A DNA stretch of 64,000 nt. Source: Amoebophrya sp. A120 (taxonomy: Eukaryota; Protista; Dinoflagellata). This document shows, piece by piece, positions 1 through 64,000 of this stretch. The translations under genes and the position numbers were made by a program. The stretch's first letter is position 1. Every line of letters starts with the position of its first letter. Location of the stretch: contig CAJINV010000005.1 in the NCBI GenBank assembly GCA_905178155.1, positions 8,533,591-8,597,590 on the forward strand. The letters are read 5' to 3'. The notes beneath the pieces were generated by a model that saw nothing but the letters and a program-made list of their open reading frames with translations, was not told the DNA's origin and did not search any database.

Positions 1-3000
1 GGCTGCGTGCACACCGACTTCGACGACTGGCGGTCCAGGTGCTCCGAACAACCACCGTGGGCATTTACTCTAGTGTATAGCACAATTCCGAAAGAGTACA
101 TTTGTCATGCGCACTGCTCATGCTTTTCTTTTGTATTTTATCGGCTGATCGGCCCCATTTAGCCTGTACTACAAACTTTCATACATGCAGCACTACCAAG
201 CTCGTGTAGATTTTCCCCGACCCGGATACACGCTTCCCCCGCTGCTGCCTCTCGGTTGGACACCTCTTGGGTGCTCAGCTGTTTGTCAGGGCTTTTTACA
301 TGCGCGTGAGATCCGGTGGTGCAGAAAAATGCGCCACGATGGAGGTAATCCCCCGGTGTTTCCCCCCGTCTCGCCCTTGCACACTCGGGTTCCACCGTGG
401 ACATGAAAACTTTATATGATGATCGGAGGCTTGTTTGTTGTCTGCGGAGTTCCACCATGGCGTCTGATCGTAGATATTTTTGGGTCAGGTCTGCTAATCC
501 TGGCAAGTAGATTCATTTGGCGCCGGAACTCTAAACAGCTTACTTGTTCCTCAGCGCTAGTGCGCTCGCTATTGCTCTGCTCGTGTATATGAATGTTTTA
601 TTGTTTGGTCTCCGCTTGTGGATGACCGGCGATTCGCGCCTGCTCTGGTCTACTAGCCGCGCGTTACTCTTTCAGTTCGTGTGGGCTCCTGGTGCTGCGA
701 TCACCGTCGGGAGTTGAACAACACGAGAACATAAGGACGTCGGAGGTTTGAGAGCTTTATACTATTCGACTTCTTACTGCATTTTGATCCTTTTGCATCC
801 CTCACGCACGACCAGGATCTTTCAGTAGTTTGAAGCCCGCCGAAGTTTTGCGCGCGGATTTAGCTTTCTTACCCCCCTCGAAAAAAGGGGAGTCTCCTGA
901 CCCTTATGGTCGTCCCTGCCGCCGGTGGTAGCGTGCGCGTCGCCACTCTGATCTGATCTGACTATGTAGGTTATCTCTCTCTCTCTCTGTTGTTTTGTTG
1001 GGGTATGTTTTAATTTATTTCGCTAAGCTTATGTTGTACTTCTCTTAGATTGAAAATGTTTTACAAATGGTAGCGTTTTGAAAGATCCAGAAAAATGAGG
1101 CTCCTCGTCCTAGCTGAAGACGAACAAAGCTTGTTTTTCTTTTAGAAAGTGGCCCCCTTACCTTTAAGTAAAGATCCAGAAAAATGGAGATTCCCGCCCA
1201 TTCTAGACAGGAACAGAAGGGTCCACAAGAGTGCGTTTTTCTACTTCTTTTTTCCATATTTCACTTCTTTCTCGATTAGTTTTGTTTTCTCTATTAGTCT
1301 TTGTGCTTGTTGCTTCATTTTTTTTTCCTTGCTATAATCTCTTGAGTTCTATCGTAGTTGTAGGTCACTGCTATTTTTTTTCCTCTTCCATTGCCATTGC
1401 GGTTTTCACCATTGCCAACGCTGACTACTCGTAGTTCTGTCTGTGCAAACGAGATGTAAAAGGAAGCACTACACGACAAACATCGCGCGGCAAAGGAGTA
1501 GAAGAAATTAGTTGTCACGATGAAAACGTTTTAAAGTTGGGAAGTGGCTTTACAAACTGCGTTCTCTATGGTTTTGGCATATGTAAGTAGAGTACTACGT
1601 GTGGGAGTACATTTTTTTGGCTTAAGTTCTTTCACAGGGGTCGAAGTCGAATAGTTTGAACATACTTGCTACACGCATTTTTACAAGCTGACGCAAATTT
1701 TGTGTATGTTCGAACTTCCCCCGTGTTTTGTTTAATACTTTAGTAGTTTACTTCAAAATGCTTTTATTGTTGTAACTCTCTTAGCATCGGTCCGTGCGTA
1801 GCATTGCAAGCTCGCAAGCATCCGTGCATCTGAGCGCCATTCTCTAAATTTAGCGAGCGCTGGAAGTGGATGGAAGGCTTTGCATTACAAGCGAAAATGT
1901 AAAACACGTCCATCCAACCCGATCTCTAATGAAACACTTTCGCGTGAAGTATGACATTACTGTCAACAGCGCTACGCGCTAAAGCTTGCACTCGCGCCAT
2001 AAAAACCGCCTTTACGATGTGTAAGATTTGCTTTTTTAGACATTAGTCATAATATGGCGAAGATCTGCATGTTCGTAAAAAAAGACGCACGACGACCATC
2101 GTCAAAAGGAAGTAAGGGTGCGAAGTGCAATGAGAAACTGGAAAACTCCCATAGTACGTCACGGATTTTTTGGAAGAAAAAACTACTTGTATAATTTGAA
2201 AAGTGTACAACTCGTGTCTGGTTCTCTGGACAACGAGTTGGTGATAAGTATCAGAGTGCACAACTCACACTGTGTTCCACCAGGTGCGTACCCGCGTGCA
2301 CGTCCTAAAAAAATTCAGACGCAGCGCCGCTTCGTCGGAGGAGCTTTCGAAGGTGCTGAGGACCTCAAAATAAATCTACGAACGTTAATATCAATCTTCT
2401 ACAACTGTCAGGCTACCTTGTTCAGATACTCATCGGCTTTTCTAGTTATAGTGCTTATTTTTTTCCCAGGTTTATTACAGTTACTCTGGTTAATATCGCG
2501 TATAGTTATTGTTATGTCTGCTCTACAGTCTAGTTCTATTCGGTAGGTTTTTTGTTGCTATTATTAAGCTTTTTTCCTTTTTTTCCATTGCCATTGCTGT
2601 CTCGCCATTGCCATTGCTGACTTCGCGGCCATACTTCGTGTGTCAAAAGCTGTAGTTTTCCTTTTCTACCAACGTTCTCCAAGCTGTTGTCTATCTTGTT
2701 GTTCTGTAGTTGAAAAAGTTATCAAGCTGATTCTGTCTCTTCCGATAGTCACTGTTTTCGCAGCTCTACATTTTTTCCTTGGTTATATTCTCTGTTATCT
2801 ATTTTGTAGTTGTAGGTCACTGTTATTTTTTCTCTTCCATTGCCACTGCGGATCTCACCACTGCCATTGCTGTTTTCGCGACCAGTCGCGATCTGGTGCA
2901 CAGCTGGGAGGACATCGCGTTCCCCGCTGCTGCTTTGTATGTTGGATCTTCGTTTCTCTCATCATGTTAGCGCTAGAACCTCGTCGCACTGCCACATACA

Positions 3001-4194
3001 TCAATTTCCAAGACGGCTGGTGATCCATCGCTGCAGGTTTGCCGAGGCGATTGGTGAAGCCCGTCGGCTTGTCTTTTCTTTCCCAATTAACTGCAGGCTT
3101 GGTGGGGTTTCTTTTTTTGCAGCAGCAGGCTGTTAGTCTTAGTTATCGGGATTTTATAGCTTTTGGTGTCTGTCCGGACAGTAGAATGTGCTTCGGTCTA
3201 AATCGTGTAGATTCATTTGCCGCCACACGACGCGCCCTTCTTGGACTGTCCGCCCTGCACGCCCACTCTGGTTGCGAAGTTCTTGCTCCGCCTGCGCCGG
3301 CGGTCGAGGAGGAGGATTTGGCTGTGATGATGGTGTCGTGCTGTTAGCACCCCTTCCTTTACATTTCGATTAGAATTCGTCCGCTACTCTGTTATAGTTT
3401 TTTTTCCGCTTCACTTCAGCATTTGTATCATAATTCGCAGAGCAGCTTCCTCTGTGGATTCCTTCCTAGCGCTCTATCTAGTATCTCGCGCGGGCTGCAC
3501 CGAACAGCAACCTTCGGTCTCCCGCCTGTTTTGTTCCATTTGTATTTGTGAGACAGCAACCTCTCACCCGCATTGCGTGGGGACCTTCGAGTTTTCACCG
3601 TAGGCAACCTGCACGTTTTGCATTGCGCTTTTCTGATTTGTAGACCTTCGGCGGTGCTTTTATTCCTTGTAGCCTTTTATCATGCGGAACGTTTGCTCTG
3701 ATTTTACTACACCTCCATTCTTTTTATCTTTGCAGAAGATCAAAGCGTTTTTTTTGCTCTACACCGCTGAAGTACCCGGAGACAGCAACCTCTCCATGCA
3801 GGGTTTATGCGAATTCCGATGAGAAGTCGGATTAGCTGACTTTTCGTCATACCACGCCTCACGTACACCATCAGAAGTGTAGCATTGGCGTCGGCCGCAA
3901 AAAAAGTCGGTCGGTTTCGACCGTGGACACGCGCGACTTTCAGTGTCCTTGTCGGGGTTTATGGCCTAAGTTTCCCAGTCCCACCCAGTAGGCATGATTT
4001 TCAGGCCGGGGTTTGTATGATCACGTGGGAGGAGGACAGGGTCACTGTTAGCCGCCTCTACTAAAACTAGTAAGCGTGGCCGAGTTTTAGCTCATGAAAG
4101 CTCCAGCTGCACTCTTAAAGTTCTGGAACGCCGCCCCGCAGCCAAGCCAAGCCAAAACTTTCTGATTCTGATTCTCTAAATTAGTCCGCTGTCC

Positions 4195-4620
4195 ATCACC
4201 CTTGCCGCCCAAAGGGCGAGGGGTCGTGGAACAAGATATAGGGAGGATCTTCTCGCTGATAAATTTTCAGTGCTGCTTTTCAACATCCGGGAGCCATTTT
4301 ATCAAATGCAAACCATTTCTGTATACCGCTCCTGTAAGGAGGCAGCAGCATCCGCTAGAGTGCAGGATGCGCGATGGACGCGACACAAGGCTTCATGACA
4401 TTGAAGCCTGTGTCGCTGACATTGAAAGACCGTTCTAAAATTAATCACATTAGACACGACGCTAGTAGCGAAGACGCATTGATGCTGCCATCAGGAACAT
4501 TGGAATAAGAGCCCGCCGGTGCGCTCTAAGTCGCCCCCCCAGCCGGGCGGCCCAGGCACCTCCAGGATCCTTGCTCACCTCTTGCGATGTTCGTCCAAAT
4601 CACGAATACAGCGGGTTGCT
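4195..4620. repeat. Dispersed ~420-bp repeat, copy 1 (copy 2 at ~13665-14087)
   Basis: Long shared blocks, e.g. tgctgcttttcaacatccgggagccattttatcaaatgcaaac and gaagacgcattgatgctgccatcaggaacattggaataagagcccgc. Confidence 0.8.
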
Positions 4621-5934
4621 TCACGCTCTTGCTCGTCCGTACAGGATCAAATTAAGAGCCCCCCAAACCTCTCGAAGGGTCGCGTGGATCGTGTATGTAT
4701 GTACTTACTACAGCCAGGCGATCCATCTACATCTGCAGGGAACAGCATTAAGTTCATCTTTGACCCAGTGCAGCAGGGGACGACTACTTTCTTCGTGCGA
4801 CTGCTTTTTGGCGCATGGCTTTGGAAGAAGATGATCTCCATTTTACTAGCGAAGGATGTGAAAAAACAAAAGAGTGATCACTACAGTTGGAATGAGTTCT
4901 TTGTGGAAGATAGAAGTCTCCGCTTCACTGCGGAAGAAGAAGGGGCAGGAGCTCAAGAAGATGATGAACTCATACCGTGTAGAAGTGCTCCGCATCATCG
5001 GTCAACGATGAGTAATAGTTCGGTTTCTCAAGCTCAACATGAAGAACATGAAGTTTCTCATGTAGAAGTCCCCAACTAGAAGTAGCACATCGGTCAAGAT
5101 CACGAGGAAGTTTTTTTGCTACAACTTGGACTACAAATTACTTACACAGTTGCCAAGAAGATAGCATAGAACATGATCAAACAAAAGTAAATACAACAAA
5201 GCAAAAGTGGCGGTCGCATAGCCCTTCTGCAAAGCTCAACATAATGATCATCCGGATACTAGAAGTAAAAAAATCTTCTGATCTGTCACGGTACTAAAAA
5301 TTTTGCCGCTAGTGCTCCGTCGGTGGTATTAAGTACTATCTCGTGTTGTACAATCACTATATCTGCCCTTAGCTGCAGCCGCAATGCCTCGCTTACTCTC
5401 GTGGCAAAAATCGCAATAGCAATAGCAATTAGGACGACTCGTGGTCGTCCGAACAACAGAAGCAAGATCACCCAGCACATTTCGGTCGTGAAAAGTCGAT
5501 CTTGATGTTTCTCAATTGTGAGAAGTACTTAAACTCGCTCACATTGTGATTATTATATACAGCAGCCTTGTAGTTGTGGTCCTCCGCTTTCTACTGATAG
5601 CAAACACCCTACTATTTTTTCCAAACGCCACCCCGGTACAGCGCTGTGAGTCTTTCTTGTGCAATTATTTGTCTACTACATCTTTCTACTATACGTCATT
5701 TTGAAGATTTTCAACATCAAGGGAACCAACTACAAGCGAACTAGAGCCGCAACGAGAAGAACAGTGTAAAGTTTCTTTTCCACGACCTCCTCTTCTACCT
5801 TTTTTACTGACTTTCGACGTCGACCATTGGTCTACTTATTTATACTTGAACTTTTTCAGTACTGTCTCCCTCGTCTCCCCTACATAGCTTGCGACGTGCA
5901 CTATCAGAAAATACCGAACTGATCGGGAAAAAAG

Positions 5935-8900
5935 ATGACTGCCGAACACGTTCGTACCGGTCAACATGATCCCGTGGTCCACAACGTCGTTGCTACAGAG
6001 GACCATCACATTCTGAACGGCGAGTATCCAAGAAAAAAACTGTGTAAGTGTAACTTTGTAATGCAGAACATGCAACAGTAGAGTTGCACCTGTCATGCCC
6101 GATAGCCATGAACTCCTCTTTTCATGTGTGTTTTCCCTTACAAGCCACGCATGGCAGGTGTTCGCTGTCATGTAGAGCAAATTTGTGATGCTGTCAGCCA
6201 AGCAAACTTACACTAACACAGTTTTTTTCTTGGATAGCGAGGAAAGTTCCTCCCCGCTCCTTCGGACCAGCAGTCCAAGTGGCGAAAACAGCAGGACAGA
6301 AAAAAGTGCAGCTGCTTCTAACCGCTCCTGCTGTCATCTGCCCCTTTGGGCCATCGTCTTGATGATCGTGGGTGGTCTCAGCGTGCTAACGGCTGTCGTG
6401 GTAGTGCCGGTAGTTGTATGTGCTGCAAATATCGATCTGGGTCTGGAAGTTGGAAGGTTTGTCATGCAGGTCGCGCATGGCCCAGAAGGTGAAGGTCAAG
6501 GTTTGGAATGCGGGCCCCAGCATAAAAAGTTTTTCTAGAAGGATTAGGATCCTCGATGCTTATATCGCATGAAAAATGTTAGTACCCTTTCGGGTAATAT
6601 CCAAAAGTGGGGGCTTGTTTTATTTCTGGTCAACATGCAAGACAGATTTTTGCGTCGATCACGATCAGCTTTAAAAATAGCAGGACAAATAACTCGGACT
6701 CACTTCCAGACCCGGATCGATATTTGCATGCGATAGGTTGTCCTTGCCAACCAGAACCGCGAACAGACGGTTTCTGGTGGTTCGCCGGGAAACAATCCTA
6801 CCCCCTGCCCTCCCGGAGGAAACAATCCTACCCCCGGCTCTGCTCCCGGAACAAATCCTCCACCCGCCCCCGCCCCGGGCGCAGGAGGAGGTGGTGGTGG
6901 TGGTAACAACCCTGTAGTTGATCCCAGAGAGTGTTTGCCGAAAGCCCCGGGCATTGCGGCGGGGGAGTTCGAGATCGGGGCCGAAGGGGGCGGAGGAGGA
7001 GGTGGTGGTGGTGGTAACAACCGTGTTGATCCCAGAGAGTGTTTGCCGAAAGCCCCAGGCATTCCGGCGGGGGAGTTCGAGATCGGGCCCTTTGGCAACG
7101 ATGCCGACGCTATCAAATGTAAGAATGTCTGGGTCTGGAAGATTCTGACACTTGTCATGCACGTTTTGCGTGAGCCCTGATGTCTGTGATGCATGTCCTA
7201 GCGTCACAGATTTTTTGAGAGCTTCTTGATGCCTATTCCGCATGACAAATGCCCTCTCCGCGTAGCAAAAATTACATTCCCTTTGGTACTCATGCAATAC
7301 AGATTTTTTTGCAATCCAAATGCAGCATCACAAGTTGCATTCTTCCAGACCCAGACATTTTTGCACTTGATAGACGCCGCCCGCCGATTGCGCTTCAAGG
7401 CGGAGATCCGCCGGTGCGTCAAAAAGCCGGACGCCGCGCCGCAAGCGGATTTTGACCAATTGCTGAATGACGCCGACGCGAAGCTCGGGAAGCTCATCTA
7501 CGCCTTCGACGAAGGTCCTTCCAAGAGAGTCGCATCGACCTGCTCCCCAGATGTGGAGAACAAGACGCACACTTTATTACAATGAAAAATGCCCCCACCC
7601 CCGAACTTGGAAGCCAGCATTTGTATTGCGAACCTTTCCAAATGAAAAACTCACCCTCTTGCATCTATCAGCATCACAGATTTCCAATCGTGAATAGCAA
7701 AAATTTGTATTGTAAAGGGCCCCAGCAAGGGCGGCGCTTGTCATGCAAGCGATGCGATACACGCTTAGACTCTGCATCAGAAAGATGCATACTCCTTTCA
7801 TGCATGGCAAAAGGTTTTCATTTGGAAACTTCGCATCACAAAGTTTTGGAACTGTGGGGGTGGGGGCATTTTTCACTGTAATACACCTACGTCGTCCGAC
7901 TCTGGTTTCCGAACGCGCCCTACGGGAATAAGAAGGCGTCGCCCTATATGGAAGCGTCAGGTTTTGAAATCGACAAAGTTGAAATGATTTGGCATGCAGA
8001 AAATGCAAGGCATGAAGTGCCTGTCTTGCCGAGATGGCAAGCGAGGTCGATTGTGAGCCTGTTGAGGGTTTGAAATAGAGCTGCTAAAGTAGCATGGCTT
8101 GTGTGCCCAAACAGCATGACAGGTTGGATTCCGGTGCTCAGAAAATTTGTCATGCGCCGCTTCATAACTGGGCTTCCGACTGGTATCGCTTTTGTGCATG
8201 ACAAACTATTTCAACTTTGACGATTTCAATCCTGACACCCTCATACCCTACCGCCGCAAGTTTTTCAACCGCCGCCCCCTGCCGGAGTACCTCGCGGACT
8301 ACGGACTGACGTTCGCCGACTCGGTCATGAAGGCCGTGGAGGTGGTATCCTGTGTAAAAACGTCCCCACCCCATAGTCAAGTTGGAAAGTTAGCAACACA
8401 AATTTAGGGTTCATAAACAGGTTTAGGGTTCCGGCTTGTGTTCAGGCCCGAGAGGCGACCACACTGCCTCCTCCTAGTCGTGTGCCAGGTCGCGAAAAGA
8501 TGTAAACCCGCGTCTGTCTATCGAGGGTCGAGGTAAGAGGCAACGCCAATCACCACCTAATTCCCATCCCATCCCACACAAATCTCAAAGTCTTGGGAGC
8601 CACGCATGACAAGTTGCAGTCCGTAGTGTAGTGCAGGTTCGTAAGGGCAGCCGCGTCACAAATCCATCTGCGCATCCTGTTTCCAGCATTACAAATTCCA
8701 AAACGCGGCTAGAAATGCCTCTCGTGGGGACCCGCATTGCAATTGTTTCTGTAGATGCAAATCTGCATGACAGCTATGCGGTAGGGACGTTTTTGCTCAG
8801 GATAGGTTGACAAATTGGGACTGCCCGCGGTCGCAGCGCACAAATTGCCGCAACCCGGAGGATATCAAATGCAAACATCGATCTGGGTCGTGTGGAAGAA

Positions 8901-11900
8901 TCGAAGGTTTTTTGTCATGCAGGTCTTCAAAGCCGCATGAGCTCTGGAATGCAGGGCCTAGCTTGACAGATTTTATTCTGAGGTCTTTATCATGCCTATT
9001 CTGCTGTCGATGAGAAACTCCTTGTCCTTCCCACCCTGAGTTTTATCAAAGCTGGCAACTGTTGGCAGTCACGCAGCACAGATTTTTGCGTGCTGACCCA
9101 CAGCACGCATTACAAGTTTGAGCGGCTCCCAGACGGACCCAGACATCATATTTGCAATGCATAGAGGAGATGCCGACGCGAAGACCGCTGAGACCGCGGC
9201 CGCCGCTACGGTTATCAAAACAAAAAAGTTCGTCACGATCACTCATGGGCATCTTTGCAATACAAAATTGTCTGTCATGCGTAAAAATGCATCACAGCCA
9301 CATTTCGTAAGGGATTTCCCTAGTGTTTCTGCAATACAAGGAGAAGTTGTGATGCTAAAAAAATTTGTAATGCAAAGCCTGCAACTTAGTGACTGTGACA
9401 AACTTTCTTCTCTCCATAACGGTGAGTCGGATGCTCGTTGGCCACAGCAACGCCGGCCCGGGGTCCCTGGCCCTGTTTGCCTACCACCCGGATCTCTTCC
9501 ACGAGTTGCTGCTGCTAGACCCCGCGTTTTGCGACGCGAGCGCCCGTTACGGACTGCAGCGCGCCCAGCTTGAGCCGTATACTACGCCTGCGGATCGCCT
9601 GGCACACGCAGAAACGGTCGCGGCGGCTGCGGATGACGCAAACGACACGGCGGAGCTCTATGGCGTTCTCAAGCGTTACATTCTCAACTGTTACATGAAT
9701 TTGTGATGCAAGAATGGCAAAAGTGAAAGGAAGGACCTTGCGCGTCTTGCATGACAGATTTGGCGCAGATTCTCAGCCTGTTTGGCCGTCTGGAAATTTG
9801 TCATGCGAAGCAGCTTGACGGCGTTGATAGTCAAGGCGATTTTGCATGACAAATCATGTAACAGTTGAGAATGTAACAGTTGAGAACGCCATAAGCTCTT
9901 CAAGCGAATGCGGGAACACCAGAATACTCCCGCCGGGCCCTATAATTTGTACAAGGCCTGGATCCAGAGCCAGTGGAAGGACACCGAAGACGGCCCGGTG
10001 GAGAATTTCGAAGCGGTATCCGGAGTAAAAACGTCCCCAACCGCCCAGAGTTGTCATGCAAATCTGCATGATGCCAAAAAAAATCTCTCATGTGGAGCAC
10101 CATGAGAGGCATTTATGTCCAGCCGTGTTTTGGGATTTCTGATGCTAGAACCAGCATAATATACATCTGTGAAGATGCTGCTGAGCTAGCGAAATCGCGG
10201 ATCACACTACGAGGACCGAAGCTTGTCATGCGAACCAAACAAAGCTAGTTGATTTGTCTAGCTGATCTCCCATCTTGCCTCTGGTAATATAATGGGGACG
10301 TTTTTGCTCAGGATAACTGGCGACTTTTGAGTTTCCTGGGCAAAACGGTATCCAGGGCGCAAAAGCCCTGGCTAAGTCCTTCGCCATGAAGGAGTTTCAG
10401 CGGCAGAGAGAGTTTATCCTGTGCAAAAGCATCGTACTCGTATTTTTGCAATCATGCATTACAAATCTTTTTCTTGAGGAAAATCCGCATTACCTCATGC
10501 TGAGGAAATTTGTCATGCATTTATACGAGTGCGATACTTTACTTTTACACTGCATAAAGTTCTTGCAAGATAATAATCTTCCCCGAAGCAAAGGAGTTGC
10601 ACTGGGAACAAAAATGTTCCGCAAATATCTGCTTCTTATGGCGTTCTCAAACGTTACATTCTCAACTGTTACATGATTTGTCATGCAAAATTGCCTTCAG
10701 AATCGACGCCATCCAGCTGCTTCGCATGACAAATTCCCAGAGGGCCAAGCAGGCTGATAGGCGGTTCCAAATCTTTCATGCACGACGCGCAAGATCCCCC
10801 CTATCACTTTTGCCATTCTGGCATCACAAATTCATGCAACAGTTGAAAATGTAACAGTTGAGAACGCCATACTTCTTGGCGGTAGGTTCGGTAACGCGTT
10901 GGCGGTGACCGGTATCCAAGGAAAAAACTGCGTAAGTGTAAGAACTTTGTTGTGTTGCAGTAGACGATGCGAGACAATTACACCTGCCATGCTCCTGGTG
11001 GACATGCGTCACACGCTCTATTCGTACAACATGCTATATTTATTCGCGGATAGGGATACCAGCTACGCATGACAGGAGGTGGTTTTCTGTGTCATGCAGA
11101 GCAAACTTGTGAAGATGCTATAGTTCCTGCAAGAATAAAGTTCTTACATTTTATTTTACACAGTTTTTCTCTTTCATAGCCGGGGCCACCACCAAAATGC
11201 AGCGCAAACTGGATAGCACGAAAAACCGAGTCTTCCGGGACTACTGGGGCGGGAAGCTGCTCGAGAGCCACTTATCAAATGTAAAAATGTCTGGGTCTGG
11301 AAGAAGAGAAGTTTGTCATGCAGGTTTTCCATGACGCATCAGGTCTGGAATGCGGGACCTAGCATAACAAAGTCTGTGAGGTGTCTACCATGCCTATCCT
11401 GCATGAGAAACTCCCTCCAAACTTGGCCGAATGTGGACAGTTTTTGGCACTCATGCAACACAGATTTCTGCATGATTCGGATTTAGCATGACAAGTTGCA
11501 ATCGTCCAGACCCAGACATTTTTGCAATCCATACCACTCGAATCTGTACAAGCAGGACAGCGCCATGGCCTCGCAGGTGAGCCACAGCCTCCCGGAGCGC
11601 TATCCTGAGTAAAAACGTCCCCACACCAGAGTCGGGATGGGGATTTTGCAGCACAAGCCCAGGAGTTTTGTGAGTCACGCATGACAAGTTGCACTCCGCA
11701 GCGTAGTGCAGGTTAGAAAGTGCCGCCGCATCACAGATTCGTCTGCTCATCCTGTTCACAGCATCACAAATTCCAAAACACGATTGAAAATGGCTCTCAT
11801 GGGGATGCGCATTACAAGTCTTCCTGTCTTTGCAAATTTGCCTTACAACTCTGGCGTGGGGACGTTTTTACTCAGGATAGGCGCAGCATCGTGGTCACGT

Positions 11901-12118
11901 GGGGAGACTCGCTGCCCCGTCCGAAGAATGCCAGCGAAACGCCCAATATGTTTGACTGGATTCCGTTCCAGGCCAGTGTCTGGACGGACGAGTTAAAGCG
12001 CCTCGCGGGGGAGGGGAAAAAGTTGACCACTTTGGACCCCATCATCACCCCCGGATATCATGTGCCCATGTTGGAGGAGGCCGTTCCAAAAGGCCTACAG
12101 GCACTGAAGTCGGCATAA
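5935..12118 (+). CDS. Alpha/beta-hydrolase fold protein with N-terminal transmembrane segment (16 exons, ~674 aa after removing 15 introners)
   Basis: Exons (left DR kept): 5935-6024, 6242-6416, 6741-7110, 7378-7574, 7889-7946, 8251-8345, 8810-8862, 9169-9212, 9424-9658, 9899-10016, 10321-10414, 10562-10636, 10877-10912, 11184-11272, 11539-11600, 11885-12118. Total 2025 nt, stop-free from ATG to TAA. Motifs: TM LWAIVLMIVGGLSVLTAVVVVPVV; nucleophile elbow MLVGHSNAG...HPDLFHELLLLDP; IVVTWGD; C-terminal PGYHVPMLEE. Confidence 0.85.
6025..6236. mobile_element. TAT...ATA introner, family B
   Basis: TIR tatccaagaaaaaaactgtgt / acacagtttttttcttggata; DR GCGAG. Confidence 0.9.
6417..6735. mobile_element. 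TAT...ATA introner, family A
   Basis: TIR core tctgggtctggaag / cttccagacccgga; DR AGTTG/GGTTG. Confidence 0.88.
7111..7372. mobile_element. TAT...ATA introner, family A
   Basis: TIR tatcaaatgtaagaatgtctgggtctggaag; DR GACGC. Confidence 0.9.
7575..7883. mobile_element. TAT...ATA introner, family C
   Basis: TIR tattacaatgaaaaatgcccccacccc; DR CACTT/CACCT. Confidence 0.9.
7947..8245. mobile_element. TAT...ATA introner, family D
   Basis: TIR tatggaagcgtcagg...aaagttgaaat; DR CCCTA. Confidence 0.9.
8346..8804. mobile_element. TAT...ATA introner, family E, with nested 172-bp insertion (8404-8575)
   Basis: TIR tatcctgtgtaaaaacgtccc; DR GGTGG/GGTTG; nested insert flanked by ACACAAAT (8396-8403, 8576-8583). 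Confidence 0.85.
8863..9163. mobile_element. TAT...ATA introner, family A
   Basis: Family A TIR; DR GAGGA. Confidence 0.88.
9213..9418. mobile_element. TAT...ATA introner, family F
   Basis: Imperfect TIR aaagttcgtcacgatcact / agtgactgtgacaaacttt; DR ACGGT. Confidence 0.85.
9659..9893. mobile_element. TAT...ATA introner, family G
   Basis: TIR tatggcgttctcaa...ttacattctcaactgttacatga; DR AGCTC. Confidence 0.9.
10017..10315. mobile_element. TAT...ATA introner, family E
   Basis: TIR tatccggagtaaaaacgtcccca; DR AGCGG/ACTGG. Confidence 0.85.
10415..10556. mobile_element. TAT...ATA introner, family H
   Basis: TIR core atcgtactcgtat / atacgagtgcgat; DR GAGTT/AAGTT. Confidence 0.85.
10637..10871. 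mobile_element. TAT...ATA introner, family G (opposite orientation to 9659)
   Basis: Family G TIR; DR CTTCT. Confidence 0.9.
10913..11178. mobile_element. TAT...ATA introner, family B
   Basis: TIR tatccaaggaaaaaactg; DR ACCGG/GCCGG. Confidence 0.85.
11273..11533. mobile_element. TAT...ATA introner, family A
   Basis: Family A TIR; DR CCACT. Confidence 0.9.
11601..11879. mobile_element. TAT...ATA introner, family E
   Basis: TIR tatcctgagtaaaaacgtccccac; DR AGCGC/GGCGC. Confidence 0.9.
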
Positions 12119-12959
12119 AAGTGGTTCTATCTACATCAAGTATTTTTCCGCTCTGCCTCTTTATGTTTTGGTTTTGGAAGATGAAATAAAGCTGATGTGG
12201 TCCTGCTCCTGCAAATAGAAAAGAAAAATTACTTTCATAGCCGCAAGAGCCAGAGCCTTCTCGCAGAAATGCTCATGCTTGCTAGTACAACTTCTCGAAG
12301 TATTACTATAAACAAATTATGTACTATCTCCGTAACCTTCCCAACTCTCGTACATTCGTTGTGGTCACCTCGGTCGGGCACGACAAAACCCAGCAGATAA
12401 ACAAATTATGCGGGAGACGAACAGAAAGACCGCGTTTTTCTTTTTATTTATTTATTTCTCGACGAAAGGGCACCTTGTCCGATACCCGCCGACGCGATGG
12501 GCCCACATCATGCTGTCCGCCACAGTACAAAAGCAAAAACACGGACAAGGAGCAACAAAAACCTGGCTTACAGAAATCCGCGCCGACATGACAAAAATGC
12601 GCGCTACGGTTCGCGACTGTCTTGATCGAAATCCTTGGCGCCAAATCACAAAAGGACAACAAACAGGCTCAGCTAGCAGCCACAGCACTTCTTCCGCTGC
12701 GTCTTTCGAAGAGCAAATTATTCCTATTCAACAGATAAGAAGATTACAGGGACGAAAAAGAACAGGAGTAGGTCGCGGGACAATCTAAGGCTTAGAGTCG
12801 AACAGATTACAGTCATCATTTCTCGACGAAAAGTACAGGTCGGGCCCGCGAGTGGTCTTTTGGTTAATTTTTTCGTATTGTTTTGGACAGGTATTTGTTT
12901 CGTTTTGGACAGGGACCACCACAACTCGACGTTTTGGACAGCGATTTATTTCGTTTTGA

Positions 12960-13452
12960 TGTTTTTAAGGAACTCTGAGTCAAGTAGAGCTACATGTTTT
13001 GAAGGAACTCTGAGTCAAGTAGAGCTACATGTTTTGAAGGAACTCTGAGTCAAGTAGAGCTACATGTTTTGAAGGAACTCTGAGTCCTCAAGTAGAGCTC
13101 TAGTGTAAGATGAACTTCTTCATTGTGTAAGATTGACCACAGACAGATTTTACCTATGCACATGTTTTGAAGGAACTCTGAGTCCTCAAGTAGAGCTCTA
13201 GTGTAAGATGAACTTCTTCATTGTGTAAGATTGACCACAGAAAGATTTTACCTATGCACATGTTTTGAAGGAACTCTGAGTCCTCAAGTAGAGCTCTAGT
13301 GTAAGATGAACTTCTTCATTGTGTAAGATTGACCACAGAAAGATTTTACCTATGCACATGTTTTGAAGGAACTCTGAGTCCTCAAGTAGAGCTCTAGTGT
13401 AAGATGAACTTCTTCATTGTGTAAGATTGACCACAGAAAGATTTTACCTATG
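12960..13452. repeat. Compound tandem repeat: 3 x 35 bp, then 4 x 98 bp
   Basis: Unit tgttttgaaggaactctgagtc(ct)caagtagagc; 98-bp units start at 13063, 13161, 13259 and 13357. Confidence 0.9.
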
Positions 13453-13664
13453 GTGCACAAGAACTCCTGTATAACGTTTATTTTAGCAATAAAACAACTG
13501 AGTCTAGAGTTCCACTTTCACCACAGGCGACAGAAGAATCAGCTCCTAGCGTCGTCGAGTCAGAAAGCTCTCCACCTCGTCGAATCAGAAAAGGCAGGTA
13601 TAAAAATCCGATGAATAGCGAGAAGATCGTGCGAGATTGTTCCACTATTAATGATTGGTCCGCC

Positions 13665-14087
13665 CCACCCTTGCCACCCAAAGGGGGGTCGTGGAACAAG
13701 ATATAGGGAGGATATTCTCGCTGATAGAGATTTTCATCTTCACTGCTGCTTTTCAACATCCGGGAGCCATTTTATCAAATGCAAACAATTTCTGTATACT
13801 GCTCCTGTAAGGAGGCAGCAGCATCCGCTAGAGTGCAGGATGCGCGATGAACGCGACACAAGGCTCGTGGCCCGTCGCCGACATTGAGAGACCGTTTTAT
13901 GATCAATCAACACGACGCTAGTACTAGTAGCGAAGACGCATTGATGCTGCCATCAGGAACATTGGAATAAGAGCCCGCTGGTGCGCTCTAAGTTAGTCGC
14001 ACCCCCCAGCTGGACGGCCCAGGCACCTCTAGGATCTTGTTCACCTCTTGCGATGTTCGTCCAAATTACGAATACAGAGGGTTGCTT
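13665..14087. repeat. Dispersed ~420-bp repeat, copy 2
   Basis: Direct-orientation copy of 4195-4620. Confidence 0.8.
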
Positions 14088-14759
14088 GACCACCACAACT
14101 CGTTTTAGACAGGGATTTATTTCGTTTTGATGTTTTGACTACTAAAGAACGACCTGGCTGGCTATAATTCTTGTCGTTAGAGACGAGCTTCTTCGATATT
14201 TACAGTTGGACCGCTTCTTGTAGTTCTACTTACGGTAGTTAGACCGCTCGACAACCATAGGATTTTTATGTTTTTTACTCGGGAAGAAAAAACTTTTTGT
14301 TGGCTTGAGCAAGAAGGTTTAGTCACGATCAAGCCGTTTTGCTATCGAGGTGTGCGTAGTTGTTGTCTAAGTGGCAACTTGTAAGATGTTGACTATTTTC
14401 ATCGCTTTGGCCCCCTACAACTGCAAACACTTCTAGGGTGGACGAACAAGAAGTGGACCTTGATGATGATTTGTTTTGTTTGTCAATTGTTTTGTTTATA
14501 TGCCAAGTGTTTTGCGTTTGTTGCCGATCATCGTAAACAGGAAGTGCCCTGATTGTTTTGTTTACCAAACGGAAATAGCACGCGAAGCCCGCGCGTCCCC
14601 ATGCGCATTGATTAACTTGATGAGCCTCGAATTTTTTTCGGACGGTTTAGATGTTGTGGATTGTGTGAGAGTAAGTACAAGAACGCCTAGCTCTACTTGT
14701 ACTATCAAAATCAGCTTATCACACGAGGACCTTCACCAGCACGAGAAAGTTGGATGGAA

Positions 14760-15616
14760 ACCGGCCTAGAATTTTTCCGAAACCGGCCAAGAATTTTTTT
14801 CGTCTTCGAGCCACCTGCGCCCGCTTCCCACCCGTCCTCAGCCGTAAAAACAGTAATTTTTCATTTTTTCCGGGCAATTTGCAAGGTGGAAGGCTGGCCA
14901 TTTTTTCGAAATCGGCCTAAGTTTTTTTTTCGTCTTCACACCCACCTGCGCCCGCTACCCACCCGTCCTCAGCCGTAAAAGCAGTAATTTTTCATTCTTC
15001 CCGGGCAATTTGCAAGGGGGGACGCTGGCCATTTTTCCAAAATTGGCCTAAGTTTTTTTTTCGTTTTAGACCCACCTGCGCCCGCTACCCACCCGCCCTC
15101 AGCCGTAAAAGCAGTAATTTTTCATTTTTTCCGGGCAATTTGCCAGGAGGAAGGCTGGCCATTTTTCCAAAATTGGCCTAAGTTTTTTTTTCGTCTTACC
15201 CATCTGCGCCCGCTACCCACCCGTCCTCAGCCGTAAAAGTAGTAACTTTTCATTTTTTCCGGGCAATTTTCAAGGGGGGACGCTGACTTTTCCAAAATTG
15301 GCCTAAGTTTTTTTTTCTTCTTGCCCACCTGCGCCCGCTACCCACCTGTCCTCAGCCGTAAAAGCAGTAATTTTTCATTTTTTCCGGGAAATTTGCAAGG
15401 CTGGCCATTTTTCCTAAATTGGCCTAAGTTGTTTTTTCGTCTTACCCACCTGCGCCCGCTACCCACCCGTCCTCAGCCGTAAAAACAATATTTTATTTTT
15501 CATTTTTTCCGGGCAATTTGCAGGGGGGAAGGCTGGCCATTTTTTCGAAACTGGCCTAAGTTTTTTTTTCGTCTTACCCACCTGCGCCCGCTACCCACCC
15601 GTCCTCAGCCGTAAAA
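14760..15616. repeat. ~120-132-bp tandem satellite, left part (~7 units), interrupted by the YR retrotransposon
   Basis: Unit core cccacctgcgcccgctacccacccgtcctcagccgtaaaagcagtaatttttcatttttt. Confidence 0.92.
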
Positions 15617-16189
15617 TCGTAAAACTAGATCTCTGTGTTGAAATTTTACTGAGAGAGAGTGATCGACGAGCGCGCTAAGGGCACAGACGTTGATGGCAGT
15701 AGAGTCTTTGACTCACGTTTCGATTTTAGCTGCCCAGTTCACAACGAGGTGGATAGCGACACCTCCCTCTGAGCTGAACAGTCTTCCCAGGTCCAGACCT
15801 GTTGGCGAGTTCTTTTCCTCTACACTCAGTCGTGTTCCAGAGGCAGTCTTTGACCTGGCGGTGATAGTTCTCGCCAGACAGGTCTTTAGTTCTGTTTGGT
15901 TTGAGCGCGCTAAGGAGCGGAGGCGCGAGTTCTCGTGCGACAAAATTCTCACCCGCAGCTTCATTCGTGAAGCTCTTTCCGCTCGGACTAAGGGTCACAG
16001 CGCATTTGCGAGTTTGAGATCGAGAGATCAGTAAAATCGTAAAACTAGATCTCTGTGTTGAAATTTTACTGAGAGAGAGTGATCGACGAGCGCGCTAAGG
16101 GCACAGACGTTGATGGCAGTAGAGTCTTTGACTCACATTTCGATTTTCCCACCCATTCGATCTTTCAGATCCCTCCCTTTTTCAACAAG

Positions 16190-17671
16190 ATGTCTTGGGT
16201 TGACGCTGCTCTCGCTGCCCCGCAGCAGTATGCTCACCAGGCGGGGATGTCAGCAGTCATCCAGTCCCGTCCGAATACGCACAAGATTCTGATGAAACAA
16301 AAGTCCTCATCAGCATCATCTCGGCAACGGAGTGCGTCCGATTTTCAAGCCAGATCGACTCCGTACGATTCCTTCCAACGCCCACGAGCAGCATCATCGG
16401 ATGAAGCATTCGCCGCAGCAGTTGCAGCTTGCAGCGACGCAGAACTACTCAAGGACGACTTCTTCCCACCAGATCCATACAACTCTAGTCCGAAAAAACC
16501 AGCAACATTCCCAGCAGGGTTTTTCACCGAGATGGCGCCTCACCCGAAGATGTTACGACTCTTCCGTGACGCTATGGATCCAGCGAAAACCAAGAAGTCC
16601 TCCCAGAAGTCACAAGCTCTCGCTCTTGCATCAAACTACCCGCGACTCGCAGCAGCGAAAGAGAAGATCACTGCACGTCCTGCGAACCTCACGGAAGACG
16701 CAAGACTGAAGTGCTACTTCCAAATTTGTCATGCAGCTGGACAGCACCCCAAGTCCTCCCACCTTCTCAAGCCGTGGCCCATTACGCGGGACCACGCTCT
16801 GACATTTTTCACCGCGCTTGTCGGCGACACCCCGACAAAGTCGTTTTACACGACGGCGGATGATTATTTATGGTCTGTTATTGCCAGGCTTGAGGCAATT
16901 CCGGGGGGGAGCACCTTGGGGAAGGCGGGCAAGACTTTCATTTCGCAGACGGTCGCACGCCAGAAGCGGGCCGGTATGTTCCAGCATACCCAGCCACCAG
17001 CAGTGCAGTTGGAAGAAGTTCTCGAGCTCGTTAACCTCGAGCACAACAAGAAATACCAATTCGCAGCTGCGTGCGCAATTGGTTTTTTGTTCGGGCTACG
17101 AAAGTCGACTCTGGTCAACAAAATTAGTTTCGGCCTGGAAGACGAATTTCTGCTGCACCACTCCCACTACGACCTCGACGATTCCCCATCCGATGTGGAG
17201 GACGGTGGCTCCATCGAGGAACAGATGCAGACTCACCACATCGCCTCACGACATAACAACACCTACCACAAGTTTTCCGGCGACTTCTCGTATAACGAGG
17301 CGGCCGAGGTCTTTTGTCTAAATTTAGACAAACACGTTTTGAAGTCGAACTTCATACGCAAGGTGTACGTGTGCTGCCTGTGCAGAAATGAAGACTCGTG
17401 TACACTGTGTCCACACAATTTATTGCCTCTGTTGGACGACAACTCCACAGATTGGCGGTCTAATTTCGTGACCGATTTCAAAGCGTTTTTCGGCACTGCC
17501 AGGACGCAGAGTTTGCGCATAGGGTGTCTACAACACCTTATGCGGTGTAAAGTCTCCAGTAGCCGCGTAGGCTGTCACTTACGCTGGCAAACGGCAAGTA
17601 TGATCGAGTACTACAACAGAGGAAACAAGTACGCCTTCAACAAATTTGCTGGTGTTAGTTTCATTCCTTGA
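16190..17671 (+). CDS. Tyrosine recombinase of the YR retrotransposon
   Basis: GFLFGLRKS (catalytic R), TQSLRIG (HxxR box with H replaced by Q), HLRWQTASMIEYY (RW...Y). First ATG at 16190 within ORF 16079-17671. Confidence 0.85.
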   Translation: MSWVDAALAAPQQYAHQAGMSAVIQSRPNTHKILMKQKSSSASSRQRSASDFQARSTPYDSFQRPRAASSDEAFAAAVAACSDAELLKDDFFPPDPYNSSPKKPATFPAGFFTEMAPHPKMLRLFRDAMDPAKTKKSSQKSQALALASNYPRLAAAKEKITARPANLTEDARLKCYFQICHAAGQHPKSSHLLKPWPITRDHALTFFTALVGDTPTKSFYTTADDYLWSVIARLEAIPGGSTLGKAGKTFISQTVARQKRAGMFQHTQPPAVQLEEVLELVNLEHNKKYQFAAACAIGFLFGLRKSTLVNKISFGLEDEFLLHHSHYDLDDSPSDVEDGGSIEEQMQTHHIASRHNNTYHKFSGDFSYNEAAEVFCLNLDKHVLKSNFIRKVYVCCLCRNEDSCTLCPHNLLPLLDDNSTDWRSNFVTDFKAFFGTARTQSLRIGCLQHLMRCKVSSSRVGCHLRWQTASMIEYYNRGNKYAFNKFAGVSFIP

Positions 17672-17785
17672 ACGATCATGGAAAAAGTCTCTTGCTACAT
17701 ATTTCGCTCTCATCTGGCCGCGTGCATAGTTTCACGCCGTGTTCCACCAGAAGTCTTGAGAGAGTCTTCCTGACAAAAAGTCAGA

Positions 17786-20191
17786 GTGCCCGATAGTTTC
17801 GAGCGAGTTTTCAAAGCCGACACTCACATATCAAATTTCTCGAGCGAACCCGGCGAAGTTCAGTCACAAAAGAGGGCAAGCGCCTTCCTTCATGAGAGTT
17901 TTTCTTTTCACGCTGTCATGTGCCAACTTCCACACACTATTAGACAAGCTAATCAAGGATTATTCATCATGATGAACGACGGTGCTTTCGCCGCTCTCGG
18001 CGCGATGGCCGGCCCGGGCGCAGGAGTGCTCGGCGGCAACGTCCCGCTGCCCATCATTCCGCCGGGACACGTGATCCCCGTCGTCCACCCGAAAGTCGGT
18101 GTGGCGAATCCCAAAGTCGGAAAAGCCAACCAGAAAGCGGCCGCCCCGAAGCCGCGCGGCCTGTTCCCGCATGGACCGAAAGCTCCGGCGGCACCGCCAG
18201 TCGCCCCCGTCGTGCACGGGCCGAAAGCCCCGGCTGCAGTCCCAGCTCCCCCAGTTTTCCCGGGTTCAGGTGACCCGGCAGGAGCAGGAGCAGGAGGTGG
18301 ACATGTCTCTCCAAAAGCGAAAGCAGCTGCCCCAGCAGGTGCACCGCCAGCAGGTGGACCGGTGGGTCCAGTCGCCCCGCCAGTCGTCCCGATCGCACCG
18401 ATCGCTCCGCCGGCAGCACCGGTCGCACCAGTCGCTCCAGTAGTGGCACCACCAGCCGCACCCCCGATCGCAGTTGCGCCGGCCCCAGCTCCGGTTGCCC
18501 CAGCGGCACCAGCGGTACCGGCACCAGCGGCACCGGCACCAGTTTTTCCGGCGATCCCCGCGGTCCCAGTGGCACCCGTAGTCGGCCCGCCAGTGGCGCC
18601 ACCAGTCGCCCCAGTCGCACCACCATTTGCACCGATGGCAGCACCAGCTGCTGGTCCAGCTCCGGCCCCGGGTGCGCCGCCATTTTTCGCACCGGGAGGT
18701 GTTGCGGGCGCACCGGCAGCGCCAGCACCCGCAGGTGGAGCGGCAGCTCCGGCCCCGGCAGGTGGCGCGGCAGCACCACCAGCGGCAGTACCAATAGGTG
18801 CACCATTCTTCCCACCGGGCATGCCACAATTTGACCCAGCCTGGTTGCAGATGCACGGTAACCTCTACTTCCAACAGCTGATGAGCCAGAACATGTACAT
18901 GCAGCAGCAGAGCCAGTACATGCAGCACATGATGCAAAATCAGGCTGCCCTGCATCAAGGGTTCGCCGGCTTCGCAGACGCGTACGGCAACGCAAACCCG
19001 GGCAGGGATGATCCGTTCCATCCGGATGCGCCAGTTACCGAAAATGAAACCCGTGCTTTTGCGTGCGCCAACGACGAGATCCCGAAGTCCGACAGGATCG
19101 CGCTGGATTCACACCGGACGATCAACACGTTGACTCGCGACCGCGCGATCCACACCGCCGTGAGCGCCGGGGTGAAATACACGCACCGTAGTCAGGTGCA
19201 AGTAAAGGACACGAAAGCCCTGAAGAACACGTACCCGCCCAAACCAACCACTTTGTTGCGGTGCCTCGCCGTCGGCGGGAAAGTTGACCCCGTCTTCGCC
19301 TCCGCGGAAGAAGCAAACAAAGTAGTTGTGTTCTACGAGGATTTGTGCAAGGCGAAACCAGAACAAGCGAAAGTGGAAGATTGGGAAGCACTAGTGTCGG
19401 ACAAGTTCTACGAAGTGCTCGCTACGTCCTGCGATTCGCTCGCGCCCGACCGCGAGACGCTGCACAACGGCCAGTTAGTGGACACAACTTATCAAGAACG
19501 GATCCGCTACTTCTTCGTCGCACCGGAGTCCGACGTGAACGGCTTCAAATGCAAGCTGAGCACGCTCATCCAGATTACCCACCAGATGGGCGCCACGTTC
19601 AACAACACGAACATGCAGAACATCATGGGCATCAGTACTCCATTCGCCGGCGGCGTCAACACGTCCAACCGCGAACGAACCCCCAGGCGCACAGGGGATT
19701 CTTCTACCACCAACAACCAGCAGTCGGGGGATAAGTTTGTCTTGTGTTGGCACTTTTGTAAGTGTACTCCGTGTTCGAATGACACGTGGTATCGCGATGA
19801 CGGTAGCATCGTTTGCTCTGCGGGATTGCATCCGATGTTGAAGTCCGAGATGTCCAAAGGCCAGTTCAAACGCGTAAAACGCACCCAGATGGGTCGCGTG
19901 GGTCTGAAGGACACCGGCTACTTCTCGTGGGTCGACGATGCTACCGGCGAGTACAAGGGAGACAGTCTGAAAAAGTATTTCCCCGACCGCGGTTCCGCTT
20001 CATCAAAGAAGGGGAAGGGCAAGAAAGGGAAACAGTCTTCTTCTTCTTCCAAGTCCAATGTCCAGCAAGAAGTGTCTTCTTCCAGCAGTGAGGAGGAGGA
20101 AGATGAAAAGGAGAAAAAGAAGAAGAAGTCGAAGTCCATGAAAACTACCCCGGCCACGGGAACAGCCGCTTCCAGCAGTGCTGGGCCGTAG
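17786..20191 (+). CDS. Gag-like ORF of the YR retrotransposon (Pro/Ala-rich, Gln/Met-rich, Cys/His motif, Lys/Ser/Glu tail)
   Basis: 801-aa ORF inside the element; CCCH-like motif CWHFCKCTPC...C...H; the gag assignment is positional; the true start is probably an ATG near 17918-17970. Confidence 0.65.
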   Translation: MPDSFERVFKADTHISNFSSEPGEVQSQKRASAFLHESFSFHAVMCQLPHTIRQANQGLFIMMNDGAFAALGAMAGPGAGVLGGNVPLPIIPPGHVIPVVHPKVGVANPKVGKANQKAAAPKPRGLFPHGPKAPAAPPVAPVVHGPKAPAAVPAPPVFPGSGDPAGAGAGGGHVSPKAKAAAPAGAPPAGGPVGPVAPPVVPIAPIAPPAAPVAPVAPVVAPPAAPPIAVAPAPAPVAPAAPAVPAPAAPAPVFPAIPAVPVAPVVGPPVAPPVAPVAPPFAPMAAPAAGPAPAPGAPPFFAPGGVAGAPAAPAPAGGAAAPAPAGGAAAPPAAVPIGAPFFPPGMPQFDPAWLQMHGNLYFQQLMSQNMYMQQQSQYMQHMMQNQAALHQGFAGFADAYGNANPGRDDPFHPDAPVTENETRAFACANDEIPKSDRIALDSHRTINTLTRDRAIHTAVSAGVKYTHRSQVQVKDTKALKNTYPPKPTTLLRCLAVGGKVDPVFASAEEANKVVVFYEDLCKAKPEQAKVEDWEALVSDKFYEVLATSCDSLAPDRETLHNGQLVDTTYQERIRYFFVAPESDVNGFKCKLSTLIQITHQMGATFNNTNMQNIMGISTPFAGGVNTSNRERTPRRTGDSSTTNNQQSGDKFVLCWHFCKCTPCSNDTWYRDDGSIVCSAGLHPMLKSEMSKGQFKRVKRTQMGRVGLKDTGYFSWVDDATGEYKGDSLKKYFPDRGSASSKKGKGKKGKQSSSSSKSNVQQEVSSSSSEEEEDEKEKKKKKSKSMKTTPATGTAASSSAGP

Positions 20192-20670
20192 TCGTCTCAT
20201 CAATCAGTACACAGTATTTTTTGTCCGCAGGACACAAAAGTTTTTGTCAAATCAAGTATTCATTTATCAATAGATTTCAGTTTGATTTTCCATCTATGGA
20301 TTGTTTGTCAAAAAACGCACCATCAACTACCCACCTGTTTAGAATTTGTTTTTATGCCAAGAATAATCAAAAAATGTCTATCATCCCACTTTCTTCTCTG
20401 GAAGCAGAGTCATACTTCTTCCCTATGCACAGGGTCGTAGTTTCTTCTCCGGCCGCGGAGTCGTATTTTCTTCTCTGCATGCAGAGTCGTATTTCCCTTC
20501 TGGAAACAGAACACTCTCGCTGAAGTTTCAGCCATTCTTGTTGCAAAGCAACATTGCATCGCCCGTACATTGAATAAATTTCCACGTTTTCCATGAAAAA
20601 AAATGAAAAATTAAAAAACATCAACGCCGGAGTTACGCCGATCCGCCGGAGTGTCTCTTCGTCTTCCTGA

Positions 20671-23181
20671 GTGCGACGAGAAAGTTCACGCACAGTCTTT
20701 CAGGAGAGATTCTTCGAGAGACATTTTGCGTCGTTGTTGTTGCTGGTGTCGTCATTCTTTGTCCCACCAGACAGCATGAAGCGTTTTTCGGACTATCTGT
20801 GCCCTGCACGGCACTCACAAGATGACGTGTTTCTCCCCCAGTCCGAGTCTGAGGCTACTCCCCAGGAAGAGGCCGACTACAGGAAGAAGTGGGAGCAGAT
20901 GGTGCAGCGGGTCGAGCAGGATTTACGGAAAAAGTCCCCGTTTGAGCCGATCTCAAACGACTTCCGCTGCGTCGACACAGGGAAGTTATTCTCCACCGAC
21001 GTGATTGCCGAAATCGACAAGATGAACGCTGCGTCGGCTGCCCGCGACATCGCTCGCAAAAAGCAGATGTGCAGCGAAATCCACGCTTTTCACGGCAAGT
21101 ACAACGTCGGTTTTCTGGCTACTGCGATGGAAGCAGCAGGCGCGGAGGACCAAGAGTGCGTTGACGAGGTATTAGTACAGGGCGGCACATGCATAGGTGA
21201 CTGCATGGCGCCCAGTTGTTGGGGACCGCCTTCCTCCAGGAGGAAGCCGTGGTTCGTCACGACAGAACCTCCGTTCAACCTGGACCAGTACAAGACCGGG
21301 ACCCCGCCCCCCGACTGGCCAGAGGCGCACATAAGAGAGATTTTTGCGCAGACCCAGGAGGAAGTCAACGTCGAGCCCCTCCTCGGTCATCCACGGATCC
21401 GCCCCGGTATCACCTACCGACAGGCGAAGAAGGCGAAGTGGAAGCATGTCTGGAGGCGGTTTTGTGTTGAACAAAAAACGAAGATCCGCATGATCGACCC
21501 CGCCTGTGCATGCAACGCCCGCAGTGACCTGTCGAAGGGCGTCCCGATGGGGTCGGCGCAGGAGATCCTGGGGTCGTGTGCAGTCCTGAAGGACCCCAGC
21601 CTCCGCGACCAGAACTTCGTTTCCTTCACCAAGCGGATTGTGAAGAAAGGTCGCTCCCTCGAGAAGGAATACGAGGACGCCTTTGTGCAGTTCATCGAAG
21701 ATGGTACGCCAATCCCTTCGCACCTGAAGAAGCCTTCCAAGGAGTACCATGCAGCCGCTGACGCGAACGTCACTGCCGCCGGGGAACCAGATCCCAAGCG
21801 GCACAAGATGTTTCCGGCCACGTTGCTCCAGCTTCTCATGCTTGTGATAGATGTACATAAAGCTTACAATACGATTGCGGTGCGTCCGTCTCATCGGAAG
21901 TTCAATCGGTTTTGTGTGTACGATTTACAGCAGTCGAAGTACATGTTTTACGAGGCCCTCACCCTTATTTTCGGTAATGTACATTCAGTTGTGTGTTGGG
22001 TTCGTATTTCTATGGCCATAAAAGCTGTCATTGTGTTTTTTGTGCAGATTATGCTCAGCGTTTATGTAGACGACTTCGCCTCTCCTGTGCCCGAGTCTGT
22101 CGGTGAGAAGGCCAAAGAAGCTGTTTTACATGTTTTTCGGACACTTGTGTTTAGTGTGCATCCAAACAAAGTTAAACTTGCACCTATCACAGAGGTTTTA
22201 GGTCTGATTTTCGACCTCGCGGTCGAGGTGCCGGAGTTTTATGTTTCTGTCCAGCGCCAAGAGTCTATCTCCATCATCATCTCCAAGGCTATCGAGGCGT
22301 CGCACCTGGCAGGGGACGTTGCTGAGACATTACACGGAAAAGTAATGCTCTGCTTATCATCCTTGGTCGACAGACGTTACAGCCCGCTCCTCAAGCCCCT
22401 GGCACAGTACGTGCACCACCCCACCCAGCACGGGAAGCCACTGTCTCCCAAGCTGGTCCAGTGTTTGGAGAACGTGCGGACTATTCTCGCGGCTGGCATC
22501 CGCAAGCGAGCACAGTTCGAGGTCCCCACAGCGGACAATGTCATGTTGTACACGGACGCCTCGTACAGTCACGGCTCCGGTTGGCTTTCTGCGATTCTCG
22601 CGATCGGTACATCACTGTTTGCCAGAAGGATCCGGGTCGAGGAAGCGGACCTTCCCGACACCATCCCGAAGTCGCATCCGATTTCCTACCTGGAAGTCGT
22701 GGCGCCGGTGCTCGCGGTGAACGAGTTCAAGTCCAAGTTGCAAGAGAAGTCGCATTTTCGGCTCAGCGTCGACAACGACAGCGCTAAGTGCGCCCTGCTG
22801 AACCAGAACTCCCCTCTGCAGCACATGGCGACGCAGGCGCTGTTCTTCTGGTCGTTGTGCAGTACGTTCTGTCTGTCCCCGTGGGTCGACCGAGTCCCCA
22901 CCGGGTTCAATCCAGCAGATGTTCCGACGCGTTCGCGGTTTTTGTATTTCGTTGTGAACAACTTCCCAGGCGCGTTCCAAGAACTTTCCGCCTTCTCGGA
23001 AGAGACATCGAAGTTGTTGCATCCGGCTCTCCACATGTCAAGTCCAGATCTTTTCGGGGTGTTGCCAGGAGTAACTCTCGACCATTATTTTGACGCTAGT
23101 ACATGGTGCAAAAAGTCAGACAAGTTTTTGAAAGATGATGATGTTTCCATGGTAGATCACGTGTTAGAGTTGTCTCAGTAG
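20671..23181 (+). CDS. Reverse transcriptase-RNase H of DIRS/Ngaro type
   Basis: RT: KIRMID, IDVHKAY, LIFG, YVDDF, EVLGLIFD. RNase H: LYTDAS, ISYLE, VDNDSA, RVPTGFNPADVPTR. Confidence 0.93.
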   Translation: MRRESSRTVFQERFFERHFASLLLLVSSFFVPPDSMKRFSDYLCPARHSQDDVFLPQSESEATPQEEADYRKKWEQMVQRVEQDLRKKSPFEPISNDFRCVDTGKLFSTDVIAEIDKMNAASAARDIARKKQMCSEIHAFHGKYNVGFLATAMEAAGAEDQECVDEVLVQGGTCIGDCMAPSCWGPPSSRRKPWFVTTEPPFNLDQYKTGTPPPDWPEAHIREIFAQTQEEVNVEPLLGHPRIRPGITYRQAKKAKWKHVWRRFCVEQKTKIRMIDPACACNARSDLSKGVPMGSAQEILGSCAVLKDPSLRDQNFVSFTKRIVKKGRSLEKEYEDAFVQFIEDGTPIPSHLKKPSKEYHAAADANVTAAGEPDPKRHKMFPATLLQLLMLVIDVHKAYNTIAVRPSHRKFNRFCVYDLQQSKYMFYEALTLIFGNVHSVVCWVRISMAIKAVIVFFVQIMLSVYVDDFASPVPESVGEKAKEAVLHVFRTLVFSVHPNKVKLAPITEVLGLIFDLAVEVPEFYVSVQRQESISIIISKAIEASHLAGDVAETLHGKVMLCLSSLVDRRYSPLLKPLAQYVHHPTQHGKPLSPKLVQCLENVRTILAAGIRKRAQFEVPTADNVMLYTDASYSHGSGWLSAILAIGTSLFARRIRVEEADLPDTIPKSHPISYLEVVAPVLAVNEFKSKLQEKSHFRLSVDNDSAKCALLNQNSPLQHMATQALFFWSLCSTFCLSPWVDRVPTGFNPADVPTRSRFLYFVVNNFPGAFQELSAFSEETSKLLHPALHMSSPDLFGVLPGVTLDHYFDASTWCKKSDKFLKDDDVSMVDHVLELSQ

Positions 23182-23483
23182 TTTCATACATTCTTTTTTC
23201 GCTCGATTATTCTGCCGCACGGCTGAGTGCCACATTCTTGTGCGTTGCGCTGTTCGACCTAGGCTATCGGTTCGCTCCGCGATACCATACATAGCCTTTG
23301 GATACATTCGGGTCTCCTGTGTATCGGTTGATGAGTTCTCGTCTTCCGAGCGCGCTTTATGCCCAGGAGCTGTCGGCACGAGTTCTCGTGCGACAAAATT
23401 CTCACCCGCAGCTTCATTCGTGAAGCTCTTTCCGCTCGGACTAAGGGTCACAGCGCATTTGCGAGTTTGAGATCGAGAGATCA

Positions 23484-23790
23484 GTAAAAGCAGTAATTTT
23501 TCATTTTTTCCGGGAAATTTGCAAGGGGGAAGGCTAGCCATTTTTCCAAAATTGGCCTAAGTTTTTTTTTCGTCTTACCCATCTGCGCCCGCTACCCACC
23601 CGTCCTCAGCCGTAAAAACAGTAATTTTTCATTTTTTCCGGGCAATTTGCAAGGGGAACGCTGGCCATTTTCCCAAAATTGGCCTAAGTTTTCTTTTCGT
23701 CTTGCCCACCTGCGCCCGCTACCCACCCGTCCTCAGCCGTAAAAACAGCAAGTTTTAATTTTTTCCGAGCAATTCGCTGGCAATTTTTCC
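23484..23790. repeat. ~127-bp tandem satellite, right part (~2.5 units)
   Basis: Continues the 14760-15616 array: gtaaaa|gcagtaatttttcatttttt. Confidence 0.9.
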
Positions 23791-24540
23791 GAAATCGGTT
23801 CTAATCGAGAACATCAGGAAAAAATAAAGAGCAGTGAAGATGACGAAGGCAAGCGCAAACCCAAGTTTGAAGCAGGAGCAGCTTGTTTTGACTGAGTCAC
23901 GACCTTTGCTAGACAAGTGTCGGATGAACAACTACGAAGAAGATCATTAAGTGCGTGTGCCTGTGATCCAAAATGGATTCGGTTTACCGATCATTGGTCT
24001 CTATAAATCTTCATCCAAATAAATCACAAGACGATCTGGATCTGAGGTGGATCTTGAAAATAAAAGTGATTTCAATTTCACGGTGCAACCGAATTGGAAG
24101 TTGGTACACATCAAGAAGATCACGTCTGAGTAAAATATCCTGATCCTCATCGAGAGTTCATGGGAAGTTAGTACAAAATATCACCAAATTGATTCCATCT
24201 GGCAACCCGAGCACGTCTTGGTCCTGTTGTAATGGATTGCAATCGACGTCGGACTCGGAGCAGCTACGTGTAAAACAAAAACGACACAGTGACAGTCTTA
24301 TTGTGACGGTACAGCAGGTAGCTACTTTTGACACGGTATTTTGATAGAATTACTTTCAAACTTAAACTTTCTTTTTCCCATGGATGCGAGCGCAATTATG
24401 ATTTAAGCCCAAAACTTGACAAATTTTCATTTTGAAAAGCGCTTGAACATTTATATTTATTTCAGGAACGAGCAGAAACAAAGCGGAGCAGCTACTTGTA
24501 GATACTTCTTCCCGAAAAGTGGATTTGCTCAACACAAACA

Positions 24541-27500
24541 ATGATGCTTCAACTCCTGCTCTGGGCCCCCAGCATGGTGCTCATCGCGTTCTTCTTGTCC
24601 CTCGGCCACGACCTTGTGTATCCTGAGTAAAAGCGTCCCCACCCCAGAGTTGTCATGCAGATTTTCAGTCACAGGAAGATTTGTAATGCGCATCTCCACG
24701 AGAGCAATTTTCAATTGTGTTTTGGACTTTCTAATGCCCTAAACAGGATGAGTAGATGGATTTGCGTTGCGGCTGTACTTGCTAAAAAACTGCACTTTAC
24801 AATACAGAGACGAACTTGTCACGCTTGATTCCCAAAACTTCTCGACTTGTGTTGCGAGATCCCCATCTTGACTCTGGGGTGGGGACGTTTTTGCTCAGGA
24901 TATTGTGGCGGGTATAATCACGACGGCGGGAGTTCTTGTCCTAGTTGCAGTCTTCAAGAACCAGGCGCGGTTCGTTTCTAGTACGGAAGTAGAGGACATT
25001 TTTCGGCAAACGTGGTGCGGAGACGGAAAACGTGGTGAAGGAGAAGGAAACGGTGGTGGAAAAAATAACGGTAGCATATGGATTGCAAAAATGTCTGGGT
25101 CTGGAAACCTGTGATGCAAGGAAGGGAAGAGCGAGCACTCTGTGATGCGCTGCCCAGCATGACAAGTTTTTCCGTGGTTCTGAGTTGCGTACTCCGCATA
25201 AGAAGCCGCGTTTTTGTATGACAGAGAAGAGGACCTCTTCGCGGGCACGCAATACAGAGTTTAGAGTCATGCCAGACTAGCATGACAAGTCTCAGAATCT
25301 TCCAGACCCAGACACTTTTGCATTTGATATAGCAGCGGAATAAACGGTAGCAGCGGAAACGGTGGTGGACACGCTAGCGGCGGAAATAACGGTGGCGGTG
25401 AAGACTGTGGTGGCGGTGAAGACTGTGGCGGCGGAAACGGTTTCACCCCCACGCCGATCAATGCTGACAGGTACTATGAGGGCAACGAGCGCACAAACGG
25501 GCGAACCGTCAGACAGATCGTTGCGAACCTGCGTGGCGTTATGATGGGTGCAAACCCAAACGCTGCAAAAGTAGATGAGCGAGGGCATCGACAAAGTCAA
25601 AGCGGCCTGCCGGCTTGTAGCATTGTGTACCTTGCGGGCGACTCTTGGATGGATGTCTCGCACTATCTACGTGGAAACAGACGAAAGGAAGCACGGCAAC
25701 CTGCCAAATACCTACGACAAGTTTATGCCGTACCTGAAGCCAGACGTGCTGTATTATCTCTCGAAATTATTCCACGACAGCACCACGACCACCGACAGTA
25801 GAGATGTTGACAAGAACAGCTCGTCCACCTCGTCCTGGCACTACACCCAATGCGTGATGGCTGCGCAAGCGGGCTCAATCTTGCGAGGCCGCACGGTGCC
25901 CGGCGGTCCAAACGTGCTCGCAAACGACGTCGCGATTCGGGACACCGTATCAAATGTAAAAATGTCTGGGTCTGGAAGATTAGAACTTGTCATGCTAAAT
26001 CTGAATGATGCAAAAATCAAAATCTGTGTTGCGTGAGTGCCAAAAGCTGGCCGCTTTTGACCAAGGTGAGAGGGAGTTTCTCATGCAGGAAAGGCATGAT
26101 AGAGACCTCAAAGAATCTGTCATGCTGGGTCTCGCATTCCAGACCTCACGCGTCATGGAAAACCTGCATCACAAATCTTGCACTCTTCCAGACCCAGACA
26201 CTTTTGCATTTGATACACCGTGACGGAGCACGACCGCATCGTGGTGCACGTCTCGGGGAATGACATGAACAGCATTTTTAAGCAAGTTTTGCGCGGCAAG
26301 GGTTGCGTAGCGATCGTCAAATATCCTGTGTAAAAACGTCCCCACCCCATAGTCAAGTTGGTAAATCTGCAACACAAATCTCCAAGTTTTGGGAGTTTTG
26401 CATGACAAGTTTCCATCTGTAGCGTCGTGCTGTTTAGCAAGGGCAGCCGCATGAGAAAGCCAGCCTCTCATTCTGTTTACAGCATTACAAAGTCCAAAAC
26501 ACGATTGGAAATGCCTCTCATGCAGATCCATATTACAAATGTTCCTGTCAATGCACATTTGCATGACAACTCTGGGGTGGGGATGTTTTTACCCAGGATA
26601 TCAAAGGAATTGTGACTGGGTCTTTGAAGCAAGAAACGATCGAGGCACTTAGAATCCTGTGGCAGGAAAATTTTCCGAGATACCTGAAATTTTTGACCGA
26701 GAACAAAAAGCCGAGGGAGATCATCGTGCTCTCACAACCCATCACGCGCCCTGGCTACGTGAAGCGCCTCGTCTCCCGCAAGGTTCCCGGAGGCCGAAAC
26801 ATACCGTCATTTCTCCTGTCGGGCTTGTTTTGGGCTGTGAATCAGTTCTTCAGCGGCTTGCACCTCGACGGCTTTCCGGTGTTGCGGGATACAGTGAACG
26901 AAATTCAGAATGGAAACCCCGAACTGCAAGGGATTCGAATCTATCCACTGCAAAAGTTACTAGCACCGCGCTGCTCGTACTGTAGCCTGTCGCCAAGACA
27001 CCTAGACAGCCATATGTCGAGGGCCTTTTCCGGCCAGTGTCTTTGATTTCGGTCTTTGGGAAAGTATTTGAGATTCTTCTGGATAGGAGACTCAACATTT
27101 TTTTGGAAGGTCATTCCTGGGACGGCCCAAAAGTGCTTCCAAAATTGAGCGAGCCTGTGCTGCCGATTAACTCGGTGGCCTACAGGCTAGCTTTCTTCAA
27201 AGAGATGAGCGCGGCGAAGATTCTCAGCCACCTGTTCACCAGCCACAAGACACCAAGCGGAGAAAGCATCAAGAAAAAATGGTTACTGTTGAATGACAAT
27301 GAGGCAGGGTTCGATGTAGTTAGGCATTTGACAACGATAGAAATAATGAAGGAACTGAAGGTGCCGGAAGACATCACTTTTGCAACACTGGACTGGATGC
27401 ATGGAAGAAAATTGAAGATAAAAACAGGAAAAAACACATGGAATCTTTCTCCTGGCATGCCCCAAGGCTCGCCGTATAGTGGTGGAGTCTTTAACGTGCA

Positions 27501-30500
27501 TAATATGCGGATGTTGCAGATTATGAGTATAGAGAATGCGCCACCATATGGCGAACAAAATCAGTATAGTGATGATAATTCACAACAGGGCGTCGGGGAG
27601 AAGGAGGAGGCGGATAATGTGAAGAAGAAGCTGGTGGAGACTGGGAGGAAGTTTTACATTTTTTTCGAAGAAAGCAAAGCAGTAGCAATTTACTTCGAGG
27701 AGGGTAAGAACCAAAAAACGGTAGAGGAGGGCCACGCGGGGAGGAGCCTGGGCTTTTTCTTCGACGGCACCTGGACCATGGATAGTCATTTTGCGGAAAC
27801 GATGCAGAAGGGGAGAGTTGAAATATCTACGGTGTCCTCGATACGGAATTTGAAATTCTCGAAGCGGGTGGATATTTTTAGAGCCCTGGTATACTCTGCT
27901 TTTAGTTCTAATTCTGTGCCCCAGTATAAATATTTTCGTCAAAATAACTGCCAAAAAATATCAGTTGAGGTGGCAAAGGGCCTGAAGACTATCGCATACC
28001 TACCGGCGCACTGTCCGAGTGCAGTCTTGTACCACGCCGCGGGGATGCCGGACATCCAGAGCGAGATTATCGCGAACTCAATGCTGATTTTTTGGAAAGG
28101 AGTAGCTGTAGGCTCCTGGGAGAGGGGGAACAAGGAGGAATTACTCAAAAAGTATCCGAACATTTTTAGCAAACAAGAAACAGTACAGCACTACTTTGAG
28201 TTCCACCACCACGCGCCCTACATTGACTTGATGCAGATCGCGGCCTACAAGTTCTTTGCCCTCTTTCAGGCAGTACAGGTCAATCACAAGCTGAGGATAG
28301 GGCGGGTTTTCTGGAAAGGAGTAAATCTGGAAGTGAAGGACATGGACAGGATAGGTGAGGAGTACGGGTTTGGACCACTATCAGCTCTGCAGGGTGAGAA
28401 GCTTGACCATGCTAGGAGGACGATTGCGAAGGAGCAGGACGCGATGTGTAGGACTTTGATGCGGAACTTTCGAACGGTAATAGTATCAGCAGTCGACGGA
28501 ACTGTGAACAAAGGCATAAATCTCGGGGCGGGGTCCGGGTTATCGTGGTGGCGGGGCGGCAAGATGCAAGACGATAAATGGATACCGGGTAAAGGTGAGG
28601 CTCTACCTAAGCCTATTGTCACAAGTTTTTGCTATATCTTTTCACCACTGCAGGTGCTACTGAAGGTAGATTCATTTGATAGTGAAAGTAGAGGCGCTAT
28701 TCACCATCTGAAGAAACTCATCCAGGCTATCAGGTGCGAACTATACCCGCAGGGGGAGATACGGGAAGAAATGGTAACTGATTTTTATTTTCTCCAAGAC
28801 TCCAACTCAGTTGTACAGGCACTCGACGCTTATGGCGATCGCTCGAACCCGGCGGCGCACAAGATTGCTAGGATGCTGGAGGACCTTCGCGACTTGGTGA
28901 ACGGCAGTGAATTTTCCCCGCCAGAGAACGAAGCGCGGTTTCACTGGTATTGGACACCAGCACACAGCGGTGGCGTACTAAATGACCACGCGGACCGCCT
29001 ATCGGAAGTAGCAATGGAAGCATGGAACGCGGGGAGGAGGATAAATAGTGATGGAGGGATCAGTAATCACTACAGCAAGCTCCTAACAGTGCCGATCATG
29101 CGTCGACTTGTTCTGGACAGGATATTAGGGGATCTTCTAGATAGAAATAAAACAGTGTCCGAAGATTTTAAGAATCGGCGGAAGCTGCTGGGGCCGTTTC
29201 GACCAGCAACAGGAATACTCCCATCCAGAGAGGCTGAGATTGTGTATTTCTGGATCTTCTTGGGGATTGCACCCCCCCGGCAGTTGGGTTGTGGTGAAAT
29301 GTTTTACGAGGAGCAAGTGTTTAGACAAAAGTGTTTGAAGTGTGAAAAAGTTACTGACTGCTGTGTGGATCACGTTTTGTTTCATTGTCAGGAACTGAAA
29401 GAGCAGCGAAAGGCTATTTTTGGCCACGACTTCCTACCATCTACGCTGGGGCGGGAATACATTAAAAAACCAAAGTTGGTTCTTAGTTATGTAGTGGCGG
29501 CGAAGTTGGTCAATTCCTTCTACTGCGAACAAATCGAGAAACAGCTGCGGAGCAACAAGGTGGCGGAGAATTGGGACAAGCCGGAAAAACACAAAAACAA
29601 GATGCGGAATGTAGCGCCGAAGACTGAGACGCAGCAGGATTTTTTGAACAACACGCACCCCTTTCGCCTCATGCGGGATCGAGAAAGGCGGAACGTATTG
29701 CACTGGGGACCGACATCGACGTGCGTGGGCGTCAAAACCGAAACAAGTGAGGATGTGTCAGTTTTGGACTGGGTGTCTTTTACGTCGTAAGAGCGAGACT
29801 TGACAAGCAGAAGGCTGGACCTGCACTACACAACAGGGCCAGAACATGATGAAGAAGTAGAATCAATTTGCGATGGTGAGGCGGTGAAGCGAAATGGGAG
29901 CCACTGCGTGCAGTTCTTGACCGCTATTTGGAGGAGGCGAGGTGAAGAAGATGAGTACAGCTTCGTGCGAGAAGTGTATGCAGTGGCGCTACAGCTTTGA
30001 CTGAAGTATCTTTAGTACAAGAAAAGAAAACAAACTACTACGAGAGCTCTGTCTTTTTTTTGAGATGCTTTTGACATTTATCGCAGCTATCTTTTTTTAG
30101 AGAAAAGCTCAGGCAGATTGCAGCAGGGCAAGATCGTTCGAGTGGGGGCGCTAGGTGGACCGGGACACCGGAACCTGCTCGGGTAAATGATCAAAGAGTG
30201 CTTATGTAAATAGCCTGAGCTTGGTATTCTAGAAAGATAGCGAGTAGTGACACTGAAGAGGAAAATTGGAAATATAGGCGCGTAAAATCCATGAAAGCGA
30301 GTTGACTGCCACGGACCAAGGATCATCGCGGAGGTGTTCGTCAGCAGACGTGACGATCTAAAGATGAAAGCCAGTAGAATGCTTTCTGCTATTGAAATTC
30401 TCTGAGCTGAGATGGGTCTTTTTTTCGGCACCTGGCTCCGTCTTTCCGTATCTTATTGCTACTGTTGTGCATTATCTGCTGCTGTATGAGATCTGCCGTC

Positions 30501-33500
30501 ACTTATGACTAGTGTTTTAGTGTGGCCTCTTTCTTCTCCACTGTTGAAAGATAGACTTGGTCATGAGTATCGCAGTGATTTTGTAGTGATGAGGTGAATC
30601 TCAATGGATGTCAGGAAAGGCAAATAAGTAACTTTAGAGAAAGCAAATAGCAAAAAGCATGTCCGGGGAAGAACAACGGGCAAGGCAGCAGCTGCAAGCG
30701 GTGGAAGGGACTACTACATGGACGATCACACTCCTGCCGAAACCAGATGACCAGCGAAATCCAGCCGACTATCACACTAGACCAGTGGCACCACGACCAC
30801 AACTACCACAGCGAGCGTTGCGTCCGCTCCTGCAAATGGATCGGGACGTGCCCAACGTGGCGGGAATTCCGATGGGGGTGCCGTTCAATGCGATTGCGGC
30901 GCTACTACTAGGACATGAAGAAGAAGATCAGGAACAGAATGGGGGTGGAGGAGGCCTAGATCATGTTGAAGCTGCAGTGCAAGAAGCAGATGAACGCGCA
31001 CTACCAGCTTCGAAATTATACATGAGAATCAGGACGCAAAAGAGGAGCAGGCGACTAGCATAACATGAACCACTACCATGAGGAGACGACGAAGGAACAA
31101 AGTGCAGCTCTAAGAATACATGTGTTCGACTTTTTCGCAAGTCTGCCTCTAACATAGAATGTGCATATATACAACCATAATCATGAATAGATGGATTGAT
31201 AGAATTCGACCTCAAAATAATAGATGATTTGTTTCTTCTTTTCTTTCCTTTTGTGCCCGATATATTGTCTTGCTCGGATGGTTTTCTCCTCTCATGTACC
31301 TTTGCCTCCTATCTCATTGCTTCTTGTTGCATACATCTTTTGTTCCTAGGATCTTTATTTTCTCCTCACTTCCTTGTTCCCCTTTCCTCCTTCTGACGGG
31401 CTCTTGTGTGCGAGTGCGTGCCATTCCCTGCTGATTCCTGTGTGCTGCTTTTGTCTCTCTGGTCTTCCTGTTTTCTTGCCCCCTCTCTAGCTTTCTTTTA
31501 GCTTCTTCCCTTATTGTATTGGCCTATCTCTGTCTTGCGCCTGAATGAATTCATCTATTAATATTCTTGTTAGATGATGCAGAGTCTGGGTCTCAGATAT
31601 GGAAAGAAGAGAAGATTAGACTCTTGATAAAAAGATAAAGATAAAATATCCACCAGACACAGAAGTAGAGGCAGATAATAAAAGAGAAAAAGTCCTTGTT
31701 TTTGAACGCGATGCATAAAAGTGCTGATGACGAATGCGAGTGGATAGATGGGAATCTCTGAGCTGGTGGTAAGAAAGCAGAGTCGGGTAGAGGTACACAG
31801 CTATTTTTATATATTTTTTTTTTACTTCAGATAATTTAAACGTAAGTAAGTAGGCTGCGTTACACATTCATCAAGTATTTAAGCCTGCGAGGAGAAGAAG
31901 AGAAGAAGGAGGACAAGTAAGAAAAGAGGCGAAAGGTGCGAATGGGTCTGCGACATTCCTGCTATAGTGTTGCCGCACCATAGAAGGATAAAAGTCAGGC
32001 TCAGGGAGCTACCAAGGCGTGCGGAGCAGGACTATCAATTATGAGTGATCATCTATCATGCATATTGAAGGGCTGGACGGGACAGGTATGGACGTGGAAG
32101 CGCTCTGCGCCTGACCACGTCACACATAGCAACAGAGATCAAACGGGCGCCGCGATTCGAAATTGTGCCGATGTTGCTATCTGGGACCGACATGCAGACG
32201 CATCGTAAAATCGGGAGAAAATATATAGCGACCAGTTTTAAGAAAAGGAAAAGACGCGCAACTTGGGACAGCACACTTTTGCGCATTTATTTCTCATCGA
32301 GTCCAGCAGAAAGAGCCAAGGGCACTACCACCACTCCGAAGCGGCCGACCCAGGGTGGTTAGTGTCGACCAGACCGACGGCGGTATTTTCTGCTAGGTGT
32401 GGGATCTAAATTTTCAAAAGAGGAAGGGAAGTATGTCAAATAGAATTTACATGAATATTAGTGCCTTGAGTACTAGCGCGTTTGAAAAGCCTTCATAAGT
32501 TCTACACACCAAATACCAAACGGAAAAATCGACCACAGCCAAATTTTCAAAATTTTTTCCGGCCGGATCGACCCGCGGACCCGGGGACTACGGTTTGCGG
32601 GGATGAGTACGGTGCAGATAGGCGATTGAAAATCTGCGCTGGGCTGCGGCGCGCGACGCCTACTGTTGGCGTTGCACCAGGCCCCTCGTCGATTTCTATG
32701 CCGAGCTGCCCGAAGCGGCCCCAGTTTCATCCCGGGCATGTAGCTACGGTGCCCAAACAAACGGCACCAATGCCACGGCCCCCATAGAATTCGGGGTAAC
32801 AATTTAGCAGCGGACGCGCAATCCATAGCGCTTAGCTGGCTAGCCACTTGGCGCGCCAATGGCCAAGCCGCCCCCGATGACTGGCGGAGGCACTTTTCTG
32901 ATAGGCTTTGGGACTTGCATGTCGTGCCGCGTCCTGTATATTTTTATCCAGGTCTGGCGTCGTTATAGCCTGGCCGGCGGTTGAACGGACCGGCGTGAAC
33001 TGAGGGAAGTGTCGGCGTGGTGAAGAAAGCCGGGCGGCACTTCGAGCTTCGCAAGGAAGTTCCTACAAGATATCTCTGGGGGCGCCTTAAGGGGGTGCCC
33101 TATCGAGGTGGCTGGAGGGGGTGCCCTTCGCTGCTGTGGCCGATTTCCCCCGATGGACCATACCATCGGCGGAAGGGCTCCGGGGGAAATCGGCCACAGC
33201 AACGAAGTCCACCCCGTTCGGCAGTGCCCTTCAGCGCGGTGGCCGATTTCCCCCGATACGGGCTCTTGAACATCAGAAAGCCATAGGAACCGCCCGCGAG
33301 GGCGCTCCGGAAGCGAGCACTCTCCCTGCTCCCTGGCGCCGGTCACCATGCCAGAAACGCCCCAGACAGTGCATTTTCCCGTCGCTTCTCTGGCCGCATC
33401 CCTGCGCGCCAGTTCCTGTCGAAGGTGCAGCTGCCGGCCCTGCGGTGCTGGCCCACTATAGCTGCGATAGGTGGCCCGCCTGGCCAGCAGAGGCCTTCGC

Positions 33501-34788
33501 GGCCAAAATGCTACAAATTGGATTTGCTCTTTGATAGTAGGGTCCATGAGCGAAATGGAGCAGAGCCCATTAGTGAACAGAATCAGTATAGTCGGGCGCG
33601 CTTGTCGTGATTTCTTTAATGCCTCGGCGAAGGTGAGGCCTCCGCGATGCAACATTGGAGGCCCTTTGCAGCAGGTGGCCCACCATTCGGCATCCAGATG
33701 CCCGGCCAGATAAATTGCGTGGCGACGACAATGCTTGAGCCCGGTCGTTCCGAGTGGTATCCCGGATCGAAAAAAAAAAATTTTAAAAATCTGGCTGTGG
33801 CCCATTTTTTCGTTTGGTGCCAAAGTTTTGCGTGAGAAGGTGAAGCAACCGTGCCCTACAGGTAAGTGGGAGACTGAGATTGGTACTTACTTCATAGTCC
33901 GCACCTCTTCCGTGCATGATTTGTATAAGTTGATATGTATGCTACAACCGTTGTGCCAGCCTCTGGCAAAGTACGATCGATCGGTTGCAAAATAGATATG
34001 TATGACAGGACTAAGAAGTAAATATCATAGGTAGAATTCTAGCGGCAAGAATCCTACCTATCTTCGTCTCCGCTCATCAGTAGGATGACATACTCGTGGT
34101 GGGTGCCTACCGCTTTGCGCGAGCACGCTTTTCCTTTTCCCTTTTTTTTGCATGCGGGTAGCCGTTATAGAGGCCAAAATCCCCTCCCGCAGGCAAAAAA
34201 AAAAAAAAATATTACTTCTTGCATGTTGACAACTCTATTTTCGGTAATTCAGCACTGCAAATTCAGCCCGTTTTGTTTTCACGTAGAGAAAATTTCTTGA
34301 GCAAAAATGCAGTTGCCACTGGATAGTTCAAGTAGAGTACGGTAGTGCTTTTGCAGTGCATAGATTTACGGCATTGAGTACCAACGACGTGCTGCGCGGA
34401 GACCAGACGCCCGACTTGTACGCCAACGACAGTTTGCATCCGAATTGGCGCGGCAGCGAGGTTTATGAATTGCAAATATGTCTGGGTCTGGAAAGTTGGA
34501 ACTTGTGATGCTAACTTCGGACTCTGAAAAAATTTGTATTGTATGGCCAGCAAGTAGAGGAGTCTAGCACTAGCTTGTGCTTCGCCGGGAGGGCCTTTGT
34601 CATGCGGAATAGGCATCAGGAAGCAATCAGAAGATCTGTGATGCTAGGGGATACATGCATCACAGACGTCACGGGTCATGTAAAATCTGCATGACAACCT
34701 TCCAGACCTAGACATGTTTGCATTTGATAAAGTTTTGGCCAGAAAGCTGTACGATTACATAGCCACTACTTCTACACCCTGCAAGTAG
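24541..34788 (+). CDS. SGNH/GDSL-type hydrolase with hydrophobic N-terminus (7 exons; one +1 frameshift near 25665, so a possible pseudogene or sequencing error)
   Basis: Exons 24541-24618, 24908-25076, 25335-25947, 26221-26321, 26606-26941, 34368-34463, 34735-34788 (1447 nt = 3n+1). Block I IVYLAGDS, block III IVVHVSGND, block V DSLHPNWRGSEVLARKLYDYI. Confidence 0.8.
24619..24902. mobile_element. TAT...ATA introner, family E
   Basis: Family E TIR; DR TTGTG. Confidence 0.9.
25077..25329. mobile_element. TAT...ATA introner, family A
   Basis: Family A TIR; DR TAGCA. Confidence 0.9.
25948..26215. mobile_element. TAT...ATA introner, family A
   Basis: Family A TIR; DR CACCG. Confidence 0.9.
26322..26600. 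mobile_element. TAT...ATA introner, family E
   Basis: Family E TIR; DR TCAAA. Confidence 0.9.
26986..29790 (+). CDS. LINE ORF2 fragment: RT, RNase H and CCHC knuckle (no endonuclease; 5'-truncated)
   Basis: RT: FRPVSLISVFGKVFE, GMPQGSPYS, QYSDD, RSLGFFFD. RNase H: AVDGT, FLQDSNSVVQAL, WTPAHSGGVLNDHADRLS. Knuckle: CLKC...DHVLFHC. Confidence 0.9.
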   Translation, partial: PVAKTPRQPYVEGLFRPVSLISVFGKVFEILLDRRLNIFLEGHSWDGPKVLPKLSEPVLPINSVAYRLAFFKEMSAAKILSHLFTSHKTPSGESIKKKWLLLNDNEAGFDVVRHLTTIEIMKELKVPEDITFATLDWMHGRKLKIKTGKNTWNLSPGMPQGSPYSGGVFNVHNMRMLQIMSIENAPPYGEQNQYSDDNSQQGVGEKEEADNVKKKLVETGRKFYIFFEESKAVAIYFEEGKNQKTVEEGHAGRSLGFFFDGTWTMDSHFAETMQKGRVEISTVSSIRNLKFSKRVDIFRALVYSAFSSNSVPQYKYFRQNNCQKISVEVAKGLKTIAYLPAHCPSAVLYHAAGMPDIQSEIIANSMLIFWKGVAVGSWERGNKEELLKKYPNIFSKQETVQHYFEFHHHAPYIDLMQIAAYKFFALFQAVQVNHKLRIGRVFWKGVNLEVKDMDRIGEEYGFGPLSALQGEKLDHARRTIAKEQDAMCRTLMRNFRTVIVSAVDGTVNKGINLGAGSGLSWWRGGKMQDDKWIPGKGEALPKPIVTSFCYIFSPLQVLLKVDSFDSESRGAIHHLKKLIQAIRCELYPQGEIREEMVTDFYFLQDSNSVVQALDAYGDRSNPAAHKIARMLEDLRDLVNGSEFSPPENEARFHWYWTPAHSGGVLNDHADRLSEVAMEAWNAGRRINSDGGISNHYSKLLTVPIMRRLVLDRILGDLLDRNKTVSEDFKNRRKLLGPFRPATGILPSREAEIVYFWIFLGIAPPRQLGCGEMFYEEQVFRQKCLKCEKVTDCCVDHVLFHCQELKEQRKAIFGHDFLPSTLGREYIKKPKLVLSYVVAAKLVNSFYCEQIEKQLRSNKVAENWDKPEKHKNKMRNVAPKTETQQDFLNNTHPFRLMRDRERRNVLHWGPTSTCVGVKTETSEDVSVLDWVSFTS
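32513..33820. mobile_element. ~1.3-kb element bounded by ~55-bp imperfect inverted repeats, nested in the LINE 3' region
   Basis: accaaacggaaaaatcgaccacagccaaattttcaaaatttttt versus aaaaaattttaaaaatctggctgtggcccattttttcgtttggt; internal dyads gtggccgatttcccc/ggggaaatcggccac. Confidence 0.55.
34464..34729. mobile_element. TAT...ATA introner, family A
   Basis: Family A TIR; DR AGGTT/AAGTT. Confidence 0.88.
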
Positions 34789-35759
34789 AACTTCTACCCG
34801 TAGAACTGTCACTGAGGAGATTGGAGATTTTTTTCAAAAAACAGCTACAGGCTGATGTGTAAGGTTCTAGTTTTGGCAAACGCGACTACTTGTTACACAA
34901 AGTGATTTTTTTCCGATCTATTGATGTTTTGAAAAAGGTACAGGTACTAAAGACTGAGAATCAACGAAGAATAATTGTCACAATACAGTACGGATTTAGG
35001 TAGTTTTCTGCTGCCGTTTTGTTTTGGAACACGAAGAGGAGCAAGTCGTGTATGATTGTGCATCGTAGTTAGTGCCCGTGCATAATTTTTGGAACTTACA
35101 TTATACATTGTTTGATGTGTTAGTTGAGGTTTTACATTGTTTGAGCCGTGTTCAACAAAGAGCTTCATGAAGAACCCTTGAGCATAAACATCACCACTTT
35201 ATGTGAAGGCCCGCCGACTTTTTCCCTTTTGACAGCGCAACAAGTTGTAATCTTCATGCTTTTATTATTGACAGCGCAAGTAGTAGTACTAGTCTTGATT
35301 CTTCAGAAGCTAGTATTGAGATTGATTTCTCCCCGGCCCCCGTGCCGTTGTTTTGTTAGAAAGACAAGTATGCGAGACGTAGTATGAAGATGCTTGTTGT
35401 CATCCACCAGGGCAGCATTGCATTCTCATGCTTCAATCATCGACCATTCAGAGTTTAAAAAATTGAAGCGGAAGCAGAAGATCATGTTGTCTTCATAATC
35501 TTCGGACAAAAACAGCTTCATCTAGGAGAACGCGATCGACGCAGCTCTCTTGTGTTCATCAGCTCGTCTAGGTGTGTTTCTTGTTCCATGATCTTACTCA
35601 TCAAGTGCAACAGTGTCTGGGTCTGGAAAGGTGGAACTTGTAATGCGCATTTCACAAGAGCAAGACGCATAAATCTCTCATGCAAGAAAGACAGCAGAGG
35701 TTGCCAATTTTTCTTGTTAGCCGCAAAATAGGCAATTTGTCATGCGGATTAGGCATCGG

Positions 35760-36255
35760 CGCCCTGTGCCCGCCGGTCCTCACCCGTAGAGATAGTGATT
35801 TTTGATTTTTTCCGGACAAGTGACTCCGTGGAACGCTGGTCATTTTTCAGAAATTCTTTTTTCGTCTCCGCCGCCTGCGCCCGCTACCCGCCGGTCCTCA
35901 CCCGCGGAGACAGTGATTTTTGATTTTTCCCGGGCAATCTGTAATGTGCCACGCTGGCCATTTTTTCAAAACTAGCACATTTTCTTTTTTCGTCTCCGTC
36001 GCCTGCGCCCGTTACCCGCTGATCCTCACCGGTGGGAGCAGTGATTTGTGATTTTTCCTGGGCAATCTGTAGCTGGCCATTTTTTTAAAATTAGCACATT
36101 TTCTTTTTTCGCCTCCGTCGCCTGCGCCCGCTACCCACCGGTCCTCACCCGTGGGAGCAGTGATTTTTGATTTTTTCCGGAAAATTTCTACGGTGGACCG
36201 CTGGCCAATTTTCTAAAAACACCCCAATTTTTTTTTTCGTCTCCGCGCCTGCGCC
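35760..36255. repeat. ~127-bp satellite array (~4 units), related to the 14.8-kb satellite
   Basis: Unit core cgtctccg..gcctgcgcccgctacccgccggtcctcacccgtgggagcagtgatttttgattttt; abuts a truncated family A introner (~35600-35758). Confidence 0.85.
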
Positions 36256-36699
36256 ATCTAGAGCCCAAGTAAGTAGCGCAAGTCGGTCTTCCTGTTGTGC
36301 CTAAGTATCCCCTTCAAAAAAAATGGTCGAGTTTCATTGGAACAGCTGAGCTTTGGCGCAATGACTTCTGTGAATTCTGTGGGCGCGACCTTATCCGCGA
36401 CTATAGAACAGAATTTAGGTACAGTAGTACTAGTCTTGATTCTTCAGCAGCTAGTATTAGGATTGATTCTTATTTATCTTTTGACAGTGCAAGAAAGATG
36501 AGTCGAAGATTTCCCCACAGAAGATTTTCCCTATTGAAGATGAAGACTTCCGCCCCACATCATCACCGGGAAATGTTAATGTGGCACGCTGGTGCCAGGT
36601 TTTGGTTTACTATGTACCTTTCGACATTGATCTGCGCGGGTGAATAAAAGAGACTGCCCTCTGGTACTTTCCTGGTGCAGCTACGAAACGTCTTCATAA

Positions 36700-38130
36700 A
36701 GATTAGCACGTTTTTGTTTTTCGTCTCCTCGCCTGCGCCCTGTCCCCGTCGGTCCTCACCCGTGGGAGCAGTCATTTTTGATTTTTCCCGGGCAATCTGT
36801 AATGCGCCACGCTGGCCATTTTTGAAAAATTAGCACATTTTCTTTTTTCGTCTCCTCGCCTGCGCCCTGTCCCCGCCGGTCCTCACCCGTGGGAACAGTC
36901 ATTTTTGATTTTTCCCGGGCAATCTGTAATGCGCCACGCTGGTCATTTTTGGAAAATTGGCGCGTTTTTGTTTTTCGTCTCCTCGCCTGCGCCCTGTCCC
37001 CGTCGGTCCCCACCCGTTGGAGCAGTCATTTTTGATTTTCCCCGGGCAATCTGTAATGCGCCACGCTGGCCATTTTTGAAAAAATAGCACGTTTTTGTTT
37101 TTCGTCTCCTCGCCTGCGCCCTGTCCCCGCCGGTCCTCACCCGTGGGAGCAGTCATTTTTGATTTTTCCCGGGCAATCTGTAATGCGCCACGCTGGCCAT
37201 TTTTGAAAATTGATTAGCGCATTTTCTTTTTTCGTCTCCTCGCCTGCGCCCTGTTCCCGCCGGTCCTCACCCGTGGGAGCAGTCATTTTTGATTTTTCCC
37301 GGGCAATCTGTAATGCGCCACGCTGGTCATTTTTGAAAAATTAGCATGTTTTTTGTTTTTCGTCTCCTCGCCTGCGCCCTGTCCCCGCCGGTCCTCACCC
37401 GTGGGAACAGCCATTTTTGATTTTCCCCGGGCAATCTGTAATGCGCCACGCTGGTCATTTTTGAAAAATTGGCACGTTTTTGCTTTTCGTCTCCTCGCCT
37501 GCGCCCTGTCCCCGCCGGTCCTCACCCGTGGGAGCAGTCATTTTTGATTTTCCCCGGGCAATCTGTAATGCGCCACGCTGGCCATTTTTGAAAAATTAGC
37601 ATGTTTTTCGTCTCCTCGCCTGCGCCCTGTCCCCGCCGGTCCTCACCCGTGGGAACAGTAATTTTTGATTTTTCCCGGGCAATCTGTACTGCGCCACGCT
37701 GGCCATTTTTGAAAAATTAGCACATTTTCTTTTTTCGTCTCCGCCGTCTGCGCCCTGTCCCCGCCGGTCCTCACCCGTGGGAGCAGTGACTTTTGATTTT
37801 TCCCGGGCAATCTGTAATGCGCCACGATGGCCATTTTTCCAATTAATTTCTTTTTTCGTCTCCGTCGCCTGCACCCTGTGCCCGCCGGTCCTCACCCGCG
37901 GGAGCAGTGATTTGGATTTTTCTCGGGCAACCTGTGATGCGTTACGCTGGCCATTTTTTCAAAACTAGCACATTTTCTTTTTTCGTCTCCGCCGTCTGCG
38001 CCCTGTCCCCGCCGGTCCTCACCCGTGGAGGCAGTGAATTTTGATTTTTCCCGGTCAATCTGCAATGCGCCCCGCTGGCCATTTTTTCAAAATTAGCACG
38101 TTTTCTTTTTTCGTCTCCGCCGTCTTGCGC
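36700..38130. repeat. ~127-bp satellite array (~11 units)
   Basis: Unit cgtctcctcgcctgcgccctgtccccgccggtcctcacccgtgggagcagtcatttttgatttttcccgggcaatctgtaatgcgccacgctgg. Confidence 0.92.
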
Positions 38131-38994
38131 ACACTAGAGCCCAACTAGCGCCAGTCGTTGCTCCTGCCATACCTAAGTATCCCAGAAAAAGTAGCGCAAG
38201 TCGGTCTTCCTGCTGTGCCTAAGTATCCTGATCAAAAAAAATGGTCGAGTTTCATTGGAGCAACAAGCTCTGGACGAGCAATGAATTCTATGGGCACGAC
38301 GACCTCCTCCGCGAGTATAGAAGCAGAATACATGCTGGGGAGGTTGTGAAAAAAATAAAAGTTGTCAGATCTGTCGGTTGATGAAGTGAAAAAGAAAGAA
38401 AATCAAAGTAGATCAAGATCGGAAGAAAAAATGTTGATCCTTTAAGAATCACGAAGAAGAAAGATCAGGATGATCTGTCGGTTAAAGTGAGAAATGAGCC
38501 TGAATTGTTTCAGAAAAAAGATCAATGAGGCGAACATACAGAAGGGTTGATGTAGTACTAAGTGGAGTCGGTCTATTCAGAATCCACCGTCGGTATGTAT
38601 TTATGGTCCGAAGCAAAAATAATCTCTTCCGACTTTAATATCGTCTTCTTTCATAAACATCGCGACAGCCTTGTCTCTCGACAGGTACAAAACAAAAACT
38701 GCGACTGCTTTTCACAAGCTCAAGCTCTCAAGAATTTTTTGAAAACATTAAACCGCCAAAAACTCCTGTGATAAAAGGAAGCTAACTCTCGAGCATATCC
38801 TCAATTTTACCCCATCTTGGAGTATTAACGTTATTCCGATTCGTTGGTGGATTCGTTTGTGGAATTAGAACATTGAAGAAGCAACGTGATAGTAAGCATC
38901 TTGTTTACCGTGACGAGCGCACCAGCTTCCTAGTACAACTAAAAATTGCATCATCCGCATATATATCATTGTCTACTCAAACTCGTCCTCCAAA

Positions 38995-41900
38995 ATGATG
39001 TCCTCTATTCGTTCCGTGACGAAGAAAAACAAGTTCTTTTCGACTGCAGGTGTGGTCGCGGCCGTTCTACTTGTGTCTGGCTTCGCAGGACCGCAACAGG
39101 GAGGCGTTGCTGCACTGCGACCCGCGACGGCCTTTAATCGGATTGTTGGTACTCCCGCCGCTGATCAAACGCGGACGCATTCGCTATGACAGCCTCAGGT
39201 TGGAAATCCTCAAAGTGGAAATAATTTGTAATGCAAAAAAGCGACTCCAGTTGAAGCGCCATTTGCAGTCGGCGCATGACAAATTTCCTGGGCCCTTAAA
39301 GCATGTCTGTCATGCAGGTGAAGGCAAAGGGGTGCCCTTCTCTCGTGCTAAGCAGCGCTCCAATTCTTCACCCCTAGCAGGACAATAGTCGGTCTCTATT
39401 GTGTCCTCCGCAATACAGCCTTTTTTGCCTTGCATTTCGTGCATCGCAAATTATTTCTACTTTGAGGATTTCCATTCTGAGGCTTTCATATTCGCCACCG
39501 CCTGCGGCAGGACCGTCGCAGCAAACTATGGGAGATCATACAGCACGGCGTTGCCCTCGGGGGCTCCGTTGTGGACGAAATACGACCTGCTGCATGTGCA
39601 ACCCCGTCAGTAAAGATGACCTAAGGGCCTTTGTGAAAGGCCAAACGCACAAAGGGTCGGGCAGCAACATTCTGAAGTTGGTCGACGGGGCTTCCTGCGA
39701 GGCATTTGGACAGTGCTGTCCCATATGCATTGGAAATAAAGTTGTATATCTGGGTCTAGAACATCAAAGCCACTTTTCATGCTAAATGTGAATCATGCAA
39801 AATAAAAATCGGTGTTGCATGATTACCAAAAGCCGTCCACTTTTGACCTAATCGAGAGGCAGTTATTTCTCACGCAGGATATTTTTAGGCATGATAGAAC
39901 TCTGGTGAAACCTACTTAGTAAGTAAGATATTTTTTAGTGCCTTCAGTACTTCACCTTTCAGAAACTGAAATAAAAGTGAAAGCAAAATAAAGCCCAGTT
40001 GTATAGAAAAATAAAACTCAAGCCAGATTTTGGCTCAGCAATTTAATACGTCGTCAATGCGCAGGAAGCACTGCCTTTTTTGTTCTCTTAACACTACCTA
40101 CTTGTTCAGGAGGTGGAAATTGTTTCACGAAGAGAAAATGCGTACTAGTCACTGGTCTAAAAAAAATAATGGCGTCGCCCCCCTCACTGACAGCGCCGCC
40201 GCAGCACGGGCCACCGCATAGCCCCGTCGTGGAGTTAGATAGAAGGCTCCGGATAGAGTAGTAAATAAAAAGCAACAGTAAGACTAGCGGCTGGAGACAC
40301 AAGCTCGGTGATACGCGAGGCGTGCCCGCCAACCTTGGACCCGCACCCCCTCCCCCCCCCGCGGGATATCGTGGAAAAGAGGCATAGATCCCAACCAGCA
40401 GACTAGCCGCGGTGTGCCATGAGGGCCGGCGCGGATGGGGACCGGAAGGGGGGAGTCGTGCACCAGGCACCGAAAAGGCATGCTTGCCCGCCGCGACAGG
40501 AATTGGCACGATGTCATGTATGAGCGGAGGTGCCCACTGCACTAGGCAGTGCAAGGGCGTATAGATACAAGTACTCACTTAGATTGCACAGGTAGAACTT
40601 TGAAAAAGAGATTTCTCAGGCTTGAGAAATTGCATAGTGCATTGATCCCCTCCGATGGCCCCGGCACACTGCAGGCACGGGTACGGAAACTGCCGCCCGC
40701 GATCACAGCGCAGGCGCGTGTCGAAGGCATTTACTTTACTTTACGCGTTTTCCTTTTACCAAAACCAGAGCAGAAGACTAGTAACCGGGCCTACAAAATA
40801 GCGACTAGTAGTAAATAACGCACTCCACATCCGCGCCCGCCGTGGTCGTGACCTTCGTGCCGTGATCGAGCGACGCGACAAGGGCCTGCGTTTTTCTTAG
40901 GGACGAGGGCGCAGGACATGTCAGTGAGGGGAACCCGTGGGCTTGTCCTCGTCGGTCTTTTTCCGTTCCCCTGGTTATTCCTTTGATTCCACCCAGGCTA
41001 TCTTTCTTTGTGCACCAGCACAGCCAGCTTGCTCGAGTAGAGCGCCCTTCTTGACGACGTCGGACGTGGACGCGCCTACACGCGCGACAGAAGGACCTCC
41101 GCCAACGACGGGGGAAGGGTAACCGAGGATCGACGACGGGGGAGCATTCTGCACAGCGTCGGATCGGGCGACGTACTATCAGCATTCTGTACTACTTCCT
41201 GGCGACGGTGGAGGGAATAGAAATCCTCTGCTGCGGGCGGCACGCGACGGGTAACTCTGCCTCGGGTGTCCTCACAACTAACCGTCGCAGTGGCTCACTT
41301 CTTCCTACCGCGGTGACGAATAAGTCCCCTCAGGGGCAATCTGGCATCCCTTGGCCACGGCGGCTTCGGCTGCCCACCCTTGGGTAGTCAGAACGTCACA
41401 AAACTAAGATCCAGCGGCAGATCACAACTAAATCAACACGTCGACCGATCTACAGAGCCACTGCCAAAAGCAGCGAAGACGACAAAGGACACTCGTGGGT
41501 AGACCTGCTGAGGGGGTCGCATACCAGCCGAAAGAGACAACCGGCTGCAACTATCTGGAAAGTTGAAGCGTTACAAACCATCGGCAGGCAGCACCTAGCC
41601 CCAGCGAAAATCTTTCCTATGGTTAGCTTACACAGAGAGAGTAGCTTAGTAGTTAGAAGCTGGCTGTAGAGTTTATTCCTCCTCCTCCTCTTAGGCATGA
41701 TAGAACTCATCTCACAGAATCTGTCATGCTACAACATCCCACATAGTACCAGACCTCATTGGTCATGGAAAAGAACCTCCTGCGTGACAAGTCGGGCATT
41801 CTTCCAGACCCAGACACTTTTGCATTTGATATCCCACGGACGGAAACGATTGCAGCCTGTCAAGCGCCTGCTGTTGCTGTTGTGCGGCCAAGCCCTGCGT

Positions 41901-44900
41901 TATCAAAAGGAAAAATCCCCCCTCCCCATATCGAAACGAAGTTTCTGACGCTGGATCTCTGCACACAAATCAGATTTGTCTTGCAGTAGAGGACTGCAGG
42001 CATATGCCGAGCCTCGGTCGAGAGGTTTTGACGTAGGCGCCTAGCATGGCAAACGTGTATGCCCTAAGCCCAACAGCATCACAAACCGCCTGCAAAATGC
42101 GGGGGGCTCTCTGGTCTTGCCTTCTTGCAAGACAGACGGGATTTGAGGTCACAAATGCGCATCACAAATTTTCAGACGGATACGCTTTCAATATGGGGTG
42201 GGGGCCTTTTTCCTTTTGATATGCGTGCAGAATAGCTGTGGCAAGGAGTCGTGCGCCAACAAAGCCATTTGCGATGCTGCCTGCCATATGAATTGCAAAT
42301 ATGTCTGGGTCTGGGAGATTGGGATTGCGAGATTTGTCATGCTAGTCTGGCACGACTCCGAGCTCTGTATTGTGTGGCCGCGAAGAGGAGCTCCTCTTGG
42401 CTGTCATGCAAAAACGCAGTTTCTTATGCGGAGTACTACGCAACCCTGATAGCCACGGAAAAACTTGTCATGCTGGGCGACACCCCGCATTTTTACAGTG
42501 TGCTCAATATTCCCTTCCTTGCGTCACAAGTTTCCAGACCCGGACACTTTTGCATTTGATATGCAATTGCTACGACCACCCTGATATGCATTGCAAAAGT
42601 ATCGTACTCGTATAAATGCATTACAAATTTCCTCAGCGTGAGAAATAAAATTTGTAATGCGGATTTGCCTTGGAAACAAGATTAATATTTATATTGCTTG
42701 ACTTCCGGGTTCTGTGATCACATACCCCAGACGACAGGTGACGGCGACAGGTGACGCGGAGAGGCGACGGCGACAGGCGAAACGACAGGCGAAAGGAGAG
42801 GCCAAACGACAGGCGAAAGGAGAGGCGAAACGAGAGGCGAAGCGACAGGCGCCGACGACAGGCCAAAAGCGGCAATTTCTCACGCGGTTCAGCGCCAGCA
42901 GCAGCAACAACAAAAAAGCAAAAACTCATTTATTTCCGAGAAGAAAAAAGCATCTCTGTTATTTTCAAAAATACTCATGCGCAAAAAATAATTAATTTAT
43001 TCATAATATCCGAAGCATGAAGATAGTTACTTTTTGCGTGTGAATAGAAATAAGAGAGCTGCTTTTTTCTTCTCGGAAATAAGTTATTTTTTGCGTGTGA
43101 ATAAAATAAAAGAGCTGCTTTTTTCTTCTCGGAAATAAAAAGGGCTCGTGGTTTTTTTGTTGCTGCTGCTGGTGCGGAACCGCGTCCAAGAAATAAAAGC
43201 TAGCACTGTTGGCCTGTCGCCGCCGCCTGTCCTTTCGCCTGTCGTTTTGCCTGTCGTTCTGCCTGTCGCCTCACCTGTCGCCCCACCTGTCGCCGTCGCC
43301 TGTCGCCTCCACATGTCGCCGCCCCCTGTCGCCTGGGGTGTCTGATTACAGTTACAGAACCCGGGCGCCTCGTCAGATTCGTTTTTTCTTCTCAGAAATA
43401 AACCATAAAGCCGCGACCCCCGCTGCAGCAAAGAAGTTCGAATCTATTTCGAGCATGTTTGCCAGGCGCAACGAGTAACTTTTTGCGCAGCTCTTTATTT
43501 TTCAAAAATAGAAAAGCCCTCCGGGTTCTGGTAACGCATACCCTCCGACACACAGGGTGACCACGACAGGTGACCGCGACAGGTGGCCGCGAGAGGTGGC
43601 CGCGACATTTGTCTGCGGCAGGTGGCCACGACAGGCAAACACCCTCCCCCCAATAGCGCGCCGCGAACTAAGTCACTAGCTACGCGCGCCGCGCCTGGTG
43701 TGAGGCGGGGGGCGGACGTTCCTGGCGAAGAATTCCTACGCCGCGTCCTGCGGGTGGGAGCCAAGGCAGGGGCGTAGAAATTCCATACCGCCCCGGAAAA
43801 AAAATCCGGTCCCAAGGTTGCTTTTGCGCAACACAGATCGGAGATTTCTTCCCCCGGGCGGTATGGACTTTCTACGCCGCGTCCAGCGGGCTCCAGGGTA
43901 GGGGCGTAGAAATTCCATACCGCCCTGGAAAAGAAATCCGGTCCCAAAGTTGCTTTTGCGCAACACAGATCGGGCATTTCTTTTCCCGGGCCACGGTATG
44001 GACTTTCTACGCCGCGTCCTGCGGGAGCCAGGGAAGGGGCGTAGAAATTCCATATCGCCCTGGAAAAGAAATCCCGTCCCAGCGTTGCTTTTGCGCAACA
44101 CAGATCGGAGATTTCTTTCCCCGGGCGGTATGGACTTTCTGCGCCGCGTCCTGCGGGAGCCGGGGCAGGGGCGTAGAAATTCCCTACCGTCCTGGGAAAG
44201 GAATCCGGCCCCGAAGTTGCTTGCGCGCAACACAGGTCGGAGATTTCTTTTCCCGGGCGGTATGGACTTTCTACGGCGCGTCCTTCGGGAGCCAGGGATG
44301 GGGCGTAGAAATTCTATACCGCCCTGGAAAAGAAATCCCGTCTCAAAGTTGCTTTTGCGCAACGCAGATCGGAGATTTCTTTCCCCGCACGGTATGGACT
44401 TTCTACGCCGCGCCCTGCGGGAGCCGGGGCCGGAGCGTAGAAATTCCATACCGTCCTGGGAAAGGAATCCGGCCCCGAAGTTGCTTTCGCGCAACACAGA
44501 TCGGAGATATCTTTTCCCGGGCGGTATGGACTTTCTACGCCGCGTCCTGCGGGAGCCAGGGAAGGGGCGTAGAAATTCCATACCGCCCTGGAAAAGAAAT
44601 CCCGTCCCAAAGTTGCTTTTGCGCAACACAGATCGGAGATTTCTTTCCCCGGGCGGTATGGACTTTCTACGCCGCGTCCTGCGGGAGCCGGGGCAGGAGC
44701 GTAGAAATTCCATACCGTCCTGGGAAAGGAATCCGGCCCCGAAGTTGCTTTCGCGCAACACAGATCGGAGATTTCTTTTCCCGGGCGGTATGGACTTTCT
44801 ACGCCGCGTCCTGCGGGAGCCAGGGAAGGGGCGTAGAAATTCCATACCGCCCTGGAAAAGAAATCCCGTCCCAAAGTTGCTTTTGCGCAACACAGATCGG

Positions 44901-47900
44901 AGATTTCTTTCCCCGGGCGGTATGGACTTTCTACGCCGCGTCCTGCGGGAGCCGGGGCAGGAGCGTAGAAATTCCATACCGTCCTGGGAAAGGAATCCGG
45001 CCCCGAAGTTGCTTTCGCGCAACACAGATCGGAGATTTCTTTTCCCGGGCGGTATGGACTTTCTACGCCGCGTCCTGCGGGAGCCAGGGAAGGGGCGTAG
45101 AAATTCCATACCGCCCTGGAAAAGAAATCCCGTCCCAAAGTTGCTTTTGCGCAACACAGATCGGAGATTTCTTTCCCCGGGCGGTATGGACTTTCTACGC
45201 CGCGTCCTGCGGGAGCCGGGGCAGGAGCGTAGAAATTCCATACCGTCCTGGGAAAGGAATCCGGCCCCGAAGTTGCTTTCGCGCAACACAGATCGGAGAT
45301 TTTTTTTCCCGGGCGGTATGGACTTTCTACGCCGCGTCCTGCGGGAGCCAGGGAAGGGGCGGAGAAATTCCATACCGCCCGGGAAAAGAAATCCCGTCCC
45401 ACAGTTGCTTTTGCGCAACACAGATCGGAGATTTCTTTCCCCGAGCGGTATGGACTTTCTACGCCGCGTCCTGCGGGAGCCGGGGCAGGAGCGTAGAAAT
45501 TCCATACCGTCCTGGGAAAGGAATCCGGCCCCGAAGTTGCTTTCGCGCAACACAGATCGGAGATTTCTTTTCCCGGGCGGTATGGACTTTCTACGCCGCG
45601 TCCTGCGGGAGCCAGGGAAGGGGCGGAGAAATTCCATACCGCCCGGGAAAAGAAATCCCGTCCCACAGTTGCTTTTGCGCAACACAGATCGGAGATTTCT
45701 TTCCCCGAGCGGTATGGACTTTCTACGCCGCGTCCTGCGGGAGCCGGGGCAGGAGCGTAGAAATTCCATACCGTCCTGGGAAAGGAATCCGGCCCCGAAG
45801 TTGCTTTCGCGCAACACAGATCGGAGATTTCTTTTCCCGGGCGGTATGGACTTTCTACGCCGCGTCCTGCGGGAGCCAGGGAAGGGGCGGAGAAATTCCA
45901 TACCGCCCGGGAAAAGAAATCCCGTCCCACAGTTGCTTTTGCGCAACACAGATCGGAGATTTCTTTCCCCGAGCGGTATGGACTTTCTACGCCGCGTCCT
46001 GCGGGAGCCGGGGCAGGAGCGTAGAAATTCCATACCGTCCTGGGAAAGGAATCCGGCCCCGAAGTTGCTTTCGCGCAACACAGATCGGAGATTTCTTTTC
46101 CCGGGCGGTATGGACTTTGTTCGCCGCGTCCTGCGGGAGCCACCCAGGGAAGGGGCGTAGAAATTCCATACCGCCGTGGAAAAGAAATCCCGTCCCAAAG
46201 TTGTTTTTGCGCAACACAAGTCGGGGACTTCTTTCCCCGTGCGGTATGGAATTTCTACGCTGCGCCCTGCGGGAGCCGGGGCAGAAGCGTAGAAATTCCA
46301 TACCGTCCTGGGAAAGGAATCCGGCCCCGTAGTTGCTTTCGCGCAACACAGATCGGAGATTTCTTTTCCCGGGCGGTATGGACTTTCTATGCCGCATCCT
46401 GCGGGAGCCAGGGAAGGGGCGTAGAAATTCCATAGCGCCCGGGAAAAGAAATCCTTCCCGTCCCAAAGTTGCTTTTGCGCAACACAGAGAGATCGGAGAT
46501 TTCTTTCCCCGAGCGGTATGGACTTTCTACGCCGCGTCCTGTGGGAGCCTGCCGGGGCAGGAGCGTAGAAATTCCATACCGTCCTGGGAAAGGAATCCGG
46601 CCCCCGAGTTGCTTTCGCGCAACACAGATCGGAGATTTCTTTTCCCGGGCGGTATGGACTTTCCACGCCGCGTCCTGCGGGAGCCAGGGAAGGGGCGTAG
46701 AAATTCCATACCGCCCCGGAAAAGAAATCCGGTCCCGACGTTGCTTTTGCGCAACAAAGAGCAGAGATTTCTTTCCCCGGGCGGTATGGACTTTCTACGC
46801 CGCGTCCTGCGGGAGCCCAGGCGAGGGTGTAGAAATTCCGCGCCGCCCCTGGAAAAGATATTCCCTCGCAAGGCTGCGACTGTGGAATACAGAGCGGACA
46901 TTTCTTTTTCCGGGCTATCACAACGGTAAATGAATCACATTACAAATGAATCACCATACGGAAAAAAAAAACTTTCCATGTACCGCAGTGCATGGCCCGG
47001 CTCGCACGCATAAGGAAGCGCCCAATATATACAACCAAATAACCTGAGACACAGCGACGCTCCCCAGGAAGGTCGCGCCTTTCTCGATAAGGTTTGCGCT
47101 ATTTGGTTGGTGGCTACGGGGAACGAACGCAATGGCCAGGAGTGGATGCTGGGGGCATCGTGCCTGAATAGCTTGCAAACAACTCGGGGGAAGCATTCGC
47201 AACCCAAAATACCAAGCACAAGCCCACTGCTAAAGATAGGAAAAGCGACACCATAAAAATGAAGTGATTACACCTCCATACCTTCAGGCGTAGCGCCCCG
47301 AGGGTGTCGGATTTTCTGAAAAAAGATCAACTTTTGCCAAAAATTCATCTCTTTCGAAGCAAAAAAAGAGGCGTAATCTCCTTGCGTTTTGTAGCTATCA
47401 ATTAGCCCTATGATTCATTTGACTCCTCCCGCTTAGTATCTGCTTGAATCACCCCTGCAAAAAGCCGCGATTTTTGGCATCAAATTGATGCCCGAAGCAC
47501 GACTTTTTCGCGTCAAATCACCCTAGCAGATAATAAGTGGGTTTGGCTTTTTTTTGGTCTGAAACAGGCTGCACGTCTCAAGTTAGTACACCTCCACTGC
47601 TCCACTTCTGCCACTTGGTAACAGTAGAGTAGGGCAAAAGTAAGAATAGTGCGCCAATAGCACCATGCGGGGTAGCATTATGCACCACGGTATGATGCTT
47701 TGGGGCTGGTCTTGGGGTATCTTCTATGGCATCTTCTGCGCACTACGTCTCGCAGTCTTCTCCTTACCAAAATGCGACGCCTGGGGCTTTTGGTCGCAGC
47801 CTTCTCAAGCATTCGCCCACTGCAATCTACCGACCAGCTGTGTCTGGCGCGGGGAAAAAAGCTGCAGGCGCTACGGCAGTTGGGGACGCTCCGAATTTTT

Positions 47901-50900
47901 TTTTTTTCGACCCTATGACTCTTTTGAAAGTGATTCACTTTCTCCTTTGATACGGGCGGTATGGAATTTCTACGCCATCGCCTTGGCTCCTGCAGGAGGC
48001 GGCGTAGAAATTCCCTACCATCCTGAAGACGAAGTCTCCGATCTGTATTGCACAAAAGCAGTGCTGCAATCGAGTTTCTTTTTCAGCGGCGGCTTCGAAT
48101 TTCTACGCCATCGCCTTGGCTCCTGCAGGAGGCGGCGTAGAAATTCCATACCGCCATGAGAGGGAAGTCTCCGACCTGTGATGCACAAAGGCAACTTCAA
48201 CTTTGAGACCGGACTGCTTTTCCCGGGGTGGTTTCGAATTGTCCGCCCCGCTGCCGAAGGAACACCCTGCGCCCGGCTGTAGCGCTTCGCGCACTAAGCC
48301 ACTATGCGCGCCCCTGATGCGAGGCGAGGCCGAGGGGCGGACACTGTCCGCACTGATGCCGAACACCCTTCCCCCACTACCGCTTTGCGAACTAAGCCAC
48401 TGCGCGCGCGCCTGATGTGAGGCGAGGGGCGGACTCTGTCCGCCGCGATGCCGAGCAATGTTCTCCCACTCGCGCCACTAGGGATGCGCACAAGGCCCCA
48501 GCGTGGGGACCCTGTCCCCACGCGTGGACCTTGTTTGTAATGCAAGACTTGCATTTATACGAATACGATACTTCTGCACAGGATACCTGACGCGCCGGAC
48601 TATCTGGATGATGAAGCTCCGTATGGGTGTGTCAAGATCGGAATCGTCAAAGTTGAAATAGTTTGTCATGCATAAAGTGCAGCGCAGAAGTTGCCTCTGT
48701 TGCAGAGGACGCAAGGGAGGCAGATTGTAGTGCTGGTAAGGGTCGTCGAGAATGGGGCGGGTGATTAGCATCACAGAGGGGAGCCCGTTTGCCCTAAACA
48801 GCATGACAAACTGGCTTCCGGTACGGACAAAATTTCTCATGCATCGACTAGAAACTGCGGGCCCAACTGGTATCGATTTCATGCATTACAAGTTATTTCA
48901 ACTTTGTCGACTTCAATCCTGACACTTCCATACTCCGGAAGTCTGCTTGTGGTGTGCGAAGCCTCAGGAGAAGTTATCAAGAACAAAAATCCCCCCTCCC
49001 CATATCAAAACGGAAATCTGTGATGCAGATTTGTGGCCACAAATCAGCTCTGTGATGCTAGAAGGCAAAAGATGCTGACTGTAGTGCTACCTAGCGTGGG
49101 AAAGTATTGCATCTCCAGCATGACAAGAGGCAACTGGAAGTGGGAAGCAGCATGACAAATTGCCTGCAATTCAGGCCACAACTGCGTCTCTTGGCCTTCT
49201 AGCAATACAAGTCGACTTGCGTACTCAAATACAGCATCACAAATTTCGTTTCCGATATGGGGAGGGGGGATTTTTCTTTTTGATAGAAGTGTTCGAATTT
49301 TTGGTCGACGAAGTGCACTACCGCTGGCATGGGCCAGGCAAGCCTCGGTTTGGTATCTTGAGTAAATAAGACTTCATTTACCCGGCGGCGGCCCACATCT
49401 TGTTCTGTAGATCATCTGATGTCCAATAAGTAGAAGTCATACATAGAGATGATCTAATATTCTATGCATGCTTTTAAGTATAATTCAGGTGCACCAGCCT
49501 GCTCGTGATGAGGAGCGTTTTGTTCTTTCTGATGCCAGCGTAGTTGATGTAAAAACTCTAACTTGTCATACACGACCAGCAGCCTCCAACCCTGAGAAAT
49601 ACTTTTAAGCTGTGGGGCCGTTGTGGTAGCGTGGGGATGTTTTTGCACAGGATATCGTGCTGCCGAGCATAACCCGGACAACCAGTGTCTTCAGTGGGGA
49701 GATGTGACTGCTTTCAAAATCCCTGAGCTATCAAATGCAAATATCGACGATCTGGGTCATCTGGAAGGATGCAAGTGCAACGACCGATGATGCAGCTGCA
49801 TCTGGATGCTACAAAAATCTGTAATATTGCATGAACAGCATCAGCAAAAGAGGTCCAGGAGTTTTTGCCACGGCGAGAGGGCAACATGTCTCATGCAGTA
49901 TAGGCAACAGCTACATCAGGAAGCCCTGCGCATAAAATCTGTGATGCCAGAGCATGCATGCATCACTCCACAGACATCAGGAGTGATCATGCAAAATGGA
50001 TGCATGACAAACCTTGCACCATCTTCCTTCCAGACCCAGATCATCGATATTTGCATTTGATATGAGCACGTTTTCAATAACCAGCACTGGGCGCCCTGTA
50101 CGGCTATCAACTGTAAAAATGTCTGGGTCTGGAAGATTGCTACATTTGTCATGCTTGTCTGACATGACTCAAGAATCTGTGATGCATGGGCACGCAGTTG
50201 TCGTCTTACCTGTCATGTTGGAAGGCTAAGGGCTGGGCGTCCCCTCGTAAATTAATTCGACAAACAGTAGCCTCATACCCGGTAAACTCTAGAAGAAATT
50301 ATTGGACAACGCGATTTCTATCGAAAGACAAGCACAACAGCATCTGGGACGGCCGCGACGACAGCTGTGTGGGTATCTGGATAGAAATAGCCCTGTGCAA
50401 AAACTTTTCCTAGCACCGAGGGATTAAAAGAAAAGTAAAAAACGATGAAAAACAACAACTAAGACACAGTCCCACCTACGTCGAAAAAATCACCCTAAAA
50501 GGTGGTAGCACCAGTAGTATCAGTAAAGGTGTCCTGAACACGAGAGTGTGCGGGTGAAGACAAAACCCTAGGACAGCATGCAAAAGGCCAACGAAACCGG
50601 ACGTGGAGACCGTCCGAACAACAGCACCAGGGCGGGCCTGGGCGGAAAATGCATGACAAACACCGGAAGTCGAAACAGATCATGACAAGGAAAGGCCATA
50701 ATGATACTAAAGGTGGCACCAGGGTGGAAAAATAAATGATGGCCTTGTTCGTCTCCTTGGTCTCGTTCCCACAGCCCCAGGAAAGGCTAAAGTAATTTTT
50801 TAAAAAATAATAAAGCTTTACTCTACGCGCGCATAAATTACTTTGTCTAGACCGGTCGATCCACTTCTGCCTGTACCGTCTCTATTCCGTTTTCTCTACC

Positions 50901-64000: not shown

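Follow-up and report, generated by a model that had tools for sequence, protein, structure and literature searches.

The analysed window is the whole stretch of 64,000 nucleotides of DNA from Amoebophrya sp. A120. Positions 15611-23489 of this window harbor an element with the layout A1-spacer-B1A2-ORF1-ORF2-ORF3-B2 on the + strand. The features of the element and of the adjacent host DNA are as follows.

14771-15616, no strand assigned: host satellite, left part (context); TRF period 125-130, 6.6 copies
15611-15727, + strand: A1, 5′ terminal repeat, 117 nt; its first 6 nt, GTAAAA, are common to the target and the B end
15728-15921, + strand: spacer Y of the leader, from a six-family alignment and RNAalifold
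15922-16036, + strand: B1, internal copy of the 3′ terminal repeat, 115 nt
16028-16072, + strand: inverted repeat across the B|A junction, with TCAGTAAAAT at 16028-16037, a 25-nt loop and ATTTTACTGA at 16063-16072
16031-16147, + strand: A2, internal copy of the 5′ terminal repeat, 117 nt; the conserved CCCACCC is next, at 16148
16190-17671, + strand (frame open 16079-17671): ORF1, predicted tyrosine recombinase, 493 aa from a conserved, likely ATG at 16190
17969-20191, + strand (open frame 17786-20191): ORF2, likely ATG at 17969, from an alignment of 6 families
20776-23181, + strand (open frame 20671-23181): ORF3, predicted reverse transcriptase (RT) and RNase H, likely ATG at 20776
23182-23374, + strand: 3′ untranslated region (3′-UTR) with conserved blocks
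23375-23489, + strand: B2, 3′ terminal repeat, 115 nt; its last 6 nt are common to the target
23484-23774, no strand assigned: host satellite, right part (context), interrupted by the element

Terminal repeats and insertion site

The copies of each repeat are almost identical, as A1 and A2 differ by exactly one mismatch (G/A in CTCACGTTT/CTCACATTT), and B1 and B2 likewise by exactly one (GGCGCG/GGCACG). B1 and A2 overlap by the 6 nucleotides GTAAAA at positions 16031-16036, and the identical 6 nucleotides open A1 and close B2. The sole inverted-repeat pair reported between positions 14000 and 25000 is located outside the element, at 24619-24902, indicating that the element lacks terminal inverted repeats.

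The satellite, with a period of ~128 bp, forms a family of 9 copies that flank the element on both sides. Since these neighboring monomers supply an exact empty site, recombination at the 6-nucleotide core without duplication can be read from the sequence. The uninterrupted monomer, CCTCAGCC-GTAAAA-GCAGTAATT, contains a single GTAAAA and, taken as a proxy for the empty site, thus indicates that there is no target-site duplication. At the insertion into GTAAAA target bases were neither lost nor duplicated, and the short core shared at insertions always contains AAA.

The preliminary description of this DNA had proposed an intact tyrosine-recombinase (YR) retrotransposon. This proposal was borne out by the single mismatch in each repeat pair, by the three ORFs open on the + strand and by full-length alignment with intact relatives. 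The further claim that the insertion is recent, deduced from the one-base repeat differences, carries little weight, as the published model does not comprise an LTR-like re-synchronisation of split direct repeats. Moreover, the genome contains one copy of the element's own family, and recent movement is therefore unsupported. A candidate second insertion, C222, was rejected, because its flank consists of the identical satellite, indicating one locus that was assembled twice.

The element combines a tyrosine recombinase in place of a DDE integrase, RT together with RNase H, split direct repeats with a matching internal junction, and insertion without target-site duplication, and thereby falls into the DIRS order in the wide sense. 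It probably represents an intact, single-copy, autonomous tyrosine-recombinase retrotransposon of Amoebophrya sp. A120, and one of many low-copy, divergent families of Amoebophrya and related marine protists that share the arrangement A1-Y-B1A2-recombinase-Cys-motif protein-RT/RNase H-B2.

The encoded proteins

ORF1 has a disordered N-terminus and two domains, one helical and core-binding-like, the other catalytic. In the family alignment, residues R142, K223, (H/Q)278, R281, W304 and Y312 are invariant, and the motifs (H/Q)xxR and RW are present. Sequence profiles of ORF1, ORF2 and ORF3 retrieved nothing useful from the PDB, and an integrase (rve) match was obtained in none of the three ORFs. 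An AF2 model of ORF1 residues 200-530 (trimmed domain, 10 sequences) reached a pLDDT of 69.8; the whole-length model from 7 sequences, with a pLDDT of 40.5, was too poor for use. When the domain model was subjected to Foldseek, the best matches were exclusively Cre, Tre, lambda Int or Xer. VIA-align yielded a Z of 12.1 over 244 residues with Cre and of 9.9 (rmsd 3.0) with the catalytic domain of P2 integrase; the best 47 rows of this ranking all belong to the tyrosine recombinase superfamily (47/47), and the next Z falls to 4. PF00589 is found in 14 of 30 Atlas neighbors of ORF1, and a distant member matches it over the catalytic box (profile positions 116-168 of 172, E 0.01). Judged by its catalytic residues and the Cre-like fold of the model, ORF1 is a two-domain tyrosine recombinase. 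The two-domain Cre fold of the model invites a comparison with Cre/loxP, which is meant solely in terms of how the system works.

ORF2 comprises a Pro/Ala-rich N-terminus, a conserved central domain, the motif CWHFxKCxPCxN..C..GLHP and a charged tail. Searches against Pfam and the PDB returned low-complexity matches alone, and homology to gag was not detected. The designation 'gag-like' is based on the position of the ORF and on the conserved Cys/His motif.

ORF3 contains, in this order, a conserved N-terminal domain, a reverse transcriptase with the YVDD motif and an RNase H (TDAS..E..D..D). The YVDD motif and, within RNase H, residues D629, E675, D701 and D750 do not vary among its relatives, and on the basis of these motifs ORF3 is an RT with RNase H. 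The Pfam RVT_1 match of ORF3 (3e-5) lies under the curated cut-off; a relative scores 9.7e-8, and 6 of 13 relatives match. By sequence, the RT profile yielded zero matches in the PDB. Pfam revealed neither a methyltransferase, a DNMT nor a DDE integrase domain in ORF3, DNMT being likewise absent from its 12 relatives, and the protein ends ~80 aa past RNase H with no further Pfam match in this part. A protease in the N-terminus was considered and rejected, as the DTG near residue 100 is not kept in the relatives.

At E<=1e-30, ORF3 has 366 database representatives as relatives. When proteins were searched by word index, the RT and recombinase profiles yielded relatives solely from Amoebophrya and metagenomes, and a scan of metagenome contigs gave one 1.3-kb fragment. 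In clusters of 20 RT relatives, the named members are Amoebophrya, Perkinsus and Symbiodinium only, with no DIRS, Ngaro or VIPER reference among them. In an internal FastTree phylogeny, built without named DIRS/Ngaro/VIPER references, the Amoebophrya-type sequences stand apart from ~110 more distant RT/RH proteins. Three small raw RNA runs of uncertain strain content contained 0 reads on positions 15300-21299, and a 153-nt contig from one run of uncertain kind maps inside ORF3.

Position of the internal junction in Amoebophrya and in known elements

The plan A1-Y-B1A2-YR-ORF2-RT/RH-B2 was likewise observed in six further divergent families of Amoebophrya A120, the proteins of which are 24-63% identical to those of the window element. 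It is thus present in 7/7 fully read families, the count of repeat layouts being made on nine 10-kb loci and leaving out 13 other recombinase-first elements and the family with a 780-aa RT. The recombinase is located upstream of the RT on the same strand in ~20/20 paired elements. Two decayed copies have retained the leader as well, and the leaders diverge in step with their own elements. Searches of the genome with three leaders revealed no stand-alone 420-bp mini-elements. In line with the preliminary description, the leader-bearing layout therefore cannot be put down to a one-off tandem insertion, as judged from the seven families and the two decayed copies.

Among the known systems, Ngaro elements (e.g. 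DrNgaro1; Goodwin & Poulter 2004) read gag-RT/RH-YR, and their recombinase is followed by the internal junction (PMC4157794). They share with the window element the tyrosine recombinase and RT/RNase H, the lack of a methyltransferase, the A1..B1A2..B2 repeats and insertion without target duplication. The window element is set apart by its layout, as it reads YR-ORF2-RT/RH and carries the junction (15922-16147) ahead of all ORFs. The gene order of the kinetoplastid VIPER/TATE elements is gag-YR-RT/RH, and of their repeats A1 is 5′-terminal, whereas B1, A2 and B2 are all located at the 3′ end (PMC6681497). Common to both are three ORFs, a recombinase upstream of RT/RH, split direct repeats, a gag-like ORF devoid of known domains and, again, no methyltransferase; in addition, TATE targets a single position within the tandemly repeated telomeric hexamers, and the window element resides in a satellite. 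Unlike VIPER/TATE, the window element has the recombinase before ORF2 and the junction at the 5′ side, and its host falls into another supergroup of eukaryotes.

SymbioDIRS-Dnmt3 of Symbiodinium (de Mendoza et al. 2018) exhibits swapped integrase and Pol ORFs in one of its two structures and repeats in the order A-coding-B-A-B (PMC5890265). It resembles the window element in its dinoflagellate host, an RT too divergent for Pfam seeds, A and B repeats and the recombinase-before-Pol order of one structure; in contrast, its Pol carries a Dnmt3 domain, whereas the window element is devoid of DNMT and has its junction 5′ of the coding region. In the PAT group (Pat1 nematode and echinoderm forms, kangaroo, TOC3) the internal junction is located differently from form to form (PMC4157794). 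Split direct repeats are shared with this group, in which a 'translocation' of the junction is a known change. The PAT elements differ by a putative methyltransferase and by a recombinase that is located downstream of RT or inverted, and in the described forms the junction is never upstream of all ORFs. DIRS1-like elements encode a putative methyltransferase after RNase H and contain ITR and ICR; the window element has no methyltransferase and no terminal inverted repeats.

The preliminary description had further suggested that the YR-first order with a mirror-image repeat layout may define an undescribed lineage. The novelty stands for the junction upstream of all ORFs, of which we found no account in the literature search, but not for the gene order. 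Since recombinase-before-Pol has already been published for Symbiodinium DIRS elements (PMC5890265), the 5′ junction alone is unreported in the literature searched. Rather than a mirror image, the layout is the ordinary split-direct-repeat plan in circularly permuted form, and the junction position already varies among PAT forms (PMC4157794).

It is rather unlikely that alveolate DIRS-like entries of identical order and layout are already present in a curated library such as Repbase, in which case nothing about the element would be new. In favor of such entries, DIRS1-like elements are on record in Perkinsus marinus (PMC3266345), the swapped integrase/Pol order has been published for Symbiodinium, and the RT/RH relatives include Perkinsus and Symbiodinium proteins. 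However, the Amoebophrya genome paper names LTR and non-LTR retro-elements only (PMC7789003), the Symbiodinium elements are drawn A-coding-B-A-B (PMC5890265), and reviews of layouts place the junction only downstream of RT (PMC4157794, PMC6681497).

Leader structures, junction inverted repeat and proposed mechanism

Spacer Y contains a near-invariant block at positions 15747-15775, in which an AGGTG..CACCT hairpin precedes CCCTCTGAGCT; it further contains a CCTC/GAGG hairpin (15817-15843) and the repeats GACCTG..CAGGTC at ~15796-15885. RNAalifold and pair counts on the 6-family alignment showed 90% of the cells paired versus 31-53% when slid; 11 pairs display compensatory changes, and 0/500 shuffles scored as high. 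Blocks in Y are more conserved than coding DNA. The 3′-UTR contains a GGCTAT..ATAGCC hairpin at 23262-23296 and GAGCGCGCT at 23348. The GAGCGCGCT sites are found in A1, ahead of B1, in A2 and ahead of B2, and purine-rich stretches are located ahead of B1. In all families the conserved TTTTCCCACCC directly follows A2, but not A1.

These last three observations would be compatible with an LTR-like organisation, in which B and A constitute one unit. B1A2 would then represent a complete 5′ unit with a promoter, followed by the primer-site-like CCCACCC, and A1-Y and B2 the halves of a second unit, divided upon integration of a two-junction circle; the mRNA would start in A2, and the leader would merely be carried along. 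We consider this reading improbable, because an RNA started in A2 could not transmit A1-Y-B1, yet A1-Y-B1 is conserved and co-diverges with each family. It is highly improbable that, as in the alternative raised in the preliminary description, the locus is a head-to-tail tandem of a non-autonomous 420-bp A..B mini-element and an A..B element of 7.46 kb, the leader being no part of the latter: formally, A..B and the same core do bound each unit, and the related TATE of Leishmania has been reported in tandem arrays (PMC6681497), but the pairing recurs in every fully read family and both decayed copies, each leader tracks its own element, a solitary mini-element was not found with the three leaders, and Y exhibits both the conserved blocks and hairpins with compensatory changes.

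For a single autonomous element with a 5′ leader, we envisage that a full-length RNA extends from A1 through B2. The cDNA ends would be joined according to the published split-direct-repeat model, which places them on the internal B1A2 junction; alternatively, the B2 end may pair with a complementary arm ~30 nt inside A1 and thereby bring the cDNA ends together. The joined B.A junction would serve as an attP-like site, at which the ORF1 protein would recombine conservatively with an AAA-containing target. The 5′ internal junction would have arisen by circular permutation of the Ngaro/PAT/VIPER plan and fixation in the lineage, and owing to this permuted position Y would act as a cis-acting 5′ leader and not as a 3′ tail.

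The crossover core GTAAAA (16031-16036) is located inside the left arm of the junction inverted repeat, and none of the shuffles of the window junction reached an arm of 10 (0/500). When the B2 and A1 ends are joined, a perfect inverted repeat with arms of 9-12 bp and a loop of 24-27 nt is formed in 7/7 families. In the window, its left arm derives from the B2 end (TCAGTAAAA, 23481-23489), and its right arm lies in A1 at 15643-15652. The arms covary and differ by family (TCAGTAAAAT, GATTGTAAAAT, GAAGAAAAA, CAGAAAAAT, ATGAATAAA), and across the families the observed B2.A1 arm length was reached by 0-1 of 500 shuffles. The internal junction copy is devoid of the inverted repeat in 3/7 families, and the internal junction is therefore a poor fit as the only template for the ends.

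The covarying B2.A1 inverted repeat might be the true recombination substrate, acting as a folded single strand, although we assign this reading only a small chance. The 3′ end of the cDNA (or RNA) would pair ~30 nt inside A1 and cyclise the molecule, the short duplex would hold the AAA crossover, and the Cre-like enzyme would recombine it with the duplex target. If so, the element would provide a eukaryotic counterpart of integron attC or of single-strand integration by CTX phage. Moreover, this would explain why the end-derived junction alone, and never the internal one, is used for integration and, as a consequence, how the permuted layout came to be fixed across all families.

Of all retroelement orders, that of the tyrosine-recombinase retrotransposons is the least understood, and the rebuilding of their ends and the choice of the junction are still models on paper. 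The elements described here extend the known gene orders and junction positions of the DIRS order and offer mutable sites for the circle versus the single-strand model. Likewise, the many divergent, intact, low-copy Amoebophrya families with one permuted plan provide natural covariation data on three cis elements, namely the hairpins in the leader, the one in the 3′-UTR and the inverted repeat at the junction. In integron attC sites, a folded stem holds the crossover. The inverted repeat around the junction described here could similarly fold into a crossover-holding stem. Unlike in lox-type sites, the arms are separated by 24-27 nt, and one of them contains the crossover core.

Structure and coding capacity of the element

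The preliminary description of the window element proved correct with regard to its repeats, their one-base differences and the three ORFs on the + strand. The features are as follows.

Features of the element (window positions)
15611-15727 and 16031-16147: repeat A (A1 and A2), 117 nt, repeat finder
15922-16036 and 23375-23489: repeat B (B1 and B2), 115 nt, repeat finder
16190, + strand: conserved ATG of ORF1, recombinase
17969, + strand: conserved ATG of ORF2, 'gag-like' ORF
20776, + strand: conserved ATG of ORF3, RT/RNase H

The A pair and the B pair contain one mismatch each. The six bases GTAAAA constitute the overlap of B1 and A2, and likewise open A1 and close B2, while the interval between the repeats is filled by the three long ORFs. 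The motif GAGCGCGCT occurs four times, at 15668 (A1), 15903 (just before B1), 16088 (A2) and 23348 (just before B2). Its presence before both B copies indicates that, an indel apart, their similarity extends upstream past what was scored as repeat. Degenerate 26-bp tandem repeats (20390-20510) are found within the 585 nt that separate ORF2 from ORF3. By analogy with the kinetoplastids that host VIPER and TATE, the well-separated ORFs raise the idea that they might be expressed through spliced-leader trans-splicing.

A Pfam search with ORF1 yielded no match. In an alignment of ten relatives, residues R142, K223, R281, R303-W304 and Y312 are invariant and an H or Q is located three residues before R281; these residues together make up the catalytic set of a tyrosine recombinase. 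A distant ORF1 member matched PF00589 exactly at the catalytic box (E 0.01). Residues 200-530 were modelled with AlphaFold (pLDDT 69.8); for this model Foldseek retrieved tyrosine recombinases exclusively, and VIA-align gave Z 12.1 to Cre, covering both domains, and Z 9.9 with an rmsd of 3.0 to the catalytic domain of P2 integrase, the list comprising 47 rows of the recombinase superfamily before a drop to Z 4. The protein atlas is likewise consistent with a tyrosine recombinase.

ORF3 matched RVT_1 at 3e-5, below threshold, and its YVDD motif and the acidic residues of RNase H are invariant. As it ends approximately 80 residues past RNase H, it contains no methyltransferase. The closest RT relatives derive from Amoebophrya A25, Amoebophrya AT5.2 and marine metagenomes. 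ORF2 is rich in Pro and Ala at its N-terminus and charged in its tail, with a conserved core and a CWHFxKCxPCxN..C..GLHP motif in between; no homology to gag was found, and hence the label 'gag-like' is deduced from its position. Recombinase, RT and RNase H are intact.

Recurrence of the layout and comparison with known elements

Related elements were identified by ORF3 and ORF1 searches of the A120 genome, and six were fetched in full. The preliminary description had considered that the leader could reflect a one-off tandem insertion. This reading is refuted by the A1-Y-B1A2-ORFs-B2 layout with the recombinase first in all six relatives, one of them with an RT only 23-28% identical, and by two decayed copies, from two of these families, that retain the 5' end, either as the whole A1-Y-B1A2 leader (locus L029) or as A1 and spacer Y followed by an internal deletion (locus L058). 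Genome searches with three leaders revealed no free-standing mini-elements. In thirteen further elements, coordinate pairing in a third search placed the recombinase 3.6-5 kb upstream of the RT on the same strand; here the evidence is gene order by coordinates, the repeat layout having been read in the seven families.

The family of the window element has one genomic copy; a candidate second copy on contig C222 was rejected as the same locus assembled twice. An isolated relic of ~170 bp (C15:1921747-1921916) is 71-74% identical to the A/Y part of the leaders, with no listed ORF match adjoining.

According to the preliminary description, VIPER and TATE have the order gag-YR-RT/RH; of this order, PMC6681497 shows that the third ORF is RT/RH. 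In Ngaro and VIPER the junction lies downstream of the recombinase, whereas in the window element it is located 5' of all ORFs. In PAT forms its place varies but is always after the RT, and a methyltransferase is present. One form of the Symbiodinium DIRS-Dnmt3 elements resembles the window element in that the integrase and Pol ORFs are swapped, and thus a recombinase before Pol is not new in dinoflagellates; however, these elements are drawn as A-coding-B-A-B and carry a DNMT. The Amoebophrya genome paper mentions LTR and non-LTR retro-elements only (PMC7789003). Taken together, the window element is real and intact and is a structural variant in the DIRS-type order. No element in which the recombinase precedes every other ORF, the junction is 5' and the leader is structured was described in the literature searched.

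Insertion site, cis elements and proposed mechanism

A ~128-bp satellite is interrupted by the element, its two parts lying at 14771-15616 and 23484-23774. The monomer without interruption reads CCTCAGCC-GTAAAA-GCAGTAATT, and since it contains a single GTAAAA, target bases were neither duplicated nor lost. The bases shared by junction and target in the seven insertions are GTAAAA, AAAA, AATCGC (one mismatch), AAA, AAATCAC, AAAT and AAA, with AAA common to all seven; satellites serve as the insertion site in two of the seven families. Insertion is conservative and duplication-free and occurs at a short shared core.

A distant recombinase-first element (L057, C4:5464501-5474500) also lies within a tandem array, whose 31-bp period is seen on either side of it. 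At the start of A, two direct copies of the core stand 8 nt apart in the window element (15611-15624, GTAAAA-TC-GTAAAA) and in relative L055 (AATCAC-T-AATCAC); both belong to the three families whose core matches the target over the greatest length. Elsewhere in the window, a 98-bp tandem repeat (13062-13452, 4 copies, 99% matching) adjoins a 35-bp repeat, and just downstream of the satellite a pair of 32-nt inverted repeats (24619-24902, 94% complementary, 220 nt apart) may represent a small TIR element or an introner.

Among families whose coding DNA is ~65-67% identical, spacer Y contains the near-invariant blocks AGGTG.GT.GCGACACCTCCCTCTGAGCT, GACCTGTTGGYGA (twice) and CAACAGGTC, and TTTTCCCACCC directly follows A2 in every family. 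In the predicted leader hairpins 90% of cells are paired versus 31-53% in slid controls, with compensatory changes at 11 pairs and none of 500 shuffles scoring as high. Conserved blocks are likewise present in the 3' UTR, together with a covarying hairpin. Joining B2 to A1 via the shared core yields, in all seven families, a perfect inverted repeat of 9-12 bp with a loop of 24-27 nt; the arm sequences are family-specific, the observed arm length is reached by 0-1 of 500 shuffles, and the crossover core sits in the left arm. Leader, 3' UTR and junction symmetry are under selection. In L053, L055 and L057 the terminal B2+A1 combination retains a perfect inverted repeat that point changes have disrupted in the internal B1A2; as only four positions have changed, each of them in the internal copy, this asymmetry is suggestive but not significant. 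Interest in the element is somewhat heightened by the inverted repeat at its junction and by its clean empty site.

In the proposed mechanism, a genomic RNA would extend from A1 to B2, and the cDNA ends would be joined either on the internal junction, as in the model published for split direct repeats (cited in PMC6681497), or by pairing of the B2 end with A1. ORF1 would then recombine the joined junction with the target. Integration, at the 'other' junction, of a circle carrying two B.A junctions would convert the ordinary A1-X-B1A2-Y-B2 into the present plan. The layout, previously proposed to be a mirror image, is thus a circular permutation; its presence in 7/7 families indicates that the junction is not chosen at random. 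Three raw RNA runs (small, A120 content not established) gave 0 reads on 15300-21299; one 153-nt contig, from a run of uncertain kind, falls in ORF3.

Further recombinases and retroelements in the genome

Eight recombinase-like ORFs of 334-440 aa (C26:164827-165696, C3:8439899, C3:9949020, C3:9942378, C3:6570240, C13:2012798, C6:4430869 and C156:1756) are 25-31% identical to retrotransposon recombinases. No RT match lies near them among the hits listed, and they may represent Crypton-type DNA elements or domesticated recombinases.

A family with a 780-aa RT as its last ORF comprises at least five copies (C1:7291922, C1:11519011, C4:228995, C5:3595631 and C112:177; L030-L034) that are 99.9-100% identical over ~3.65 kb. 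No B copy was found within 808 bp upstream of the RT. The shared sequence ends ...GAAACGAAA, again on AAA, and among the retroelements of this kind in the genome this family may have been active most recently.

Follow-up and report, generated by a model that had tools for sequence, protein, structure and literature searches.

An intact tyrosine-recombinase retrotransposon in a tandem repeat of the Amoebophrya genome and the junctions of its integration

Results

The window analysed here, a stretch of 64,000 nucleotides from the syndinian dinoflagellate parasite Amoebophrya, contains between positions 15611 and 23489 one intact 7.9-kb copy of a tyrosine-recombinase (YR) retrotransposon of the DIRS order (Table 1). 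A repeat search of the window showed that the element is built from split direct repeats in the layout A1-x-B1-A2-[YR, ORF2, RT/RNase H]-B2, in which B1 and A2 overlap by exactly the six bases of their GTAAAA junction. The element thus carries an internal sequence which reproduces its joined termini, since B1 abuts A2 while B2 and A1 form the ends, and the same is true of six relatives. All these repeats are direct: no inverted repeats of at least 30 nt were found between 13500 and 24500, and the repeat search found no LTR pair.

Table 1. Features of the element, of the tandem repeat in which it lies and of the related arrays (positions within the window)
Feature	Positions	Strand	Basis and details
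Left part of the ~128-bp tandem repeat (target array)	14771-15610	+	TRF and pattern scan
GTAAAA overlap, left junction (attL-like)	15611-15616	+	Sequence reading: ctcagcc-GTAAAA-tcgtaaaac
A1, terminal copy of repeat A	15611-15727	+	99% identity with A2
Unique spacer x between A1 and B1	15728-15921	+	Repeat search and sister comparison
B1, internal copy of repeat B	15922-16036	+	99% identity with B2; holds the conserved AAGGGTCAC motif
Conserved covarying dyad	16028-16072	+	Arms TCAGTAAAAT (16028-16037) and ATTTTACTGA (16063-16072)
GTAAAA, internal B1/A2 junction	16031-16036	+	Reads gagatca-GTAAAA-tcgtaaaac
A2, internal copy of repeat A	16031-16147	+	99% identity with A1; holds the conserved AAGGGCACAGAC motif
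ORF1, tyrosine recombinase	16190-17671	+	Fold, motif and family profile; first ATG at 16190, frame open from 16079
ORF2, 801 aa, Pro/Ala-rich middle, Cys-rich C-terminal part	17786-20191	+	ORF reading
ORF3, reverse transcriptase (YVDD) with RNase H-like DAS motif	20671-23181	+	Weak RVT_1 match, homologues
B2, terminal copy of repeat B	23375-23489	+	99% identity with B1
GTAAAA overlap, right junction (attR-like)	23484-23489	+	Sequence reading: gagatca-GTAAAA-gcagtaattt
Right part of the same ~128-bp tandem repeat, in register	23490-23774	+	Repeat search, TRF
Related arrays without element insertion	35953-38118	+	TRF, pattern scan

The product of ORF1, alone or together with its close family, matched nothing in Pfam or PDB sequence searches, and its identification needed a broader profile of the family together with structure prediction. 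The family consensus reads FGLR...LKSN...THSxRIG...HLRW...YY, five distant members of the family match PF00589, and the family-profile alignment places the H/R/W/Y residues onto H289, R292, W315 and Y324 of Cre. An AlphaFold (AF2) model with a pLDDT of 80 gave Foldseek top matches which were all Cre/Tre, lambda Int, IntI, XerH, XerA or Tn1549 Int. Within the catalytic motif R..(Q/H)xxR..W..Y, ORF1 itself has the R, K, QxxR, W and Y. The predicted fold and the motif support the assignment of ORF1 as a genuine tyrosine recombinase, although Gln in the position of Cre His289 makes full catalytic competence uncertain.

ORF2 had no Pfam match and is presumably gag-like. ORF3 matched RVT_1 with an E-value of 3e-5 and 24.2 bits, under the curated cut-off of 29.6 bits, and nothing in a PDB sequence search; its close homologues carry PF00078. 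This weak RVT_1 match was the only Pfam family found in any ORF of the element. There was accordingly no rve/DDE integrase or endonuclease domain by Pfam and no methyltransferase match, a very divergent methyltransferase being possible. The gene order is YR, ORF2, RT/RNase H; in PAT elements, gag usually comes first.

The element lies within a single unit of a tandem repeat. A pattern scan found ..CCTCAGCC-GTAAAA-(G/A)CAGT.. in every unit of the left part of the array, the target unit being ctcagcc-GTAAAA-gcagtaattt (for example at 14970-14992). No target bases were lost or gained at insertion, apart from one GTAAAA at each end. Measured from start to start, the repeat units on either side of the element are 8001 = 7873 + 128 apart, which means that the array continues in register. 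The probability that a 6-bp overlap arises by chance at such a junction is about 0.001, and past these 6 bp target and junction show no similarity. The preliminary description of this locus had reported the in-register array and the strings of the target unit and of the junctions at 16031, 15611 and 23484, all of which we read exactly as described.

The unit pattern gave 21 matches in the scan against 0.04 expected by chance. GTAAAA is present in 8/8 uninterrupted units of the occupied array. By contrast, GTGGGA takes its place in 11 of the 13 units of the related arrays at 36.0-38.0 kb; the other two have one- or two-base variants (GTTGGA, GCGGGA/GTGGAG) and none has GTAAAA. The composition and the vacancy of these arrays were thus described correctly before, but with a single-copy element the vacancy carries no information. 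Genome-wide, the GTAAAA-type repeat amounts to about 12 units, namely this small local array and 2-3 units on C15, and the GTAAAA-bearing units on C15 hold no insertion. Tandem repeat of any kind makes up roughly a tenth of the window according to TRF.

A genome-wide tabulation of copies and their flanks, which had been proposed as a check, showed that the element family is single-copy. Contig C222 (L004) of the same assembly also carries the left junction, but it is a duplicate record of the window locus and no independent insertion, because junction and flank are the same; the tabulation thus gave one copy and its duplicate, and no repeated use of one target sequence. A search for an empty allele found none, since the assembly has the right flank a single time. 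The B1/A2 junction was reproduced when public reads were assembled independently. The read depth at the B-A junction was 69.6; single-copy sequence has a depth of 44 and two-copy sequence one of 98, and extra circles are not needed to explain this value. Three RNA runs gave no reads between 15001 and 21000 and are uninformative on expression and on the RNA ends.

With one copy in the window family, sister families served for the comparison of insertions. The layout of the window element recurs in four diverged sisters from this genome. The architecture was seen in C11, C8, C4, C1 and C5b and in the truncated copy C5c. Every sister has a spacer of a size similar to x, the A1-to-A2 spacing being 420-603 bp. 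A distant five-copy family of the same genome, F5, has the layout A1-[ORFs]-B1A2B2 and also ends in an A-run. In the sequence examined, C5b is without its right end, and F5 and C4c, a second distant family, are without their left ends. Protein-pattern scans of viral contigs and of metagenome contigs found no relatives beyond this genome.

Junction and target overlap in the four sisters by AAT, AAAA, AAATCAC and AAA, that is by 3, 4, 7 and 3 bp (the 7-bp overlap belonging to the C4 element), compared with the 6 bp of GTAAAA in the window element. In all five elements the overlap is identical at the left, internal and right junctions, and all five overlaps fall on the A-run of a single motif conserved at the junction, ..GAGAGAT-TGT-AAAA-T... 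What they have in common is two or three A's of this motif. The joint probability of the five overlaps arising by chance is about 2e-11, and the evidence for homology past 3 bp is marginal (P ~0.04). In ten independent cases the right junction was found at the A-run or immediately after it. The flanks of the four sisters, and of four insertions of a distant family, are unrelated and non-satellite; the C4 family has insertions at two unrelated sites.

Two dyads had been noticed at the internal junction and likened to the binding arms of a recombinase, and both are present where they were reported. The shorter of them, AGAGATC (16023-16029) with GATCTCT (16048-16054), is absent from all relatives, and we rejected it as a general feature. 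The other fared better: across six elements the TCAGTAAAAT/ATTTTACTGA dyad is 94% paired with three compensated pairs, against 40-56% in slid controls, and inspection by eye recognises a dyad of this type in C4c and F5, the two distant families. Its left arm spans the end of B and the overlap, while the right arm lies within A. The conserved arms are 9-11 nt long and stand about 24-27 nt apart, with the crossover inside the left arm or at its inner edge, so that the dyad does not have the geometry of classical arms. On their own the dyad hairpins are weak (-5 to -6 kcal/mol, z 0 to -2.4), and we rejected a stable free hairpin as a sufficient site on these energies. A scan for the dyad as a DNA pattern also returned five metagenome loci, which we regard as chance palindromes because they have neither a YR nor an RT.

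Discussion

In this work we have examined how a retrotransposon of the DIRS order came to lie in one unit of a tandem repeat. Its two ends and the B1/A2 junction stand in the attL, attR and attP-proxy relation that is expected of conservative recombination at a shared overlap, and this reading is supported by the data; the internal junction is presumably both a proxy and the template for the circle junction. According to the published DIRS/PAT/Ngaro model, the extreme ends would be missing from the element RNA, and the cDNA would regain its B-A circle junction with the internal B1/A2 junction as template. The recombinase encoded by the element would then swap strands between this B-A junction and a target sharing those few bases. 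Such an exchange would produce B-overlap-target at the right end, target-overlap-A at the left end and no target-site duplication. By analogy with the published systems, the intermediate may be a circular cDNA. In the DIRS model a 3-bp circular junction (AAT/AAA/AAC) recombines with an identical genomic triplet, again with no duplication (PMC3266345), an idea also summarised in PMC7192593, and the internal complementary region has been shown by experiment to be essential in DIRS-1 (PMC7192593).

Where does the crossover take place, and how much must junction and target share? The four sisters and the two distant families place the putative crossover on the A-run of the conserved motif, and their junction sequences support a common requirement of about 3 bp (AAA or AAT). 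The longer overlaps, 6 bp here and 7 bp in the C4 element, reflect chance or a mild preference. We therefore consider it likely that the element integrates via an A-run overlap of about 3 bp and that beyond this overlap it has no target sequence specificity, its landing in the satellite being most simply incidental. The conservative recombination by the YR that was suggested earlier holds as regards the genuine recombinase, the lack of a DDE integrase match, the att-like junctions and the concordant sisters, but not as regards a 6-bp core or specificity for the satellite.

More questions are raised by the conserved dyad. Could the substrate be a single-stranded, folded cDNA, in which the dyad forms a protein-stabilised hairpin read by the YR, as in integron attC or the attP of the CTX phage? 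One strand would then be exchanged at the A-run, replication would finish the process, and the target would have to be identical over only about 3 nt. The compensatory changes which preserve the dyad in six elements and its recognisable form in two distant families are consistent with such a substrate, as is the wide spacing of the arms with the crossover at the inner edge of the left one, which misfits the classical order of arm, 6-8-bp spacer and arm. Moreover, most DIRS-1 cDNA of Dictyostelium is linear and single-stranded (PMC7192593), and even the type element therefore has no established double-stranded circle. However, the hairpins are weak when unaided, and covariation of the arms is equally expected of two protein-binding half-sites which co-evolve with their protein. 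Taken together, we regard reading of a folded single strand as unlikely.

A recombinase which requires the 6-bp core GTAAAA and targets this satellite, in an attP x attB reaction with a dedicated attB, was the proposal of the preliminary description. The length of the overlap in the window element speaks for it, as does the presence of GTAAAA in every unit of the occupied array and its absence from the sister arrays; moreover, a GTAAAA array is so rare in this genome that a random landing there is unlikely a priori. Nevertheless, a single copy permits no enrichment statistic, C222 adding no second insertion, and the sister overlaps, which range from 3 to 7 bp and differ in sequence, speak against a fixed core. 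Every sister insertion with a readable flank lies outside satellite sequence, the C4 family does not return to one site, the C15 units stand empty, and the likeness of target and junction ends with the 6 bp. Where about a tenth of the sequence is tandem repeat, one repeat insertion among five or more is unremarkable. Neither the fixed core nor the satellite specificity is thus supported by the sister and copy data, and we think a dedicated satellite site very unlikely. An ordinary staggered-cut duplication by an enzyme of the integrase or endonuclease type, in which the match to the internal junction would be coincidental or a relic, is hardly credible and was rejected: the core-element-core flanks formally look like a 6-bp duplication, but the same bases join B1 to A2 in the window element and all four sisters, the supposed duplication would vary from 3 to 7 bp inside one lineage, and the element encodes a YR, with no Pfam match to a domain of the required kind in any ORF.

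The element can be compared with several known systems. DIRS1-like elements (Piednoel et al. 2011, PMC3266345; Malicki et al. 2020, PMC7192593) likewise combine a YR with RT/RNase H (putative in the window element), an internal sequence which reproduces the joined termini, absence of a target-site duplication and a short A-rich overlap of junction and target, AAT/AAA/AAC there and AAA, AAT or longer here. However, their terminal repeats are inverted, and they carry a methyltransferase domain and, close to the 3' end, an internal complementary region, whereas the window element has direct repeats, its junction at the 5' end and no methyltransferase match in Pfam. PAT-like elements (Szitenberg et al. 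2014, PMC4157794) have the same split direct repeats, A1-B1-A2-B2, but PAT is defined within the DIRS group by its methyltransferase domain (PMC4157794), and none was detected here. Ngaro and VIPER (PMC8547959, PMC6681497) agree in the split direct repeats, the YR, the RT/RNase H (putative here) and the absence of a methyltransferase; in their A1-[ORFs]-B1A2B2 layout, however, the internal junction follows the ORFs, while B1A2 of the window element (15922-16147) precedes all three.

Cryptons, YR DNA transposons whose 4-6-bp terminal direct repeats are likewise read as the overlap of circle and target recombination (Kojima and Jurka 2011, PMC3212892), have neither a reverse transcriptase nor an internal copy of the junction. 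The classical YR sites (loxP, the attP/attB core and dif) are used by enzymes of the same fold and catalytic motif, and their partners too are identical in the exchanged region, but their inverted arms of 11-13 bp flank a spacer of 6-8 bp (PMC3212892), whereas the window element and its sisters have an overlap of down to 3 bp which falls within the left of two widely separated arms or on its edge. Finally, an LTR retrotransposon would have identical LTRs, a DDE integrase and a duplication of fixed length with no relation to the element sequence; here no LTR pair and no rve match were found, and the flanking repeat equals the internal junction and varies from 3 to 7 bp among relatives.

Satellite-directed integration has no support in these data, which reveal no new mechanism; the locus fits the published model of DIRS-class integration (PMC3266345; PMC7192593). 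That model was drawn almost entirely from the anatomy of sequences, with experiments for DIRS-1 only which leave the form of the intermediate open. The locus and its sisters add independent data from a distant eukaryote and for direct-repeat layouts: five complete insertions and several half-sites, in which the crossover falls on one conserved A-run with overlaps of 3-7 bp. The covarying dyad and the two conserved AAGGG(T)CAC motifs are candidate cis-sites, and the junction, dyad and overlap, together with ORF1, provide a defined substrate and a defined enzyme for biochemistry.

Anatomy of the element and its target array

The tyrosine-recombinase (YR) retrotransposon at window positions 15611-23489 lies within a tandem repeat of ~128 bp which flanks it on both sides. 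It carries two pairs of split direct repeats, A and B, with a spacer between A1 and B1 and three long ORFs between A2 and B2, and no inverted repeats of at least 30 nt were found in 13.5-24.5 kb. The overlap of B1 and A2 is exactly six bases long (GTAAAA), and A1 starts and B2 finishes with these bases too. The start-to-start spacing of the repeat across the element is 8001; subtracting 7873 bp leaves 128, and therefore the array resumes in register. With the neighbouring repeat units as a stand-in for the empty site, target bases were neither lost nor duplicated. No empty allele was found in the assembly. The DNA unitigs agree with the assembly, and their depths require no additional junction copies. 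No read from three RNA runs under the same species label mapped to 15001-21000, and these runs are no measure of transcription. Our reading of the sequence thus confirms what the preliminary description had observed: its four junction strings are right to the base, the satellite continues in register as it said, both dyads which it named are present, and the related arrays carry GTGGGA at the GTAAAA position in 11 of 13 units and GTAAAA in none of the 13.

Features of the window element and of related places in the assembly
Feature	Position	Details
Repeat A1	window 15611-15727	direct repeat of A2, 99% identity (repeat search)
Repeat A2	window 16031-16147	
Repeat B1	window 15922-16036	direct repeat of B2, 99% identity (repeat search)
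Repeat B2	window 23375-23489	
B1/A2 overlap	window 16031-16036	GTAAAA
ORF1 (YR), first ATG	window 16190	530 codons open
ORF1 motif RTQSLRIG	window 17400-17520	Gln at the Cre His289 position
G+C-rich part of ORF2	window 18000-19000	~1 kb, 68% G+C
GTGGGA arrays	window 36.0-38.0 kb	
Left-junction record (L004)	C222:754-2348	
GTAAAA-type units	C15:1857559-1857834	2-3 units, unoccupied
Truncated C4-family copy (C5c; L042+L059)	C5:1570997-1574984	minus strand
Ngaro-like family (L044-L047)	C1:7291k, C1:11518k, C4:230k, C5:3595k	

Encoded proteins

Neither ORF1 alone nor ORF1 with its seven closest relatives gave a Pfam or PDB sequence match. Among 1.8 billion representatives, a profile search identified 60 relatives, 47 of which give the consensus FGLR ... 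LKSN ... THSxRIG ... HLRW ... YY, and five distant family members matched PF00589 (Phage_integrase). In an alignment of the family profile with Cre, marginal in score (E 0.18) and exact in register, H, R, W and Y fall onto H289, R292, W315 and Y324, and FGLR onto R173. The top structure matches of an AlphaFold model built from the family alignment (pLDDT 80, pTM 0.69) include Cre/Tre, lambda integrase, IntI, XerH, XerA and Tn1549 integrase, with probability 0.9-1.0 over ~350-400 columns. On the grounds of the PF00589 matches, the Cre-aligned catalytic residues and the matches of the predicted structure, we conclude that ORF1 is a tyrosine recombinase. The Gln which replaces the catalytic His is found in most close paralogues too. 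His is retained in L012 and P0003, which are more distant, and in the wider family consensus; the ORFs of the window element and of both types of relatives are all intact.

ORF3 has a weak RVT_1 match, a YVDD box, a DAS motif and homologues with PF00078. The presumed gag-like ORF2 had no domain match in Pfam; its protein is rich in Pro and Ala, and the C-terminal part in Cys. The G+C-rich stretch of ORF2 codes for a low-complexity region that is rich in Pro, Ala and Val and contains short tandem repeats; its composition also gives rise to long antisense ORFs as a by-product. A Pfam search of the element ORFs detected no DDE integrase or endonuclease domain. The nearest database proteins come from Amoebophrya sp. 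A120 and A25; the A120 assembly paper speaks of LTR and non-LTR retroelements and nowhere in its text uses the term DIRS (PMC7789003).

Copy number and sister elements

The element family is single-copy: apart from the window locus, a junction probe matched only the end of contig C222, which stops 95 nt into A1. Because its left flank and satellite units are identical to those of the window locus, we conclude that C222 is the same locus recorded twice and no independent insertion. C222 and a second short contig, C94 (L007, holding the YR region of element C5b), are duplicates at identity or near-identity, and look like haplotigs or assembly leftovers ending inside element repeats. Genome protein searches revealed diverged relatives (47-63% identity) on C11, C8, C4, C1 and C5 (C5b), as well as a degenerate copy on C11. 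Five relatives and the truncated C5c share the layout of A1, spacer, B1 adjoining A2, and YR gene; several families were readable at one end only, and where the right end could be read, B2 lies downstream of the RT gene.

C5c itself consists of A1, spacer, B1 and A2, the beginning of the YR gene and a fragment of RT. It has no B2, and is flanked by a 49-bp direct target duplication (GATGGTGG...GGCGGAAAAA). Its left junction falls on the A-run as usual; its right side suggests an integration that was aberrant or repaired, more than a product of the YR.

The overlap shared by junction and target

We compared the left, internal and right junctions base by base in the window element and the four sisters with both ends. 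The overlap common to the three junctions is GTAAAA (6 bp) in the window element, AAT (3 bp) in the C11 element, AAAA (4 bp) in C8, AAATCAC (7 bp) in C4 and AAA (3 bp) in C1. With no homology requirement ~0.7 bp would be expected, and the probability of five overlaps this long or longer is ~2e-11. An alignment of six junctions has a single conserved motif (approximately GAGAGAT-TGT-AAAA-T), and every overlap sits on its A-run; the intersection of the overlaps is two A's. In the half-sites of C5b and C5c, A-identity begins inside the A-run; the right end of C4c, from a much more distant family (~30% identity), terminates in ATAAAA, and all four independent right ends of F5, a family of Ngaro layout, terminate in CGAAA followed by unrelated flanks. 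We conclude that the short overlap between junction and target is genuine and general across this lineage. A staggered-cut duplication is excluded, because the length varies (3-7 bp), the bases always equal the internal junction and the element encodes a recombinase, not an integrase.

The 6-bp core of the preliminary description was too strong a claim: the sisters' overlaps are not 6 bp, and what all insertions require in common is about 3 bp (AAA or AAT). Matches beyond a given 3 bp number 3, 0, 1, 4 and 0 in the five elements (chance P ~0.04-0.10). Longer homology may be preferred, which these figures do not establish. The rule has been published before for DIRS1-like elements: their 3-bp circular junction, in most cases complementary to ATT, GTT or TTT, recombines with the same triplet in the genome, and the target is not duplicated (PMC3266345). 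The idea of a short circular junction has also been summarised with reference to Poulter and Goodwin (PMC7192593), and the 4-6-bp terminal direct repeats of Cryptons have been interpreted likewise (PMC3212892).

Could the satellite itself be the target, as was first suggested? Genome-wide, the GTAAAA-type repeat is confined to the window array (eight whole units and the interrupted one), its C222 duplicate and the few C15 units, which have CCTCACCC in place of CCTCAGCC; the wider repeat family occupies few places, mostly near the window. One insertion among about a dozen candidate units allows no enrichment to be computed, and the unoccupied GTGGGA arrays are uninformative because the element is single-copy. 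TRF found no tandem arrays at the junctions of the four sisters, where the sequence is unique or otherwise unrelated; the four F5 right flanks are mutually unrelated, and the two C4-family copies occupy different sites (gagcccataac/atttgtc and ggcgga/caaaaac). The satellite unit has no similarity to the element junction past the six bases. Since about a tenth of the window is tandem repeat, chance would be expected to put one of five or more insertions into a repeat. The single insertion, the sister flanks, the two C4 sites and the lack of further similarity lead us to reject satellite specificity as unsupported, for the window family short of strict refutation.

Dyads and candidate cis-motifs

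Of the two dyads first likened to recombinase-binding arms, AGAGATC/GATCTCT occurs only in the window element in the six-element alignment and is probably fortuitous or family-specific. The other, TCAGTAAAAT/ATTTTACTGA, fared better: its position is kept in all six elements with differing sequences (GATTGTAAAAT/ATTTTACAATC, CAGAAAAAT/ATTTTTCTG, GAAGAAAAA/TTTTTCTTC), 94% of cells pair against 40-56% with the partner slid, and three pairs contain compensatory changes. By eye, C4c has a matching geometry (ATGAATAAA/TTTATTCAT) and F5 a weaker one. The left arm takes in the end of B and the overlap, and the right arm lies ~24-27 nt deeper in A, an arrangement unlike that of loxP-type sites (arm, 6-8-bp spacer, arm). 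The covariation would fit a base-paired structure and two half-sites co-evolving with a protein alike, and does not distinguish them. As free DNA hairpins the dyads have low stability (-5 to -6 kcal/mol, z 0 to -2.4). In Dictyostelium the cDNA of DIRS-1, the type element, is mostly linear and single-stranded (PMC7192593); for that reason we retain, improbable as we consider it, the reading of the conserved dyad as a folded single strand.

Conserved motifs also flank the junction: AAGGGTCAC stands ~45 nt to the left of the overlap, and AAGGGCACAGAC ~85 nt to its right. The shared AAGGG(T)CAC(AGAC), ~45 nt into B and ~85 nt into A, is present in all six aligned elements despite diverged non-coding surroundings, and may serve in accessory binding or as a transcription signal.

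Integration and classification

The analysis showed the anatomy of the element and its recombinase, the base-exact way in which the three types of junction relate to one another in five elements, and the crossover position which these share. Applied to the window element, the model from the literature (PMC7192593, PMC3266345) would have a transcript lacking the extreme ends, B1/A2 would serve as the template restoring them, and circular DNA with the B-A junction would be the recombination substrate. The integration first proposed restates this established DIRS model and was correct in kind; it was too strong on the 6-bp core, wrong or at least unsupported in adding satellite targeting, and half right in its dyads.

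Judged by its recombinase, junction logic and overlap rule, the element belongs to the DIRS order. It differs from DIRS1-like elements, which require inverted repeats and an ICR, and from Ngaro/VIPER, whose junction lies behind the ORFs (PMC8547959, PMC6681497). Split direct repeats are common to it and PAT elements; a methyltransferase defines the PAT-containing group (PMC4157794), and none was detected in the window element. The genome holds a Ngaro-like family of at least four copies, 99.9% identical, with an RT 28% identical to ORF3 and a 3' layout of B1, A2 (~246 bp) and B2 (125 bp). Two of its copies terminate directly at B, as if B1/B2 recombination had looped out A2-B2. Across the genome there are about 40 related B-like segments.

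The locus adds a new and clean example of a known mechanism in a new lineage, and its conserved cis-structure is testable.
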